In this document: positions 1 to 39,643 of the stretch, in pieces
Numbering within the stretch: the stretch's first letter is position 1
Layout: every line of letters starts with the position of its first letter
Source of the DNA: a virus
Length of the DNA stretch: 39,643 nucleotides
Direction: 5' to 3' (one strand)
Virus genome (UHGV): UHGV-0215940
Position numbers and translations under genes: made by a program
The notes under the pieces: generated by a model
Seen by the model: only the letters and a program-made list of their open reading frames with translations
What the model was told of the DNA's origin: nothing
Databases searched by the model: none

Positions 1-1737
1 AATCTTACGTGCGGACTCGCGCAGTGACGCTGGCATACGGGCAATCTCTGGAGCCTTAGATGCGTTCAGTGCAGACTCAAATGCTTTATCGTCCTCAAAG
101 CGTTGCTCTTTGGACCGCTTAACAGTCAGTCGGTCGGCATCAAGAATAACCTGAGGGTCAATGCCCTGCTTGTCCATCATGTCCATCGTCAGGAATAGCT
201 CAGCTTGGTCTGGGTATAGTGCAGCAATCAACTGAGGGTCGGCATTACGGATTCTACGTAGAGCATCCAAAGCTGGGGTATTGTCCGGTAACTTACCGTT
301 AATCACAGCGGCAGACCACTCTTGACCAGCATCTGTTACCATAGTCCCGATTGCTGTACGGAATGCACCGTCCTTAGAGTCCGCTTGAAGGTACTTCAAC
401 TTCATAGCGTCCTTAGCGCCATCTGGAATATCCATACGGTCAATCTCAGCGAGCTTCTTATTGGCGTAGTTAACCATATCGCTATGCTTGAACTCACCAG
501 TGTTCTCGTTGACTGGCATATCCTTAAAATCCGTTGAGACCCACTCACCGTTGATTCGCTTCTGGAATTGCTTGTCGATTACGTCAAGTTTGTTCATTGA
601 CTTCATGGAATCGTCCAGAGCCTTGGCCTGAGCTTTCGTCCATGCGTTCATCTGATTCTGAACTTGTTCCTGTGCGGAGATTAGCCACTCACGTTGTGGT
701 GTCATCTGCTCATCAGGTTGGACCTTATCTAGTTCAGCCTTGATACCTTGAAGCATCTCCCACGCAGTACGAGGGTCCTCTTGGTTCAGCGCAGAGTTAA
801 TCTTCAAGCGATACTGCTCGTTCAGCTTAGCGTCAGTCTCAAACTGAGAGCGTTGTGCTGTCACCATTAGAGCATTCCACTGTTCCTCACCCATCAACTC
901 TCGGTAAGTCGTAGTGGCCCCGTTAAGTGTTACCTTCTTGTCACCGACTCGCATCAGGAAGTCAGCACCACCAGCACGGCTAGAAGCGTCACTGAACGCT
1001 TGGCTTATAAGCTGTGTGGCTTGAGCGTCAGACGGGATTGCCCCAGTAACCAGACCATTGTCGATGTACTTCTCAAAGAAGTCAGCAGAGTCTGGACGAC
1101 GAAGCATATCAGGGTCTTGAAGGACACCGTTAAGTTCCACTCGGCTGTTCATGATGGCACCCTTCTGAGCTTGTTGGCTCAAGAAGTTATCATGCGCACC
1201 GTACAGCGAGATGTTACGCTCAGTGATGTCCCCGTTGAAACCACGCTGATAGTCAACGTCCTCTGGGTCAATCCCAAACTGCTCAGCGTATGCCTTAGCG
1301 CCCTCTTGAAGACGACTATGGCGATACTGCTCCATCTCCTCACGAGTACGGAAGGCACCCTCTTTCACCTTCTGCATAACATCATCATCAACAAGGTATG
1401 CAGCGTTACGACCAGTCTTGACGCGGAGTGCTTCCATAGCGTATGGGTCATCCTGATACAGAAGGGTCCCGTTGTTGAGGGCCTCTCGACGCTGCTCAGG
1501 AGTTAGCTTACGGATAATCTCGTTAGAGCGTTCGTCAGCTAGGTCTCGTGCTCGTTGTTCCTTAGCGGTATACATATCGGCACCAGCCTGAGCGAACCGA
1601 CCAATAATGTCCAATAGGCTGGACTTTGGTTGTTCAGCTTGAGTGGTTGCTGCACGATAGCCCATACCACCAGCACCACCACGTAACCGAGAGAGTCCCG
1701 GTTGTGCCGCTTGAAGGGCAGATTCAATTTTACTCAT
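1..1737 (-). CDS. 15: Internal virion protein C (gp15), N-terminal 579 codons. The ORF continues at the window end (39137..39643).
   Basis: ATG at 1735-1737; translation begins MSKIESALQAAQPGLSRLRGG; open frame to position 1; reverse complement of window end + window start gives the contiguous ...ASLRESARKI/YDSVKYRSG... of T7 gp15; total 747 aa. Confidence 0.9.
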   Translation of the reverse strand, partial: MSKIESALQAAQPGLSRLRGGAGGMGYRAATTQAEQPKSSLLDIIGRFAQAGADMYTAKEQRARDLADERSNEIIRKLTPEQRREALNNGTLLYQDDPYAMEALRVKTGRNAAYLVDDDVMQKVKEGAFRTREEMEQYRHSRLQEGAKAYAEQFGIDPEDVDYQRGFNGDITERNISLYGAHDNFLSQQAQKGAIMNSRVELNGVLQDPDMLRRPDSADFFEKYIDNGLVTGAIPSDAQATQLISQAFSDASSRAGGADFLMRVGDKKVTLNGATTTYRELMGEEQWNALMVTAQRSQFETDAKLNEQYRLKINSALNQEDPRTAWEMLQGIKAELDKVQPDEQMTPQREWLISAQEQVQNQMNAWTKAQAKALDDSMKSMNKLDVIDKQFQKRINGEWVSTDFKDMPVNENTGEFKHSDMVNYANKKLAEIDRMDIPDGAKDAMKLKYLQADSKDGAFRTAIGTMVTDAGQEWSAAVINGKLPDNTPALDALRRIRNADPQLIAALYPDQAELFLTMDMMDKQGIDPQVILDADRLTVKRSKEQRFEDDKAFESALNASKAPEIARMPASLRESARKI

Positions 1738-1743
1738 AGCTCA

Positions 1744-2334
1744 TTACCTCCCCGTCTTGGTTCCTTTAGCGGCAACAATAGGTGCCTTAGTTGTGGGTTT
1801 AGAGTCAAACGCCCCAGACGCGTAAGCGCTCGCAGCGGAAGACCCCATGACAGCCAGCGGGTCAAGAACCATCTGTAGCTTACTCTTCTGTTTCTGTTCG
1901 CCCTTATAGATTTCGTCAATCTGGCTTGCAGCACTTTGAGTGCCACCAAGTTGCTGTGCGAAGATAGCTTGGTAGTCACGGCGGTAGTTCTCAGTTACCA
2001 TATTGGCTTCCCGAATGAACTGCCCTTCTGTGACTCGCTTAATACGGTCCATTGAGGAACCTTCAAGCATACTCTCCCCGATAGCTGCTCGGATAGACCC
2101 CATAGCTTGAACCTTCTGCATGTTCTGTGAGGTCAACTCAGAGGATGCTTCCTCAAGTTTACTTCGAGCTTGCAACGATAGGTCAGCATTCTGGATGTTC
2201 GTCTGCTTCATTAGTTCGATAGCTTGACGACGACCAGCAGCGGTCTGAGCGGCAATCATTTTGGCCTGAGTGTTCTGACCACTGATGGCCTGAGCACCAG
2301 CCAATGCGATAGGAATTGCGGCGAGCCAACACAT
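1744..2334 (-). CDS. 14: Internal virion protein B (gp14)
   Basis: 196-aa ORF in the T7 gene 14 position, between 13 and 15. Confidence 0.9.
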   Translation of the reverse strand: MCWLAAIPIALAGAQAISGQNTQAKMIAAQTAAGRRQAIELMKQTNIQNADLSLQARSKLEEASSELTSQNMQKVQAMGSIRAAIGESMLEGSSMDRIKRVTEGQFIREANMVTENYRRDYQAIFAQQLGGTQSAASQIDEIYKGEQKQKSKLQMVLDPLAVMGSSAASAYASGAFDSKPTTKAPIVAAKGTKTGR

Positions 2335-2338
2335 ATGG

Positions 2339-2755
2339 TTATCCTCCTTTCGTTATTGTGAATAATTGAAATTGACCATCGCGTGTGTACTCCTCATGAA
2401 ATACCGCACCGATAGTCTTGAGGAAACGAATGTGAGACGTATTGCCTACCCACACGTAATTCCAAAGAGTATCATACTTCTCAAGCATCTTATCGCGATA
2501 CTCCATGATTAACTTACGGAATTCTCGCTTAGCTTTTCCACTAAGTCGCCACACTTGGTCGCTCGTAACGAACCAGCACTGGTCCCCGCAATTACCACCA
2601 ATGGCTAGAGGGAACCCATAGAGGCTCAACGTGACACACTCGGAAGCATCTGGGAAACTCGGCTCAATACCAGCAGCCTTAGCTTCAAGAATGTCATGGT
2701 GAGCCGGAGTGAATACCTCAAAGTCTGTACTTTTAGTAGGTCTTATAATCATCAT
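2339..2755 (-). CDS. 13: gp13 internal virion/assembly protein
   Basis: 138-aa ORF downstream of phi13, same length as T7 gp13. Confidence 0.9.
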   Translation of the reverse strand: MMIIRPTKSTDFEVFTPAHHDILEAKAAGIEPSFPDASECVTLSLYGFPLAIGGNCGDQCWFVTSDQVWRLSGKAKREFRKLIMEYRDKMLEKYDTLWNYVWVGNTSHIRFLKTIGAVFHEEYTRDGQFQLFTITKGG

Positions 2756-2782
2756 AAGAAAACCCTCCCGTAGTCGTATTGT

Positions 2783-2805
2783 TCTCCCTATAGTGAGTCG
2801 TATTA
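2783..2805 (-). promoter_or_regulatory. T7 RNAP promoter phi13
   Basis: tctccctatagtgagtcgtatta = reverse complement of TAATACGACTCACTATAGGGAGA. Confidence 0.9.
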
Positions 2806-2835
2806 ATTTCGAGCCACTACAGGGAGAACGTTTAA

Positions 2836-5226
2836 TTAAATACCTGAACTTCTCCGTAAGTAGTTACCTTCCCAGCCACACCCAATGATGTTCAGCGGGG
2901 TAGTCTCGTCAGACAAGATAGACACGGTATTGAACTTGGCGTTACCAACCACAGGGAATCGGTATTGTCCTGTCCCTAAGTTCAATCGCCCAGCCCTCAG
3001 AGTGTTAGAGCCTAAGCGAGCACCAGCCATCGTATACTTCCAGTTGGATGATTGGTTCTCAACATAAATGTCAAACGTACCAGACTCCTCATAGTTAACC
3101 CACGCTCGGCGTAACTGTAAGCGACCAATGTCTTCCGTTGAGGTTGACCCATCGTCGGCAGTCTGCTTGATGAGAAACTTAGAGAACTCATAGACGAAGT
3201 TAATGTTGAACCCAATGTATACCGTTCGTCCCTCTAAGTTACCACTAAGCCTCAACCATGGGTCATTGTTCCACCCAGCAGTTGGTTGCTCAAATACGGT
3301 TATCTTACCATCAGGCTCCAATACAGTGATTTTGCCCCTCCCGAAGTTCGCACCATAAATGGTTGGTATGTGAATGGAAGTTTCGTAGGTGTCATCGTTG
3401 TACGTTCCGCTTGGAATCGTGTAGCGAATCTTCATATCCATAAAGGCCCGATAGGGTTCTCCCTGTAAGTCAATGGCGTTCTTCGTAAAGGAAACTCTCG
3501 CAAGGAACGTATTGAACTCGTTACGTAGAATAATGAACATATCTGAGTTGATGCTCTGACATGCCAAAACCTGCACGTTTGCCCCAAAGTCCCAGTGAGA
3601 CCATGACTGTTGCCTTAGCTCTTCGTTAAGGTAAAGGAATTTGTACATGAAGATTTTGCTAGGGTCCCCGTGAGATAGTACAGAACAGAAGTTTTCAGTA
3701 CCACTACCACAAATACTAAACACACCATTTGGAATGTAGTTAGGAACGTGTGCTGTAATGTCCTCAGCGTTCTTAACGGAACTTACATCCTGCACAGCAT
3801 AGTATCTGTGGATGGACGTGAAGCTGGACCTCGGACTAGCAAAGTAGACATTGCGTCCAATCCCAAAAGGTCTCGCTCGGTCCTGTACGTCAAACTGAGT
3901 CGTTAGGTTCAACTCAACCGACTTCGACGTGAGAGTCCCAGAAGCAGTCAGGACGAATTGTGCTTCATCGGACCAGATGAGTAACTCTTCTGAGAACGGA
4001 ACGGCGTACTTAAGGATTGCTATTCGGTTGGTACTCACAGCTACGTCTATAGGGTCGTCATCACTTAGGTTAGCAACCGACGCTGGGAAGAAGTTGAAGT
4101 ATTTTGCAGTACGACTCAATATGATGTTCTCTCCGCTAAGGAATCCTAAACGGTTACGGAAGAAGAAGACATCATTAATCGTAGAGCCTACGAATGAAGG
4201 ATACGGGTTAGTATCAGCATCACCGCACACCCTAGGGTTCCACGAGATGGTCTTGAACTCAAAGTTACCGTCAGATGCCCTAATGAGAGCGTGAGGCATC
4301 GTATCATGAGTGTAGTGCAGCTTGGTGTTCCACCCAACAACTTCCTTCCACACCTTACGACTGGAATCATACTGAACGTAATACTGGTCAGCGGACTTTG
4401 AGGAATCTCCCACAATCTTAACCATGTAGCCGTCTGGGGCGTTTGGTGGCAACTTAGAGAACGACTGAGCATAGTGAGTGACAGGGTTAATTAGCTGGTC
4501 TGCGTACCCATCCTCGGTTGATATGTAGGCTACCTCGCCGTTGGCTGGAGCTATCACATGGATGAACCCTTGACCAACGTTGAATGTCCACCCATGAGGT
4601 CCTAGGTTGTTCCTGAGTTGAGTAGCCAACTCGTTAGCCAGCCATTGAGCATCAGTATTGTTGACGTGTTCTGGAGCGGACCCGTTAGGGATTGTGTACG
4701 CTGCATATACTGTACCATTAATCAGAACCTTCAACGTTCTTCCATACTGACCACCTCGCACGTTAATCAGAGCGTCACCTTTATCCCGAAAGTTACCACC
4801 AGTTGAAATTTCTGTGGACTCGGTTACAGTGACGTTCCTGTTAACGACAAACGTGTAGTCGGCAACTGTTACCATCCGAAGGTCATTCCTTGGGTTAGCT
4901 GTCTGTACATATGCTGCCCCTGTAGGGAAACGCACTTGTTTCTCGTTACCAGCTAAATCAAAAACTCGGATGGTACTTCCGGTAAACACTGCGTAGTACC
5001 GCTCGTACTCGTCACGGTTTATCAGGTGAATTAAAGGTGCTTGCCCTAAGTCACCACTTCCTCCCAGTGTCTTAAGGAAAACCATAGGTGGACGCTTTTG
5101 GAGGCCCTCGGTCTCCGAAGACCAACCGTTAACTTGGCGTGACCCTTGGTCGGGATAACGAAGGATGTCAGGCTGTTGACTGATACCACCCTTCAAGTTC
5201 TTGATTGATTGGCTAATGAGTGCCAT
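2836..5226 (-). CDS. 12: Tail tubular protein B (gp12)
   Basis: 796-aa ORF, MALISQSIKNLKGGISQQPDILRYPDQG...; T7 gp12 is 794 aa. Confidence 0.95.
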   Translation of the reverse strand: MALISQSIKNLKGGISQQPDILRYPDQGSRQVNGWSSETEGLQKRPPMVFLKTLGGSGDLGQAPLIHLINRDEYERYYAVFTGSTIRVFDLAGNEKQVRFPTGAAYVQTANPRNDLRMVTVADYTFVVNRNVTVTESTEISTGGNFRDKGDALINVRGGQYGRTLKVLINGTVYAAYTIPNGSAPEHVNNTDAQWLANELATQLRNNLGPHGWTFNVGQGFIHVIAPANGEVAYISTEDGYADQLINPVTHYAQSFSKLPPNAPDGYMVKIVGDSSKSADQYYVQYDSSRKVWKEVVGWNTKLHYTHDTMPHALIRASDGNFEFKTISWNPRVCGDADTNPYPSFVGSTINDVFFFRNRLGFLSGENIILSRTAKYFNFFPASVANLSDDDPIDVAVSTNRIAILKYAVPFSEELLIWSDEAQFVLTASGTLTSKSVELNLTTQFDVQDRARPFGIGRNVYFASPRSSFTSIHRYYAVQDVSSVKNAEDITAHVPNYIPNGVFSICGSGTENFCSVLSHGDPSKIFMYKFLYLNEELRQQSWSHWDFGANVQVLACQSINSDMFIILRNEFNTFLARVSFTKNAIDLQGEPYRAFMDMKIRYTIPSGTYNDDTYETSIHIPTIYGANFGRGKITVLEPDGKITVFEQPTAGWNNDPWLRLSGNLEGRTVYIGFNINFVYEFSKFLIKQTADDGSTSTEDIGRLQLRRAWVNYEESGTFDIYVENQSSNWKYTMAGARLGSNTLRAGRLNLGTGQYRFPVVGNAKFNTVSILSDETTPLNIIGCGWEGNYLRRSSGI

Positions 5227-5246
5227 TAGAGCCTCCTTATTGATTA

Positions 5247-5837
5247 TTAGCGAGTCAGTAGACCAGAAGTGAACGCATCACCATCCAGCATATTGTACCC
5301 ACCGTAGTCCACTTCGTACTCCATACAGAGACGTCTAGCTTCATCTTCCTCTTCTTGAAGTACACCCTCTACTTCCGGTGCCCCAAAGAATCGGTTGTTG
5401 AACTGACGGGAAGCCTTAGTGACAATCCAGTAACGGAAGCACTCAGGCATCTCATCGTAGTCTCGGAGACGAATAATGTTCACGGTAATGCCAGAGTCAA
5501 AGCGGTCTGATTGACTCGTTCGGTCATACACATATCCACCTCGGTTAACGTAGATGGATTGACCGGATGTAGCCATTAGGGATAAATAGTCGTCACTGTA
5601 TACAATCAGGTTGGAGTAAACATCAGGTAGTAGCGTTATGCCTTCCTCAATGTTGAACGTCCATCCACGAGACTGAATCTGACGGTTAATCTTGTTGAGA
5701 ATACGCCGAGCGTTCGCTACGTCTGCGTTAGAGTCACCTTCCAGCGTTGATACCGGAGGTTCTCCGATAGATGCCAGAATGTCATTCACAGCGGATAACT
5801 CAGCGGCAGTCTCAACGTTCATATCGTATGAGCGCAT
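5247..5837 (-). CDS. 11: Tail tubular protein A (gp11)
   Basis: 196-aa [31 protein letters not shown]; T7 gp11. Confidence 0.95.
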
Positions 5838-5857
5838 ATAGTTCCTCCCATTAAAGC

Positions 5858-5904
5858 AAAAAACCCCTCAAGACCCGTTTAGAGGCCCCAAGGGGTTATG
5901 CTAG
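5858..5904 (-). terminator. Tphi late terminator for T7 RNAP
   Basis: reverse complement reads CTAGCATAACCCCTTGGGGCCTCTAAACGGGTCTTGAGGGGTTTTTTG, a GC-rich hairpin followed by a U-run. Confidence 0.9.
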
Positions 5905-5905
5905 T

Positions 5906-7094
5906 TATTGCTCAGCGGTGGCAGCGGCCAACTCAGCTTCCTTTCGGGCCTTGTTAGCAGCGCGGGTGCGTGCAGCCTTCTGTGCTGGCGTTAAGGTTTC
6001 TTCGGTCGAAGTAACACTCACCTCTTCGGGACTAGCAGCGACCGTTGAGGCCACTCCCAGCATTACTCCGTCTTGAAAACCACTGCACCAGCAGCTTCTG
6101 GGCGCAGACCACCGTGGCCCATTGCGTACTTAGCGATAATCTGGTCTGCTTGGAAGTTAGCACGGCGAGCGCGCTCCAGAGCCAAGTCACGCAGCTTAAC
6201 GGTACCTACCGCAGAGCGGTGCATGAACAGGCCGATAACGTTATCCTTAGCTACCTTGTCATTACCGCTCTTAGTGGTAGGGAAGGCGTGCTTCTGACCG
6301 GAAGTATCCTCGCGCGAGGTGCCAGCGCCACCAGCAGTGAGGTGAGGAACCTCTACAACCTCAAAGCCCATAACGTTACGGATAGAACCCTTCTCAGGGT
6401 CAATCAGCGCAGCGTAGTTTGCCGCGTTCGGCATCAGTGCTGCCAGAATCGCAGAGTAGCTATCTGGGTCGCAGTAGAACACACGGTCGGCAGCCGGAAC
6501 GTAGTTCTTGGTCAGAGCCGCACGAGCCTTGGTCAGTGCTGCAATAATCTCCTTACCCAGCGCAACTTGGTCGGTAAGTGCAGATGTTAACTGAGTGGTC
6601 TCAATTACGGTAGCAGTACCTAAGCCCTCGATGTTCTCGTTATAGGTGCTCGCCAAGTTACACAGGCCAGCAATCTCAGCCAGAACCGCACCATCCGCAG
6701 CCATCGCCAGAGACTCGCCCAACTGAGAGGTATACTCAGAGCGAACGTCATAGTGGTTCATCGCATCCTCAATATCGTAAATCAGAACGTCTGCCGTCAG
6801 GAGGCCATCAATGGTGATGGTCTTCTCGGTGTGTTTGATGTCTTTACGTTTATCATCGAGGTTCTCACCCGGAGCCAGATACGCTGCCTGAGTTCGACCC
6901 AGAACAGGGAACTGAGCGGATTTACCGCTGGAGATGGAACGGACCATGTGGCGAGAAGTGGTCACAGAGGTACGAGCGAATGCAGTCAGAACTTCACCGC
7001 CAAATACCTTCAAGAACAACGCCAGTTTATCACCAGCACTTTGACCTTTACCTTGGTTAGTACCCAGTTGCTGTCCACCAGTCATGTTAGCCAT
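5906..7094 (-). CDS. 10B: Minor capsid protein 10B, made by a -1 ribosomal frameshift near the 10A C-terminus
   Basis: GGTTTTC slippery motif (reverse complement of 6075..6081) just before the 10A stop; the -1 frame stays open to a TAA at 5906-5908, immediately upstream of Tphi. Confidence 0.7.
6063..7094 (-). CDS. 10A: Major capsid protein 10A
   Basis: 343-aa ORF MANMTGGQQLGTNQGKG...; follows phi10 and the conserved s10 leader/SD. Confidence 0.97.
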   Translation of the reverse strand: MANMTGGQQLGTNQGKGQSAGDKLALFLKVFGGEVLTAFARTSVTTSRHMVRSISSGKSAQFPVLGRTQAAYLAPGENLDDKRKDIKHTEKTITIDGLLTADVLIYDIEDAMNHYDVRSEYTSQLGESLAMAADGAVLAEIAGLCNLASTYNENIEGLGTATVIETTQLTSALTDQVALGKEIIAALTKARAALTKNYVPAADRVFYCDPDSYSAILAALMPNAANYAALIDPEKGSIRNVMGFEVVEVPHLTAGGAGTSREDTSGQKHAFPTTKSGNDKVAKDNVIGLFMHRSAVGTVKLRDLALERARRANFQADQIIAKYAMGHGGLRPEAAGAVVFKTE

Positions 7095-7155
7095 ATATGT
7101 ATCTCCTTCTTAAGAAAGTTAAACAAGAATGATTTCTAGAGGGAAACCGTTGTGG

Positions 7156-7178
7156 TCTCCCTATAGTGAGTCGTATTA
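7156..7178 (-). promoter_or_regulatory. T7 RNAP promoter phi10
   Basis: exact consensus, followed by the GGGAGACCACAACGGTTTCCC leader hairpin and SD AAGGAG. Confidence 0.95.
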
Positions 7179-7191
7179 ATTTCAGAGTCTA

Positions 7192-8115
7192 TCAGAAGTT
7201 CGAATCGATTACTTTCTGTTCGACTTGACGACGATAGTTGGCATCTGTGCGATACCGAGGGTCACTCATAGCTTTAATCATCTCGCTGCGGTCCGCAAAT
7301 CCTTCACGCTTGGTAGCCTGAGGTTTAGCCGGAATAGCACGATTAGTTACACTACGAGTTGGCTTACGACCAAACGCCTTAGCGCGAGACTCACCAGCCA
7401 AGTTGATGATAGCCTTAACGGTCGCTAAGTCACGATTGGTCAACGCATTGTCCAGCGACTGTGCAGCCTCAGGATTGTGCGTCTCAAGGTGATTATACAG
7501 TGCGTCAAAGCGTTCACGACCACCAGCGTACTCAATGACACTGTTTACGTACTGCTCCACCAGAGCTTCTTGACCACGAATGTACGAGTCGATGAAAGCC
7601 TTAGTGTAACCAATTTCAGCCAGCTTAGCGTAGGACTCAGCGGACAACTCTTCGTTCTCCTCGTACTCACGCTGTATGGCCTCGATGGTCTCGACGCTCA
7701 TGCCACGCTCGGCAGCAATGTTAATCATCTCTTGGAAGCCTTCTTCGTGCTCACCAAGTTGCTCAGAGGCAGCTACCAGTTCTTCTGGAGTCTCACCCAG
7801 TGGGGTAAACTCTTCGGAACCTTCGGTGCCCTCAAAGCCTTCTTCTCCAGTGTCCACATCGGTCGGCTCAGAGCCATCACCAATGCGAACCTGAATGCGT
7901 CCTTCGTCATCCTCTTGACCGAATGGGTCAGAGTTGTCGTACAGGTCGCGTTCTGTTTCCACTTCGTCGGACGCTAACTCGATTGCATCATCGCCATCAC
8001 GGGCAGCAACATCAAGAGCCAGCATATTCTGTTCATGTTCCTCAACGGAACCACCAGACATCACAGCGGAGTTCACACCAAAAGATGCATATACGTCTGC
8101 ATTAGATTCAGTCAT
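7192..8115 (-). CDS. 9: Capsid assembly/scaffolding protein (gp9)
   Basis: 307-aa acidic ORF MTESNADVYASFGVNSAVMSGG; T7 gp9 is 307 aa. Confidence 0.95.
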   Translation of the reverse strand: MTESNADVYASFGVNSAVMSGGSVEEHEQNMLALDVAARDGDDAIELASDEVETERDLYDNSDPFGQEDDEGRIQVRIGDGSEPTDVDTGEEGFEGTEGSEEFTPLGETPEELVAASEQLGEHEEGFQEMINIAAERGMSVETIEAIQREYEENEELSAESYAKLAEIGYTKAFIDSYIRGQEALVEQYVNSVIEYAGGRERFDALYNHLETHNPEAAQSLDNALTNRDLATVKAIINLAGESRAKAFGRKPTRSVTNRAIPAKPQATKREGFADRSEMIKAMSDPRYRTDANYRRQVEQKVIDSNF

Positions 8116-8194
8116 TATTATTGTCTCCTTAAAGTTGAACTACAGGAAGACCGAGGACTCCAACCTCTTGTCATCGCTCATTTCAAAGATGAGG

Positions 8195-8217
8195 TCTCCC
8201 TATAGTGAGTCGTATTA
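8195..8217 (-). promoter_or_regulatory. T7 RNAP promoter phi9
   Basis: tctccctatagtgagtcgtatta; overlaps the gene 8 stop. Confidence 0.9.
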
Positions 8218-9825
8218 AATGCCCGGCTGTAAACCTACGGAATCAGCGGCAGCAGCCATAGCCTCAGGTGAAGCTGTAGCCTGTGCAGCCATACCTTGAG
8301 CCAGCGCAGCAGCACCATTATCCATACCCATTTGCATAGATTGTTGGGCCATCTTCTGTTGCTTCTGTTCTTCGGTGAGTAGAATGCCAGAAGTGTCAAT
8401 GCCGATAGCGTTCGCAATGCGCAACTTAATCATTGCAAGGTTGATGTCAGGGTCATCCCGCATAGGAGCCAGTGCAGCCCACGCAGTGACACAACGCTCC
8501 AATTTATCAAGGTCTTGTCCTCGACCAATTGCTTCCAGACCTGTACTAATGGTTGGCTCTACGGCTTCCTTAGGTAACTCAGGAATCTGTTGCGTGGCTT
8601 GTAGTTGCTTCAAGAGCACTCGTACCAGAGGCAATTGTAATTCTTGAGAAAGGATAGAGTAGACACCACCTAAAGTATCTTCAAGTTCAGAAGCGACATA
8701 CCGAATCTCTTCGGCGGTCACACGTTCCCCTGTACGCTGAACCGCAGAGTTCAACATAAAGGCAAACGAAAGGCGAGCCTCAATAGCGTCACTGACAGCC
8801 TTGGCTACAGTAAAGTCTGCTTGCTTCTCCAGTTGGAGGAACGAGATGTCTTCTGGACGACCCGTAACGAAGTCACCAGTCTGAGCTTTGGTCAGTCGGC
8901 GTGGCTGGGTGATACCAGCAGGATTCACTAAGCCGATAACCTTAGAGCTAATCATGGACATCTTGACGATGGCCTCTTGGAGATTCTCAAGGGACCGTAA
9001 GTCACCTAAGTACTCCTCAATGTACGAACGACCGTAGGATTCACCATCCAGACGAACCATTCGAATCGGGATGTATGGGCAAGCCTCTTTAGGGTACGAA
9101 CCATCGGAGCCTTGTATCTCCATACCTTCAACCTCTTCGTAGCGGAGATATTCGTCTGACTCTTCGTCCAAGTAGATGTGAGTGTACACATCAATGGTCT
9201 CATCAGGTTTCTTCTCACCGCCTTGACCTTCTACAGCCTTCCGGATGTCCTCAGGTAGCGCACCGAAAGCTATCTGGTCGCGAGTCACCATTTGCAGAAC
9301 GTTGCCGAATGCGTCTCGTTGGACCACATAAGAAGACAATCGGTACAGCTTCATGGGATTGTAGTTCGACCCTTCCGGTTCCGGTAGGTACAGCAGTACG
9401 TTACCAGCTACGACTAACTGCTTGAGAGCCTCAAAGAGAGTAACTCGGTAACTGTTAGACTCAATGTAGTTCATGATGATACGCTCTACCATCGAGAGAC
9501 CCTCATCGACCTTAGCGAGTCCATCGGGGTCGCTCAGTAGCTGCTTTGCTTCATATTCAGATATAGTAAGTCGCATCCAAGTCTGCATCGGGAACAGAGC
9601 CAGCATGAGCTTAGATGCTAGATTGTTTAGACCACGAGCGCCCACAGCTTGCCACGGAGTTGTGTAGTCTGTGGATGCGTTATCGGAGTCCTTAGGGAAC
9701 AATGAGGGGATGGTATATTGAGCGCAATTCTGAGCGCGTGTCTCATAAGGAGCACGGTCGTTCTTTAAACGCTCATAGACAGACTTTGCGCCATCCTCCG
9801 CAAGTCCTGTTCGTTTCTCAGCCAT
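8215..9825 (-). CDS. 8: Head-tail connector/portal protein (gp8)
   Basis: Start placed at the ATG at 9823-9825 (MAEKRTGLAEDGAKS), which has a GGAGA SD and overlaps the 7.7 stop as TAATG; the track start at 9840 lacks an SD; 536 aa. Confidence 0.95.
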   Translation of the reverse strand: MAEKRTGLAEDGAKSVYERLKNDRAPYETRAQNCAQYTIPSLFPKDSDNASTDYTTPWQAVGARGLNNLASKLMLALFPMQTWMRLTISEYEAKQLLSDPDGLAKVDEGLSMVERIIMNYIESNSYRVTLFEALKQLVVAGNVLLYLPEPEGSNYNPMKLYRLSSYVVQRDAFGNVLQMVTRDQIAFGALPEDIRKAVEGQGGEKKPDETIDVYTHIYLDEESDEYLRYEEVEGMEIQGSDGSYPKEACPYIPIRMVRLDGESYGRSYIEEYLGDLRSLENLQEAIVKMSMISSKVIGLVNPAGITQPRRLTKAQTGDFVTGRPEDISFLQLEKQADFTVAKAVSDAIEARLSFAFMLNSAVQRTGERVTAEEIRYVASELEDTLGGVYSILSQELQLPLVRVLLKQLQATQQIPELPKEAVEPTISTGLEAIGRGQDLDKLERCVTAWAALAPMRDDPDINLAMIKLRIANAIGIDTSGILLTEEQKQQKMAQQSMQMGMDNGAAALAQGMAAQATASPEAMAAAADSVGLQPGI

Positions 9826-10217
9826 TAAATATGTCTCCATGTCTTACGCTGTAGGATTCGCGTTATGGTTGATTGACTGACTCCATACAGTTCTCCTAAG
9901 GAGCGGTGGCTTAAGGTTGAAGAACGTATAGCGAGAACGTCTGACTCTGTAAGTTTCTTGCTTAGCGCCTCTCCTTTAGCCTGTCTACCTTTGGTAACCA
10001 TGTCCTCGGAATTATCCTTTGGAGTTCCAAGTGTAAGGTGCTTAATGTTATAGCACCGAGGGTTATCGCAGATATGCATCACCACCATTCCTGTTGGGAC
10101 TGGGCCATAGGTTTCCTCATAGATGTGTCTATGTGGGGTCACAAGTTTACCATTGACCCACTTACGACCATAACCCTTAGAGTTGACACCTCCTGTCCAT
10201 TCTATGCAGTCTTCCAC
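9825..10217 (-). CDS. 7.7: HNH endonuclease (gp7.7-like)
   Basis: 130 aa; Cys/His-rich N-terminus with H-N-H motif (HICDNPRCYNIKHL); T7 gp7.7 is 130 aa. Confidence 0.85.
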   Translation of the reverse strand: MEDCIEWTGGVNSKGYGRKWVNGKLVTPHRHIYEETYGPVPTGMVVMHICDNPRCYNIKHLTLGTPKDNSEDMVTKGRQAKGEALSKKLTESDVLAIRSSTLSHRSLGELYGVSQSTITRILQRKTWRHI

Positions 10218-10230
10218 GATAACCTCCTTA

Positions 10231-10536
10231 TCAAATATTTATACCCCCGCCAGAGCTACGGGCAACACTCAAAGACTTCTTACCGCCAGCGCGAGCTTTC
10301 TTACGTCCGCTTTCGGTCTGTGCTTCGTCCTCAGTGGAAACCTCTTTCTCAGGTACGTCAACAATCTGTGCAGCAGGAGTAGCAGCGGCAGCTTGTGGCA
10401 CTTCCACTACCTGTGCCTCACCAGCACCACCAGCCAGACCGCTGGCAACCTGTTTAACAGGACGAGCCACTTCCTTAACTACTTTCTTAACGGACTTAGT
10501 GACTTTCTTCACGGCCTTCTTAATTTTCTTACCCAT
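10231..10536 (-). CDS. 7.3: gp7.3 tail/host-range protein, Lys/Ala-rich
   Basis: 101-aa ORF MGKKIKKAVKKVTKSVKK in the T7 7.3 position. Confidence 0.85.
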   Translation of the reverse strand: MGKKIKKAVKKVTKSVKKVVKEVARPVKQVASGLAGGAGEAQVVEVPQAAAATPAAQIVDVPEKEVSTEDEAQTESGRKKARAGGKKSLSVARSSGGGINI

Positions 10537-10539
10537 AAC

Positions 10540-10941
10540 TTATACCTCCTTAAAGTATACACGCATTGTCTCGCCTTCATGTTTACAGCGGGACACCCAA
10601 TCGCAATCGTGGAGTTCTGCAAGGTACTTAAAGCGTTTCGCTAGGAATCGCTGTAAGCCCTTAGAGTCTGCCTCAGGATTAATAACAACGGACGTTATAT
10701 CCAGAATGTCTCCCTTGTGGTGAATTTCACAGCTTACACACCACGCGAAGTACGCTACATGTTTTCCGGTAGAGTCCAGAATGTACTCTTCACGGCAACC
10801 AGACATGTCCATTACTTCGTCCACGTAGAGGCTGTAGCCAACAAAGTGTCCTTCGAATCCCTTAGGCAACCCAAGGTGCTCTACAGTCCACCGGATTGCA
10901 CGGAAGCGGCTTTTGGCTTCCACACATGTGAACTCAGGCAT
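10540..10941 (-). CDS. 7: gp7 host-range/virion protein
   Basis: 133-aa ORF, same length and position as T7 gp7. Confidence 0.85.
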   Translation of the reverse strand: MPEFTCVEAKSRFRAIRWTVEHLGLPKGFEGHFVGYSLYVDEVMDMSGCREEYILDSTGKHVAYFAWCVSCEIHHKGDILDITSVVINPEADSKGLQRFLAKRFKYLAELHDCDWVSRCKHEGETMRVYFKEV

Positions 10942-11207
10942 TACTTCTTACCTCCGAATGCAGACTTACGGATTGAAGATTTCATACGAGCGGAGCCAGT
11001 GCCAGCGGCTTTAGACTTCGCTACGGAATCATCGCGTTCGACCTTGAGGTCTTTGCGTCCAGACACTTCGGTGCCTTCGGTATCCGTCTCATCAGAAGAC
11101 CCACCGAACTCCACGCTTGACACTTCTTGTGTCAGTGGCGCTGGCTCAACGGCTCGAATCTGATTGGTATCCATCTTCGGAACTTTAACTTTCGGTGAGA
11201 AACACAT
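10941..11207 (-). CDS. 6.7: gp6.7 virion protein
   Basis: Start set at the internal ATG (MCFSPKVKVPKMDTNQIRAV), 88 aa, matching T7 gp6.7. Confidence 0.85.
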   Translation of the reverse strand: MCFSPKVKVPKMDTNQIRAVEPAPLTQEVSSVEFGGSSDETDTEGTEVSGRKDLKVERDDSVAKSKAAGTGSARMKSSIRKSAFGGKK

Positions 11208-11211
11208 AAGG

Positions 11212-11466
11212 TCAATCCTCCCCATCATCTCTTAGTTGTTCCTTGCGTAACTCAATCTCGTCAATGACGTTAGAGGCATACTGTAGGCCCTGAATGAAAC
11301 CCAAGATGTGGGCTTCACTACAGCCATTAGCACGCATAAGTCCTATATGACCAGACGCTTCGAGATACGCATAGTTGAATCGAACCTGTAGATACTCAGC
11401 GGTTGCACGAGGTACATCTGGAATATCGTTAGGGTTCTTAAGTAATTGGTTAATAGGTGTTAACAT
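11212..11466 (-). CDS. 6.5: gp6.5
   Basis: 84-aa [30 protein letters not shown], directly downstream of phi6.5/R6.5. Confidence 0.85.
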
Positions 11467-11469
11467 AAT

Positions 11470-11520
11470 AAAGATTCCTCTTAGAGTTAAATCTTAAAGT
11501 AATAATCATAAAGGCCCCTA
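11470..11520 (-). promoter_or_regulatory. RNase III processing hairpin R6.5
   Basis: interrupted stem-loop with the cataaaggcc motif, just downstream of phi6.5. Confidence 0.6.
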
Positions 11521-11543
11521 TCTCCCTATAGTGAGTCGTATTA
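11521..11543 (-). promoter_or_regulatory. T7 RNAP promoter phi6.5
   Basis: tctccctatagtgagtcgtatta. Confidence 0.9.
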
Positions 11544-11598
11544 ATTTAGGGACCTTGAGTTTATCACTTAGTGTCGTGTAACGACTTGATTATTCGGG

Positions 11599-11676
11599 CT
11601 AAGTCCCAAAGGCCCATGCAATGAGGCCCATTCCGAGAACACAAAGACCAATGCCAATATACGCTACGGTCTCCAC
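11599..11676 (-). CDS. 6.3: Candidate gene 6.3: small hydrophobic peptide (VETVAYIGIGLCVLGMGLIAWAFGT) with a GTG start and AAGGAGA SD 7 nt upstream
   Basis: SD plus GTG overlapping the gene 6 stop; an alternative frame (MGLWDLARIIKSLHDTK) follows. The two pieces together would make 37 aa, the T7 gp6.3 length, so a frameshift relative to T7 is possible. Confidence 0.3.
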   Translation of the reverse strand: METVAYIGIGLCVLGMGLIAWAFGT

Positions 11677-12566
11677 AGGTAAATCTCCTTGTCAATAAAG
11701 TTGTACTCGTTGAACCGCAGGATGCGAGCCATCTGGCCCTGTTTAATAACATCCTCTTCGGTCATACCAGCCTTAGCTCCAATGGACTTAATGCAGTCCC
11801 AAAGCGTCTCATGAGGCTCAGGGTCGCGTTTAACCCACTTAGTTACCTCTTGGCCTTTGTTCTTCCCAGACTTAAGCACAGACGTTTTAGGCTCGGTAAT
11901 GAACGGGTTATTCAAGAAGTCCTCGGCAGTATCGCCCCACCCAGCAATCCCTGAGTAACCATCGGTGATGTCACCCTTGATTGTCTGGAAGAGGTGCCAC
12001 CAGTCAGCGGACTCTTCGGTCTGAGTCAGGATGTTACCAGTGGTACACCACAAGAAGTCACAGTTAGGGATGGTCTTAAAGTCCTTATCGCACGAGATGA
12101 TTACAGCCTTACGAGCGCCGAATGCAGACGGATTGGAAGCAATAACTCCCATAACGTCATCACCCTCAAGCATCGGCTCACGGATGCAATAGAACTCTTC
12201 TCGTTCAAAGAGAGCCTCAAGGAACTCAAAGTAACCTACAGGTTTCTTGGTGGCCTTACGGTTAGCCTTGTAGTTCGGGTCAACCAGTTCTTTCCGCCAG
12301 TTAACACTATCGGTGAACGCAAGGACAATCGGAGCACCTACCCAAGCCTTCTTACGTGTCTCGTAGGACTTAATGGAATCCTCAAGAATCTGACGTGCCT
12401 TAGCGTGGTCACAGCAGCGGTGCCAAATCTCTTCCTCCCATGAGGCATCAAACTCAGCAGCACTCATCGCTTGGAAGACTAGCCAGTCACCATCCATAAC
12501 AAGGATACCTTTGTCGTTACAGCCTTCACGTAACTCGTAGAATTGTTTTAGGTCAAGAAGTGCCAT
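11664..12566 (-). CDS. 6: 5'-3' exonuclease (gp6)
   Basis: 300-aa ORF MALLDLKQFYELREGCNDKGILVMDGDW; FEN-like; T7 gp6 is 300 aa. Confidence 0.95.
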   Translation of the reverse strand: MALLDLKQFYELREGCNDKGILVMDGDWLVFQAMSAAEFDASWEEEIWHRCCDHAKARQILEDSIKSYETRKKAWVGAPIVLAFTDSVNWRKELVDPNYKANRKATKKPVGYFEFLEALFEREEFYCIREPMLEGDDVMGVIASNPSAFGARKAVIISCDKDFKTIPNCDFLWCTTGNILTQTEESADWWHLFQTIKGDITDGYSGIAGWGDTAEDFLNNPFITEPKTSVLKSGKNKGQEVTKWVKRDPEPHETLWDCIKSIGAKAGMTEEDVIKQGQMARILRFNEYNFIDKEIYLWRP

Positions 12567-12711
12567 TAAGTTTCTCCTCTAGCTCAGCCACGTATTCGTC
12601 AGCTTCCATTAGTTGATTCTTAAGGCTATCGTTCTCACGTTCCAGAGAGTCGATGTAGCCCTGCATATCGTTCCACACATCGCGCGGAATAGTCACAAGG
12701 TCACGAGACAT
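12553..12711 (-). CDS. 5.9: gp5.9 RecBCD inhibitor
   Basis: Internal ATG gives the 52-aa MSRDLVTIPRDVWNDMQGYIDSLERENDSLKNQLMEADEYVAELEEKLNGTS; TAATG overlap with 5.7. Confidence 0.85.
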   Translation of the reverse strand: MSRDLVTIPRDVWNDMQGYIDSLERENDSLKNQLMEADEYVAELEEKLNGTS

Positions 12712-12920
12712 TAGACACAACCTCCCATTCGTTTCAGAAAGCGAGTACCAGAAGCAGTAATTTCCCAAGCGCCACCGTTACGTCCACTAGTGGTCAGGCA
12801 CGAGATGTGTCCACGGGAAGCGGCCTCAGCTACGAGGCTCGCATTGTTCCGTACATAGTTGGACTGGAAAGTCTTAGGGCAACTTTTGATTGCTTGCAGC
12901 ACTTTCAGATAGTCAGACAT
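12711..12920 (-). CDS. 5.7: gp5.7
   Basis: 69-aa ORF MSDYLKVLQAIKSCPKTFQSNYVRNNASL. Confidence 0.85.
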   Translation of the reverse strand: MSDYLKVLQAIKSCPKTFQSNYVRNNASLVAEAASRGHISCLTTSGRNGGAWEITASGTRFLKRMGGCV

Positions 12921-13219
12921 CAGAACACCTCCCGTACAGTTGCAGGAGATAGTTTGAAGGAGTCCTTATCGGCATACTCTTCATGCATGTCCTTGATTGC
13001 CTCGCGGAAGGATGTACGCACTACGAATGTCATCAAGCCTTCCATACCGTGTGTCAGGAACTGGACAATCATTTCCTTCTGTTTACCATTGGGGACAATT
13101 GCACCTGAGCCTACCTGCTTACATAGATGCAGCATGTCTTTCTCTAAGATTGCCTGAACGTCAGACGACATCTTGGCGGTAACGTCGAAGGACACTTTAA
13201 ATTTCTTGGTGATAGCCAT
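12920..13219 (-). CDS. 5.5: gp5.5 (H-NS binding protein)
   Basis: ATG at 13217-13219 with AAGGAGA SD; 99 aa MAITKKFKVSFDVTAKMSSDVQAILEKD; T7 gp5.5 is 99 aa. Confidence 0.85.
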   Translation of the reverse strand: MAITKKFKVSFDVTAKMSSDVQAILEKDMLHLCKQVGSGAIVPNGKQKEMIVQFLTHGMEGLMTFVVRTSFREAIKDMHEEYADKDSFKLSPATVREVF

Positions 13220-13238
13220 AATAATTTCTCCTTTAGAA

Positions 13239-15353
13239 TTAGTGACATACGGCCCAATTAGGACCCATCTTACCTTCGGTATCCAGAAGACACCGGAAGT
13301 TCCAGTGGTCTCCAACCCAGCGCATTGCTTCTTGTGCGGTCTCAATGACCACCTGAGCAATCTCTTCGGTACGACAACCTACTTGGATTTCGTCGTGTAC
13401 CCATGCCATGTACGCAAAGTCCCCATCCCAGCCGTGCTTCAAGCCTTTCTCTACGAGCATCTCTTCGGTCTTGATAATCCACAGTTTGCAGATGAGGGCA
13501 CCAGCGGATTGCAGTAGGGTATTCAGGGCAGCGTGAGGACTACGAACGTGTACCTTACGACCATCCAGACCTTTAATCCAGCGGCGTTTCCACTTGACTT
13601 GCTGTTCACCTGCTACCCACTGAGAGGACTCGACAAGTGTCTGTTGGATAGACTCTCGGAGTGCTGCAATCGCAGGGGTGTTCTCAAGGAATTTCTTCTT
13701 GAGTTCCTTACCGCGCTCTTTACCAGCACCAACAATCTGTCCAATCTTCTCATCACCAGCACCATAAAGGAACCCATAGATGAACGTCTTAGCGTTATCA
13801 CGGGTAGGTAGTTCAGCAGCCATCTGGTTCTTAGTGTGGATGTCACCATTAAGAATCTCGTGAGCGTACTCACCGTTATCAAAGCGAGCCATAAAGTGGG
13901 CCAAGCAGCGTAGCTCCAGACCGGAGGCGTCTATACCTGCCTGAACCCAAGGCTTACCAGTAATACCATCTAGGTGATGTTCAGCGCCAAAAGCAGCGCG
14001 GCACTTATCACCATAAGGAGAATGGACACCGGGTATCTGTGCGAGGTTAGGGAAAGCATGAGTAGCGCGCCCAGTAACAGCGCCGTTGGGATTAACAGAA
14101 CCATGAATTTTACCATCCTCAGCAACGTAACGAAGCCATGCCTTGTCTCCCTCAGCAGACTGTCCGATTCTCTTCTGAATCATCAGGTACTCTTTAATGA
14201 GGTCGATAGCAGCTTGCTTCTCAGGGTCATCTACACGTACTCCTTCGAGTACCTCATCGTCCACCACAGGAGCACCTTTATCGGTGTACTTCGTGGGGAC
14301 CCACCCAGCCTCTTGGAGTTTCTTCTGGATGTGGTCACGAGACGAAGGGTTAAACACTACGTGCTCCACTGGAGTATACGGAGCGCCGGCAACGTACTCG
14401 CGGGTATCCAGTTCGCAAGGCTCACGGCCTTCTCGCTGTGCCTTGTTCTTAGGCTTCTTAAAGATACCACCAACTTTAGGTGTCTTAATGCGAGGGTATT
14501 TAGGCAGTGGCTTACCTGTCCGTGGATGGCAGAACATCTCAGTGCCACCTTTAGGCTGATACCACGAGCCGAACGTTTCGGTCAATTTACGCAGCAACTC
14601 AGAGCGTCGAGCAGCTAACTCTACGTACAACTCTTCGATTGCTTTAGTGTCAAACGGGAACCCATTGCGCTCTTGCTTAGCGAGCAGCCATGCAGCACGA
14701 TGTTCAACGTCAACGGCCTCAAGTGATTCTGACCAGAACGTAGTGTAACCTACGTCAGTAAAGTCAATCTCAGGAGGGAAGTAATGTTTGTCAGAGAGTA
14801 GCTTCTCAAGGAGAGCTTTAGTGACCACAACGTCCTGAACGTTATAGTCCATCATCTCTTCGTTGAAGTTCCACCACTCCATTCCGTCAACGTATTCTTC
14901 ACCCTGCTCTTCAAGCATACGCTTAAAGTCGTCTTTGTATTCACCCTTCATCTCGCCTAAGCGATAACCCCACGCCTCCAAAGCGTGAGACCCAAAGCGT
15001 TTTCCGGGCAACTTACCGGAACGCAGAAGACCCATATCGGTGTCCTTGAGGTTAGAGTGAATCAAGCGTGACAGCACAAGGGTGTCAATACAGTTCTCAC
15101 GAGGAAGGTGGAACTCTCGGTTCAACTGTAACTTTGCCAGTTTGGTCAATGCGGGAACGTCATACTTGTGACCGTTGTGGAACACAATAAGACCGCCTCG
15201 TGCAACCTCGGCTTCCAGCGCATCCAGATACGCACCGAAGTCACTCGGACGGTAGCTTACGTACTCAGCGGTGGAGTAGTCGTAGATAACCCCGCAGTGG
15301 AACTTAGTGACGCTCTCTAAGAGGGCGTTAGCTTCGATGTCAGAAACGATCAT
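13239..15353 (-). CDS. 5: DNA polymerase (gp5)
   Basis: 704-aa ORF with 3'-5' exonuclease and Pol I family motifs and a thioredoxin-binding region; T7 gp5 is 704 aa. Confidence 0.97.
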
Positions 15354-15371
15354 ATTGATTTCTCCTATTGA

Positions 15372-15779
15372 TTATCGTGACTTAACAATCTCTTCATACG
15401 AGACAACTGTCAAGAAACCTGTGTGAATCATGCTGGTCTTATCGGCAACGATTGCACCGCGTGGAGTAACACCTGTGATGTATGACACTTGTGCATATTT
15501 ACCATTCACTGAGCGGACATAGCCGTATCCACCAACAACTCCCATGTCAACCTTAACCCAATCACCAGCCTTGATGTGGGTCATAGTGTCCTTATCGAAC
15601 ACCTTGTGACTCAATTTGTTAACTTCTGGTTTCTTCCAGCCAGTCTGTCTTGTCCAAGTCCAGCCTAAGTTCTTCAAGATGTGAACAGCGGAGCGGGTCT
15701 TAGCTTCATGGAACTTAACGTCCTCCAGTTCAGCTTCCAGTTTAGCGATTTCTGCTTGGATAACTTTAGGGTCACGCAT
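15372..15779 (-). CDS. 4.7: gp4.7
   Basis: Start at the ATG directly after phi4.7 (MRDPKVIQAEIAKLEAELEDVK), 135 aa. Confidence 0.8.
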   Translation of the reverse strand: MRDPKVIQAEIAKLEAELEDVKFHEAKTRSAVHILKNLGWTWTRQTGWKKPEVNKLSHKVFDKDTMTHIKAGDWVKVDMGVVGGYGYVRSVNGKYAQVSYITGVTPRGAIVADKTSMIHTGFLTVVSYEEIVKSR

Positions 15780-15785
15780 GGTAAT

Positions 15786-15808
15786 ATCTCCTATAGTGAG
15801 TCGAATAG
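15786..15808 (-). promoter_or_regulatory. T7 RNAP promoter phi4.7
   Basis: reverse complement reads ATTCGACTCACTATAGGAGAT. Confidence 0.85.
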
Positions 15809-15814
15809 TATTCA

Positions 15815-15857
15815 TGAAGGCCACCACTTGGGCGACCTTGAGGATACCACTCTTTAG
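15815..15857 (-). promoter_or_regulatory. RNase III hairpin R4.7
   Basis: gaaggccaccacttgggcgaccttgagg, an interrupted stem-loop upstream of phi4.7. Confidence 0.55.
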
Positions 15858-16123
15858 CTATCAATCTTGTCGAGGATAGCCATAGCTTCATTGACGCGAC
15901 CAGCTTCATGAATCGCTGTCACGGCAGCTTTGGTAAGCGCATTGACCAGACGCAGTGCTTGCTCGTCTGTCAACGTCATACGCTGAGTGTGATTCTTGGA
16001 GGACTTAGAGTCCTTCCAGCGGTAAACCATAGTCGCCTTACCGTTGCGAACGTTGATGTGGATTCGACGGTTCCACTGGTCAGCAGTATCGGATAGACGG
16101 ATAGTTTCAGCTACATTTGACAT
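15854..16123 (-). CDS. 4.5: gp4.5
   Basis: ATG at 16121-16123 with AGGAGA SD; 89 aa MSNVAETIRLSDTADQWNRR. Confidence 0.8.
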   Translation of the reverse strand: MSNVAETIRLSDTADQWNRRIHINVRNGKATMVYRWKDSKSSKNHTQRMTLTDEQALRLVNALTKAAVTAIHEAGRVNEAMAILDKIDS

Positions 16124-16142
16124 AATGGTTTCTCCTGTTTGA

Positions 16143-16355
16143 TTACTCAAAGAATTTGGAAAGCTGTTGAGCTTGGTTTGCTACACGGGCAGCTTCGGTA
16201 ACTTTAGTGGATGCACTGTCAGCCAGTTCGTTGGAGCGAATTGCCAGAGCGCGTGACTGTGTGGCCTCTTTACGAGCCTCGTCGTTCAGACGCTTGGCTT
16301 CCACGTTGTACATACGAACCAGAAGTTGGCCTAGTTTCTTAATCAGTTTGAACAT
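16143..16355 (-). CDS. 4.3: gp4.3
   Basis: 70-aa ORF MFKLIKKLGQLLVRMYNVEAKR immediately after phi4.3. Confidence 0.8.
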   Translation of the reverse strand: MFKLIKKLGQLLVRMYNVEAKRLNDEARKEATQSRALAIRSNELADSASTKVTEAARVANQAQQLSKFFE

Positions 16356-16361
16356 GATGTG

Positions 16362-16384
16362 TCTCCTTTAGTGAGTCGTATTGA
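16362..16384 (-). promoter_or_regulatory. T7 RNAP promoter phi4.3
   Basis: reverse complement reads TCAATACGACTCACTAAAGGAGA. Confidence 0.85.
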
Positions 16385-16401
16385 AATCGTCAAGAATCCT
16401 G

Positions 16402-18117
<1,716 letters not shown>

Positions 18118-18149
18118 TCAACAATGCGAACAAAGGGAAACCGTTGTGG

Positions 18150-18172
18150 TCTCCCTTTAGTGAGTTCAATTA
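18150..18172 (-). promoter_or_regulatory. T7 RNAP promoter phi3.8
   Basis: reverse complement reads TAATTGAACTCACTAAAGGGAGA, followed by the ACCACAACGGTTTCCC hairpin. Confidence 0.85.
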
Positions 18173-18604
18173 ATTATTGAGCCACTTTACAGCTTCCTCA
18201 ATAGTCTCGAACGATTTACACTTTCGAATACCATTACGCTGTTTGTGGGCGGAATAAGGCTTTAGCCTGCCTTCTCGGTAGCTAACACCTTTAACTCCTG
18301 TCTTTGAGTCCTTACGACATCCGGTATTGCAGACATTGGTTTGGCGGTCAACTAGGCGAAGGTTCTCAATGGAATTGTCTAACCCATTCCTGTTTATGTG
18401 GTCAACTTCCAGTCCTTCTGGAATCGGTTCTCCTGTTTTGAGTTCCATTATCACCACATGGCACATCACTGCCTTACCGTTTATCCGCATCCTCCAGTAT
18501 CTTCCTTTGTGAATCCACCCAATGGGTTTATCACCTTTGGAGATACCGGAAGGACTTGACGGGTCTATGCGTAAATCACTCATGGTCAGACGTAACCAGT
18601 TCAT
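18170..18604 (-). CDS. HNH-AP2 homing endonuclease
   Basis: 144 aa; HNH motif EVDHINRNGLDNSIENLRLV plus a C-terminal AP2-like GVSYREGRLKPYSAHKQRNGIRKCKSFETIEEAVKW; GGGAGA SD before the ATG at 18604. Confidence 0.85.
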   Translation of the reverse strand: MNWLRLTMSDLRIDPSSPSGISKGDKPIGWIHKGRYWRMRINGKAVMCHVVIMELKTGEPIPEGLEVDHINRNGLDNSIENLRLVDRQTNVCNTGCRKDSKTGVKGVSYREGRLKPYSAHKQRNGIRKCKSFETIEEAVKWLNN

Positions 18605-19031
18605 TCTTCTCCCACCAGCGTTTCAGGTTGAAACTTGGACATGCCTTCGGCGCGACCTCATGATGCGCGCGAAGCACAGCGCCTTCGTACTTAGCCAGCA
18701 ATGTGACAAGCAGTGAGCGTAGGGATTGCATTTGGGCTGGCGTAAAGTTAGCGTCGAACTTACCTTTATCGTCAATACCACCCACAAGGCAGACACCAAT
18801 AGAGTTGTGATTGTGGCCCTTAACGTGAGAGCCTACAGCCATCTCATCTCGGCCTTCCTCCACAGTACCATCGCGCTTGATTATGTAGTGGTATCCCACA
18901 TCGAGCCAACCCTGCTCTTTGTGCCACTGACGAATCTCGCGAACTCCTACATTCTGACTTGGCTTGGTAGCCGAGCAGTGGACAAAGATTGCATCAGTAG
19001 ATTCACGTTGTTTAAACTGTACACGAGCCAT
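18576..19031 (-). CDS. 3.5: Lysozyme / N-acetylmuramoyl-L-alanine amidase (gp3.5), which also inhibits T7 RNAP
   Basis: 151 aa MARVQFKQRESTDAIFVHCSATKPSQNVGVREIRQWHKEQGWLDVGYHYII. Confidence 0.95.
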   Translation of the reverse strand: MARVQFKQRESTDAIFVHCSATKPSQNVGVREIRQWHKEQGWLDVGYHYIIKRDGTVEEGRDEMAVGSHVKGHNHNSIGVCLVGGIDDKGKFDANFTPAQMQSLRSLLVTLLAKYEGAVLRAHHEVAPKACPSFNLKRWWEKNELVTSDHE

Positions 19032-19486
19032 TATTTCTTTCCTCCCTTCGATTGTTTCAGCTTGTCAAATGGCACCTCCTTCTTGGGTTCTTTGAGCCAT
19101 TCTACAGGAATTAATTTGTCAGCAAACAGAATACCATGCTTCTCACACCATTCGCCATAACTGGTCGGAGACCCTTTGTACAGCTTGGTGCGTGAGCTTG
19201 AGAACACCAGACGGATGTCCAGTTCAGGAAACTGTTCGCGAATCAATAAGTGTTTCTTTCGGTCGTCACTCTCCCATAAACCTTTGGTTTCAATAAAGAT
19301 TCCGTTAGGCAGCAGGAAGTCTGGAGTATACATATGGTTGCTCGCAGGGACAACGTAAGGGATTTTCCACAGTTCATAGTCGAACTGAATGCCCTTACCC
19401 TCTAGCTGCTTAGAGACCTTATCTTCTAGGCCGGAACGGAATGTCCCGACCTTTCGGATACCACGCGCAGCATATGCGCCAGCCAC
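19031..19486 (-). CDS. 3: Endonuclease I (gp3), a Holliday junction resolvase
   Basis: 151 aa MAGAYAARGIRKVGTFRSGLEDKVSKQLE...PDFLLPNGIFIETKG; starts directly after the 2.5 stop. Confidence 0.95.
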   Translation of the reverse strand: MAGAYAARGIRKVGTFRSGLEDKVSKQLEGKGIQFDYELWKIPYVVPASNHMYTPDFLLPNGIFIETKGLWESDDRKKHLLIREQFPELDIRLVFSSSRTKLYKGSPTSYGEWCEKHGILFADKLIPVEWLKEPKKEVPFDKLKQSKGGKK

Positions 19487-20185
19487 TTAGAAGTCTCCGT
19501 CTTCGTCTACTTCTTCGGACTCTTCGTCGTCTTCGTCCCAGCTTTCTTCGTCGCGTGGTTTGCTCGCTTTGGCAGAACCAGAGGCAACATAGCCGTTCTC
19601 TTCAACTTCGTCAGCCCAATCGTCTTCACCGCCACCAAAGGTAGCCAGTTCGACCAACATTACGGATTCCAGTTGCAGCTTAACGCTCGCACCTACAGCG
19701 GTGTTCCACTTGTACGGAACCAGAGAGTATTTGACTTTCAGTTTAGAGCCACCGCCGATAATCGGAACGTCTTCCATCTTCTTACCTTTGGAGTCCACCA
19801 CAACCAGATTGATGTGCTTGGTCTCTTTGGTCTTCTTGTCTTGGAAAGACGCATAGCATTTGAACTTAAAGGTAGTCGTACCGTCACCGTTATCGAAGAA
19901 CGGCATGTCGCCTTCATACGGTTTCAGTGGTTTCTTACCACGAGCTACCGCAGGTGGATTCGCTTCGTATTCCTCAACGGCAGCAGCATAAGCCTCTTCG
20001 TGGCACTTCACGATTTCATCGACCATACGCTGGCAGCGCGGGTCTTTGTTGGGAATAGTCAGGTCAACTTTGTAGACACCACGTGGGTTCCCAAAGCCAC
20101 GCTCTTCGTTGCCATAGTCCGGCTTAGCGATGTAAGCGTAAGGTTCAGCAGTACCAAGCGCAGAGGTGAAAATCTTCTTAGCCAT
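19487..20185 (-). CDS. 2.5: Single-stranded DNA-binding protein (gp2.5)
   Basis: 232 aa with the acidic C-terminal tail ...DEDDEESEEVDEDGDF. Confidence 0.95.
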   Translation of the reverse strand: MAKKIFTSALGTAEPYAYIAKPDYGNEERGFGNPRGVYKVDLTIPNKDPRCQRMVDEIVKCHEEAYAAAVEEYEANPPAVARGKKPLKPYEGDMPFFDNGDGTTTFKFKCYASFQDKKTKETKHINLVVVDSKGKKMEDVPIIGGGSKLKVKYSLVPYKWNTAVGASVKLQLESVMLVELATFGGGEDDWADEVEENGYVASGSAKASKPRDEESWDEDDEESEEVDEDGDF

Positions 20186-20230
20186 AATGTTAATCTCCTT
20201 TAGGTTTCGTTTGGTTTCTCAAAGGGAGTC

Positions 20231-20250
20231 TTCCCTAATAGTGAGTCGTA

Positions 20251-20253
<3 letters not shown>
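20231..20253 (-). promoter_or_regulatory. T7 RNAP promoter phi2.5
   Basis: reverse complement reads TAATACGACTCACTATTAGGGAA. Confidence 0.85.
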
Positions 20254-20566
<313 letters not shown>

Positions 20567-20646
20567 ATTCAACCTCTATAGCCCAATACATTAAGCGAAG
20601 TAACGCGCCTACTCCAGCGCAAATTAATCCGAAGTACAGAACATCG

Positions 20647-20874
20647 TTAAGCATAGCGGTTCACCATAACACAGTCATCAGAATACTCATACTCCTCTAC
20701 CTTAATAATCAGACTAGGTGTCTTCTTATAAGCAAACGGTAGGAGGTCACTATCACAATACTCACTGTGTCCTAGCGAGAACATCAACATACCCATGCGC
20801 AGCGCCTTGTATGCACGATAAAACCTGTGCGCTCTACGCTTCACCGATGCAGCTTGAAGTTCTTCACGCGTCAT
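20647..20874 (-). CDS. 1.8: gp1.8-position protein, 75 aa (longer than the T7 homolog)
   Basis: ORF overlapping the 1.7 end in the T7 1.8 position. Confidence 0.6.
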   Translation of the reverse strand: MTREELQAASVKRRAHRFYRAYKALRMGMLMFSLGHSEYCDSDLLPFAYKKTPSLIIKVEEYEYSDDCVMVNRYA

Positions 20875-21457
20875 AGCACTTATCCTTATGTTTCTCGTAC
20901 AGTTCGCCGTAGAACCCAGCTTTCGCCATGTCCTTCTCTAAGTAGGCCAGTTCTGACTTCTTACCAGCACGTAGGCGATACTTAAGGATGTTCCCTAAGC
21001 AATACCCCTTGAACTGCTCGCTGGTCATCGAACGGGCAATCACTTCGATAGCCTCAATGTCGTCGAACAGCATGTAATGGGATGGTTTAGTAACACCTTC
21101 GATTGACTCAGCGGAAGGCTGGTCATCTGTCGGAGTTACCTCAAGTTTATTCAGATGAGGTTTACGTGGGTCCATCGCTCTGATTTCACCTAAGGTAATG
21201 TGCGCATCGTTTGTTACAGGGCACTCACCGCAAGGTACTCCAGCGCAGAACAGGCCGCAACCAGCCGTGTCACCAGAACGACCTTCGTTATTATCAATCA
21301 ACTTAATGATAATCTCTTGTTCACGTTCGGTCATATTGTTAACTCCTTTGTTACAAGTATGTGGATAACGGTCATCTTTCTCTAAGCAAGCTATACACCC
21401 AGCTGCTTGTACTGGAGGGTTTTCTTTCTCCCAATCTGCACCATCTAACAGTCCCAT
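20864..21457 (-). CDS. 1.7: gp1.7 nucleotide kinase
   Basis: 197 aa, Cys-rich central region; T7 gp1.7 is 196 aa. Confidence 0.85.
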   Translation of the reverse strand: MGLLDGADWEKENPPVQAAGCIACLEKDDRYPHTCNKGVNNMTEREQEIIIKLIDNNEGRSGDTAGCGLFCAGVPCGECPVTNDAHITLGEIRAMDPRKPHLNKLEVTPTDDQPSAESIEGVTKPSHYMLFDDIEAIEVIARSMTSEQFKGYCLGNILKYRLRAGKKSELAYLEKDMAKAGFYGELYEKHKDKCYDA

Positions 21458-21717
21458 CAGAACACCTCCTTGATTCGTTTGAGTAACAGACGGACGAACG
21501 GGAAGCGGGTTACTTCCACGCTAAGAACCGGACGTTTCTTGTCTATTGCTTTCTCAAAGTCACCACGGGTGATAATGATGTGGACGCTCGGTGCCAGAGG
21601 AACTGTGTTACCAATAAGAGGTAACTTAGCTCGGCGCTCGCTCGCACATACGATTGAACGGTCAGCACGGCGAACCGTGAAATTCTTAATGCTTTTGTTG
21701 TAATGAAGTCGAAACAT
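21457..21717 (-). CDS. 1.6: gp1.6
   Basis: 86-aa ORF directly after phi1.6. Confidence 0.8.
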
Positions 21718-21723
21718 ATAATG

Positions 21724-21745
21724 TCTCCTTTAGTGAGTCGTATTA
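21724..21745 (-). promoter_or_regulatory. T7 RNAP promoter phi1.6
   Basis: reverse complement reads TAATACGACTCACTAAAGGAGA. Confidence 0.85.
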
Positions 21746-21832
21746 AGCGTGACCATCTGGCATATCATCATCGCTACAGCAGAGCGCAAGACATCCGATG
21801 ATTATGATGAGTAATGGCATTAAGTACATCAT
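21743..21832 (-). CDS. 1.5: gp1.5-like 29-aa hydrophobic peptide
   Basis: ATGATG start after phi1.5; MMYLMPLLIIIIGCLALCCSDDDMPDGHA. Confidence 0.6.
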   Translation of the reverse strand: MMYLMPLLIIIIGCLALCCSDDDMPDGHA

Positions 21833-21840
21833 GTTGTGTA

Positions 21841-21862
21841 TCTCCTTTAGTGAGTCGTATTA
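21841..21862 (-). promoter_or_regulatory. T7 RNAP promoter phi1.5
   Basis: reverse complement reads TAATACGACTCACTAAAGGAGA. Confidence 0.85.
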
Positions 21863-21864
21863 AA

Positions 21865-21894
21865 CGCAGAAAGGCCCACCCGAAGGTGAGCCAG
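21865..21894 (-). terminator. Early terminator TE (rho-independent, for host RNAP)
   Basis: reverse complement reads CTGGCTCACCTTCGGGTGGGCCTTTCTGCG, a hairpin plus T-run directly after the ligase stop. Confidence 0.85.
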
Positions 21895-21899
21895 TGTGG

Positions 21900-22922
21900 T
21901 TACATTTTCTCTTGAGGGTTGTCCTCGGTGCCACGGAACATTACGAACGATGGGTGACGCAGAGAGCCGTCAGGTGTTTCCTCCATGTACGCAATCTGGC
22001 AAGCGTGTCCGTTGTAGTAGGTTTCACCTTCAATGTTAACCGTGTTAGTAAATTCATCCATTAAGGTGCGAGAGATGTTTGTGGCGTTGACTACACGACC
22101 ACTCTCAAGAAGCACCTCAAATCCGATTACTTTACCTTCATTCGCTAAACCTTCGGTTCCCCATACAAGACCCTGAATGATACCGTCAGCCTCGTTCTCT
22201 GGCTTGAGTTTCCACCAGCCGGACTTCTTACCGCGCTTGTAGATACACATCGGGTCTTTCACAATGAGACCTTCATGCCCTTCTTCACGCTTCTTCTCAT
22301 ACAGTTGCTGTAGTTCCACCATGTCGTAGACCTCGTAAGACTCAGCCGCTTGCCATTCGATTTCAGGGAAGTATTCCTGTAGCAGAGGCAGCATGTTCTT
22401 AACGTGTTCCTGCATGAGCAACGTCATGACATCACAGTCTTCTCCAGACTCCACGATGTGAAGCGGGAGGATAGCGTACAGTTGGACGTGAAGGTGTCCA
22501 GTGTGCAGCTTAAAGGGAACTTTATCTTTCTTACGTACTGTCTCTACGAATAACTCTTCGTGGAACTCTTGGTTCTTGGTGTCAGTCCATTTGGTGCGCA
22601 GTAGGCCTGACCCGGTGTTAAAGTCTACGCCTTTGACCATGAGTTCCCCATCCAGCATAAAGCCGTCTTTGTAGAAGCAACGGTCATCGTTCAGCAGACG
22701 CTTCCAGCGAACATCAAATCCGTTTAGGTGCTCCAGTGCCGGAATCGTTTTAGATACACGAGAGAGCCAGCAACTGTTAGCGGTATTGTCTACGCAGATG
22801 TTCCCACGTACACCATCGTACTTGATGTCAGCGATAAGATACCCAGCGTTATCCAGAGCTTTCTTAATGGAAGACTCTACGAAAGACACTGCTTTAAACG
22901 GACTGGTCTTAATGTTCATCAT
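21900..22922 (-). CDS. 1.3: ATP-dependent DNA ligase (gp1.3)
   Basis: 340 aa with the adenylation motif KYDG (DIKYDGVRG); T7 ligase is 359 aa; this one lacks about 19 aa near the C-terminus. Confidence 0.95.
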   Translation of the reverse strand: MMNIKTSPFKAVSFVESSIKKALDNAGYLIADIKYDGVRGNICVDNTANSCWLSRVSKTIPALEHLNGFDVRWKRLLNDDRCFYKDGFMLDGELMVKGVDFNTGSGLLRTKWTDTKNQEFHEELFVETVRKKDKVPFKLHTGHLHVQLYAILPLHIVESGEDCDVMTLLMQEHVKNMLPLLQEYFPEIEWQAAESYEVYDMVELQQLYEKKREEGHEGLIVKDPMCIYKRGKKSGWWKLKPENEADGIIQGLVWGTEGLANEGKVIGFEVLLESGRVVNATNISRTLMDEFTNTVNIEGETYYNGHACQIAYMEETPDGSLRHPSFVMFRGTEDNPQEKM

Positions 22923-22930
22923 AATGTTTA

Positions 22931-22980
22931 TCTCCTATTGGTTAAATGACTAAGGCCACTCATAGAGCGACCTTAAGCAT
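22931..22980 (-). promoter_or_regulatory. RNase III hairpin R1.3
   Basis: gactaaggccactcatagagcgaccttaagc interrupted stem-loop between phi1.3 and gene 1.3. Confidence 0.55.
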
Positions 22981-23003
22981 TGTCCCTATACTGAGTCGTA
23001 TTA
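22981..23003 (-). promoter_or_regulatory. T7 RNAP promoter phi1.3
   Basis: reverse complement reads TAATACGACTCAGTATAGGGACA. Confidence 0.85.
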
Positions 23004-23273
23004 CTTCCAGTGCTTCAAATCGCTATGCACCTCGCGTAACCATTCGGTCTGTGCGTTACAGCGCACATCTTCATCATCGTGTTCGAACCTCTTGGATGTT
23101 AGCGCTCCGCCATTCCGTAAGACCACTCGAAGAGTCTCTCCAGCTACCCATCGGCACAGTGCATAGTCCTCGCGTCGATAAGTCTCAGCGACCACATCAA
23201 CATCATGGTCTTCTTTGAGGCGCTTGATAACATCTTTGTATGCTGCCAGATTGCCACTATACAGACGTCCCAT
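23001..23273 (-). CDS. 1.2: gp1.2 (host dGTPase inhibitor family)
   Basis: ATG overlapping the 1.1 stop (TAATATG); 90 aa MGRLYSGNLAAYKDVIKRLKEDHD...HSDLKHWK. Confidence 0.8.
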   Translation of the reverse strand: MGRLYSGNLAAYKDVIKRLKEDHDVDVVAETYRREDYALCRWVAGETLRVVLRNGGALTSKRFEHDDEDVRCNAQTEWLREVHSDLKHWK

Positions 23274-23274
23274 A

Positions 23275-23406
23275 TTACTGACCCTCCCAGCAGCGTTTAT
23301 GCGCACGGGTGCGTAAGGGTTTATTAAACTTACGACCTTTAGTTGCCTCGAAGCGGTCATGAGCGTTACGGTTAGAACGTTTGGTCATCTTTTCGAAGTT
23401 ACGCAT
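23275..23406 (-). CDS. 1.1: gp1.1 small basic protein
   Basis: 43 aa MRNFEKMTKRSNRNAHDRFEATKGRKFNKPLRTRAHKRCWEGQ with GAGAGGA SD. Confidence 0.8.
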   Translation of the reverse strand: MRNFEKMTKRSNRNAHDRFEATKGRKFNKPLRTRAHKRCWEGQ

Positions 23407-23410
23407 ACTT

Positions 23411-23485
23411 AAAGTCCTCTCTTAGTAATTCTTTAATTTAAATCTCTAATTAACACTTAAGGGTCTTAAAGTTAAACCTTAAGGT
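23411..23485 (-). other. AT-rich primary replication origin region
   Basis: About 75 bp, more than 75% A+T, immediately downstream of the tandem phi1.1A/phi1.1B promoters, as at the T7 primary origin. Confidence 0.6.
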
Positions 23486-23507
23486 TCTCCTATAGTGAGT
23501 CGTATTA
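23486..23507 (-). promoter_or_regulatory. T7 RNAP promoter phi1.1B
   Basis: reverse complement reads TAATACGACTCACTATAGGAGA. Confidence 0.85.
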
Positions 23508-23559
23508 ACCAGAAGAAGGTCAATCATAAAGGCCACTCTTGCGAATGACCTTGAGTTTG
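23508..23559 (-). promoter_or_regulatory. RNase III hairpin R1.1
   Basis: caatcataaaggccactcttgcgaatgaccttgag between the two phi1.1 promoters. Confidence 0.55.
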
Positions 23560-23582
23560 TCCCTCTATAGTGAGTCGTATTA
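23560..23582 (-). promoter_or_regulatory. T7 RNAP promoter phi1.1A
   Basis: reverse complement reads TAATACGACTCACTATAGAGGGA. Confidence 0.85.
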
Positions 23583-23590
23583 ATTTGACG

Positions 23591-26242
23591 TTACGCAAAC
23601 GCGAAGTCTGACTTAAGGATGTCTTGGAGATTCAAGTTACCCTTAGCCGGAAGAGCTGGCATTTTATCCAATTGAGACTCATGCAACTGGTCCGCGAACT
23701 GGTCATAGAAGTCAGCCAGTACATCACAAGACTCATAGGTGTCAACCATAGTTTCACGCACAGCTTTGAACAAGTTGGCAGCATCAGCGGGAATTGTCCC
23801 GAAGGAGTCGTGAATCAACGCAAATGATTCGATTCCGTACTTCTCATGCGCCCACACTACAGTCTTACGCAGGTGGCTACCATCTTGGCTGTGTACAAAG
23901 TTAGGAGCAATACCGGACTCCTGTTTGTGTGCATCAATCTCGCTATCCTTGTTAGTGTTAATGGTTGGCTGTAAGCGGAACTGACCGAGGAACATCAGGT
24001 TCAAGCGAGTCTGAATAGGCTTCTTGTATTCCTGCCACACAGGGAAGCCATCAGGAGTTACCCAATGCACAGCGCAACGCTTGCGAAGAATCTCTCCAGT
24101 CTTCTTATCTTTGACCTCAGCAGCCAGCAGCTTAGCAGCAGACTTGAGCCAGTTCATTGCTTCAACCGCAGCCACCACGGTCACGCTCACAGCTTCCCAA
24201 ATCAGTTTAGCCATGTATCCAGCAGCCTGATTAGGTTGAGTGAACATCAGACCCTTGCCGGAATCAATAGCTGGCTGAATGGTATCTTCCAGCACTTGTT
24301 GACGGAAACCGAACTCTTTGGACCCGTAAGCCAGCGTCATGACTGAACGCTTAGTCACGCTGCGAGTAACACCGTAAGCCAGCCATTGACCTGCCAGCGC
24401 CTTGGTGCCCAGCTTGACTTTCTCAGAGATTTCACCAGTGTTCTCATCGGTCACAGTAACTACTTCGTTATCGGTCCCGTTAATTACATCTTCTTGCAGA
24501 ATCACGTTGACTTTCTTAGCGACAATCCCATAGATGTCCTGAACGGTTTCGCTAGGCAGCAGGTTAACCGCACGACCACCTATCTCGTCAAGGAGCATCG
24601 CGGAGAAGTGCTGAATGCCAGAGCAAGACCCATCGAACGCCAGAGGCAGAGAGCAGTTGTAGCTTAGGCCGTGGTGCTGTACCCCAGCGTACTCAAAGCA
24701 GAACGCAAGGAAGCAGAACGGAGAATCTTGCTCAGCCCACCAAGTGTTCTCCAGTGGAGACTTAGCGCAAGCCATGATGTTCTCGTGGTTGTCCTCAATG
24801 AACTTGATGCGCTCAGGGAACGGAACCTTATCGACTCCTGCGCAGTTTGCACCGTGGATTTTCAGCCAGTAGTAACCTTCTTTACCGATTGGTTTACCTT
24901 TCGCCAGCGTCAGCAGACCTTTGGTCATGTCGTTACCTTGTGGGTTGAACATTGACACAGCATAAACGCGACCGCGCCAGTCCATGTTGTAAGGGAACCA
25001 GATGGCCTTATGGTTAGCGAACTTATTGGCTTGCTCAAGCATGAACTCAAGGCTGATACGGCGAGACTTTCGAGCCTTGTCCTTGCGGTACACAGCAGCA
25101 GCAGCACGCTTCCAAGCGGTGAGCGCCTCAGGATTCGTGTCGATGTCTTCCGGTTTCATCGGGAGTTCTTCCCGCTCAATCGCTGGGATGTCCTCGACCG
25201 GGCAGTGCTTCCACTTGGTGATTACGTTGGCTACTGCTAGGACTTTCTTGTTGATTTTCCATGCGGTGTTTTGCGCAATGTTAATCGCTTTGTACACCTC
25301 AGGCATGTAAACATCTTCGTAGCGCATCAGTGCTTTCTTGCTGTGAGTACGCACCAGTGCCAGAGGGCGACGACCGTTAGCCCAATAGCCACCACCAGTA
25401 ATACCAGTCCACGGCTTAGGAGGAACTACGCAAGGTTGGAACATCGGAGAGATACCAGCCAGCGCACCTGCACGGGTTGCGATAGCTTCAGCGTATTCCG
25501 GTGCAAGTTCGATAGTCTCAGAGTCTTGCCCTACTACGCCAGCATTTTGACGATGTAAGCTAACCATTCCGGTTGACTCAATGAGCATCTCAATGCAGCG
25601 CACCCCAACGTGAATGGAGTCTTCCTTATGCCACGAAGACCACGCCTCGCCACCAAGTAGACCCTTAGAGAGCATGTCCGCTTCGACAACCTGCATGAAT
25701 GCTTTCTTGTAGACGTGCCCTACGCGCTTGTTTAGTTGTTCCTCAACGTTTTTCTTGAAGTGCTTAGCTTCAAGGTCACGGATTCGACCAAAGCGCGCCT
25801 CGTCCTCAATAGCTCGACCGATTGCACTTGCTACAGCCTGAACGGTTGTATTGTCTACGCTCGTTAGGCAAGCCAGAGTTGTCTTAATGGTGATGTACGC
25901 TATCGCTTCCGGCTTGATTTCTTGCAGGAACTGGAAGGCTGTCGGGCGCTTACCGCGCTTAGCTTTCACTTCCTCAAACCAATCGTTGATGCGTGCAATC
26001 ATCTTGGGGAGCAGAGTAGTAATGAGAGGCTTAGCGGCAGCGTTATCCGCAACCTCACCAGCTTTAAGTTGACGCTCAAACATCTTGCGGAAGCGTGCTT
26101 CACCCATTTCGTAAGACTCATGCTCAAGGGCCAACTGTTCGCGAGCTAAACGCTCACCGTAATGGTCAGCCAGAGTATTGAACGGGATAGCAGCCAGTTC
26201 GATGTCAGAGAAGTCGTTCTTAGCGATGTTAATCGTATTCAT
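23591..26242 (-). CDS. 1: T7-type single-subunit DNA-dependent RNA polymerase (gp1)
   Basis: 883 aa MNTINIAKNDFSDIELAAIPFNTLADHYGERLAREQ...; specificity loop LQPTINTNKDSEIDAHKQ; ends ...SDFAFA; a handful of substitutions compared with T7 RNAP. Confidence 0.99.
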   Translation of the reverse strand: MNTINIAKNDFSDIELAAIPFNTLADHYGERLAREQLALEHESYEMGEARFRKMFERQLKAGEVADNAAAKPLITTLLPKMIARINDWFEEVKAKRGKRPTAFQFLQEIKPEAIAYITIKTTLACLTSVDNTTVQAVASAIGRAIEDEARFGRIRDLEAKHFKKNVEEQLNKRVGHVYKKAFMQVVEADMLSKGLLGGEAWSSWHKEDSIHVGVRCIEMLIESTGMVSLHRQNAGVVGQDSETIELAPEYAEAIATRAGALAGISPMFQPCVVPPKPWTGITGGGYWANGRRPLALVRTHSKKALMRYEDVYMPEVYKAINIAQNTAWKINKKVLAVANVITKWKHCPVEDIPAIEREELPMKPEDIDTNPEALTAWKRAAAAVYRKDKARKSRRISLEFMLEQANKFANHKAIWFPYNMDWRGRVYAVSMFNPQGNDMTKGLLTLAKGKPIGKEGYYWLKIHGANCAGVDKVPFPERIKFIEDNHENIMACAKSPLENTWWAEQDSPFCFLAFCFEYAGVQHHGLSYNCSLPLAFDGSCSGIQHFSAMLLDEIGGRAVNLLPSETVQDIYGIVAKKVNVILQEDVINGTDNEVVTVTDENTGEISEKVKLGTKALAGQWLAYGVTRSVTKRSVMTLAYGSKEFGFRQQVLEDTIQPAIDSGKGLMFTQPNQAAGYMAKLIWEAVSVTVVAAVEAMNWLKSAAKLLAAEVKDKKTGEILRKRCAVHWVTPDGFPVWQEYKKPIQTRLNLMFLGQFRLQPTINTNKDSEIDAHKQESGIAPNFVHSQDGSHLRKTVVWAHEKYGIESFALIHDSFGTIPADAANLFKAVRETMVDTYESCDVLADFYDQFADQLHESQLDKMPALPAKGNLNLQDILKSDFAFA

Positions 26243-26249
26243 TTAGTGC

Positions 26250-26312
26250 CTCTTCCGGTTAGTAAATCGTACCTATTCAGGCCACCCACAGATGACCTGT
26301 AAGATAAGACTA
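26250..26312 (-). promoter_or_regulatory. RNase III hairpin R1
   Basis: ctgatagtcttatcttacaggtcatctgtgggtggcctgaataggtacg between 0.7 and gene 1. Confidence 0.55.
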
Positions 26313-26528
26313 TCAGCCCATTAGCATTGCGTCAAGTTTCTTGTCGATGTTAAGCGGCAGACCATTAACGATAGCCATTCGGTCAGCATCACACCAGTGC
26401 GCTGCGATTCGTTCCTCAAGAGCCTTAAAGTCCCCAGCGGACATGTTGACCCAGAGCATAGCGTTATTGGTCCTTCCCAGTACATCTACAGCTACCTCAT
26501 GGTTACGTCGTTCTTGACGTTTAGCCAT
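26313..26528 (-). CDS. 0.7: gp0.7 C-terminal (host transcription shut-off) segment, 71 aa; a separate ORF here because of an upstream in-frame TGA
   Basis: ATG at 26526-26528 immediately follows the TGA at 26529-26531 in the same frame (reverse complement reads TGG TGA ATG GCT AAA); ends ...KKLDAMLMG. Confidence 0.7.
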
Positions 26529-27392
26529 TCACCACGCAGCAAGCATTCTCTCGGCCTTCGCTTGGTGTGGTTTACGTGCCTTGCGGTTGCGACGTTTGAA
26601 TCTGCGTGCCTCCAATCGACCCACATGACGTGATTTACGTTCCCTAGCGCGGTCAATTTCTTTCTGACGTGCGACTTCCTCGACTTCCTTGATGAGTTCC
26701 TCGGGGTCGATACTGAACGAGCCACCATCTTTCTTCTGAGAGAACGATACAGGGTCGGTAATGAAGGGCGTATCATCATCACTGAACATGATGTTACCGC
26801 TGTGCATATCGAACGAAGCGATGCCCTCAAAGAACTTGCGGATTAACTTACAAGTCTCTACGAACTCGCCATCCCATCCAGTTAACACATCGTGCGCATC
26901 TGATTTGAAGTCAATGATGTCGCTTGCAATCTCAGCGTATTTATAATGCTCATCATTGTTGAAACGCTCGCAATCATTCAGTGCATCGAGTACCACCGTA
27001 TAGCATCCAGCGTGGCGCTGAACATCGTAGACGTTAGGGATACCGGCACGGCCCTGATACATGCGGCAGAATGCGGTATACGCAGCGCCTGAGTCCTCTT
27101 TCTTAAAGCCCACCTTAATCACTCTGTTGGGCAGCAGCGGGTGACTATAAGCAGCCGAGAAGTGACCATTACCAAGCATCTTGAAACCTGCGTCAGCCGT
27201 GAGGCACTTCAAGGTAGTCCACCAATCTTGATGCTCAAGTGCCCGATTTGGTTCGGTAATTTCGCCATCACACGTTTCGCTGTTGACCATCTCGACCAGT
27301 AAGTCGATAAGCATACCTTGGCGCTTGTCAAGTTCACAGATTGGAAGTGCTTTGATTGTGTCGATAGCGTTCATGATGTCGGTAATGTTCAT
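26529..27392 (-). CDS. 0.7: gp0.7 Ser/Thr protein kinase domain, 287 aa, ending at an in-frame TGA
   Basis: [32 protein letters not shown]...; with the downstream segment the total is 1080 nt, the size of T7 gene 0.7 (359 aa). Confidence 0.9.
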
Positions 27393-27414
27393 TGCAGTGT
27401 GTCCTTTAAGTTCG

Positions 27415-27633
27415 TTATGAGATAGCGTTCAGTGTGTTGGCTAGTGCCTGTTCAAGTGCGGCGAGTTTCTTGGCTTTAACCTTTTCTTTTCGACGATGCC
27501 ATGCCGCCCTTTCTTGGGCCTTGCGGCGTTCAAGGTTGTTCTCTCGCCACGTCCTTACTATACGTCTATTTGCAGCGTATAGTGTACCGTTGGGCATGTA
27601 ACCTTTCTTTAAGCTATCAGTGCGTTCTGTCAT
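27415..27633 (-). CDS. 0.6B: 0.6B-frame ORF: alternative-frame continuation of 0.6 (T7 0.6B is a frameshift product)
   Basis: 72-aa [29 protein letters not shown] overlapping the 0.6A end in another frame. Confidence 0.4.
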
Positions 27634-27793
27634 AGCTGGAACCTATCTTGTTCATCTTGCGGTTGATTCGGAGTTCACGCTTAAGGCGTTCAATTCGCTG
27701 TTTCATTGCGAACCCATCAGGTGTGCATACGGTTGACCCGTTGGAAGTGTGGATAGGTATAACGTAGTGCTTCATACCATACTGTTTCATCAT
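27617..27793 (-). CDS. 0.6A: gp0.6A
   Basis: ATGATG start overlapping the 0.5 stop (ATGA); 58 aa [58 protein letters not shown]. Confidence 0.7.
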   Translation of the reverse strand: MMKQYGMKHYVIPIHTSNGSTVCTPDGFAMKQRIERLKRELRINRKMNKIGSSYDRTH

Positions 27794-27915
27794 TTGCGCA
27801 GTGCTCCCGTGATAATACAAGCCACCAAGTAAGAGCCTAGAGCTACACCCAAAGACTTCCCAAAGGATGCACCTGCAGCTAGACCCAGAGCGGTGAGTAG
27901 ACCGATAGTAACCAT
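27790..27915 (-). CDS. 0.5: gp0.5 small membrane peptide
   Basis: 41 aa MVTIGLLTALGLAAGASFGKSLGVALGSYLVACIITGALRK; GGGAG SD; hydrophobic. Confidence 0.6.
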   Translation of the reverse strand: MVTIGLLTALGLAAGASFGKSLGVALGSYLVACIITGALRK

Positions 27916-27940
27916 GTGCGTTACTCCCATTCAAGTAAAG

Positions 27941-27988
27941 TGATAATCATAAAGGCCACTCGCTAGGAGCGACCTTGAGCCTATCACT
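27941..27988 (-). promoter_or_regulatory. RNase III hairpin R0.5
   Basis: gtgataatcataaaggccactcgctaggagcgaccttgagcctatcac. Confidence 0.55.
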
Positions 27989-28136
27989 CAGCAGATTCCA
28001 AAGCTATTGCCTTGTTGTTTTCGTACAGTTCCTTAAGGTGTGCCATTGCGAGCGACCAATCAAACCCACAGCGCACCATGTCACTATAAAACAGTACAGT
28101 TTGAGCGGTCAGACCATATTGCGTGTTGTTAGCCAT
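27984..28136 (-). CDS. 0.4: gp0.4, FtsZ inhibitor family
   Basis: 50 aa [50 protein letters not shown]; ATG overlaps the ocr stop (TAATG). Confidence 0.7.
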   Translation of the reverse strand: MANNTQYGLTAQTVLFYSDMVRCGFDWSLAMAHLKELYENNKAIALESAE

Positions 28137-28498
28137 TACTCTTCACCCTCTTCGTAGTCTTCATCTTCCTCGACTTCCTCAAGGTACTCGTTCAGCAAGT
28201 CCTCAGCGTCTTCCCAGAGGTCAATCGTGAGTTGCTCATAGATGCGAGCTTGCAGGATGCGGATTACGTCCTTGGTGTCCGGCATCAGACCAGAGTCCTC
28301 GAACTCAAGGTCAATGCCTTCACTTGCCATTACGCTAAAAATGTCAGCGTAGTAGTGCGGGATTGCACTATCGGCAGCCATGTGAATAGCATCGTGCAGG
28401 TCATCAGTGTCGCGGATGTCATCATAACGGATGTTTTCTTTCAGCATTTCGTAAGCGTGGTCGAAAACGTTGTTGTAAGTCATGTTAGACATAGCCAT
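28136..28498 (-). CDS. ocr: Ocr (gp0.3), DNA-mimic anti-restriction protein
   Basis: 120 aa, highly acidic, [43 protein letters not shown]...; first gene after the early promoters. Confidence 0.95.
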
Positions 28499-28519
28499 CT
28501 TGTGTTACCTCGTGCAGTT

Positions 28520-28570
28520 GTTAGTGAATATCATAAAGGGCACCTTGCGATACCCTTGAGTTATTCGCTA
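28520..28570 (-). promoter_or_regulatory. RNase III hairpin R0.3
   Basis: gtgaatatcataaagggcaccttgcgatacccttgag upstream of ocr. Confidence 0.55.
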
Positions 28571-28671
28571 TTTATGCACCCAAGAGCTATTTACCAGATT
28601 GTTAAAGAGCATGTCGGTCAGGTTTCGTTAGACCCTAGCGCGTTTCAGTGTTGCGCCTCACTGTCGTTTCA

Positions 28672-28710
28672 TGTGGTACATCTTATCGTACTTTCGTTAC
28701 CGTGTCAACG
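28672..28710 (-). promoter_or_regulatory. Additional A3-like sigma70 early promoter, not present in T7
   Basis: reverse complement reads GTTGACACGGTAACGAAAGTACGATAAGATGTACCACATG; -35 TTGACA, 17-bp spacer, -10 TAAGAT; close paralog of A3. Confidence 0.55.
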
Positions 28711-28842
28711 CTTAGTTTGACTAGAAGATAACTTGGTGCTTATCGTGTCTGCATACTCCAATAAGCGGTGCCTTATCCGTGGCGAGTATCCGGCAGGTTT
28801 CGCAGTTCCTATCCGTTCTCTCTTTGTGCTGACTCGTTGCCA

Positions 28843-28884
28843 GCTGTGGTACATCGTACCGTGTTTACTGCATGTTGTCAACCG
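28843..28884 (-). promoter_or_regulatory. Host RNAP early promoter A3
   Basis: reverse complement reads GGTTGACAACATGCAGTAAACACGGTACGATGTACCACA. Confidence 0.7.
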
Positions 28885-28947
28885 TTTTGTTTCACCTTAT
28901 GTGCCGTGGTGCGCTTAAGTCACCTAGAAGACACCGTTCATCCGGTT

Positions 28948-28992
28948 GACGCTGTGTATCTTACTGCATGTTGCTTCGTGTTGTCAATACCT
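28948..28992 (-). promoter_or_regulatory. Host RNAP early promoter A2
   Basis: reverse complement reads AGGTATTGACAACACGAAGCAACATGCAGTAAGATACACAGC. Confidence 0.7.
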
Positions 28993-29074
28993 GTTTTTCG
29001 TGCGACTTACAGGCTGTCTACTTATCCGGTTGACCCCGGTATCTCAGGGAGTGGCTTTAGGCCGTTGTCCCGTT

Positions 29075-29118
29075 GACGAGATGAATAGTAACCCTTAGGA
29101 CTCTTTAAGTCAATACTC
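29075..29118 (-). promoter_or_regulatory. Host RNAP early promoter A1
   Basis: reverse complement reads AAAGAGTATTGACTTAAAGAGTCCTAAGGGTTACTATTCATC. Confidence 0.7.
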
Positions 29119-29163
29119 TTTTTTTAAATTCTTTAATTTCTCTTTTAAGGCCTCTTTAAGTAG

Positions 29164-29186
29164 TCTCCTTATAGTGAGTTGTATTA
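29164..29186 (-). promoter_or_regulatory. T7 RNAP promoter phiOL
   Basis: reverse complement reads TAATACAACTCACTATAAGGAGA. Confidence 0.8.
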
Positions 29187-29189
29187 AAG

Positions 29190-29372
29190 ACGATGGATGA
29201 AGATTATCTCTTTATAGGTAACAACAAGGCATCTTTAGGAATGGTCTTTAGGAATGGTCTTTAGGTCTATACTTTAAGATAGGCATTGACTTGATGGTGT
29301 CTTTAGGTGTGGGCTTTAGGAATGACGTTAGGAGGTGACTTTAGGAGGTGACTTTAGGAGACTGTAACAGAT
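29190..29372. repeat. Left-end CCTAAAG repeat array (SRL-like concatemer-processing repeats)
   Basis: at least six copies of ctttagg (the complement-strand form) in short direct repeats, e.g. aatggtctttagg x2 and aggaggtgactttagg x2. Confidence 0.6.
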
Positions 29373-29530
29373 AGTGACACAGAGAGACACTCAAGGTAAC
29401 ACTCAAAGCAACACCAAATGGTCAACCCAACCCTTAGGGACCCTCAAGGTCAACCGAAAGGTAACTTTAGGTGATTGGATGGGCTTTAGGTACCCCTATG
29501 GGGGGAACTTTGGGTCCGTACACTGTGAGA
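29373..29530. repeat. Terminal repeat of the mature genome, single copy; the T7 left end maps to 29530
   Basis: reverse complement of ...29530 reads TCTCACAGTGTACGGACCCAAAGTTCCCCCCATAGGGG..., which is the T7 left terminus; the inner boundary is placed by analogy to the 160-bp T7 terminal repeat. Confidence 0.6.
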
Positions 29531-29769
29531 TAGTCACTCAGATTTTTATGGTATATTTTAAAGGACCCTCTATGGACTCCCTAGGCCCTCTCTAAGACCC
29601 TCTTTAGGTGACACTGATAGGATGGCCTATCTTTAGGTATAGACCTTAGGATAGACCATTAGAGGCTCTTTATGGGTATACCTTAGGACTTGACTCTATA
29701 GGGATGAAGTGGTGTGATGCAATCATACCGCTGAATCCCTCGGTGAGCCATCAGTCGGTCAGTAAGACC
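29531..29769. repeat. Right-end CCTAAAG repeat region (SRR-like) between gene 19.5 and the terminal repeat
   Basis: multiple ctttagg copies (tctttaggtgacactg, tctttaggtatagaccttagg). Confidence 0.6.
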
Positions 29770-29919
29770 CTAATCGCTACAAGTGAGTATAGAGCAAACG
29801 GTAGACTCCAGTGAACTGAGGTCTCCAGTAAGAGATGCGTACCCAAGGGCAGCACAAAGTACCACAAGAAATCGGTAGGTGACTCTATGCCGCAGTAGGT
29901 TCAACAATAAGCGGAACAT
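29770..29919 (-). CDS. 19.5: gp19.5, small hydrophobic protein
   Basis: 49 aa MFRLLLNLLRHRVTYRFLVVLCAALGYASLTGDLSSLESTVCSILTCSD; GGAGGAGACTC SD. Confidence 0.7.
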   Translation of the reverse strand: MFRLLLNLLRHRVTYRFLVVLCAALGYASLTGDLSSLESTVCSILTCSD

Positions 29920-30073
29920 GAGTCTCCTCCCTTTATGTTGGTCTTTAAGTTAAGGTGATATTAATACAATATAATCACCATCCTTAGAGGACACTTTAGG
30001 TACACCATTATGCATACTTTATGCACTCTATAAGTATTCATTCAGTATCTATATAGTAACCTTTCGTCCCTCC

Positions 30074-30096
30074 TCTCCCTATAGTGAGTCGTATTA
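30074..30096 (-). promoter_or_regulatory. T7 RNAP promoter phiOR
   Basis: tctccctatagtgagtcgtatta. Confidence 0.9.
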
Positions 30097-30177
30097 ATTT
30101 ATCGTGTCTTTTCAGTAACTTAAGGAACTGACCATCCGTGGCCTATAGTGCATCCATATGCAATCCTACTGCATAAA

Positions 30178-31938
30178 TCACCACTCAATGAAAGACGTAC
30201 CGTAACCCTCATCGTCCTCAGAGTACACATCAACTCCTCCTACAGACATCTCAATGATGTGCGTAGCAGCCACTGTAGGACGCATCATGTGTTCCTCAAG
30301 GAAGTCAGCAAGCACTTCACCTTCGACCTTAACGGAATCCAACTGCATGGACTCACGGAGATACTCAATGCCTAACGCAAGGGCATCCAATCGGTCATCA
30401 TGGGCCAGAGCACCTTTCTCACGAGTGATACGGGTCATCTGGTAGAACAGCGAGTACTTAACGTCATGCTTACCGTCTACATCACGAGCGGACTGATAGT
30501 CGGCCCTAATGACCTCATCACGAATGACAAGGCGGTGAGTCTGCATGACTGGCTCAAGAGTATCACAAATACGCATCTCCTTCATACCACGAGCACGAAT
30601 CTCTTCCATAGCGCAGTTGTGGTGTTTAAGAAGGATAGGACTGAACACCTTACCGAACATACCGTCACCGAAGTTACTCTCGTAGACAACCGTCTGGACT
30701 CCCCATTGCTTCGCTTTCTTAGCGAGCAACTCAAGGGTCTTATCGGAGTAGCCATCACGGAAACCTCCAGCTTCCATCAGGTAGATGTAACCGTTCAGTG
30801 TGTACAGCACAGCGTAACCTGTTTCGTCCTTACCGCGACCACTAGGGTCAATGACCAGAATCTTCTGTTGGTACTGACCTGAGTTGTTGGAGCAATCATG
30901 ATAGGTATGCAGGTCATCACCCTTAAGACCCACGTTAGGAAGGTCCTCAATGATGTTCTGACGGTTCGGAAGCCACTGGTAATGCATTGGGGCCTTCTCT
31001 AAGTCTAAGGCCGCTACGATAGCGTCACGGAGCCTCAGAGGATACTTCTCGGCATCACTCAGGTTCGGGTTAAGCATGAACTGTAACGTAAAGCCAGCCT
31101 TACCGTATTCCAACTCACGCTCACGTAGGTCATCACGGTCGAAGCGCACAGGGTCTGTTGGAGTCCCAGCGAGTGCCTCAGGGTTCTCATCGTACTCAGC
31201 GCGCAACATAGGAGCAAGACGCTGTGAGTAGTAGAGGTTCTCTTCGCGTGTCCTTGGATACAGAGCAGGCCAGATAATGGTTGTATACCCACGGTTATCC
31301 TCAAGTTCCTTATAGAGAGTCATCTCAGTCTGAGGTGTGCCAAGGTAGATAACGCGAGAGGAAGGCAGTGGTTTAAGTAATGCAGCGAACTCCTGAACGA
31401 GAGTCCAGAGCTTCTCACGGGCACCCATAGTCGCACTGTTAGACGGAATCTCAACGTCATCCGCAATGATAATGTCAGCACGGCTACCAGTTAACTGACC
31501 AGTGATACCTACTGATTTCACACTAGGAGAGTGGTCAGGCTTAGCGGGTCCAACGTCAAAGCTGATTACAGAGTCACGCTGTCCGGGTCTTGGCTTTAGC
31601 TCAGCAAGGAATGGGAGCAGGTCAATGATGTTCTTAATGAATATGGAGTTAGCGTCTGCACGTTCCTTAGAGGCTGATACAATGAGTATCTTCAACTGAG
31701 GGTCTCTCCATAAGGACCACACAACGAACGCACATGTGATGAACGACTTACCGATACCACGGAAAGCCTGTAGGATGAACTTCTTGTTGTCTCCATTCGC
31801 CAGCACCTTAGCCATGTCAATCTGACACTTAGTGGGCACCGGAAGGTTTAACGCCTTCCATAAGACGAACAGGAACGCCACGAAGTCTCCTTTCAGTTGC
31901 GCCACTACGAGCGCATTACGATTGGATTGAGTAGACAC
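30178..31938 (-). CDS. 19: Terminase large subunit / DNA maturase B (gp19)
   Basis: 586 aa, with an ATPase Walker A-like region and a C-terminal nuclease domain; T7 gp19 is 586 aa. Confidence 0.97.
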
Positions 31939-31947
31939 GTTGCCTCC

Positions 31948-32391
31948 TTACTTGATTTCCTGCTTACGTTGCAGTTCACGAATAGTATCCTGTAACGCAC
32001 GAATCCATGCGTCACCTTTCTGGGTCACTGCGAGAATACGCTTAGCATCTCGGTCGTCAAGTTCGGCTCTACCATCAGGCTCGAATCCACACTGACCATC
32101 GGAGGTTCCGGTAGTTTTGACTCTGACACGCAGCCGCTTATTGTCGCTACGCAAATCAGAAATAATCCTATCAGTGCTCCCTTCCAGCGCGGCAAGGTTT
32201 TCTTGATACTTAGCCGATATTTCATTGATTGCTCTTTGAGTGCTCGCCGTAGCCTCAACTCTCTTAACGTACTCATTGTGTACCTCCTGTTTCCATTTAG
32301 AGTCCATTGAGTCTGACCCTAGATGCCATCCTAATCCGAATAGCATCCCAGCGAGAACCCAAGGGATTAGCTTACGTAAAAATTGCAGCAT
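31948..32391 (-). CDS. 18.5: Rz-like i-spanin (gp18.5)
   Basis: 147 aa, N-terminal TM segment MLQFLRKLIPWVLAGMLFGLGW, then coiled coil. Confidence 0.9.
   Translation of the reverse strand: MLQFLRKLIPWVLAGMLFGLGWHLGSDSMDSKWKQEVHNEYVKRVEATASTQRAINEISAKYQENLAALEGSTDRIISDLRSDNKRLRVRVKTTGTSDGQCGFEPDGRAELDDRDAKRILAVTQKGDAWIRALQDTIRELQRKQEIK
32025..32276 (-). CDS. 18.7: Rz1-like o-spanin lipoprotein (gp18.7), embedded in the +1 frame of 18.5
   Basis: 83 aa with lipobox LICVATISGC; embedded gene geometry as in T7. Confidence 0.8.
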   Translation of the reverse strand: MSTLRELRLRRALKEQSMKYRLSIKKTLPRWKGALIGLFLICVATISGCVSESKLPEPPMVSVDSSLMVEPNLTTEMLSVFSQ

Positions 32392-32446
32392 AATGCCTCC
32401 CGTTAACTTTCAGATTTCACGTAGGAGCATCGCGTGTAGACAATGA

Positions 32447-32489
32447 CATCCATAAAGACCACTATATGTAGTGGCCTTGAGTATATCAC
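32447..32489 (-). promoter_or_regulatory. RNase III hairpin R18.5
   Basis: catccataaagaccactatatgtagtggccttgagtatatcac. Confidence 0.55.
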
Positions 32490-32755
32490 TGTAATGTGTA
32501 AATATCGTCATCCGTAAGACCGTTATCACCGACTTTCTCTTTGTACTCTTCAAGAGCACCAGCAAGTCCACCCAAGATGTGAACATCCGGCTGCAACTTA
32601 CCAATCTGGAACTTGTGGCGGTCTAACAGTTTGTTAATAGCATTATAGAGTTGCGGGGAACGACGTTCAGGGTCCGAAAGGTCCGCAAGCATACGCTGAG
32701 CCATCGCAGTGTCCAACATCTCTAAGAATGTAATAAGGCTCTTATCCTTTTCCAT
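32486..32755 (-). CDS. 18: Terminase small subunit / DNA maturase A (gp18)
   Basis: ATG at 32753-32755 with AAGGAG SD; 89 aa MEKDKSLITFLEMLDTAMAQRMLADLSD. Confidence 0.85.
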   Translation of the reverse strand: MEKDKSLITFLEMLDTAMAQRMLADLSDPERRSPQLYNAINKLLDRHKFQIGKLQPDVHILGGLAGALEEYKEKVGDNGLTDDDIYTLQ

Positions 32756-32760
32756 ATGTA

Positions 32761-32964
32761 TCACTCCTTATTGGCTCTCTTCCAGTCAATCATCTTATCG
32801 ACTACCTTGGCACCAATCTGAACCACTGTGTAGGCAATAGCGGCAACGTAGAACCACTCATTAAGACTCAGCCCGAAGAAAAGCCTCGCAGCGCCATCAG
32901 CCACACCTGTACCAACAATAGGTGCCGCCTTGACTAACTCATTGTTAAAATCTAAAGACAGCAT
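32761..32964 (-). CDS. 17.5: Class II holin (gp17.5)
   Basis: 67 aa MLSLDFNNELVKAAPIVGTGVADGAARLFFGLSLNEWFYVAAIAYTVVQIGAKVVDKMIDWKRANKE with a single TM segment. Confidence 0.9.
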   Translation of the reverse strand: MLSLDFNNELVKAAPIVGTGVADGAARLFFGLSLNEWFYVAAIAYTVVQIGAKVVDKMIDWKRANKE

Positions 32965-33017
32965 GTGTCCTCCTTGTGAGAGTCCTTCCGTGGACTACAC
33001 GTCTTTCCTTGATATGA

Positions 33018-33395
33018 TTATTCCAGACCCTTCAACTCAGCCATGAGTTTCAGTAAGTCCTGCTCAATGTCCTCCTTAGTTCGCTTCTTGGTTTCTTCTG
33101 GTGCGTGGAAAGTCTTACCATCCCAAATACACCCTCTCCAGTTATCAGAGAACTCGAAGGAATCAGCCACAATAATGGTTCCTCCTTCTACTGGGACGTA
33201 CAGGCCAGACACTGGGCCGTCAGTGGCCCACATAACGTCTCCTTTAGGACCAACACCAACTACCCACGTCTCAGGTCGTACGTCTAGCTCATCCATTAAA
33301 GCGTACCAGTCAACGCCATTAAGGTCGTGGATTTCATAGATTGGTTTGCCCAAGTAAACCCCTTCGGTCCACTTCCAGTTAGTAAATACTCGCAT
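33018..33395 (-). CDS. Hypothetical 125-aa protein downstream of the tail fibre, with no T7 counterpart; possible tail-fibre accessory or chaperone
   Basis: ATG preceded by AAGGAGGAA SD, where the gene 17 TAA forms part of the SD; MRVFTNWKWTEGVYLGKPIYEIHDLNGVDWYALMDELD...KEDIEQDLLKLMAELKGLE. Confidence 0.65.
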   Translation of the reverse strand: MRVFTNWKWTEGVYLGKPIYEIHDLNGVDWYALMDELDVRPETWVVGVGPKGDVMWATDGPVSGLYVPVEGGTIIVADSFEFSDNWRGCIWDGKTFHAPEETKKRTKEDIEQDLLKLMAELKGLE

Positions 33396-33404
33396 GGTTC
33401 CTCC

Positions 33405-35081
33405 TTACTGAGACGCAATGATTCTTTTCGTGCCGTTATGAAACCCCAACCACACTGGTCTTACTTGAATACCTTGAACACTTCCGTTAGAAGTGGTTGT
33501 ACCTGTTTGGACATGACCGGATGGAGCCAAGTTATCCATATAGCCACCATATGTTTGTTGCCACACCCCAGGACCTAGGTATACATCCCCTATGAAATGT
33601 CTTCGAACCCAGTCATCAAGGTATCCATCATCATACACAGAGCCGGATAAACGACCGTCCCCTGTGAACATAGCCCCGCCGTGCAGCCTAACACTACCAG
33701 AGATCAACTGTCGTGAGGCGTTAACATCCATTGGGGACCAAAAGCTACCGTCTCCGTCGAATGTCCACACTCTAACGTTACCACCCTCATCTGTAAACAT
33801 GATGTTCCATACGTTCTTACCGTCACCTTGAACTAGGATTCCTTGGTGCCATGCTTTGGCATCCACACCTGATTGGTAGGAGCGCTGTTTAATGAGTGGG
33901 AAGTATTCGTTACGAACCCCATCTGGCACAGTTCCCCATAATGGGGCATTCTCGTTCCACTGTCCTGCGTGAGACCTGTCTCCGGTCCATCCCGTCTGGA
34001 TGTCCCTTACATGGTATGTTCTACTGTCGAACTTGGTGTAATTATTCCCACTAGCATCATAGACTAAAGTTGAAAAGGCGCGTCCTGTACCTGCTCCACG
34101 CTCAAGTACAAAGTCGTAGAAAAGGTTGCCGGAACCATCTCGCCAAAGACCAGAGCGATACATGTCTCCTTCCGTTGTATTGGAAAGTATCTGTATGCTT
34201 TGTCTCCAGACGAGGCTTCCCTTAAAGAATACAGTTGTACCAATAACATTGTCGATAGCACCAGCAAGTGCGTTCCAGTTTCCCAGCTTGTCTGCTTCCT
34301 GCTTCGCTCGGTCTGCTTGCTGTTTTGAAGAAGCCGCAGAATCCGCTGAGGCCGTAGCTGAGTTCTCAGCGTTCACCTCAGATTGATGTGCGGCAGTGGC
34401 AGAGTTACCAGCAGATGTGGCAAATTGACCAGCCGTATTCTTGAACTGCTCAGCTTCATCGCGGAACCCCTTAGCATCATCACGCCACTGCTTTGTGTTA
34501 GCAGCGTTGGTACCAGACTCGTTCTTAAAGCCTTCCGCTTGGTTTCGGAAAGTCTCAGCCTCATTACGGAACTGTAGGGCCTCATTACGAGCCTGCCATG
34601 AGTTCTGGTTCATGGTCTTAAGTTGACCAAACGGAACAGCGTCACGGTCATCCACGGCGTTCGCTAGGTTGACAATTCGACGACCACGCGCATCCAAGTG
34701 ACCATCGTTATTGACACCGATAGTATCAGCAGTTAGGTCACGGGCCTCTTCCGCTACGTGCATCGTTTGAATCTGGGCGACGTTAAGGTCATACGCACGG
34801 AGGATAGAGCCGTCCGTAAAGTCAACCAATCTGTCGGTCGTGGAGGTTACTCGGCGCAACTCGATGGTCGTGTAGCCATCGGCTGGACCCCAAGCCTTGG
34901 TCAGAGAGATGGTAGTACGTGTAGCAAAGCGATAGTCTGTATTAATCGTAAGGACCTTACGGTCTACGCCAATAAGAGTTACCACTACGAACTTACGTGC
35001 TAGATACTCAAACGGGATATTAAAATCACGAGTGGAGCCATCTAACTGGTAAGTCAAAACGGTTTTAATTACGTTAGCCAT
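33405..35081 (-). CDS. 17: Tail fibre protein (gp17); the N-terminal part is T7-like and the C-terminal receptor-binding part (about 290 aa) is not
   Basis: 558 aa; MANVIKTVLTYQLDGSTRDFNIPFEYLARKF... through the coiled-coil region is T7-like, then diverges after ...KLGNWNALAGAID into an unrelated domain ending ...GIQVRPVWLGFHNGTKRIIASQ. Confidence 0.95.
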   Translation of the reverse strand: MANVIKTVLTYQLDGSTRDFNIPFEYLARKFVVVTLIGVDRKVLTINTDYRFATRTTISLTKAWGPADGYTTIELRRVTSTTDRLVDFTDGSILRAYDLNVAQIQTMHVAEEARDLTADTIGVNNDGHLDARGRRIVNLANAVDDRDAVPFGQLKTMNQNSWQARNEALQFRNEAETFRNQAEGFKNESGTNAANTKQWRDDAKGFRDEAEQFKNTAGQFATSAGNSATAAHQSEVNAENSATASADSAASSKQQADRAKQEADKLGNWNALAGAIDNVIGTTVFFKGSLVWRQSIQILSNTTEGDMYRSGLWRDGSGNLFYDFVLERGAGTGRAFSTLVYDASGNNYTKFDSRTYHVRDIQTGWTGDRSHAGQWNENAPLWGTVPDGVRNEYFPLIKQRSYQSGVDAKAWHQGILVQGDGKNVWNIMFTDEGGNVRVWTFDGDGSFWSPMDVNASRQLISGSVRLHGGAMFTGDGRLSGSVYDDGYLDDWVRRHFIGDVYLGPGVWQQTYGGYMDNLAPSGHVQTGTTTSNGSVQGIQVRPVWLGFHNGTKRIIASQ

Positions 35082-35133
35082 TTGACCTCCTTAAAGTAAA
35101 TCTAAGAGACTACAGGGAGAAGATTCTTTCGCC

Positions 35134-35156
35134 TCTCCCTATAGTGAGTCGTATTA
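35134..35156 (-). promoter_or_regulatory. T7 RNAP promoter phi17
   Basis: tctccctatagtgagtcgtatta; overlaps the gene 16 stop; transcript 5' hairpin GGGAGAGGCGAAAGAAUCUUCUCCC. Confidence 0.9.
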
Positions 35157-38100
35157 TTTCCTACGTTCCCTCAGGTTAACACCGTTCGCCTCATAAATCT
35201 TCAACACAAGCTGTTGCGTCAAGGGGTCGTTCGGTACTAACTCTTTTGTGGAGTTCATAAGACCAGTCATGAAGTCCTGCTCAGTGGCTTTGTTGGGAGC
35301 ATTCACCACGCCAGCAGTATTAAGCAGGGAAGCCCCAACGTTAGCCACAAATCCAGCCGATGGCATCTGTTCAAGAATGTTGGAACCCATATTACCCATT
35401 ACCTCCCACGAGGTATAAGGCTTATTAGGGTCACGCTCCTTCACGGTGTCTTTAGGTAGAATCGTAGAGCGGGCCATCTTTGAGGACTCAACCCCGAACA
35501 GTCCACCAACTAGGTCAGCCATAGCCAAAGGAGCACCCAATTGAGAACTACGAGACAACGAAGCGTGGGCAATCATGGTTGGGTCCAGTGCTCGCTCCAA
35601 GTACTCCTTACGTTTCTCCTTAGGCATCCCATACGCTTTGACGTGTGCAGCCATAGCGTAGTAACCTCCAGCGAGACCCATAGAGATGATACCAGTCAGC
35701 GCAGCGTCAATCGCTCGGTTGTTCTTGTATCCATCATAGAAGGTTCGCAGGAACTTAGAGTTAAGGGACTTGATAGTGAAAGACTTAAACTGCATGACCA
35801 TCTTACCCAATGCTCCGAACGCATGGGAATCCTGTAAGGAAACCTTATGCGGACGCAGCATTGCCTCATCAGCTACCTTGTCAGCCAGTCGCCATAAGTC
35901 CATAGCCCGTGGGTCCATAGAGAACGCTTGCTTGTCCTTAACGGTAAACTTCCCGTCCTCACCACGTACCATATGCTCCTTGATGAGAGACTTGATTCCA
36001 GCCATCTGCTCAGGAGTTACGGATGCGCCACGAAGGAAGCCTTCTTTCTCCCAGCGGGTAGTCTTACCTGTTAGGGTGGCGCTAATAACATCCCCAAGCA
36101 TACCTTGACGCGCAGCATCCAGAAGGTAGTTAGTGGTTCCGTTCAGTAGCTTAGTCCACGGAGAGCGAGCAGCCAGTTCCTGTGTGGAGTACTTCAAGGT
36201 CCCTACGATGTTCGCCACAGCAGGTCCGGTATCAGTTGCTTCCCTTAGGCGCTGCACAATGTCAGCACGTTTAGGCCGAATCAACTGGTCCACCTCCTTC
36301 CCGAACAGAGACGCATGGAGTTCCTTGAGTTCCTTGGCGGAAACTGGTTTAGACTTGTAGAGGGTATCACGTAGAATTGGAATACCGTGACCAAGAGCAC
36401 GCACGTTACCAGTGGCAATCATCCCAGCAATCTCCGTAATGTTCTGAGCACCCATGTAGGCGTTCTTAGCGAAGAACCCTAGGTCATTGATGGAACGCAG
36501 TGAGGTTTCCCACACAGTGTCCTGATTGCGTCTAGCACGCCCAGTAAGAATCTTAACGGTATCCATGAGAGCATGTACCTCGCCAGTCTTCTTACCGTCT
36601 CCCTCAGCTTTCGCTTTGAGAGCCAAAATCTCATCCTTAAGTTCCTTAGTGGTTTTACCAGTAGACCCCATGATGGCGATGTCACCGTTGATACGGCGGT
36701 CATACGCTGGCATGATGCGGAACATATCGAAGTCCCTTAGGTCGTTCACTGAGAATTGCTGTCCGTCTGGCATAGTGATGGATAGGTCAGAATCAAACAA
36801 GTTACGTGCCTCAAGGAATGAGTTGTTCTCAATACCTACTAAGCCCTCAATGTTCTCTTCGATTATGGAACTGTTGGTGAACTGGTCTGAGTGAGAGATA
36901 CCGTAAGCCTTATCCATAGCGTACTTCTCTACCATCTCTGGCGTTACTTCCTTCACCCCGTGTACTTCCTTAAGCATCTCATCGACTCTGGCCTTGACCT
37001 CAGGTCTGGAGACGTAGCTGTTCATCCACGAACGAGCAATACCTTCCTGTAAACCTTCGGCACCGTAGCGTTGAATCATCAGCGCCTTGGCGTGACGGTC
37101 GTATACGTGAGGAACGTAGGTTCCCTTATGACGACTCTCAGGGAAGATACTCACAGCCTTCGTATTACCGAAGATTGCGGGATTCTCCATGAGTTCACGC
37201 TTGGTGTCAAAGTGACGCTTAATGATGTCCATAACGATTCTCTCAGACGGAGTGAGTGACCTCTGCAACTCTGGGCGCTCAATAGCTAATGCCGCTCTAC
37301 GGTAGATAGTGTATCGAGTCTCTTCGCGAGACATCTTAGCACCACCAGTAGAGAACTCAGGGTCTTTCATAGCGTCAGACATTGCTTTGTACAAGTCATT
37401 ATAAGTACGCTGGTCAGTACCGTGAAGTCTCTCGTGGATGTCAGAAGCTGTTGCACCGAACTTACCTGAGGCACCAGACTGCATACCAGTAGGAGAGCGA
37501 ACGAGGTCGATAGCCACTCTACGGATGTCAGCATCGTCAGACCCCAAGGTCTTCAAGCCTATCTCGGTGAACCCAGCAAGTTTGATTCCTCGCGCAGCCT
37601 TCTCAGGGTCAACCTCGGAGAACTCTTGGAGAGTCTTAGGGTTGATTGGGTTGCTTGCACTCAGAACGGAGCCGTCATGCAACACCACGGCACCTTTCTC
37701 TGTTGGTAAATCCTCATAAGGGACACCATTATGTTCACCTTCAAACTTCATGTTCTCAGTGTTCATCCGAGAGAGGTCCGCAGAGTTGGCGTTACGCGCT
37801 GTCTCACGGGCTTCCATCCGCATCATAGGGCCAATGAACTCATTATCGAACTCAGCTTCTGGTTTGCTACGTTTCAGGCCAGCAGCTACAGCGTCACTGA
37901 TTGCAGACATACCAGCGCCAAACAAAAAGCCACCTAAGGCCGAACCAGCATAGTCTGCATCACCACCAGCTACGGAGGTACGGAGACCTTCGGATGCAAC
38001 GTTCAGAGCAGCACTTTCGGCACCAACCACAAGAGCCTTATTGATTAACTTAAAGCCCTTACCAGTGACACCGACCATAGGAACATAGCTAAGTGGGTCC

Positions 38101-39110
38101 ACACCAGCACCAATAATACCAGCACTCAGTTTGGCACCTAGGCCAGCTTCGGCAGCGCGGGAGTCATTCTCAAAGTTATCGTTAGCCAGCTTAATGAGGT
38201 CGTCAAGATTCTCAGGGGAACCACCAGTTACCACGTTGATATACGCAGGGTTCTTAACCTCTGTTCGAATCTTCTCTAACTCTTCTGGAGTCCAGATGTG
38301 AGAGTTCCAGCGAGTCGGAGTAATGGTGTCTTTAAACACATCAAAACCATTATCGAGACGACCAGCACGGAAAGCCATTCCAGCGACTGAGTTGGAGAGT
38401 TCAGCTTCGGCAGCGTCTTTGAATCCGAAGAAGGTTGAACGACTGTTGTACTCGTCAAGTGTTTCTCCGTGGGTCTCCCAAAAGTCCTTGGCGAATGGTT
38501 TCGCCGGAGCCTCCTGTTCGATACCCTTAACGTCAAAACTCGTGGACTCAGGTAGTTCCTGTGTCACCTTCTGCTTGTGACCAATACCAGCCAATCCTAC
38601 CTCAGCCGGAATGCCTTTACCCTTTGGGGTGATGCCTCCAAAAGTTTCCAACTGTCCAGCCATAGGTGACTTAGCGACATCCAGAAGGTTACGCATGTAG
38701 TTACGCCCCTCCTCAGAGATTGACGCGAAGTCTCCCTTAGAGTACGCCTCAAGTTGTGGATTACCCAAGCGTCCCTCGCCTTGGTTGTACGCAAGGGCAG
38801 CTTTGAGTTCGTCACCATCGAATTTACCCACCAGACCTGCAAGGTGCTTAGCGGCAGCATTGATGGCTAACTCAGGGTTCAGTCGGTCGTCGTCTGGACC
38901 ATCGGTAACTCGCAGGCCGAGGGCCTTAGCTGTTGCCTTGGTAAATTGCATCATGCCTAATGGTCCAGTCTTAGATTTTGCTGTAGGCACAAATCGTGAT
39001 TCTGTCCAAGCGACTTTACGTAAAAGGTCATAAGAGACCCCGTTGGCATCAGCAGCCTTTTGGAACAGACCATCATATTCACTTGGTACGTTCTTATCGT
39101 ACTTATCCAT
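35154..39110 (-). CDS. 16: Internal virion protein D (gp16) with N-terminal lytic transglycosylase domain
   Basis: 1318 aa; N-terminal SLT motif region ...GPLGMMQFTKATAKALG...; T7 gp16 is 1318 aa. Confidence 0.97.
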   Translation of the reverse strand: MDKYDKNVPSEYDGLFQKAADANGVSYDLLRKVAWTESRFVPTAKSKTGPLGMMQFTKATAKALGLRVTDGPDDDRLNPELAINAAAKHLAGLVGKFDGDELKAALAYNQGEGRLGNPQLEAYSKGDFASISEEGRNYMRNLLDVAKSPMAGQLETFGGITPKGKGIPAEVGLAGIGHKQKVTQELPESTSFDVKGIEQEAPAKPFAKDFWETHGETLDEYNSRSTFFGFKDAAEAELSNSVAGMAFRAGRLDNGFDVFKDTITPTRWNSHIWTPEELEKIRTEVKNPAYINVVTGGSPENLDDLIKLANDNFENDSRAAEAGLGAKLSAGIIGAGVDPLSYVPMVGVTGKGFKLINKALVVGAESAALNVASEGLRTSVAGGDADYAGSALGGFLFGAGMSAISDAVAAGLKRSKPEAEFDNEFIGPMMRMEARETARNANSADLSRMNTENMKFEGEHNGVPYEDLPTEKGAVVLHDGSVLSASNPINPKTLQEFSEVDPEKAARGIKLAGFTEIGLKTLGSDDADIRRVAIDLVRSPTGMQSGASGKFGATASDIHERLHGTDQRTYNDLYKAMSDAMKDPEFSTGGAKMSREETRYTIYRRAALAIERPELQRSLTPSERIVMDIIKRHFDTKRELMENPAIFGNTKAVSIFPESRHKGTYVPHVYDRHAKALMIQRYGAEGLQEGIARSWMNSYVSRPEVKARVDEMLKEVHGVKEVTPEMVEKYAMDKAYGISHSDQFTNSSIIEENIEGLVGIENNSFLEARNLFDSDLSITMPDGQQFSVNDLRDFDMFRIMPAYDRRINGDIAIMGSTGKTTKELKDEILALKAKAEGDGKKTGEVHALMDTVKILTGRARRNQDTVWETSLRSINDLGFFAKNAYMGAQNITEIAGMIATGNVRALGHGIPILRDTLYKSKPVSAKELKELHASLFGKEVDQLIRPKRADIVQRLREATDTGPAVANIVGTLKYSTQELAARSPWTKLLNGTTNYLLDAARQGMLGDVISATLTGKTTRWEKEGFLRGASVTPEQMAGIKSLIKEHMVRGEDGKFTVKDKQAFSMDPRAMDLWRLADKVADEAMLRPHKVSLQDSHAFGALGKMVMQFKSFTIKSLNSKFLRTFYDGYKNNRAIDAALTGIISMGLAGGYYAMAAHVKAYGMPKEKRKEYLERALDPTMIAHASLSRSSQLGAPLAMADLVGGLFGVESSKMARSTILPKDTVKERDPNKPYTSWEVMGNMGSNILEQMPSAGFVANVGASLLNTAGVVNAPNKATEQDFMTGLMNSTKELVPNDPLTQQLVLKIYEANGVNLRERRK

Positions 39111-39136
39111 TTAGGGCCTCCTTATGTAGCCTTTAG

Positions 39137-39643
39137 TTACTCCTTACGTCCATAGATGAACTTAGGAGTCTGTTTACGTTTCTCTCTGACTCGTTTAGCG
39201 GCAGCTTCACGGGCTTTCGTTGCGGCAACTATAGGTGCTCGCTTGTTAGCGTCAGCCAGAGCCTTCTCGCGAGCCTTCTCTTCGAGTTTCTTCTGGTTCT
39301 CACTCCAGACCTTCGAGAGTAACTCTTTGTCGTATCGGACTCGGACTTGACCAGTGGTGTCCATAAGGTAAATGGAGTCACCTTGAGAATACATGGTCAG
39401 TTGCTTGTTGGTTATCCAACGGTTGCTCGCAATGATTCCCTTACGTGCTTCCTCCAGAATATCACGACCTTGCTCCCACGATTTCGGGTCAGAGTTGACT
39501 TGCATCATGTTCTTCGGAATCACACCAATGGTATCACCATCAACATCATCACCAGTGAACGTGTAGGTAGATTCCTGGAGGAACTTGGTCATCTGCTCCA
39601 TAGCCATGCTTTCGTTCCCTGAGCGATACTTAACGGAGTCATA
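39137..39643 (-). CDS. 15: gp15 C-terminal 168 codons plus stop; continuation of the ORF at 1..1737
   Basis: the frame is open to the window edge and ends ...TPKFIYGRKE; codon phase is continuous with 1..1737 (579 + 169 codons = 747 aa + stop). Confidence 0.9.
   Translation of the reverse strand, partial: YDSVKYRSGNESMAMEQMTKFLQESTYTFTGDDVDGDTIGVIPKNMMQVNSDPKSWEQGRDILEEARKGIIASNRWITNKQLTMYSQGDSIYLMDTTGQVRVRYDKELLSKVWSENQKKLEEKAREKALADANKRAPIVAATKAREAAAKRVREKRKQTPKFIYGRKE

Follow-up and report, generated by a model that had tools for sequence, protein, structure and literature searches.

Michalewicz and Nicholson reportedly described, in 1992, a laboratory truncation of gene 0.7 of phage T7 whose product of ~30 kDa is kinase-active and shut-off-defective; the mutant is presumably JS78. 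The complete protein, gp0.7, is made of a kinase domain (residues 1-242) and a shut-off/DNA-binding (SO) domain (residues 243-359), the latter featuring a long, extended helix of basic character (PMC13645617). In an older description, gp0.7 was divided into portions of about 30 kDa and about 10 kDa (PMC4858673). The SO domain binds DNA, is toxic and is not needed for kinase activity, and phosphorylation by a deltaSO phage is about 31% of the wild type level (PMC13645617).

Substitutions and deletions in gene 0.7 are common on serial transfer, because in rich media the protein is harmful to the phage (PMC2680503). The parallel appearance of nonsense and deletion mutations in gene 0.7 of evolved T7 lines is attributed to Cunningham et al. 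(1997) in the account given in PMC13645617. These two sources, the second of them through that account, support the statement, made in a first-pass annotation of the DNA analyzed here, that gp0.7 truncations arise on passage. Furthermore, host shut-off driven by gp0.7 triggers the ShosTA defence, and escapers carry mutations in 0.7 (PMC11961720). Alleles that affect one part of gp0.7 are relevant in this regard: the kinase is now viewed as acting broadly against host defences, whereas shut-off is regarded as something that sets such defences off.

Two additional processes need to be considered when a stop codon is immediately followed by a start codon. Bacterial termination-reinitiation requires overlap or a near-zero spacer between stop and start (PMC10666635), and the contribution of a Shine-Dalgarno (SD) sequence to coupling is variable (PMC6728339). 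On the other hand, a premature TGA is the leakiest stop codon in E. coli and is usually read as Trp, at levels that range from undetectable to a few percent at 37 °C and are higher under stress (PMC11126739).

Here we examine gene 0.7 in UHGV virus genome UHGV-0215940, a stretch of 39,643 nucleotides hereafter called the window. The window carries a new allele in the already known class of gene 0.7 truncations. Like the T7 nonsense and deletion alleles, it affects a dispensable early gene, results from a single-step nonsense change, loses the C-terminal part of the protein while the kinase is kept, and belongs to a recurrent type of lesion. Unlike the laboratory alleles of T7, it is wild and metagenome-assembled, and the gene is about 91% identical to that of T7; its closest record is Cedecea phage Yanou, at 93% identity. 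Furthermore, the stop is found at codon 288, within the SO domain, and not at ~242/243 as in the laboratory truncation; hence the basic helix stays on the kinase, and the stop happens to adjoin Met289.

A natural allele of Citrobacter phage phiCFP-1 (AKA62123.1, 281 aa) has similar consequences: the protein retains the kinase and the basic helix but lacks the distal tail, and the kinase ends ...AAWRMA, three residues beyond the stop of the window. The cause is, however, different, as phiCFP-1 has no nonsense codon but has lost 104 nt out of frame (from gene nt 871 to about 974), and its distal segment cannot be re-expressed because it is partly deleted. The phiCFP-1 "protein kinase" of GenBank is thus an unflagged deletion allele, and its annotated start lies 6 codons 3' of the usual one.

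A gene 0.7 frame in two parts

The minus strand of the window contains the series ...GCT GCG TGG TGA ATG GCT AAA CGT..., with TGG TGA ATG at 26534..26526 (Table 1). The first-pass annotation had described an in-frame TGA with ATG as the next codon, a frame of 1080 nt like that of T7 0.7, and products of 287 and 71 aa. All these features were recovered: the length of the frame is that of T7 gene 0.7 (V01146 2021..3100), and both ORFs are present in the ORF list, contiguous and in a common frame. The entire frame can be aligned without gaps with T7 0.7 and with the genes of four relatives, identity being 90-93%.

The serine-threonine kinase profile PHROG 2828 matches residues 1-283 of the 287-aa piece (profile 1-285 of 366; E=4e-148) and, with profile positions 297-366 of 366, the 71-aa ORF (E=1.4e-14). 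The two pieces share one profile between them and are therefore one gene in two parts. The 287-aa product has PF27024 (Phage_T7_kinase) on record and is 91-94% identical to full-length homologues. Our local Pfam copy gave no match for either the 287-aa or the 71-aa piece, probably because PF27024 postdates that copy.

Gene order in the early region (ocr, 0.4, 0.5, 0.6, 0.6B-like, 0.7 and an 883-aa RNA polymerase, gene 1) places the frame between 0.6 and gene 1, as in the gp0.7 family, and the matches to the kinase part and to the C-terminal shut-off part agree with that assignment. The family trait that the window lacks is a single unbroken ORF of ~359 codons, since a TGA occupies codon 288. 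Among the best 120 homologue clusters, about 100 are exactly 359 aa long; fusion of the two parts is thus usual, and the 359-aa gp0.7 is the selected norm.

Table 1. Features of the gene 0.7 frame of the window and gene 0.7 lesions in other genomes
Feature	Genome or record	Position	Strand	Remarks
Complete gene 0.7 frame, one interruption	Window	26313..27392	-	1080 nt, 359 codons + stop
ORF of 287-aa truncated gp0.7, TGA included	Window	26529..27392	-	32.8 kDa; kinase + first 45 SO residues
Kinase (PK) domain, residues 1-242	Window	26667..27392	-	T7 homology via gap-free alignment; limits from PMC13645617
Residues 243-287, part of basic SO/DNA-binding helix	Window	26532..26666	-	Stays on truncated product; 18 K/R, net charge +13
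Premature TGA, codon 288	Window	26529..26531	-	Altered base 26531, C>T on coding strand; ancestral codon CGA (Arg)
ATG, ancestral Met289 codon	Window	26526..26528	-	Possible incidental re-initiation codon; Met in most close relatives
GGTGA, weak SD-like element, product of the same C>T	Window	26529..26533	-	Abuts ATG, zero spacer; from duplex energies
71-codon distal SO segment, now an ORF of its own, natural TGA stop included	Window	26313..26528	-	8.0 kDa, net charge 0
48-aa ORF from internal ATG, codon 312	Window	26313..26459	-	Annotated by gene callers 3' of the stop (P0135)
Nonsense mutation TGC>TGA, codon 109	L148 (IMGVR_UViG_3300045988_000519)	601-1680		Inside kinase
104-nt out-of-frame deletion, from codon 291	L007, Citrobacter phage phiCFP-1 (KP313531)	701-1546		
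In-frame loss of distal tail	L166			
Frameshift	P0119			
21-aa in-frame deletion	P0099			In basic helix
620-nt out-of-frame deletion in gene 0.7	L222 (ENA ERZ17808547 NODE_192)			Coverage 875
Deletion in gene 0.7	L223			
In-frame 0.6B-0.7 fusion	L224 (ENA ERZ28667472 scaffold_237)	2005-2385		126 aa (P0138)

Origin of the TGA and of the adjacent ATG

Inspection of the gap-free alignment indicated that codon 288 is CGA in Yanou, 04922B, UFV01 and T7, CGT in N30, and TGA in the window. Arg is encoded at this position in 16 of 18 related DNA sequences (Asn in two divergent ones), Arg288 is conserved at ≥90% among 36 homologues, and the motif AAWRMA is found in 13/13 full-length proteins of the 90% cluster. 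In this comparison with other 0.7 alleles, of the kind proposed at first pass, every relative carries a sense codon at 288. Because the relatives have Arg (CGA or CGT) at this codon, the TGA derives from the conserved Arg288 codon CGA by a single C>T transition; the stop is thus one step away from a conserved sense codon, and the rest of the gene is intact. No TGA at codon 288 of any gene 0.7 homologue was found in a complete pattern scan of IMG/VR, carried out with the degenerate DNA pattern GCNGCNTGGTGADKGGCTRA to detect other TGA alleles. The 13 IMG/VR matches to the pattern, as well as the 120 metagenome matches listed, were chance matches without gene 0.7 homology.

The next codon, 289, specifies Met in Yanou, N30, 04922B and 13/13 full-length proteins of the cluster, Val in UFV01 and Trp in T7. 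As Met is found at this position in most close relatives, the ATG is older than the stop, and is an ordinary internal Met codon. Their adjacency needs no special explanation, since its probability by chance is 4-8%: 121 single-base changes can create a stop in the gene, and ATG comes next in 5 of them (4%; 8 if GTG and TTG are also considered), while among the 25 transitions that do so ATG comes next in 2 (8%). Three readings had been offered for the junction (a stop-restart arrangement, UGA read-through and a mutation), and it is the mutation that agrees with the Arg codon found in relatives at the place of the stop and with a pre-existing internal Met.

On these grounds, we consider it highly probable that the window carries an ordinary truncation allele: one C>T change in a dispensable, often damaged gene, next to an ancestral ATG, with a 287-aa polypeptide as the main product. 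The change turned Arg288 CGA into TGA in a wild T7-like lineage, and the main product would be a gp0.7 that has the full kinase (1-242) and the start of the basic helix (243-287) and lacks the final 71 residues. The phage can do without gp0.7, which is toxic and a burden in rich media; alleles with partial loss of 0.7 therefore arise and persist easily, and the window allele is one of many. Full-length protein with Trp at position 288 (if UGA is read as Trp) and a 71-aa peptide (if translation re-initiates at the adjacent AUG) are plausible as by-products only, in trace amounts, because both the spacer rule for reinitiation and the leakiness of TGA are published. For annotation purposes, the locus should be labelled as a disrupted gene 0.7 rather than as two genes or as a recoding site.

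Position of the stop within gp0.7

An AlphaFold2 model of the closest intact homologue was of low overall quality (mean pLDDT 60.6, pTM 0.32), and only its long helix was used. A continuous helix is predicted at residues 230-305, with pLDDT about 75-89 over 241-290. Residue 288 thus falls inside this predicted helix, in the SO domain, and not at the kinase/shut-off boundary (242/243). Hence, the earlier view that the stop divides the kinase domain from the shut-off domain does not hold: the stop cuts the SO domain itself.

The basic stretch formed by residues 243-287 remains on the kinase piece, and the detached 71 residues are net neutral (Table 1). It follows that the kinase and most of the basic DNA-binding stretch should be present in the 32.8-kDa product, and that the conserved neutral tail should be missing from it. 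Kinase activity of the truncated gp0.7 would be expected to persist, because the deltaSO phage still phosphorylates at about 31%. Shut-off and DNA targeting may be weakened, rather than neatly uncoupled from the kinase. A mutation that uncouples the kinase and shut-off activities had been among the possibilities raised at first pass. The mutation (CGA>TGA) stands; clean uncoupling is not expected, as the basic stretch is left on the kinase piece. The allele may have a modest value as a natural reagent that parts the basic helix from the conserved neutral tail of the SO domain, a dissection that has no experimental precedent yet.

Two other departures from near-invariant kinase residues were observed, A12T and L48P (codon 48, 27249-27251, minus strand). 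The latter introduces proline where a helix is predicted (21-41 / low-confidence 42-54 region).

Sequence conservation was examined on both sides of the stop. All 129 family-invariant residues outside codon 288 are kept, 118 of them in residues 1-287 and 11 downstream. Of the 13 substitutions unique to the window, 12 fall in the 287 codons before the stop and 1 in the 71 codons after it, too few for the comparison to have any power (Fisher p = 1). The downstream segment has 0 synonymous and 1 non-synonymous unique changes, and no more stops. A stop that is a fairly recent lesion fits these observations. The lack of decay in the 71-codon tail would, however, be just as compatible with selection still acting on a peptide made on its own.

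Gene 0.7 lesions in other phages, and possible adaptive value

Gene 0.7 is not essential, and lesions in it have arisen many times in separate lineages. Including the window allele, at least 9 independent lesions were found in wild or isolated relatives, at least 8 of them other than the window allele (Table 1), and the literature on evolved lines tells the same story. Loss of parts of gp0.7 is thus common in nature, not just on laboratory passage.

A possible, if rather doubtful, interpretation is that the truncation is adaptive, and not neutral or mildly harmful: loss of the distal SO tail would reduce toxicity, speed growth or evade a shut-off-sensing defence of the ShosTA kind, while the anti-defence kinase is kept. 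The C-terminal region has been damaged repeatedly with the kinase spared (in the window, phiCFP-1, L166 and P0119), and the sampled lineage is uniformly TGA. Mutation of 0.7 in ShosTA escapers (PMC11961720) and selection for 0.7 loss in rich media (PMC2680503) point in the same direction. However, the lesions in L148, L222, L223 and L224 destroy the kinase and keep the tail, so that damage shows no consistent direction, and the uniformity of the lineage must be read with the caution that the seven contigs on which the allele is found may be one population. Ordinary truncation, with or without a benefit to the phage, remains our preferred explanation.

Additional observations were made on individual lesions. 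(i) L222, L223 and L224 carry three different deletions that take much or all of the kinase. In L224, the N-terminus of gene 0.6B is fused to the last ~87 residues of gp0.7; the entire kinase is gone and the distal SO tail is kept, and the allele is a mirror image of that in the window. (ii) L222 has an extra gene for a 151-aa Endonuclease_7 protein (PF02945; 1548-2003), possibly a homing endonuclease, between 0.6 and the 0.6B-like gene. (iii) The annotated start of gene 0.7 in L148 is GTG, not ATG. (iv) Two 71-aa ORFs of the same protein cluster, P0136 and P0137, were considered as instances of the same split and rejected, as they are by-products of upstream deletions. Their size is 71 aa because Met289 is the first in-frame ATG left after the deletion.

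Restart at the abutting ATG

Evolution of a split gene would imply termination at the UGA and re-initiation on the adjacent AUG, with the kinase fragment and the 71-aa peptide made in a set ratio. The arrangement has some of the expected attributes. Stop and start are contiguous, with the zero-nucleotide spacer that satisfies the distance rule for reinitiation (PMC10666635), and the downstream ORF is intact. Stop/start adjacency that permits reinitiation is also found in the coupled pairs of T7 (2.5/2.8, TAA-GTG, and seven pairs with a 1-nt stop/start overlap).

The SD signals are, however, of a different kind. Pairing of the 20 nt 5' of ATG289 with the core (9-nt) anti-SD yields -2.8 kcal/mol; each of the 57 annotated T7 starts pairs more strongly (median -10.0), and the value is at the level of random internal ATGs (median -3.0). 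When the 13-nt 16S tail was considered, the GGUGA made by the mutation gave -6.9 kcal/mol, compared with -3.2 for the ancestral GGCGA; yet this pairing is weaker than that of 86% of true starts, and the element touches the AUG with zero spacer. In contrast, an SD at the proper distance is present in 18/18 naturally coupled T7 starts; the T7 coupled pairs are conserved and have correctly spaced SDs of -6 to -13 kcal/mol, while the window has either no SD or a misplaced one at a junction that appears to be a fresh mutation inside one domain.

The variable role of the SD in coupling (PMC6728339) can be invoked in favour of a split gene, but other observations weigh against it: the two-ORF layout is not kept among relatives and is confined to one near-identical lineage, with a sense codon in every relative; the ATG predates the stop; the cut falls within a predicted continuous helix and not between folding units; and the exact 71-aa product is absent from the protein collection searched. 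We thus regard an evolved split gene as very unlikely, and the natural stop-restart arrangement suggested at first pass, with an SD both weak and misplaced, no conservation and no RNA element, is not upheld.

A related speculation, to which we give similarly little credence, is that the C>T change might have made a working two-cistron gp0.7 in one step: restart on the abutting AUG would be aided by GGUGA, and a free 71-aa tail would act in trans, in shut-off or targeting. If true, such a two-cistron gp0.7 would provide a less toxic, differently dosed shut-off kept by selection.

Reproducibility of the allele in the sampled lineage

The window phage is T7-like (Teseptimavirus-like), not T7 itself. 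Its genome-wide identity to the nearest GenBank phages is about 94-95%. The best GenBank match, Serratia phage vB_SmaP-UFV01, covers 94% of the first 25 kb at ~94.6% identity, and because identity to that match is only ~94.6% the phage is probably a Teseptimavirus species of its own. The whole window is reversed and circularly permuted with respect to T7, with the gene 0.7 start ~12.25 kb into the reverse complement instead of 2.0 kb.

A single-base difference in metagenomic data raises the concern of a sequencing or assembly error, or of a minority variant taken by the assembler. The exact 287-aa product is, however, present on 7 contigs of differing lengths from Logan and ENA assemblies, obtained with two assembly pipelines. 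One of them, ERZ1304484 NODE_448 (an ENA metagenome contig of 39,772 bp, coverage 35, with 2 samples listed), shows no difference from the window in the 3,864 nt compared. An identical copy of the neighbouring RNA polymerase likewise occurs on 7 contigs, and the single place shown carries the truncated kinase; no contig with identical RNA polymerase but intact 0.7 was returned. In addition, exact look-up of an intact version of the allele (R, G, L, S, W or C at 288) in a collection of 15 billion proteins retrieved none.

Because the 7 contigs, the ~35x coverage and the contigs with identical RNA polymerase agree, the premature stop is a reproducible feature of the lineage sampled, rather than an isolated error in base calling, with the proviso that the seven contigs may be one population. 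An artefact is hence highly improbable.

Read-through of the TGA

Programmed read-through or selenocysteine recoding would be expected to involve a conserved stop and a dedicated RNA signal, and neither was found. The junction region gave no match to Rfam families, SECIS-type elements included, at E<=1. Folding of the local RNA revealed nothing remarkable (z = -1.07) and no unusual structure 3' of the stop, where the sequence does not differ from that of the relatives with CGA. Hence, UGA read-through as an evolved device, the remaining suggestion of the first-pass annotation, can be set aside: that programmed recoding yields mainly or substantially full-length 359-aa gp0.7 is the least probable of the explanations considered, as the leakiness of TGA, usually to Trp and from undetectable to a few percent at 37 °C (PMC11126739), is a basal property and not a programme, and the stop is unconserved in relatives. 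Altogether, the TGA-ATG junction bears no sign of a designed restart or of recoding.

Another in-frame ATG is found further downstream, at codon 312 (26457-26459, minus strand). It is preceded by GGGAAGGA, whose pairing with the anti-SD (-6.4 kcal/mol) is better than that of ATG289, and might in principle serve, in intact genes as well, as the start codon of a short C-terminal peptide.

Follow-up and report, generated by a model that had tools for sequence, protein, structure and literature searches.

A probable horizontally exchanged tail-fibre cassette with a short Tfa-like gene in a T7-like phage genome

For engineered switching of phage host range, the main chassis is T7, and a frequent cause of failed fibre swaps is a donor tip that requires its own chaperone. 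The tip of T7's own fibre folds without any tail-fibre assembly (Tfa) protein, and T4 gp38 leaves after fibre assembly. In phage Mu, the Tfa protein (TfaMu, the product of U) is reported to stay on the mature fibre, possibly touching LPS (PMC10579305), and trimerisation has been attributed to the C-terminal helical domain of canonical Tfa proteins, which holds a conserved segment (ATxEE..L..W..Y..L.RVD..WP) (PMC9608196). Among T7-like phages, Teseptimavirus EmilieLinder (Bas103, record PQ850602) carries gp17 and a separate downstream “Mu-like Tfa” (PMC11990801, S7 Fig), the two being predicted to form a 3:3 complex (PMC11990801).

Here we analysed UHGV virus genome UHGV-0215940 (39,643 nt, the whole of which we call the window) and established computationally the anatomy and breakpoints of its tail-fibre region, the homology and fold of the products, their co-variation across phages, and purifying selection on the gene that follows the fibre gene. 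Very probably, this is a T7 (Teseptimavirus) backbone into which a tail-fibre cassette was brought by horizontal exchange, with a downstream gene for a shortened Mu-like Tfa, hereafter mini-Tfa. The arrangement is not new, as it is also present in phages Pila, N30, CQ615 and AV103 and in ~50 others.

Limits of the exchanged block and expression signals of the small gene

The window presents a T7-like genome in reverse complement, with every gene on the minus strand (Table 1). Gp17 matches PHROG 4242 across its full length and Pfam Phage_T7_tail (PF03906) at aa 1-162 (E 8.1e-74), and is 91% identical to T7 gp17 across aa 1-290 (BLASTP). Nucleotide homology to T7 (blastn) stops at 34217, around gp17 codon 289, after a stretch of 90.2% identity, and restarts with 91.7% identity at 33011, within the T7 17/17.5 spacer and 7 nt past the stop of the 125-aa ORF. 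Between these points, 1,205 nt stand in place of 808 nt of T7 (codons ~289-553 plus 11 nt of spacer), and at both ends an identity of ~90% falls to undetectable within a few bases. These sharp breakpoints bear out the original prediction, which held that the fibre is T7-like to about residue 290 and exchanged beyond it; the stretch it gave (32965..34215) agrees near-exactly with the measured block, and the peptide strings it quoted were found in gp17. It had also stated that the 125-aa ORF has no T7 homolog at its position, and T7 indeed has a 58-nt spacer there, with no ORF.

By BLAST, the C-terminal pyramid and tip domains of T7 gp17 (as in PDB 4A0T) are absent from the window's fibre except for one weak 46-aa stretch beyond aa 290 (28% identity, E 0.006), a junction motif in which window gp17 aa 468-513 corresponds to T7 gp17 435-480. 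No T7 or T3 record occurs among the 31 records matched by the C-terminal 269 aa of gp17 in a tblastn search of 50,697 phage records. The predicted lack of any relationship to the T7 tip therefore holds at the level of BLAST, but not in profile comparisons, which distantly match the junction and a portion of the tip to T7 gp17 437-502 (E 0.011 vs. PDB; hhalign E 4.5e-6). This residual similarity, together with the position of the small ORF beside the holin gene, would also fit a history in which the gp17 C-terminus is a fast-diverged T7-type tip, followed by an accessory gene unrelated to the fibre (acting in lysis timing, superinfection exclusion or ssDNA binding); the abrupt loss of identity at both ends of the block speaks against such gradual change.

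The small gene begins 9 nt after gp17, in the start context TAAGGAGGAACCATG, where the anticipated Shine-Dalgarno sequence AAGGAGG, a strong one, is present with 4 nt between it and the ATG. Upstream of gp17 lies a perfect 23-mer of the T7 class III promoter phi17 (exact match to TAATACGACTCACTATAGGGAGA), with no other T7 promoter from there down to 30096, no promoter and no convincing terminator between phi17/gp17 and mini-Tfa, and no convincing terminator in the spacer that follows. The phi17 transcript would accordingly carry both gp17 and mini-Tfa, with signals that suggest co-transcription and translational coupling. When compared with four relatives, mini-Tfa shows a dN/dS of 0.10-0.16, and we therefore regard it as a real, constrained gene.

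Table 1 Features of the tail-fibre region, listed in the direction of transcription
Feature	Position in window	Strand	Basis
T7 class III promoter phi17, upstream of gp17	35134..35156	-	perfect 23-mer
Gene 17, tail fibre protein, 558 aa	33405..35081 (stop codon included)	-	ORF
Gp17 aa 1-289, T7-type tail-attachment domain and coiled-coil shaft	34215..35081	-	BLASTP and blastn vs. T7
Non-T7 block	33012..34216	-	blastn breakpoints vs. T7
Gp17 middle domain, aa 291-467, candidate specificity domain	33681..34211	-	identity comparisons among relatives
Gp17 distal tip, Mu-S type, aa 468-558, ends FHNGTKRIIASQ	33405..33680	-	profile comparisons, hhalign
Shine-Dalgarno AAGGAGG of small ORF	33400..33406	-	overlaps gp17 stop codon; read from sequence
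Small ORF, short Tfa-like tail-fibre assembly protein (mini-Tfa), 125 aa	33018..33395	-	
Mini-Tfa C-terminal amphipathic helix, aa 105-124, RTKEDIEQDLLKLMAELKGL	33024..33083	-	AF2 helix at 107-124
Spacer before holin gene 17.5, 53 nt	32965..33017	-	32965..33011 homologous to T7 17/17.5 spacer
Gene 17.5, class II holin, T7 backbone, downstream module boundary	32761..32964	-	Pfam Phage_holin_2_2, E 1.9e-35

Mosaic fibre end and co-inheritance of tip and small gene

Judged from sequence comparisons, the replaced fibre end is a mosaic of a middle domain and a Mu-S-like tip. Each of the 15 fibres that occur with the small protein has a homologous tip, and among them is the long tail fibre of Cronus, a T4-like Erwinia phage (Tevenvirinae). 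The tip profile aligns to residues 414-503 (of 504) of Mu S (hhalign E 4.8e-5, 34% identity, 85 columns, probability 68%), with the Mu S tip motifs APSGHV.TG, RPV and terminal NG...AS in the alignment. Negative controls for the same profile (unrelated proteins, Mu S' and lambda Stf) gave E values of 0.28-0.45, and a HMMER search of PDB with it returned 5yvq_A weakly (E 4.1). The tip would be the docking site of the small protein.

For the middle domain, profile searches gave no match in PDB, in T7 gp17 (E 0.24) or in Mu S, and a single-sequence AF2 model of gp17 aa 285-558 was unusable (pLDDT 36.8). The domain occurs in divergent allelic types: Pila shares 90% identity with the window, Koku/YSYH 55-56% and the N30 group ~24%. 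Nucleotide homology to the N30 type restarts at 33639, in the tip. It appears that the middle domain can be swapped independently of the tip and mini-Tfa.

Across 15 fibre/small-protein pairs, the identity of the small protein follows that of the tip (Spearman 0.74, Mantel p = 2e-4), and this correlation is still 0.60 in the 57 pairs with a middle-domain identity <25%; the corresponding value for small protein vs. middle domain is 0.48. For instance, N30, CQ615 and AV103 are 67-72% identical to the window in the tip and 83-86% in mini-Tfa, with 24% in the middle domain, while Koku/YSYH exhibit the opposite pattern. These patterns suggest that mini-Tfa is co-inherited with the tip rather than with the middle domain, and that tip and mini-Tfa behave as one inseparable unit. 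Most likely, the tip, mini-Tfa and the middle domain together set receptor specificity, and the module is a plausible host-range determinant.

In the window and each of the 14 relatives examined, the small gene comes straight after the fibre gene on its 3' side and shares its strand; it was present behind 15/15 examined fibres with the Mu-S-like tip, and it follows the fibre gene in T7-like phages of several Studiervirinae genera. As had been proposed from the window alone, the small gene was probably transferred together with the fibre tip, with which it travels in 56 phage records. The closest is that of Serratia phage Pila; no record is identical to the window's module, the Pila module being 86.8% identical at the nucleotide level. 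In Cronus, the homolog is flanked by the distal long-tail-fibre gene and the holin gene, a place which from T4 gene order we take to be the gp38 slot. Escherichia phage ST2 (171 kb) was set aside as an independent myovirus context, as this record is a chimeric partial genome with a T7-like fragment. The 2026 vB_EcoP_S37A paper was discounted too, since it concerns a different phage with a tailspike-type gp17. Most of the examined records label the short family “hypothetical”, two (HZP2 and VAC1) label it “ssDNA-binding”, and in some the gene is already named “tail fiber assembly protein”.

Fold, family and proposed role of mini-Tfa

The AF2 model of mini-Tfa is confident (pLDDT 87.5), and its best Foldseek match in PDB has a probability of 1.0. 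The fold, with its N-terminal fibre-binding beta-domain, matches TfaMu uniquely, at just 12% sequence identity. In BFVD, the matches that come after members of its own family are proteins of 157-185 aa, several of them annotated as tail fiber assembly proteins. Profile comparisons point the same way but faintly: of the 12 family members, 10 hit PHROG 136, “tail fiber assembly protein” (best E 1.2e-7), the window's own protein doing so weakly (E 2.4e-5, profile positions 27-125 of 178), and the short family aligns, again weakly, to the canonical Tfa of Bas103 across 71 N-domain columns (hhalign E 4.5e-4).

Other searches set the short family apart. Neither the window's protein nor any of the 12 family members matched Caudo_TAP (PF02413) at E values up to 10, while the positive controls did so clearly (Mu U, E 6.7e-37; Bas103 Tfa, E 7.9e-10). 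Alignments of the short family to Mu U, Mu U' and lambda Tfa stayed at background (hhalign E 0.09-0.18), and its profile found nothing credible among PDB sequences. An exhaustive HMMER search linked mini-Tfa only to 28 genuine clusters (50% identity) of proteins of 106-143 aa, without reaching the canonical Tfa family; two giant proteins in that search, P0031 and P0038 (5,792 and 1,760 aa), were discarded as spurious LRR-repeat artefacts.

Canonical Tfa proteins exceed mini-Tfa by 50-70 aa and have a conserved C-terminal segment that it lacks. The protein ends after a single helix of 18-20 residues (RTKEDIEQDLLKLMAELKGLE), which differs in sequence from the canonical C-terminal domain and is shorter. 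This helix is the best-conserved part of the family—RTKEDIxxDLxxLxxEL is kept even in the remotest members—and residues I110, L114, L117, L121 and L124, read from the sequence, fall in a/d heptad spacing. It may serve as a trimerisation element.

These results bear on the reading of the block as a diverged T7 tip with an unrelated accessory gene, to which the name “ssDNA-binding protein” of homologs in two GenBank records might lend some credit. We rejected that annotation, as the protein has no Pfam match and its model has no OB fold, showing the TfaMu fold instead; no OB-fold-like or membrane-protein features were detected in mini-Tfa by Pfam or in the AF2 model. Moreover, the block recurs in a Tevenvirinae phage as well as in different Studiervirinae genera, and each time the fibre before it carries the Mu-S-like tip. 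Since the fold matches TfaMu, the small protein co-varies with the tip and the breakpoints are sharp, divergence is effectively refuted, and we give it almost no probability.

Within the exchanged-cassette reading, a further step is conceivable, which we hold tentatively and at slightly less than an even chance: the 125-aa proteins may form a distinct minimal chaperone class, with a TfaMu beta-domain and one coiled-coil helix replacing the Caudo_TAP C-terminal domain, that together with the tip would constitute an indivisible unit moving between podoviruses and T4-like myoviruses, the middle domain being exchanged separately at the junction motif. By analogy with Mu S/U and Pam3 gp24/gp25, three copies of mini-Tfa would use their beta-domains to bind the C-terminal tips of three gp17 chains as these are being made, the C-terminal helices would hold these copies as a trimer, and this trimer would nucleate trimerisation and folding of gp17 from the distal end. 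Binding, chaperone activity, stoichiometry and an effect on host range are all properties that we infer for mini-Tfa. The window's fibre tip need not depend on a chaperone, because T7 has the junction motif as well and its tip folds with no Tfa present.

That last point touches on the idea that the small ORF is a non-essential relic, kept by linkage next to a tip that folds autonomously like that of T7. The missing canonical C-terminal segment and the unmatched Caudo_TAP profile would be in keeping with a relic, as would the finding that a fibre chaperone is dispensable for functional fibres in Alteromonas phage A5 (PMC10579305). The low dN/dS, however, and a length of 113-143 aa kept across 30 clusters (50% identity) point to function; in addition, the terminal helix is almost invariant, and the gene stands behind every one of the 15 examined fibres with this tip. 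We consider a relic very unlikely.

Somewhat less improbable, though still unlikely, is that mini-Tfa acts mainly as a structural tip component or adhesin, kept on the fibre end and contacting the receptor like a gp38 of the T2/S16 type. Its place in the gp38 slot of Cronus, its co-variation with the fibre tip, and the report that TfaMu stays fibre-bound with possible LPS contact (PMC10579305) would suit such a part. An adhesin sits less well with a dN/dS of 0.10-0.16 without hypervariable stretches and with 83-92% identity among phages with differing fibres; in addition, the glycine-rich motifs of gp38-type adhesins are absent, Pfam gives no match, and the best-conserved part is a helix suited to oligomerisation rather than a surface loop. 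The adhesin and chaperone roles are compatible, and not mutually exclusive.

If the exchanged-cassette reading is right, the locus offers a natural T7 backbone with a fibre end of probable chaperone dependence, and with natural cut sites after gp17 residue ~289, at the junction around residues ~470-480, and 7 nt past the chaperone stop. In practical terms, the small gene should be moved along with the last ~90 fibre residues, and should the minimal-class proposal be true, tip and mini-Tfa would make a portable “folding cap” for new fibre domains on T7. The result is also of use for annotation, the family being still labelled “hypothetical” in most of the examined records. The general understanding of phage fibre assembly is unchanged by this module.

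Comparison with described fibre and chaperone systems

One close counterpart is the Mu S and U (TfaMu) pair of PDB 5YVQ: the window's tip aligns to the 90 C-terminal residues of Mu S that were crystallised in complex with TfaMu, and both phages have the chaperone gene immediately behind the fibre gene, on its 3' side. The two differ in that TfaMu has 175 aa vs. 125 aa in the window, where the Caudo_TAP signature is lacking and one short conserved helix is present, and in that the virion is here that of a podovirus whose fibre has the T7 shaft, with no invertible G segment in the genome.

T7 gp17 (pyramid and tip, PDB 4A0T/4A0U) has the N-terminal 289 residues and the junction motif in common with the window; it shows no similarity to the window's middle domain, needs no separate chaperone gene, and is without the Mu-S-like terminal NG...IIASQ motif. 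With T4 gp37/gp38 and the gp38 of T2/S16, the likeness is one of position, which the Cronus homolog recalls; no sequence similarity to gp38 was detected in mini-Tfa, which is much smaller and lacks the glycine-rich adhesin motifs.

Bas103 resembles the window in having a swapped fibre C-terminus with a separate Tfa gene directly downstream, and its fibre junction and tip align to the window's tip profile (E 3.6e-6). Its Tfa is a canonical 175-aa Caudo_TAP member, unlike the window's protein, which falls in the short 125-aa family; Bas104 has a member of that short family, annotated as hypothetical. Pila (MN098329, CPT_Pila_045/046) and the Escherichia phages N30, CQ615 and AV103 share the Teseptimavirus backbone and the order 16/17/small ORF/17.5, with the small gene annotated “hypothetical protein” in their records. 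Pila is 88% identical to the window in gp17 and 92% in the small protein, while the N30 group carries the other middle-domain allele (24% identity).

Layout and boundaries of the exchanged block

The window carries a Teseptimavirus-type (T7-like) genome in reverse-complement orientation, with all genes of the region and ten T7-type promoters on its minus strand. By BLASTP, residues 1-290 of the tail fibre protein gp17 are 91% identical to T7 gp17, and beyond residue 290 we found a single weak alignment (46 aa, 28% identity, E = 0.006). A tblastn search with the C-terminal 269 aa additionally matched 31 phage records, none of them T7 or T3, bearing out the original prediction that gp17 is T7-like to about residue 290 and not of T7 or T3 type thereafter. 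Nucleotide homology to T7 ends at 34217 (codon ~289) and is regained at 33011, 7 nt beyond the stop of the 125-aa ORF (hereafter mini-Tfa) and within T7's 58-nt spacer between genes 17 and 17.5, so that a block of 1,205 nt (33012..34216) stands in place of 808 nt of T7. The block coordinates proposed from the sequence agree near-exactly with these blastn breakpoints, and the ORF, with its Shine-Dalgarno sequence AAGGAGG, indeed sits where T7 has only the spacer.

Features of the fibre region in the window
Feature	Coordinates	Strand	Remark
gp16	35154..39110	-	
phi17 promoter	35134..35156	-	perfect; one of ten T7-type promoters
gp17	33405..35081	-	558 aa
mini-Tfa	33018..33395	-	125-aa ORF
holin 17.5	32761..32964	-	
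gp18	32486..32764	-	
18.5	31948..32391	-	
18.7	32025..32276	-	
gp19	30178..31938	-	

The mini-Tfa ORF starts 9 nt past the gp17 stop codon, which its Shine-Dalgarno sequence overlaps (TAAGGAGGAACCATG). Between gp17, the mini-Tfa ORF and the holin gene we detected neither a T7 promoter nor a convincing terminator, so that co-transcription of gp17 and mini-Tfa from phi17, with coupled translation, would be the simplest reading; the ORF is presumably well expressed. Comparison with Pila, N30, CQ615 and AV103 gave it a dN/dS of 0.10-0.16, which shows a constrained protein-coding gene. A 98-aa Ser/Pro-rich ORF lies antisense to it (33043..33339, plus strand) and is also open in the same four phages; codon usage on the sense strand most likely accounts for it, and nothing supports it as a gene.

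Identity of the mini-Tfa

Sequence comparison offered only two leads to the identity of the small protein. PHROG 136, "tail fiber assembly protein", matched the window's mini-Tfa at E = 2.4e-5 and 10 of 12 family members overall (best E = 1.2e-7), and hhalign aligned the family with the N-domain of the canonical 175-aa tail fibre assembly protein (Tfa) of phage Bas103 (E = 4.5e-4, 71 columns). No Pfam family was found for mini-Tfa or 11 relatives, PDB sequences gave no match to the family profile, and the hhalign comparisons with Mu U, Mu U' and lambda Tfa scored at background level. Predicted structure settles the question: the AlphaFold2 model, built with 12 homologs, is confident (pLDDT 87.5), with a beta-rich domain (residues 1-~100) followed by a helix (107-124), and Foldseek returned the same top PDB chain with probability 1.0. 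Against viral models, Foldseek ranked the family's own members first, followed by proteins of 157-185 aa, of which several carry the annotation tail fiber assembly protein.

Mini-Tfa is nevertheless not a canonical Tfa: it has 125 aa as opposed to 175-194, the C-terminal "ATxEE..L..W..Y..L.RVD..WP" segment that Mu U, Mu U' and lambda Tfa conserve is absent, and the protein ends in a single amphipathic helix (RTKEDIEQDLLKLMAELKGLE) showing a/d heptad spacing. This helix is the best-conserved part of the family, the most distant members included, which parallels the published Tfa logic, where fibre binding falls to a variable N-domain and trimerisation to a conserved C-terminal helical region (PMC9608196). 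HMMER, run exhaustively over 1.84 billion representatives, returned 30 clusters, 28 of them proteins of 106-143 aa, and did not reach canonical Tfa proteins from the family. The other two, P0031 (5,792 aa) and P0038 (1,760 aa), matched the profile in several stretches and were rejected as LRR-repeat artefacts, since P0038 is an NLR/LRR-type repeat protein. Given the Tfa-like structure, short length, different C-terminus and separate clusters, we call the protein a short Tfa-like chaperone ("mini-Tfa"), its chaperone role being predicted.

Fibre tip, middle domain and recombination

We aligned 15 fibres, all accompanied by the small gene (window, Pila, N30, CQ615, AV103, C5, UFV01, Bas104, D226, Koku, YSYH, GP-5, K19PH14C4P1, pEp_SNUABM_03 and the T4-like Erwinia phage Cronus), and the alignment divided into a middle domain (aa 291-467) and a tip (aa 468-558). 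The middle domain occurs as strongly diverged alleles, with identities to the window of 90% in Pila, 35% in D226 and below 10% in Cronus, GP-5 and pEp03, and no relative was detected in PDB, T7 gp17 or Mu S. A word-indexed protein search with the fibre C-terminus (sequence and alignment) also gave no hit, a null that is not evidence of absence because the exact gp17 and 24 cluster mates sit in the searched collection.

The tip is homologous in all 15 fibres and ends in the motif (F/Y)xNGxxxI(I/V)AS(Q/T). Using hhalign, its profile aligned end-to-end with residues 414-503 of the 504-residue Mu S (the last 90 residues; 34% identity, E = 4.8e-5), taking in APSGHV.TG, RPV and the terminal NG...AS; this is the portion of S present with TfaMu (Mu U) in 5YVQ. 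Controls (unrelated window proteins, Mu S' and lambda Stf) gave E = 0.28-0.45. The tip also aligned with the Bas103 fibre end (E = 3.6e-6), and, via the junction motif, with T7 gp17 437-502 (E = 4.5e-6; as PDB 4A0T, E = 0.011). Between window and Pila, the tip (33405..33680) is the fastest-evolving fibre segment (dN 0.196, omega 0.30), its non-synonymous rate being about threefold that of the remaining gp17 (dN 0.06-0.07, omega 0.11); the adjacent mini-Tfa has dN 0.039.

Across the 15 fibres, mini-Tfa identity tracked tip identity (Spearman 0.74, Mantel p = 2e-4), including in the 57 pairs whose middle domains are less than 25% identical (0.60), and correlated more weakly with middle-domain identity (0.48). 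For instance, N30, CQ615 and AV103 share 83-86% of mini-Tfa, 67-72% of the tip and ~24% of the middle domain with the window; the respective values for Koku and YSYH are 44%, 41-42% and 55-56%. N30-type nucleotide homology moreover resumes at 33639 (codon ~481), within the junction motif. The cassette is therefore mosaic, with the middle domain as one sub-module and the tip plus mini-Tfa as the other, and the conserved motif joining them is probably a recombination site. Two conserved fibre motifs coincide with recombination breakpoints: ADKLGNxNxLAGAI before residue 290 (34215..34286, aa ~266-289), and the junction motif G..DG.i.G..y..gyLddWvR at ~residues 470-495 (33597..33680, aa 468-495), common to gp17 of T7, Bas103 and the window. 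The predicted swapped fibre end with a co-transferred chaperone-type gene is supported, in a form refined to two sub-modules, and we regard the locus with high confidence as a fibre-tip and Tfa-like chaperone cassette.

Distribution, proposed mechanism and known systems

Mini-Tfa homologs occur in 56 phage records, and the whole region has matches in 663. Among the mini-Tfa records listed, genomes are podovirus-sized (32-41 kb; hosts Klebsiella, Escherichia, Erwinia, Pantoea, Serratia, Yersinia and Citrobacter) except for ST2, IT22 and Cronus. In the 13 T7-like contexts examined, gene 17 and the holin gene directly flank mini-Tfa. In Cronus, of the Tevenvirinae, its neighbours are the distal long-tail-fibre gene and the holin gene, a position that from T4 gene order we take to be the slot of T4 gp38. 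In Escherichia phage ST2 (OM982647.1, 171 kb, labelled Kagunavirus), a T7-like fragment at 162593-171086 (truncated fibre tip, mini-Tfa, class II holin, piece of small terminase) adjoins unrelated genes; the record seems chimeric or mis-assembled and was therefore left uncounted. Exact window proteins were found in ENA and Logan assemblies, such as ERZ1304484 NODE_448 (39,772 nt, identical gene order), and a gp17 of at least 90% identity appears in NCBI under E. coli with the name "phage tail fiber protein". The short family has members in PHROG 136 and is annotated "tail fiber assembly protein" in GenBank for GP-5, K19PH14C4P1 and ZCEA1, and as hypothetical in most records. The homologs in Klebsiella phage vB_KpnP-VAC1 (MZ428229.1, 5959-6342) and Escherichia phage HZP2 (MK542821.1 / NC_048164.1, 197-595) are labelled "ssDNA-binding protein", an annotation for which we found nothing in support.

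By analogy with Mu S/U and Pam3 gp24/gp25 (PMC9608196), three mini-Tfa beta-domains would dock on the C-terminal tips of three nascent gp17 chains, and their C-terminal helices would form a trimeric bundle that registers the chains, with folding starting distally and proceeding toward the T7-type shaft. The mature Mu fibre retains TfaMu, which may contact LPS (PMC10579305); T4 gp38 does not become incorporated (PMC9608196). The middle domain, the tip or both probably carry the receptor specificity; the BASEL Teseptimaviruses Bas102-104 are O16 O-antigen-dependent (PMC11990801).

Exchange of the gp17 C-terminus is routine in Teseptimavirus (PMC11990801; PMC13611991), and the window's module is a new allele, closest to Pila (86.8% nucleotide identity). 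The short family's lack of the canonical Tfa C-terminal domain, and its tie to a Mu-S-like tip separable from the middle domain, may both be previously unstated in the literature searched, and both are incremental. Behind gp17, two BASEL Teseptimaviruses differ in chaperone type: Bas103 (PQ850602.1) has a canonical Caudo_TAP Tfa of 175 aa, and Bas104 (PQ850595.1) a short-family protein of 127 aa, annotated hypothetical. A separate Mu-like Tfa behind gp17 has already been published for Bas103 (PMC11990801), of the canonical type, whereas that of the window belongs to the short family.
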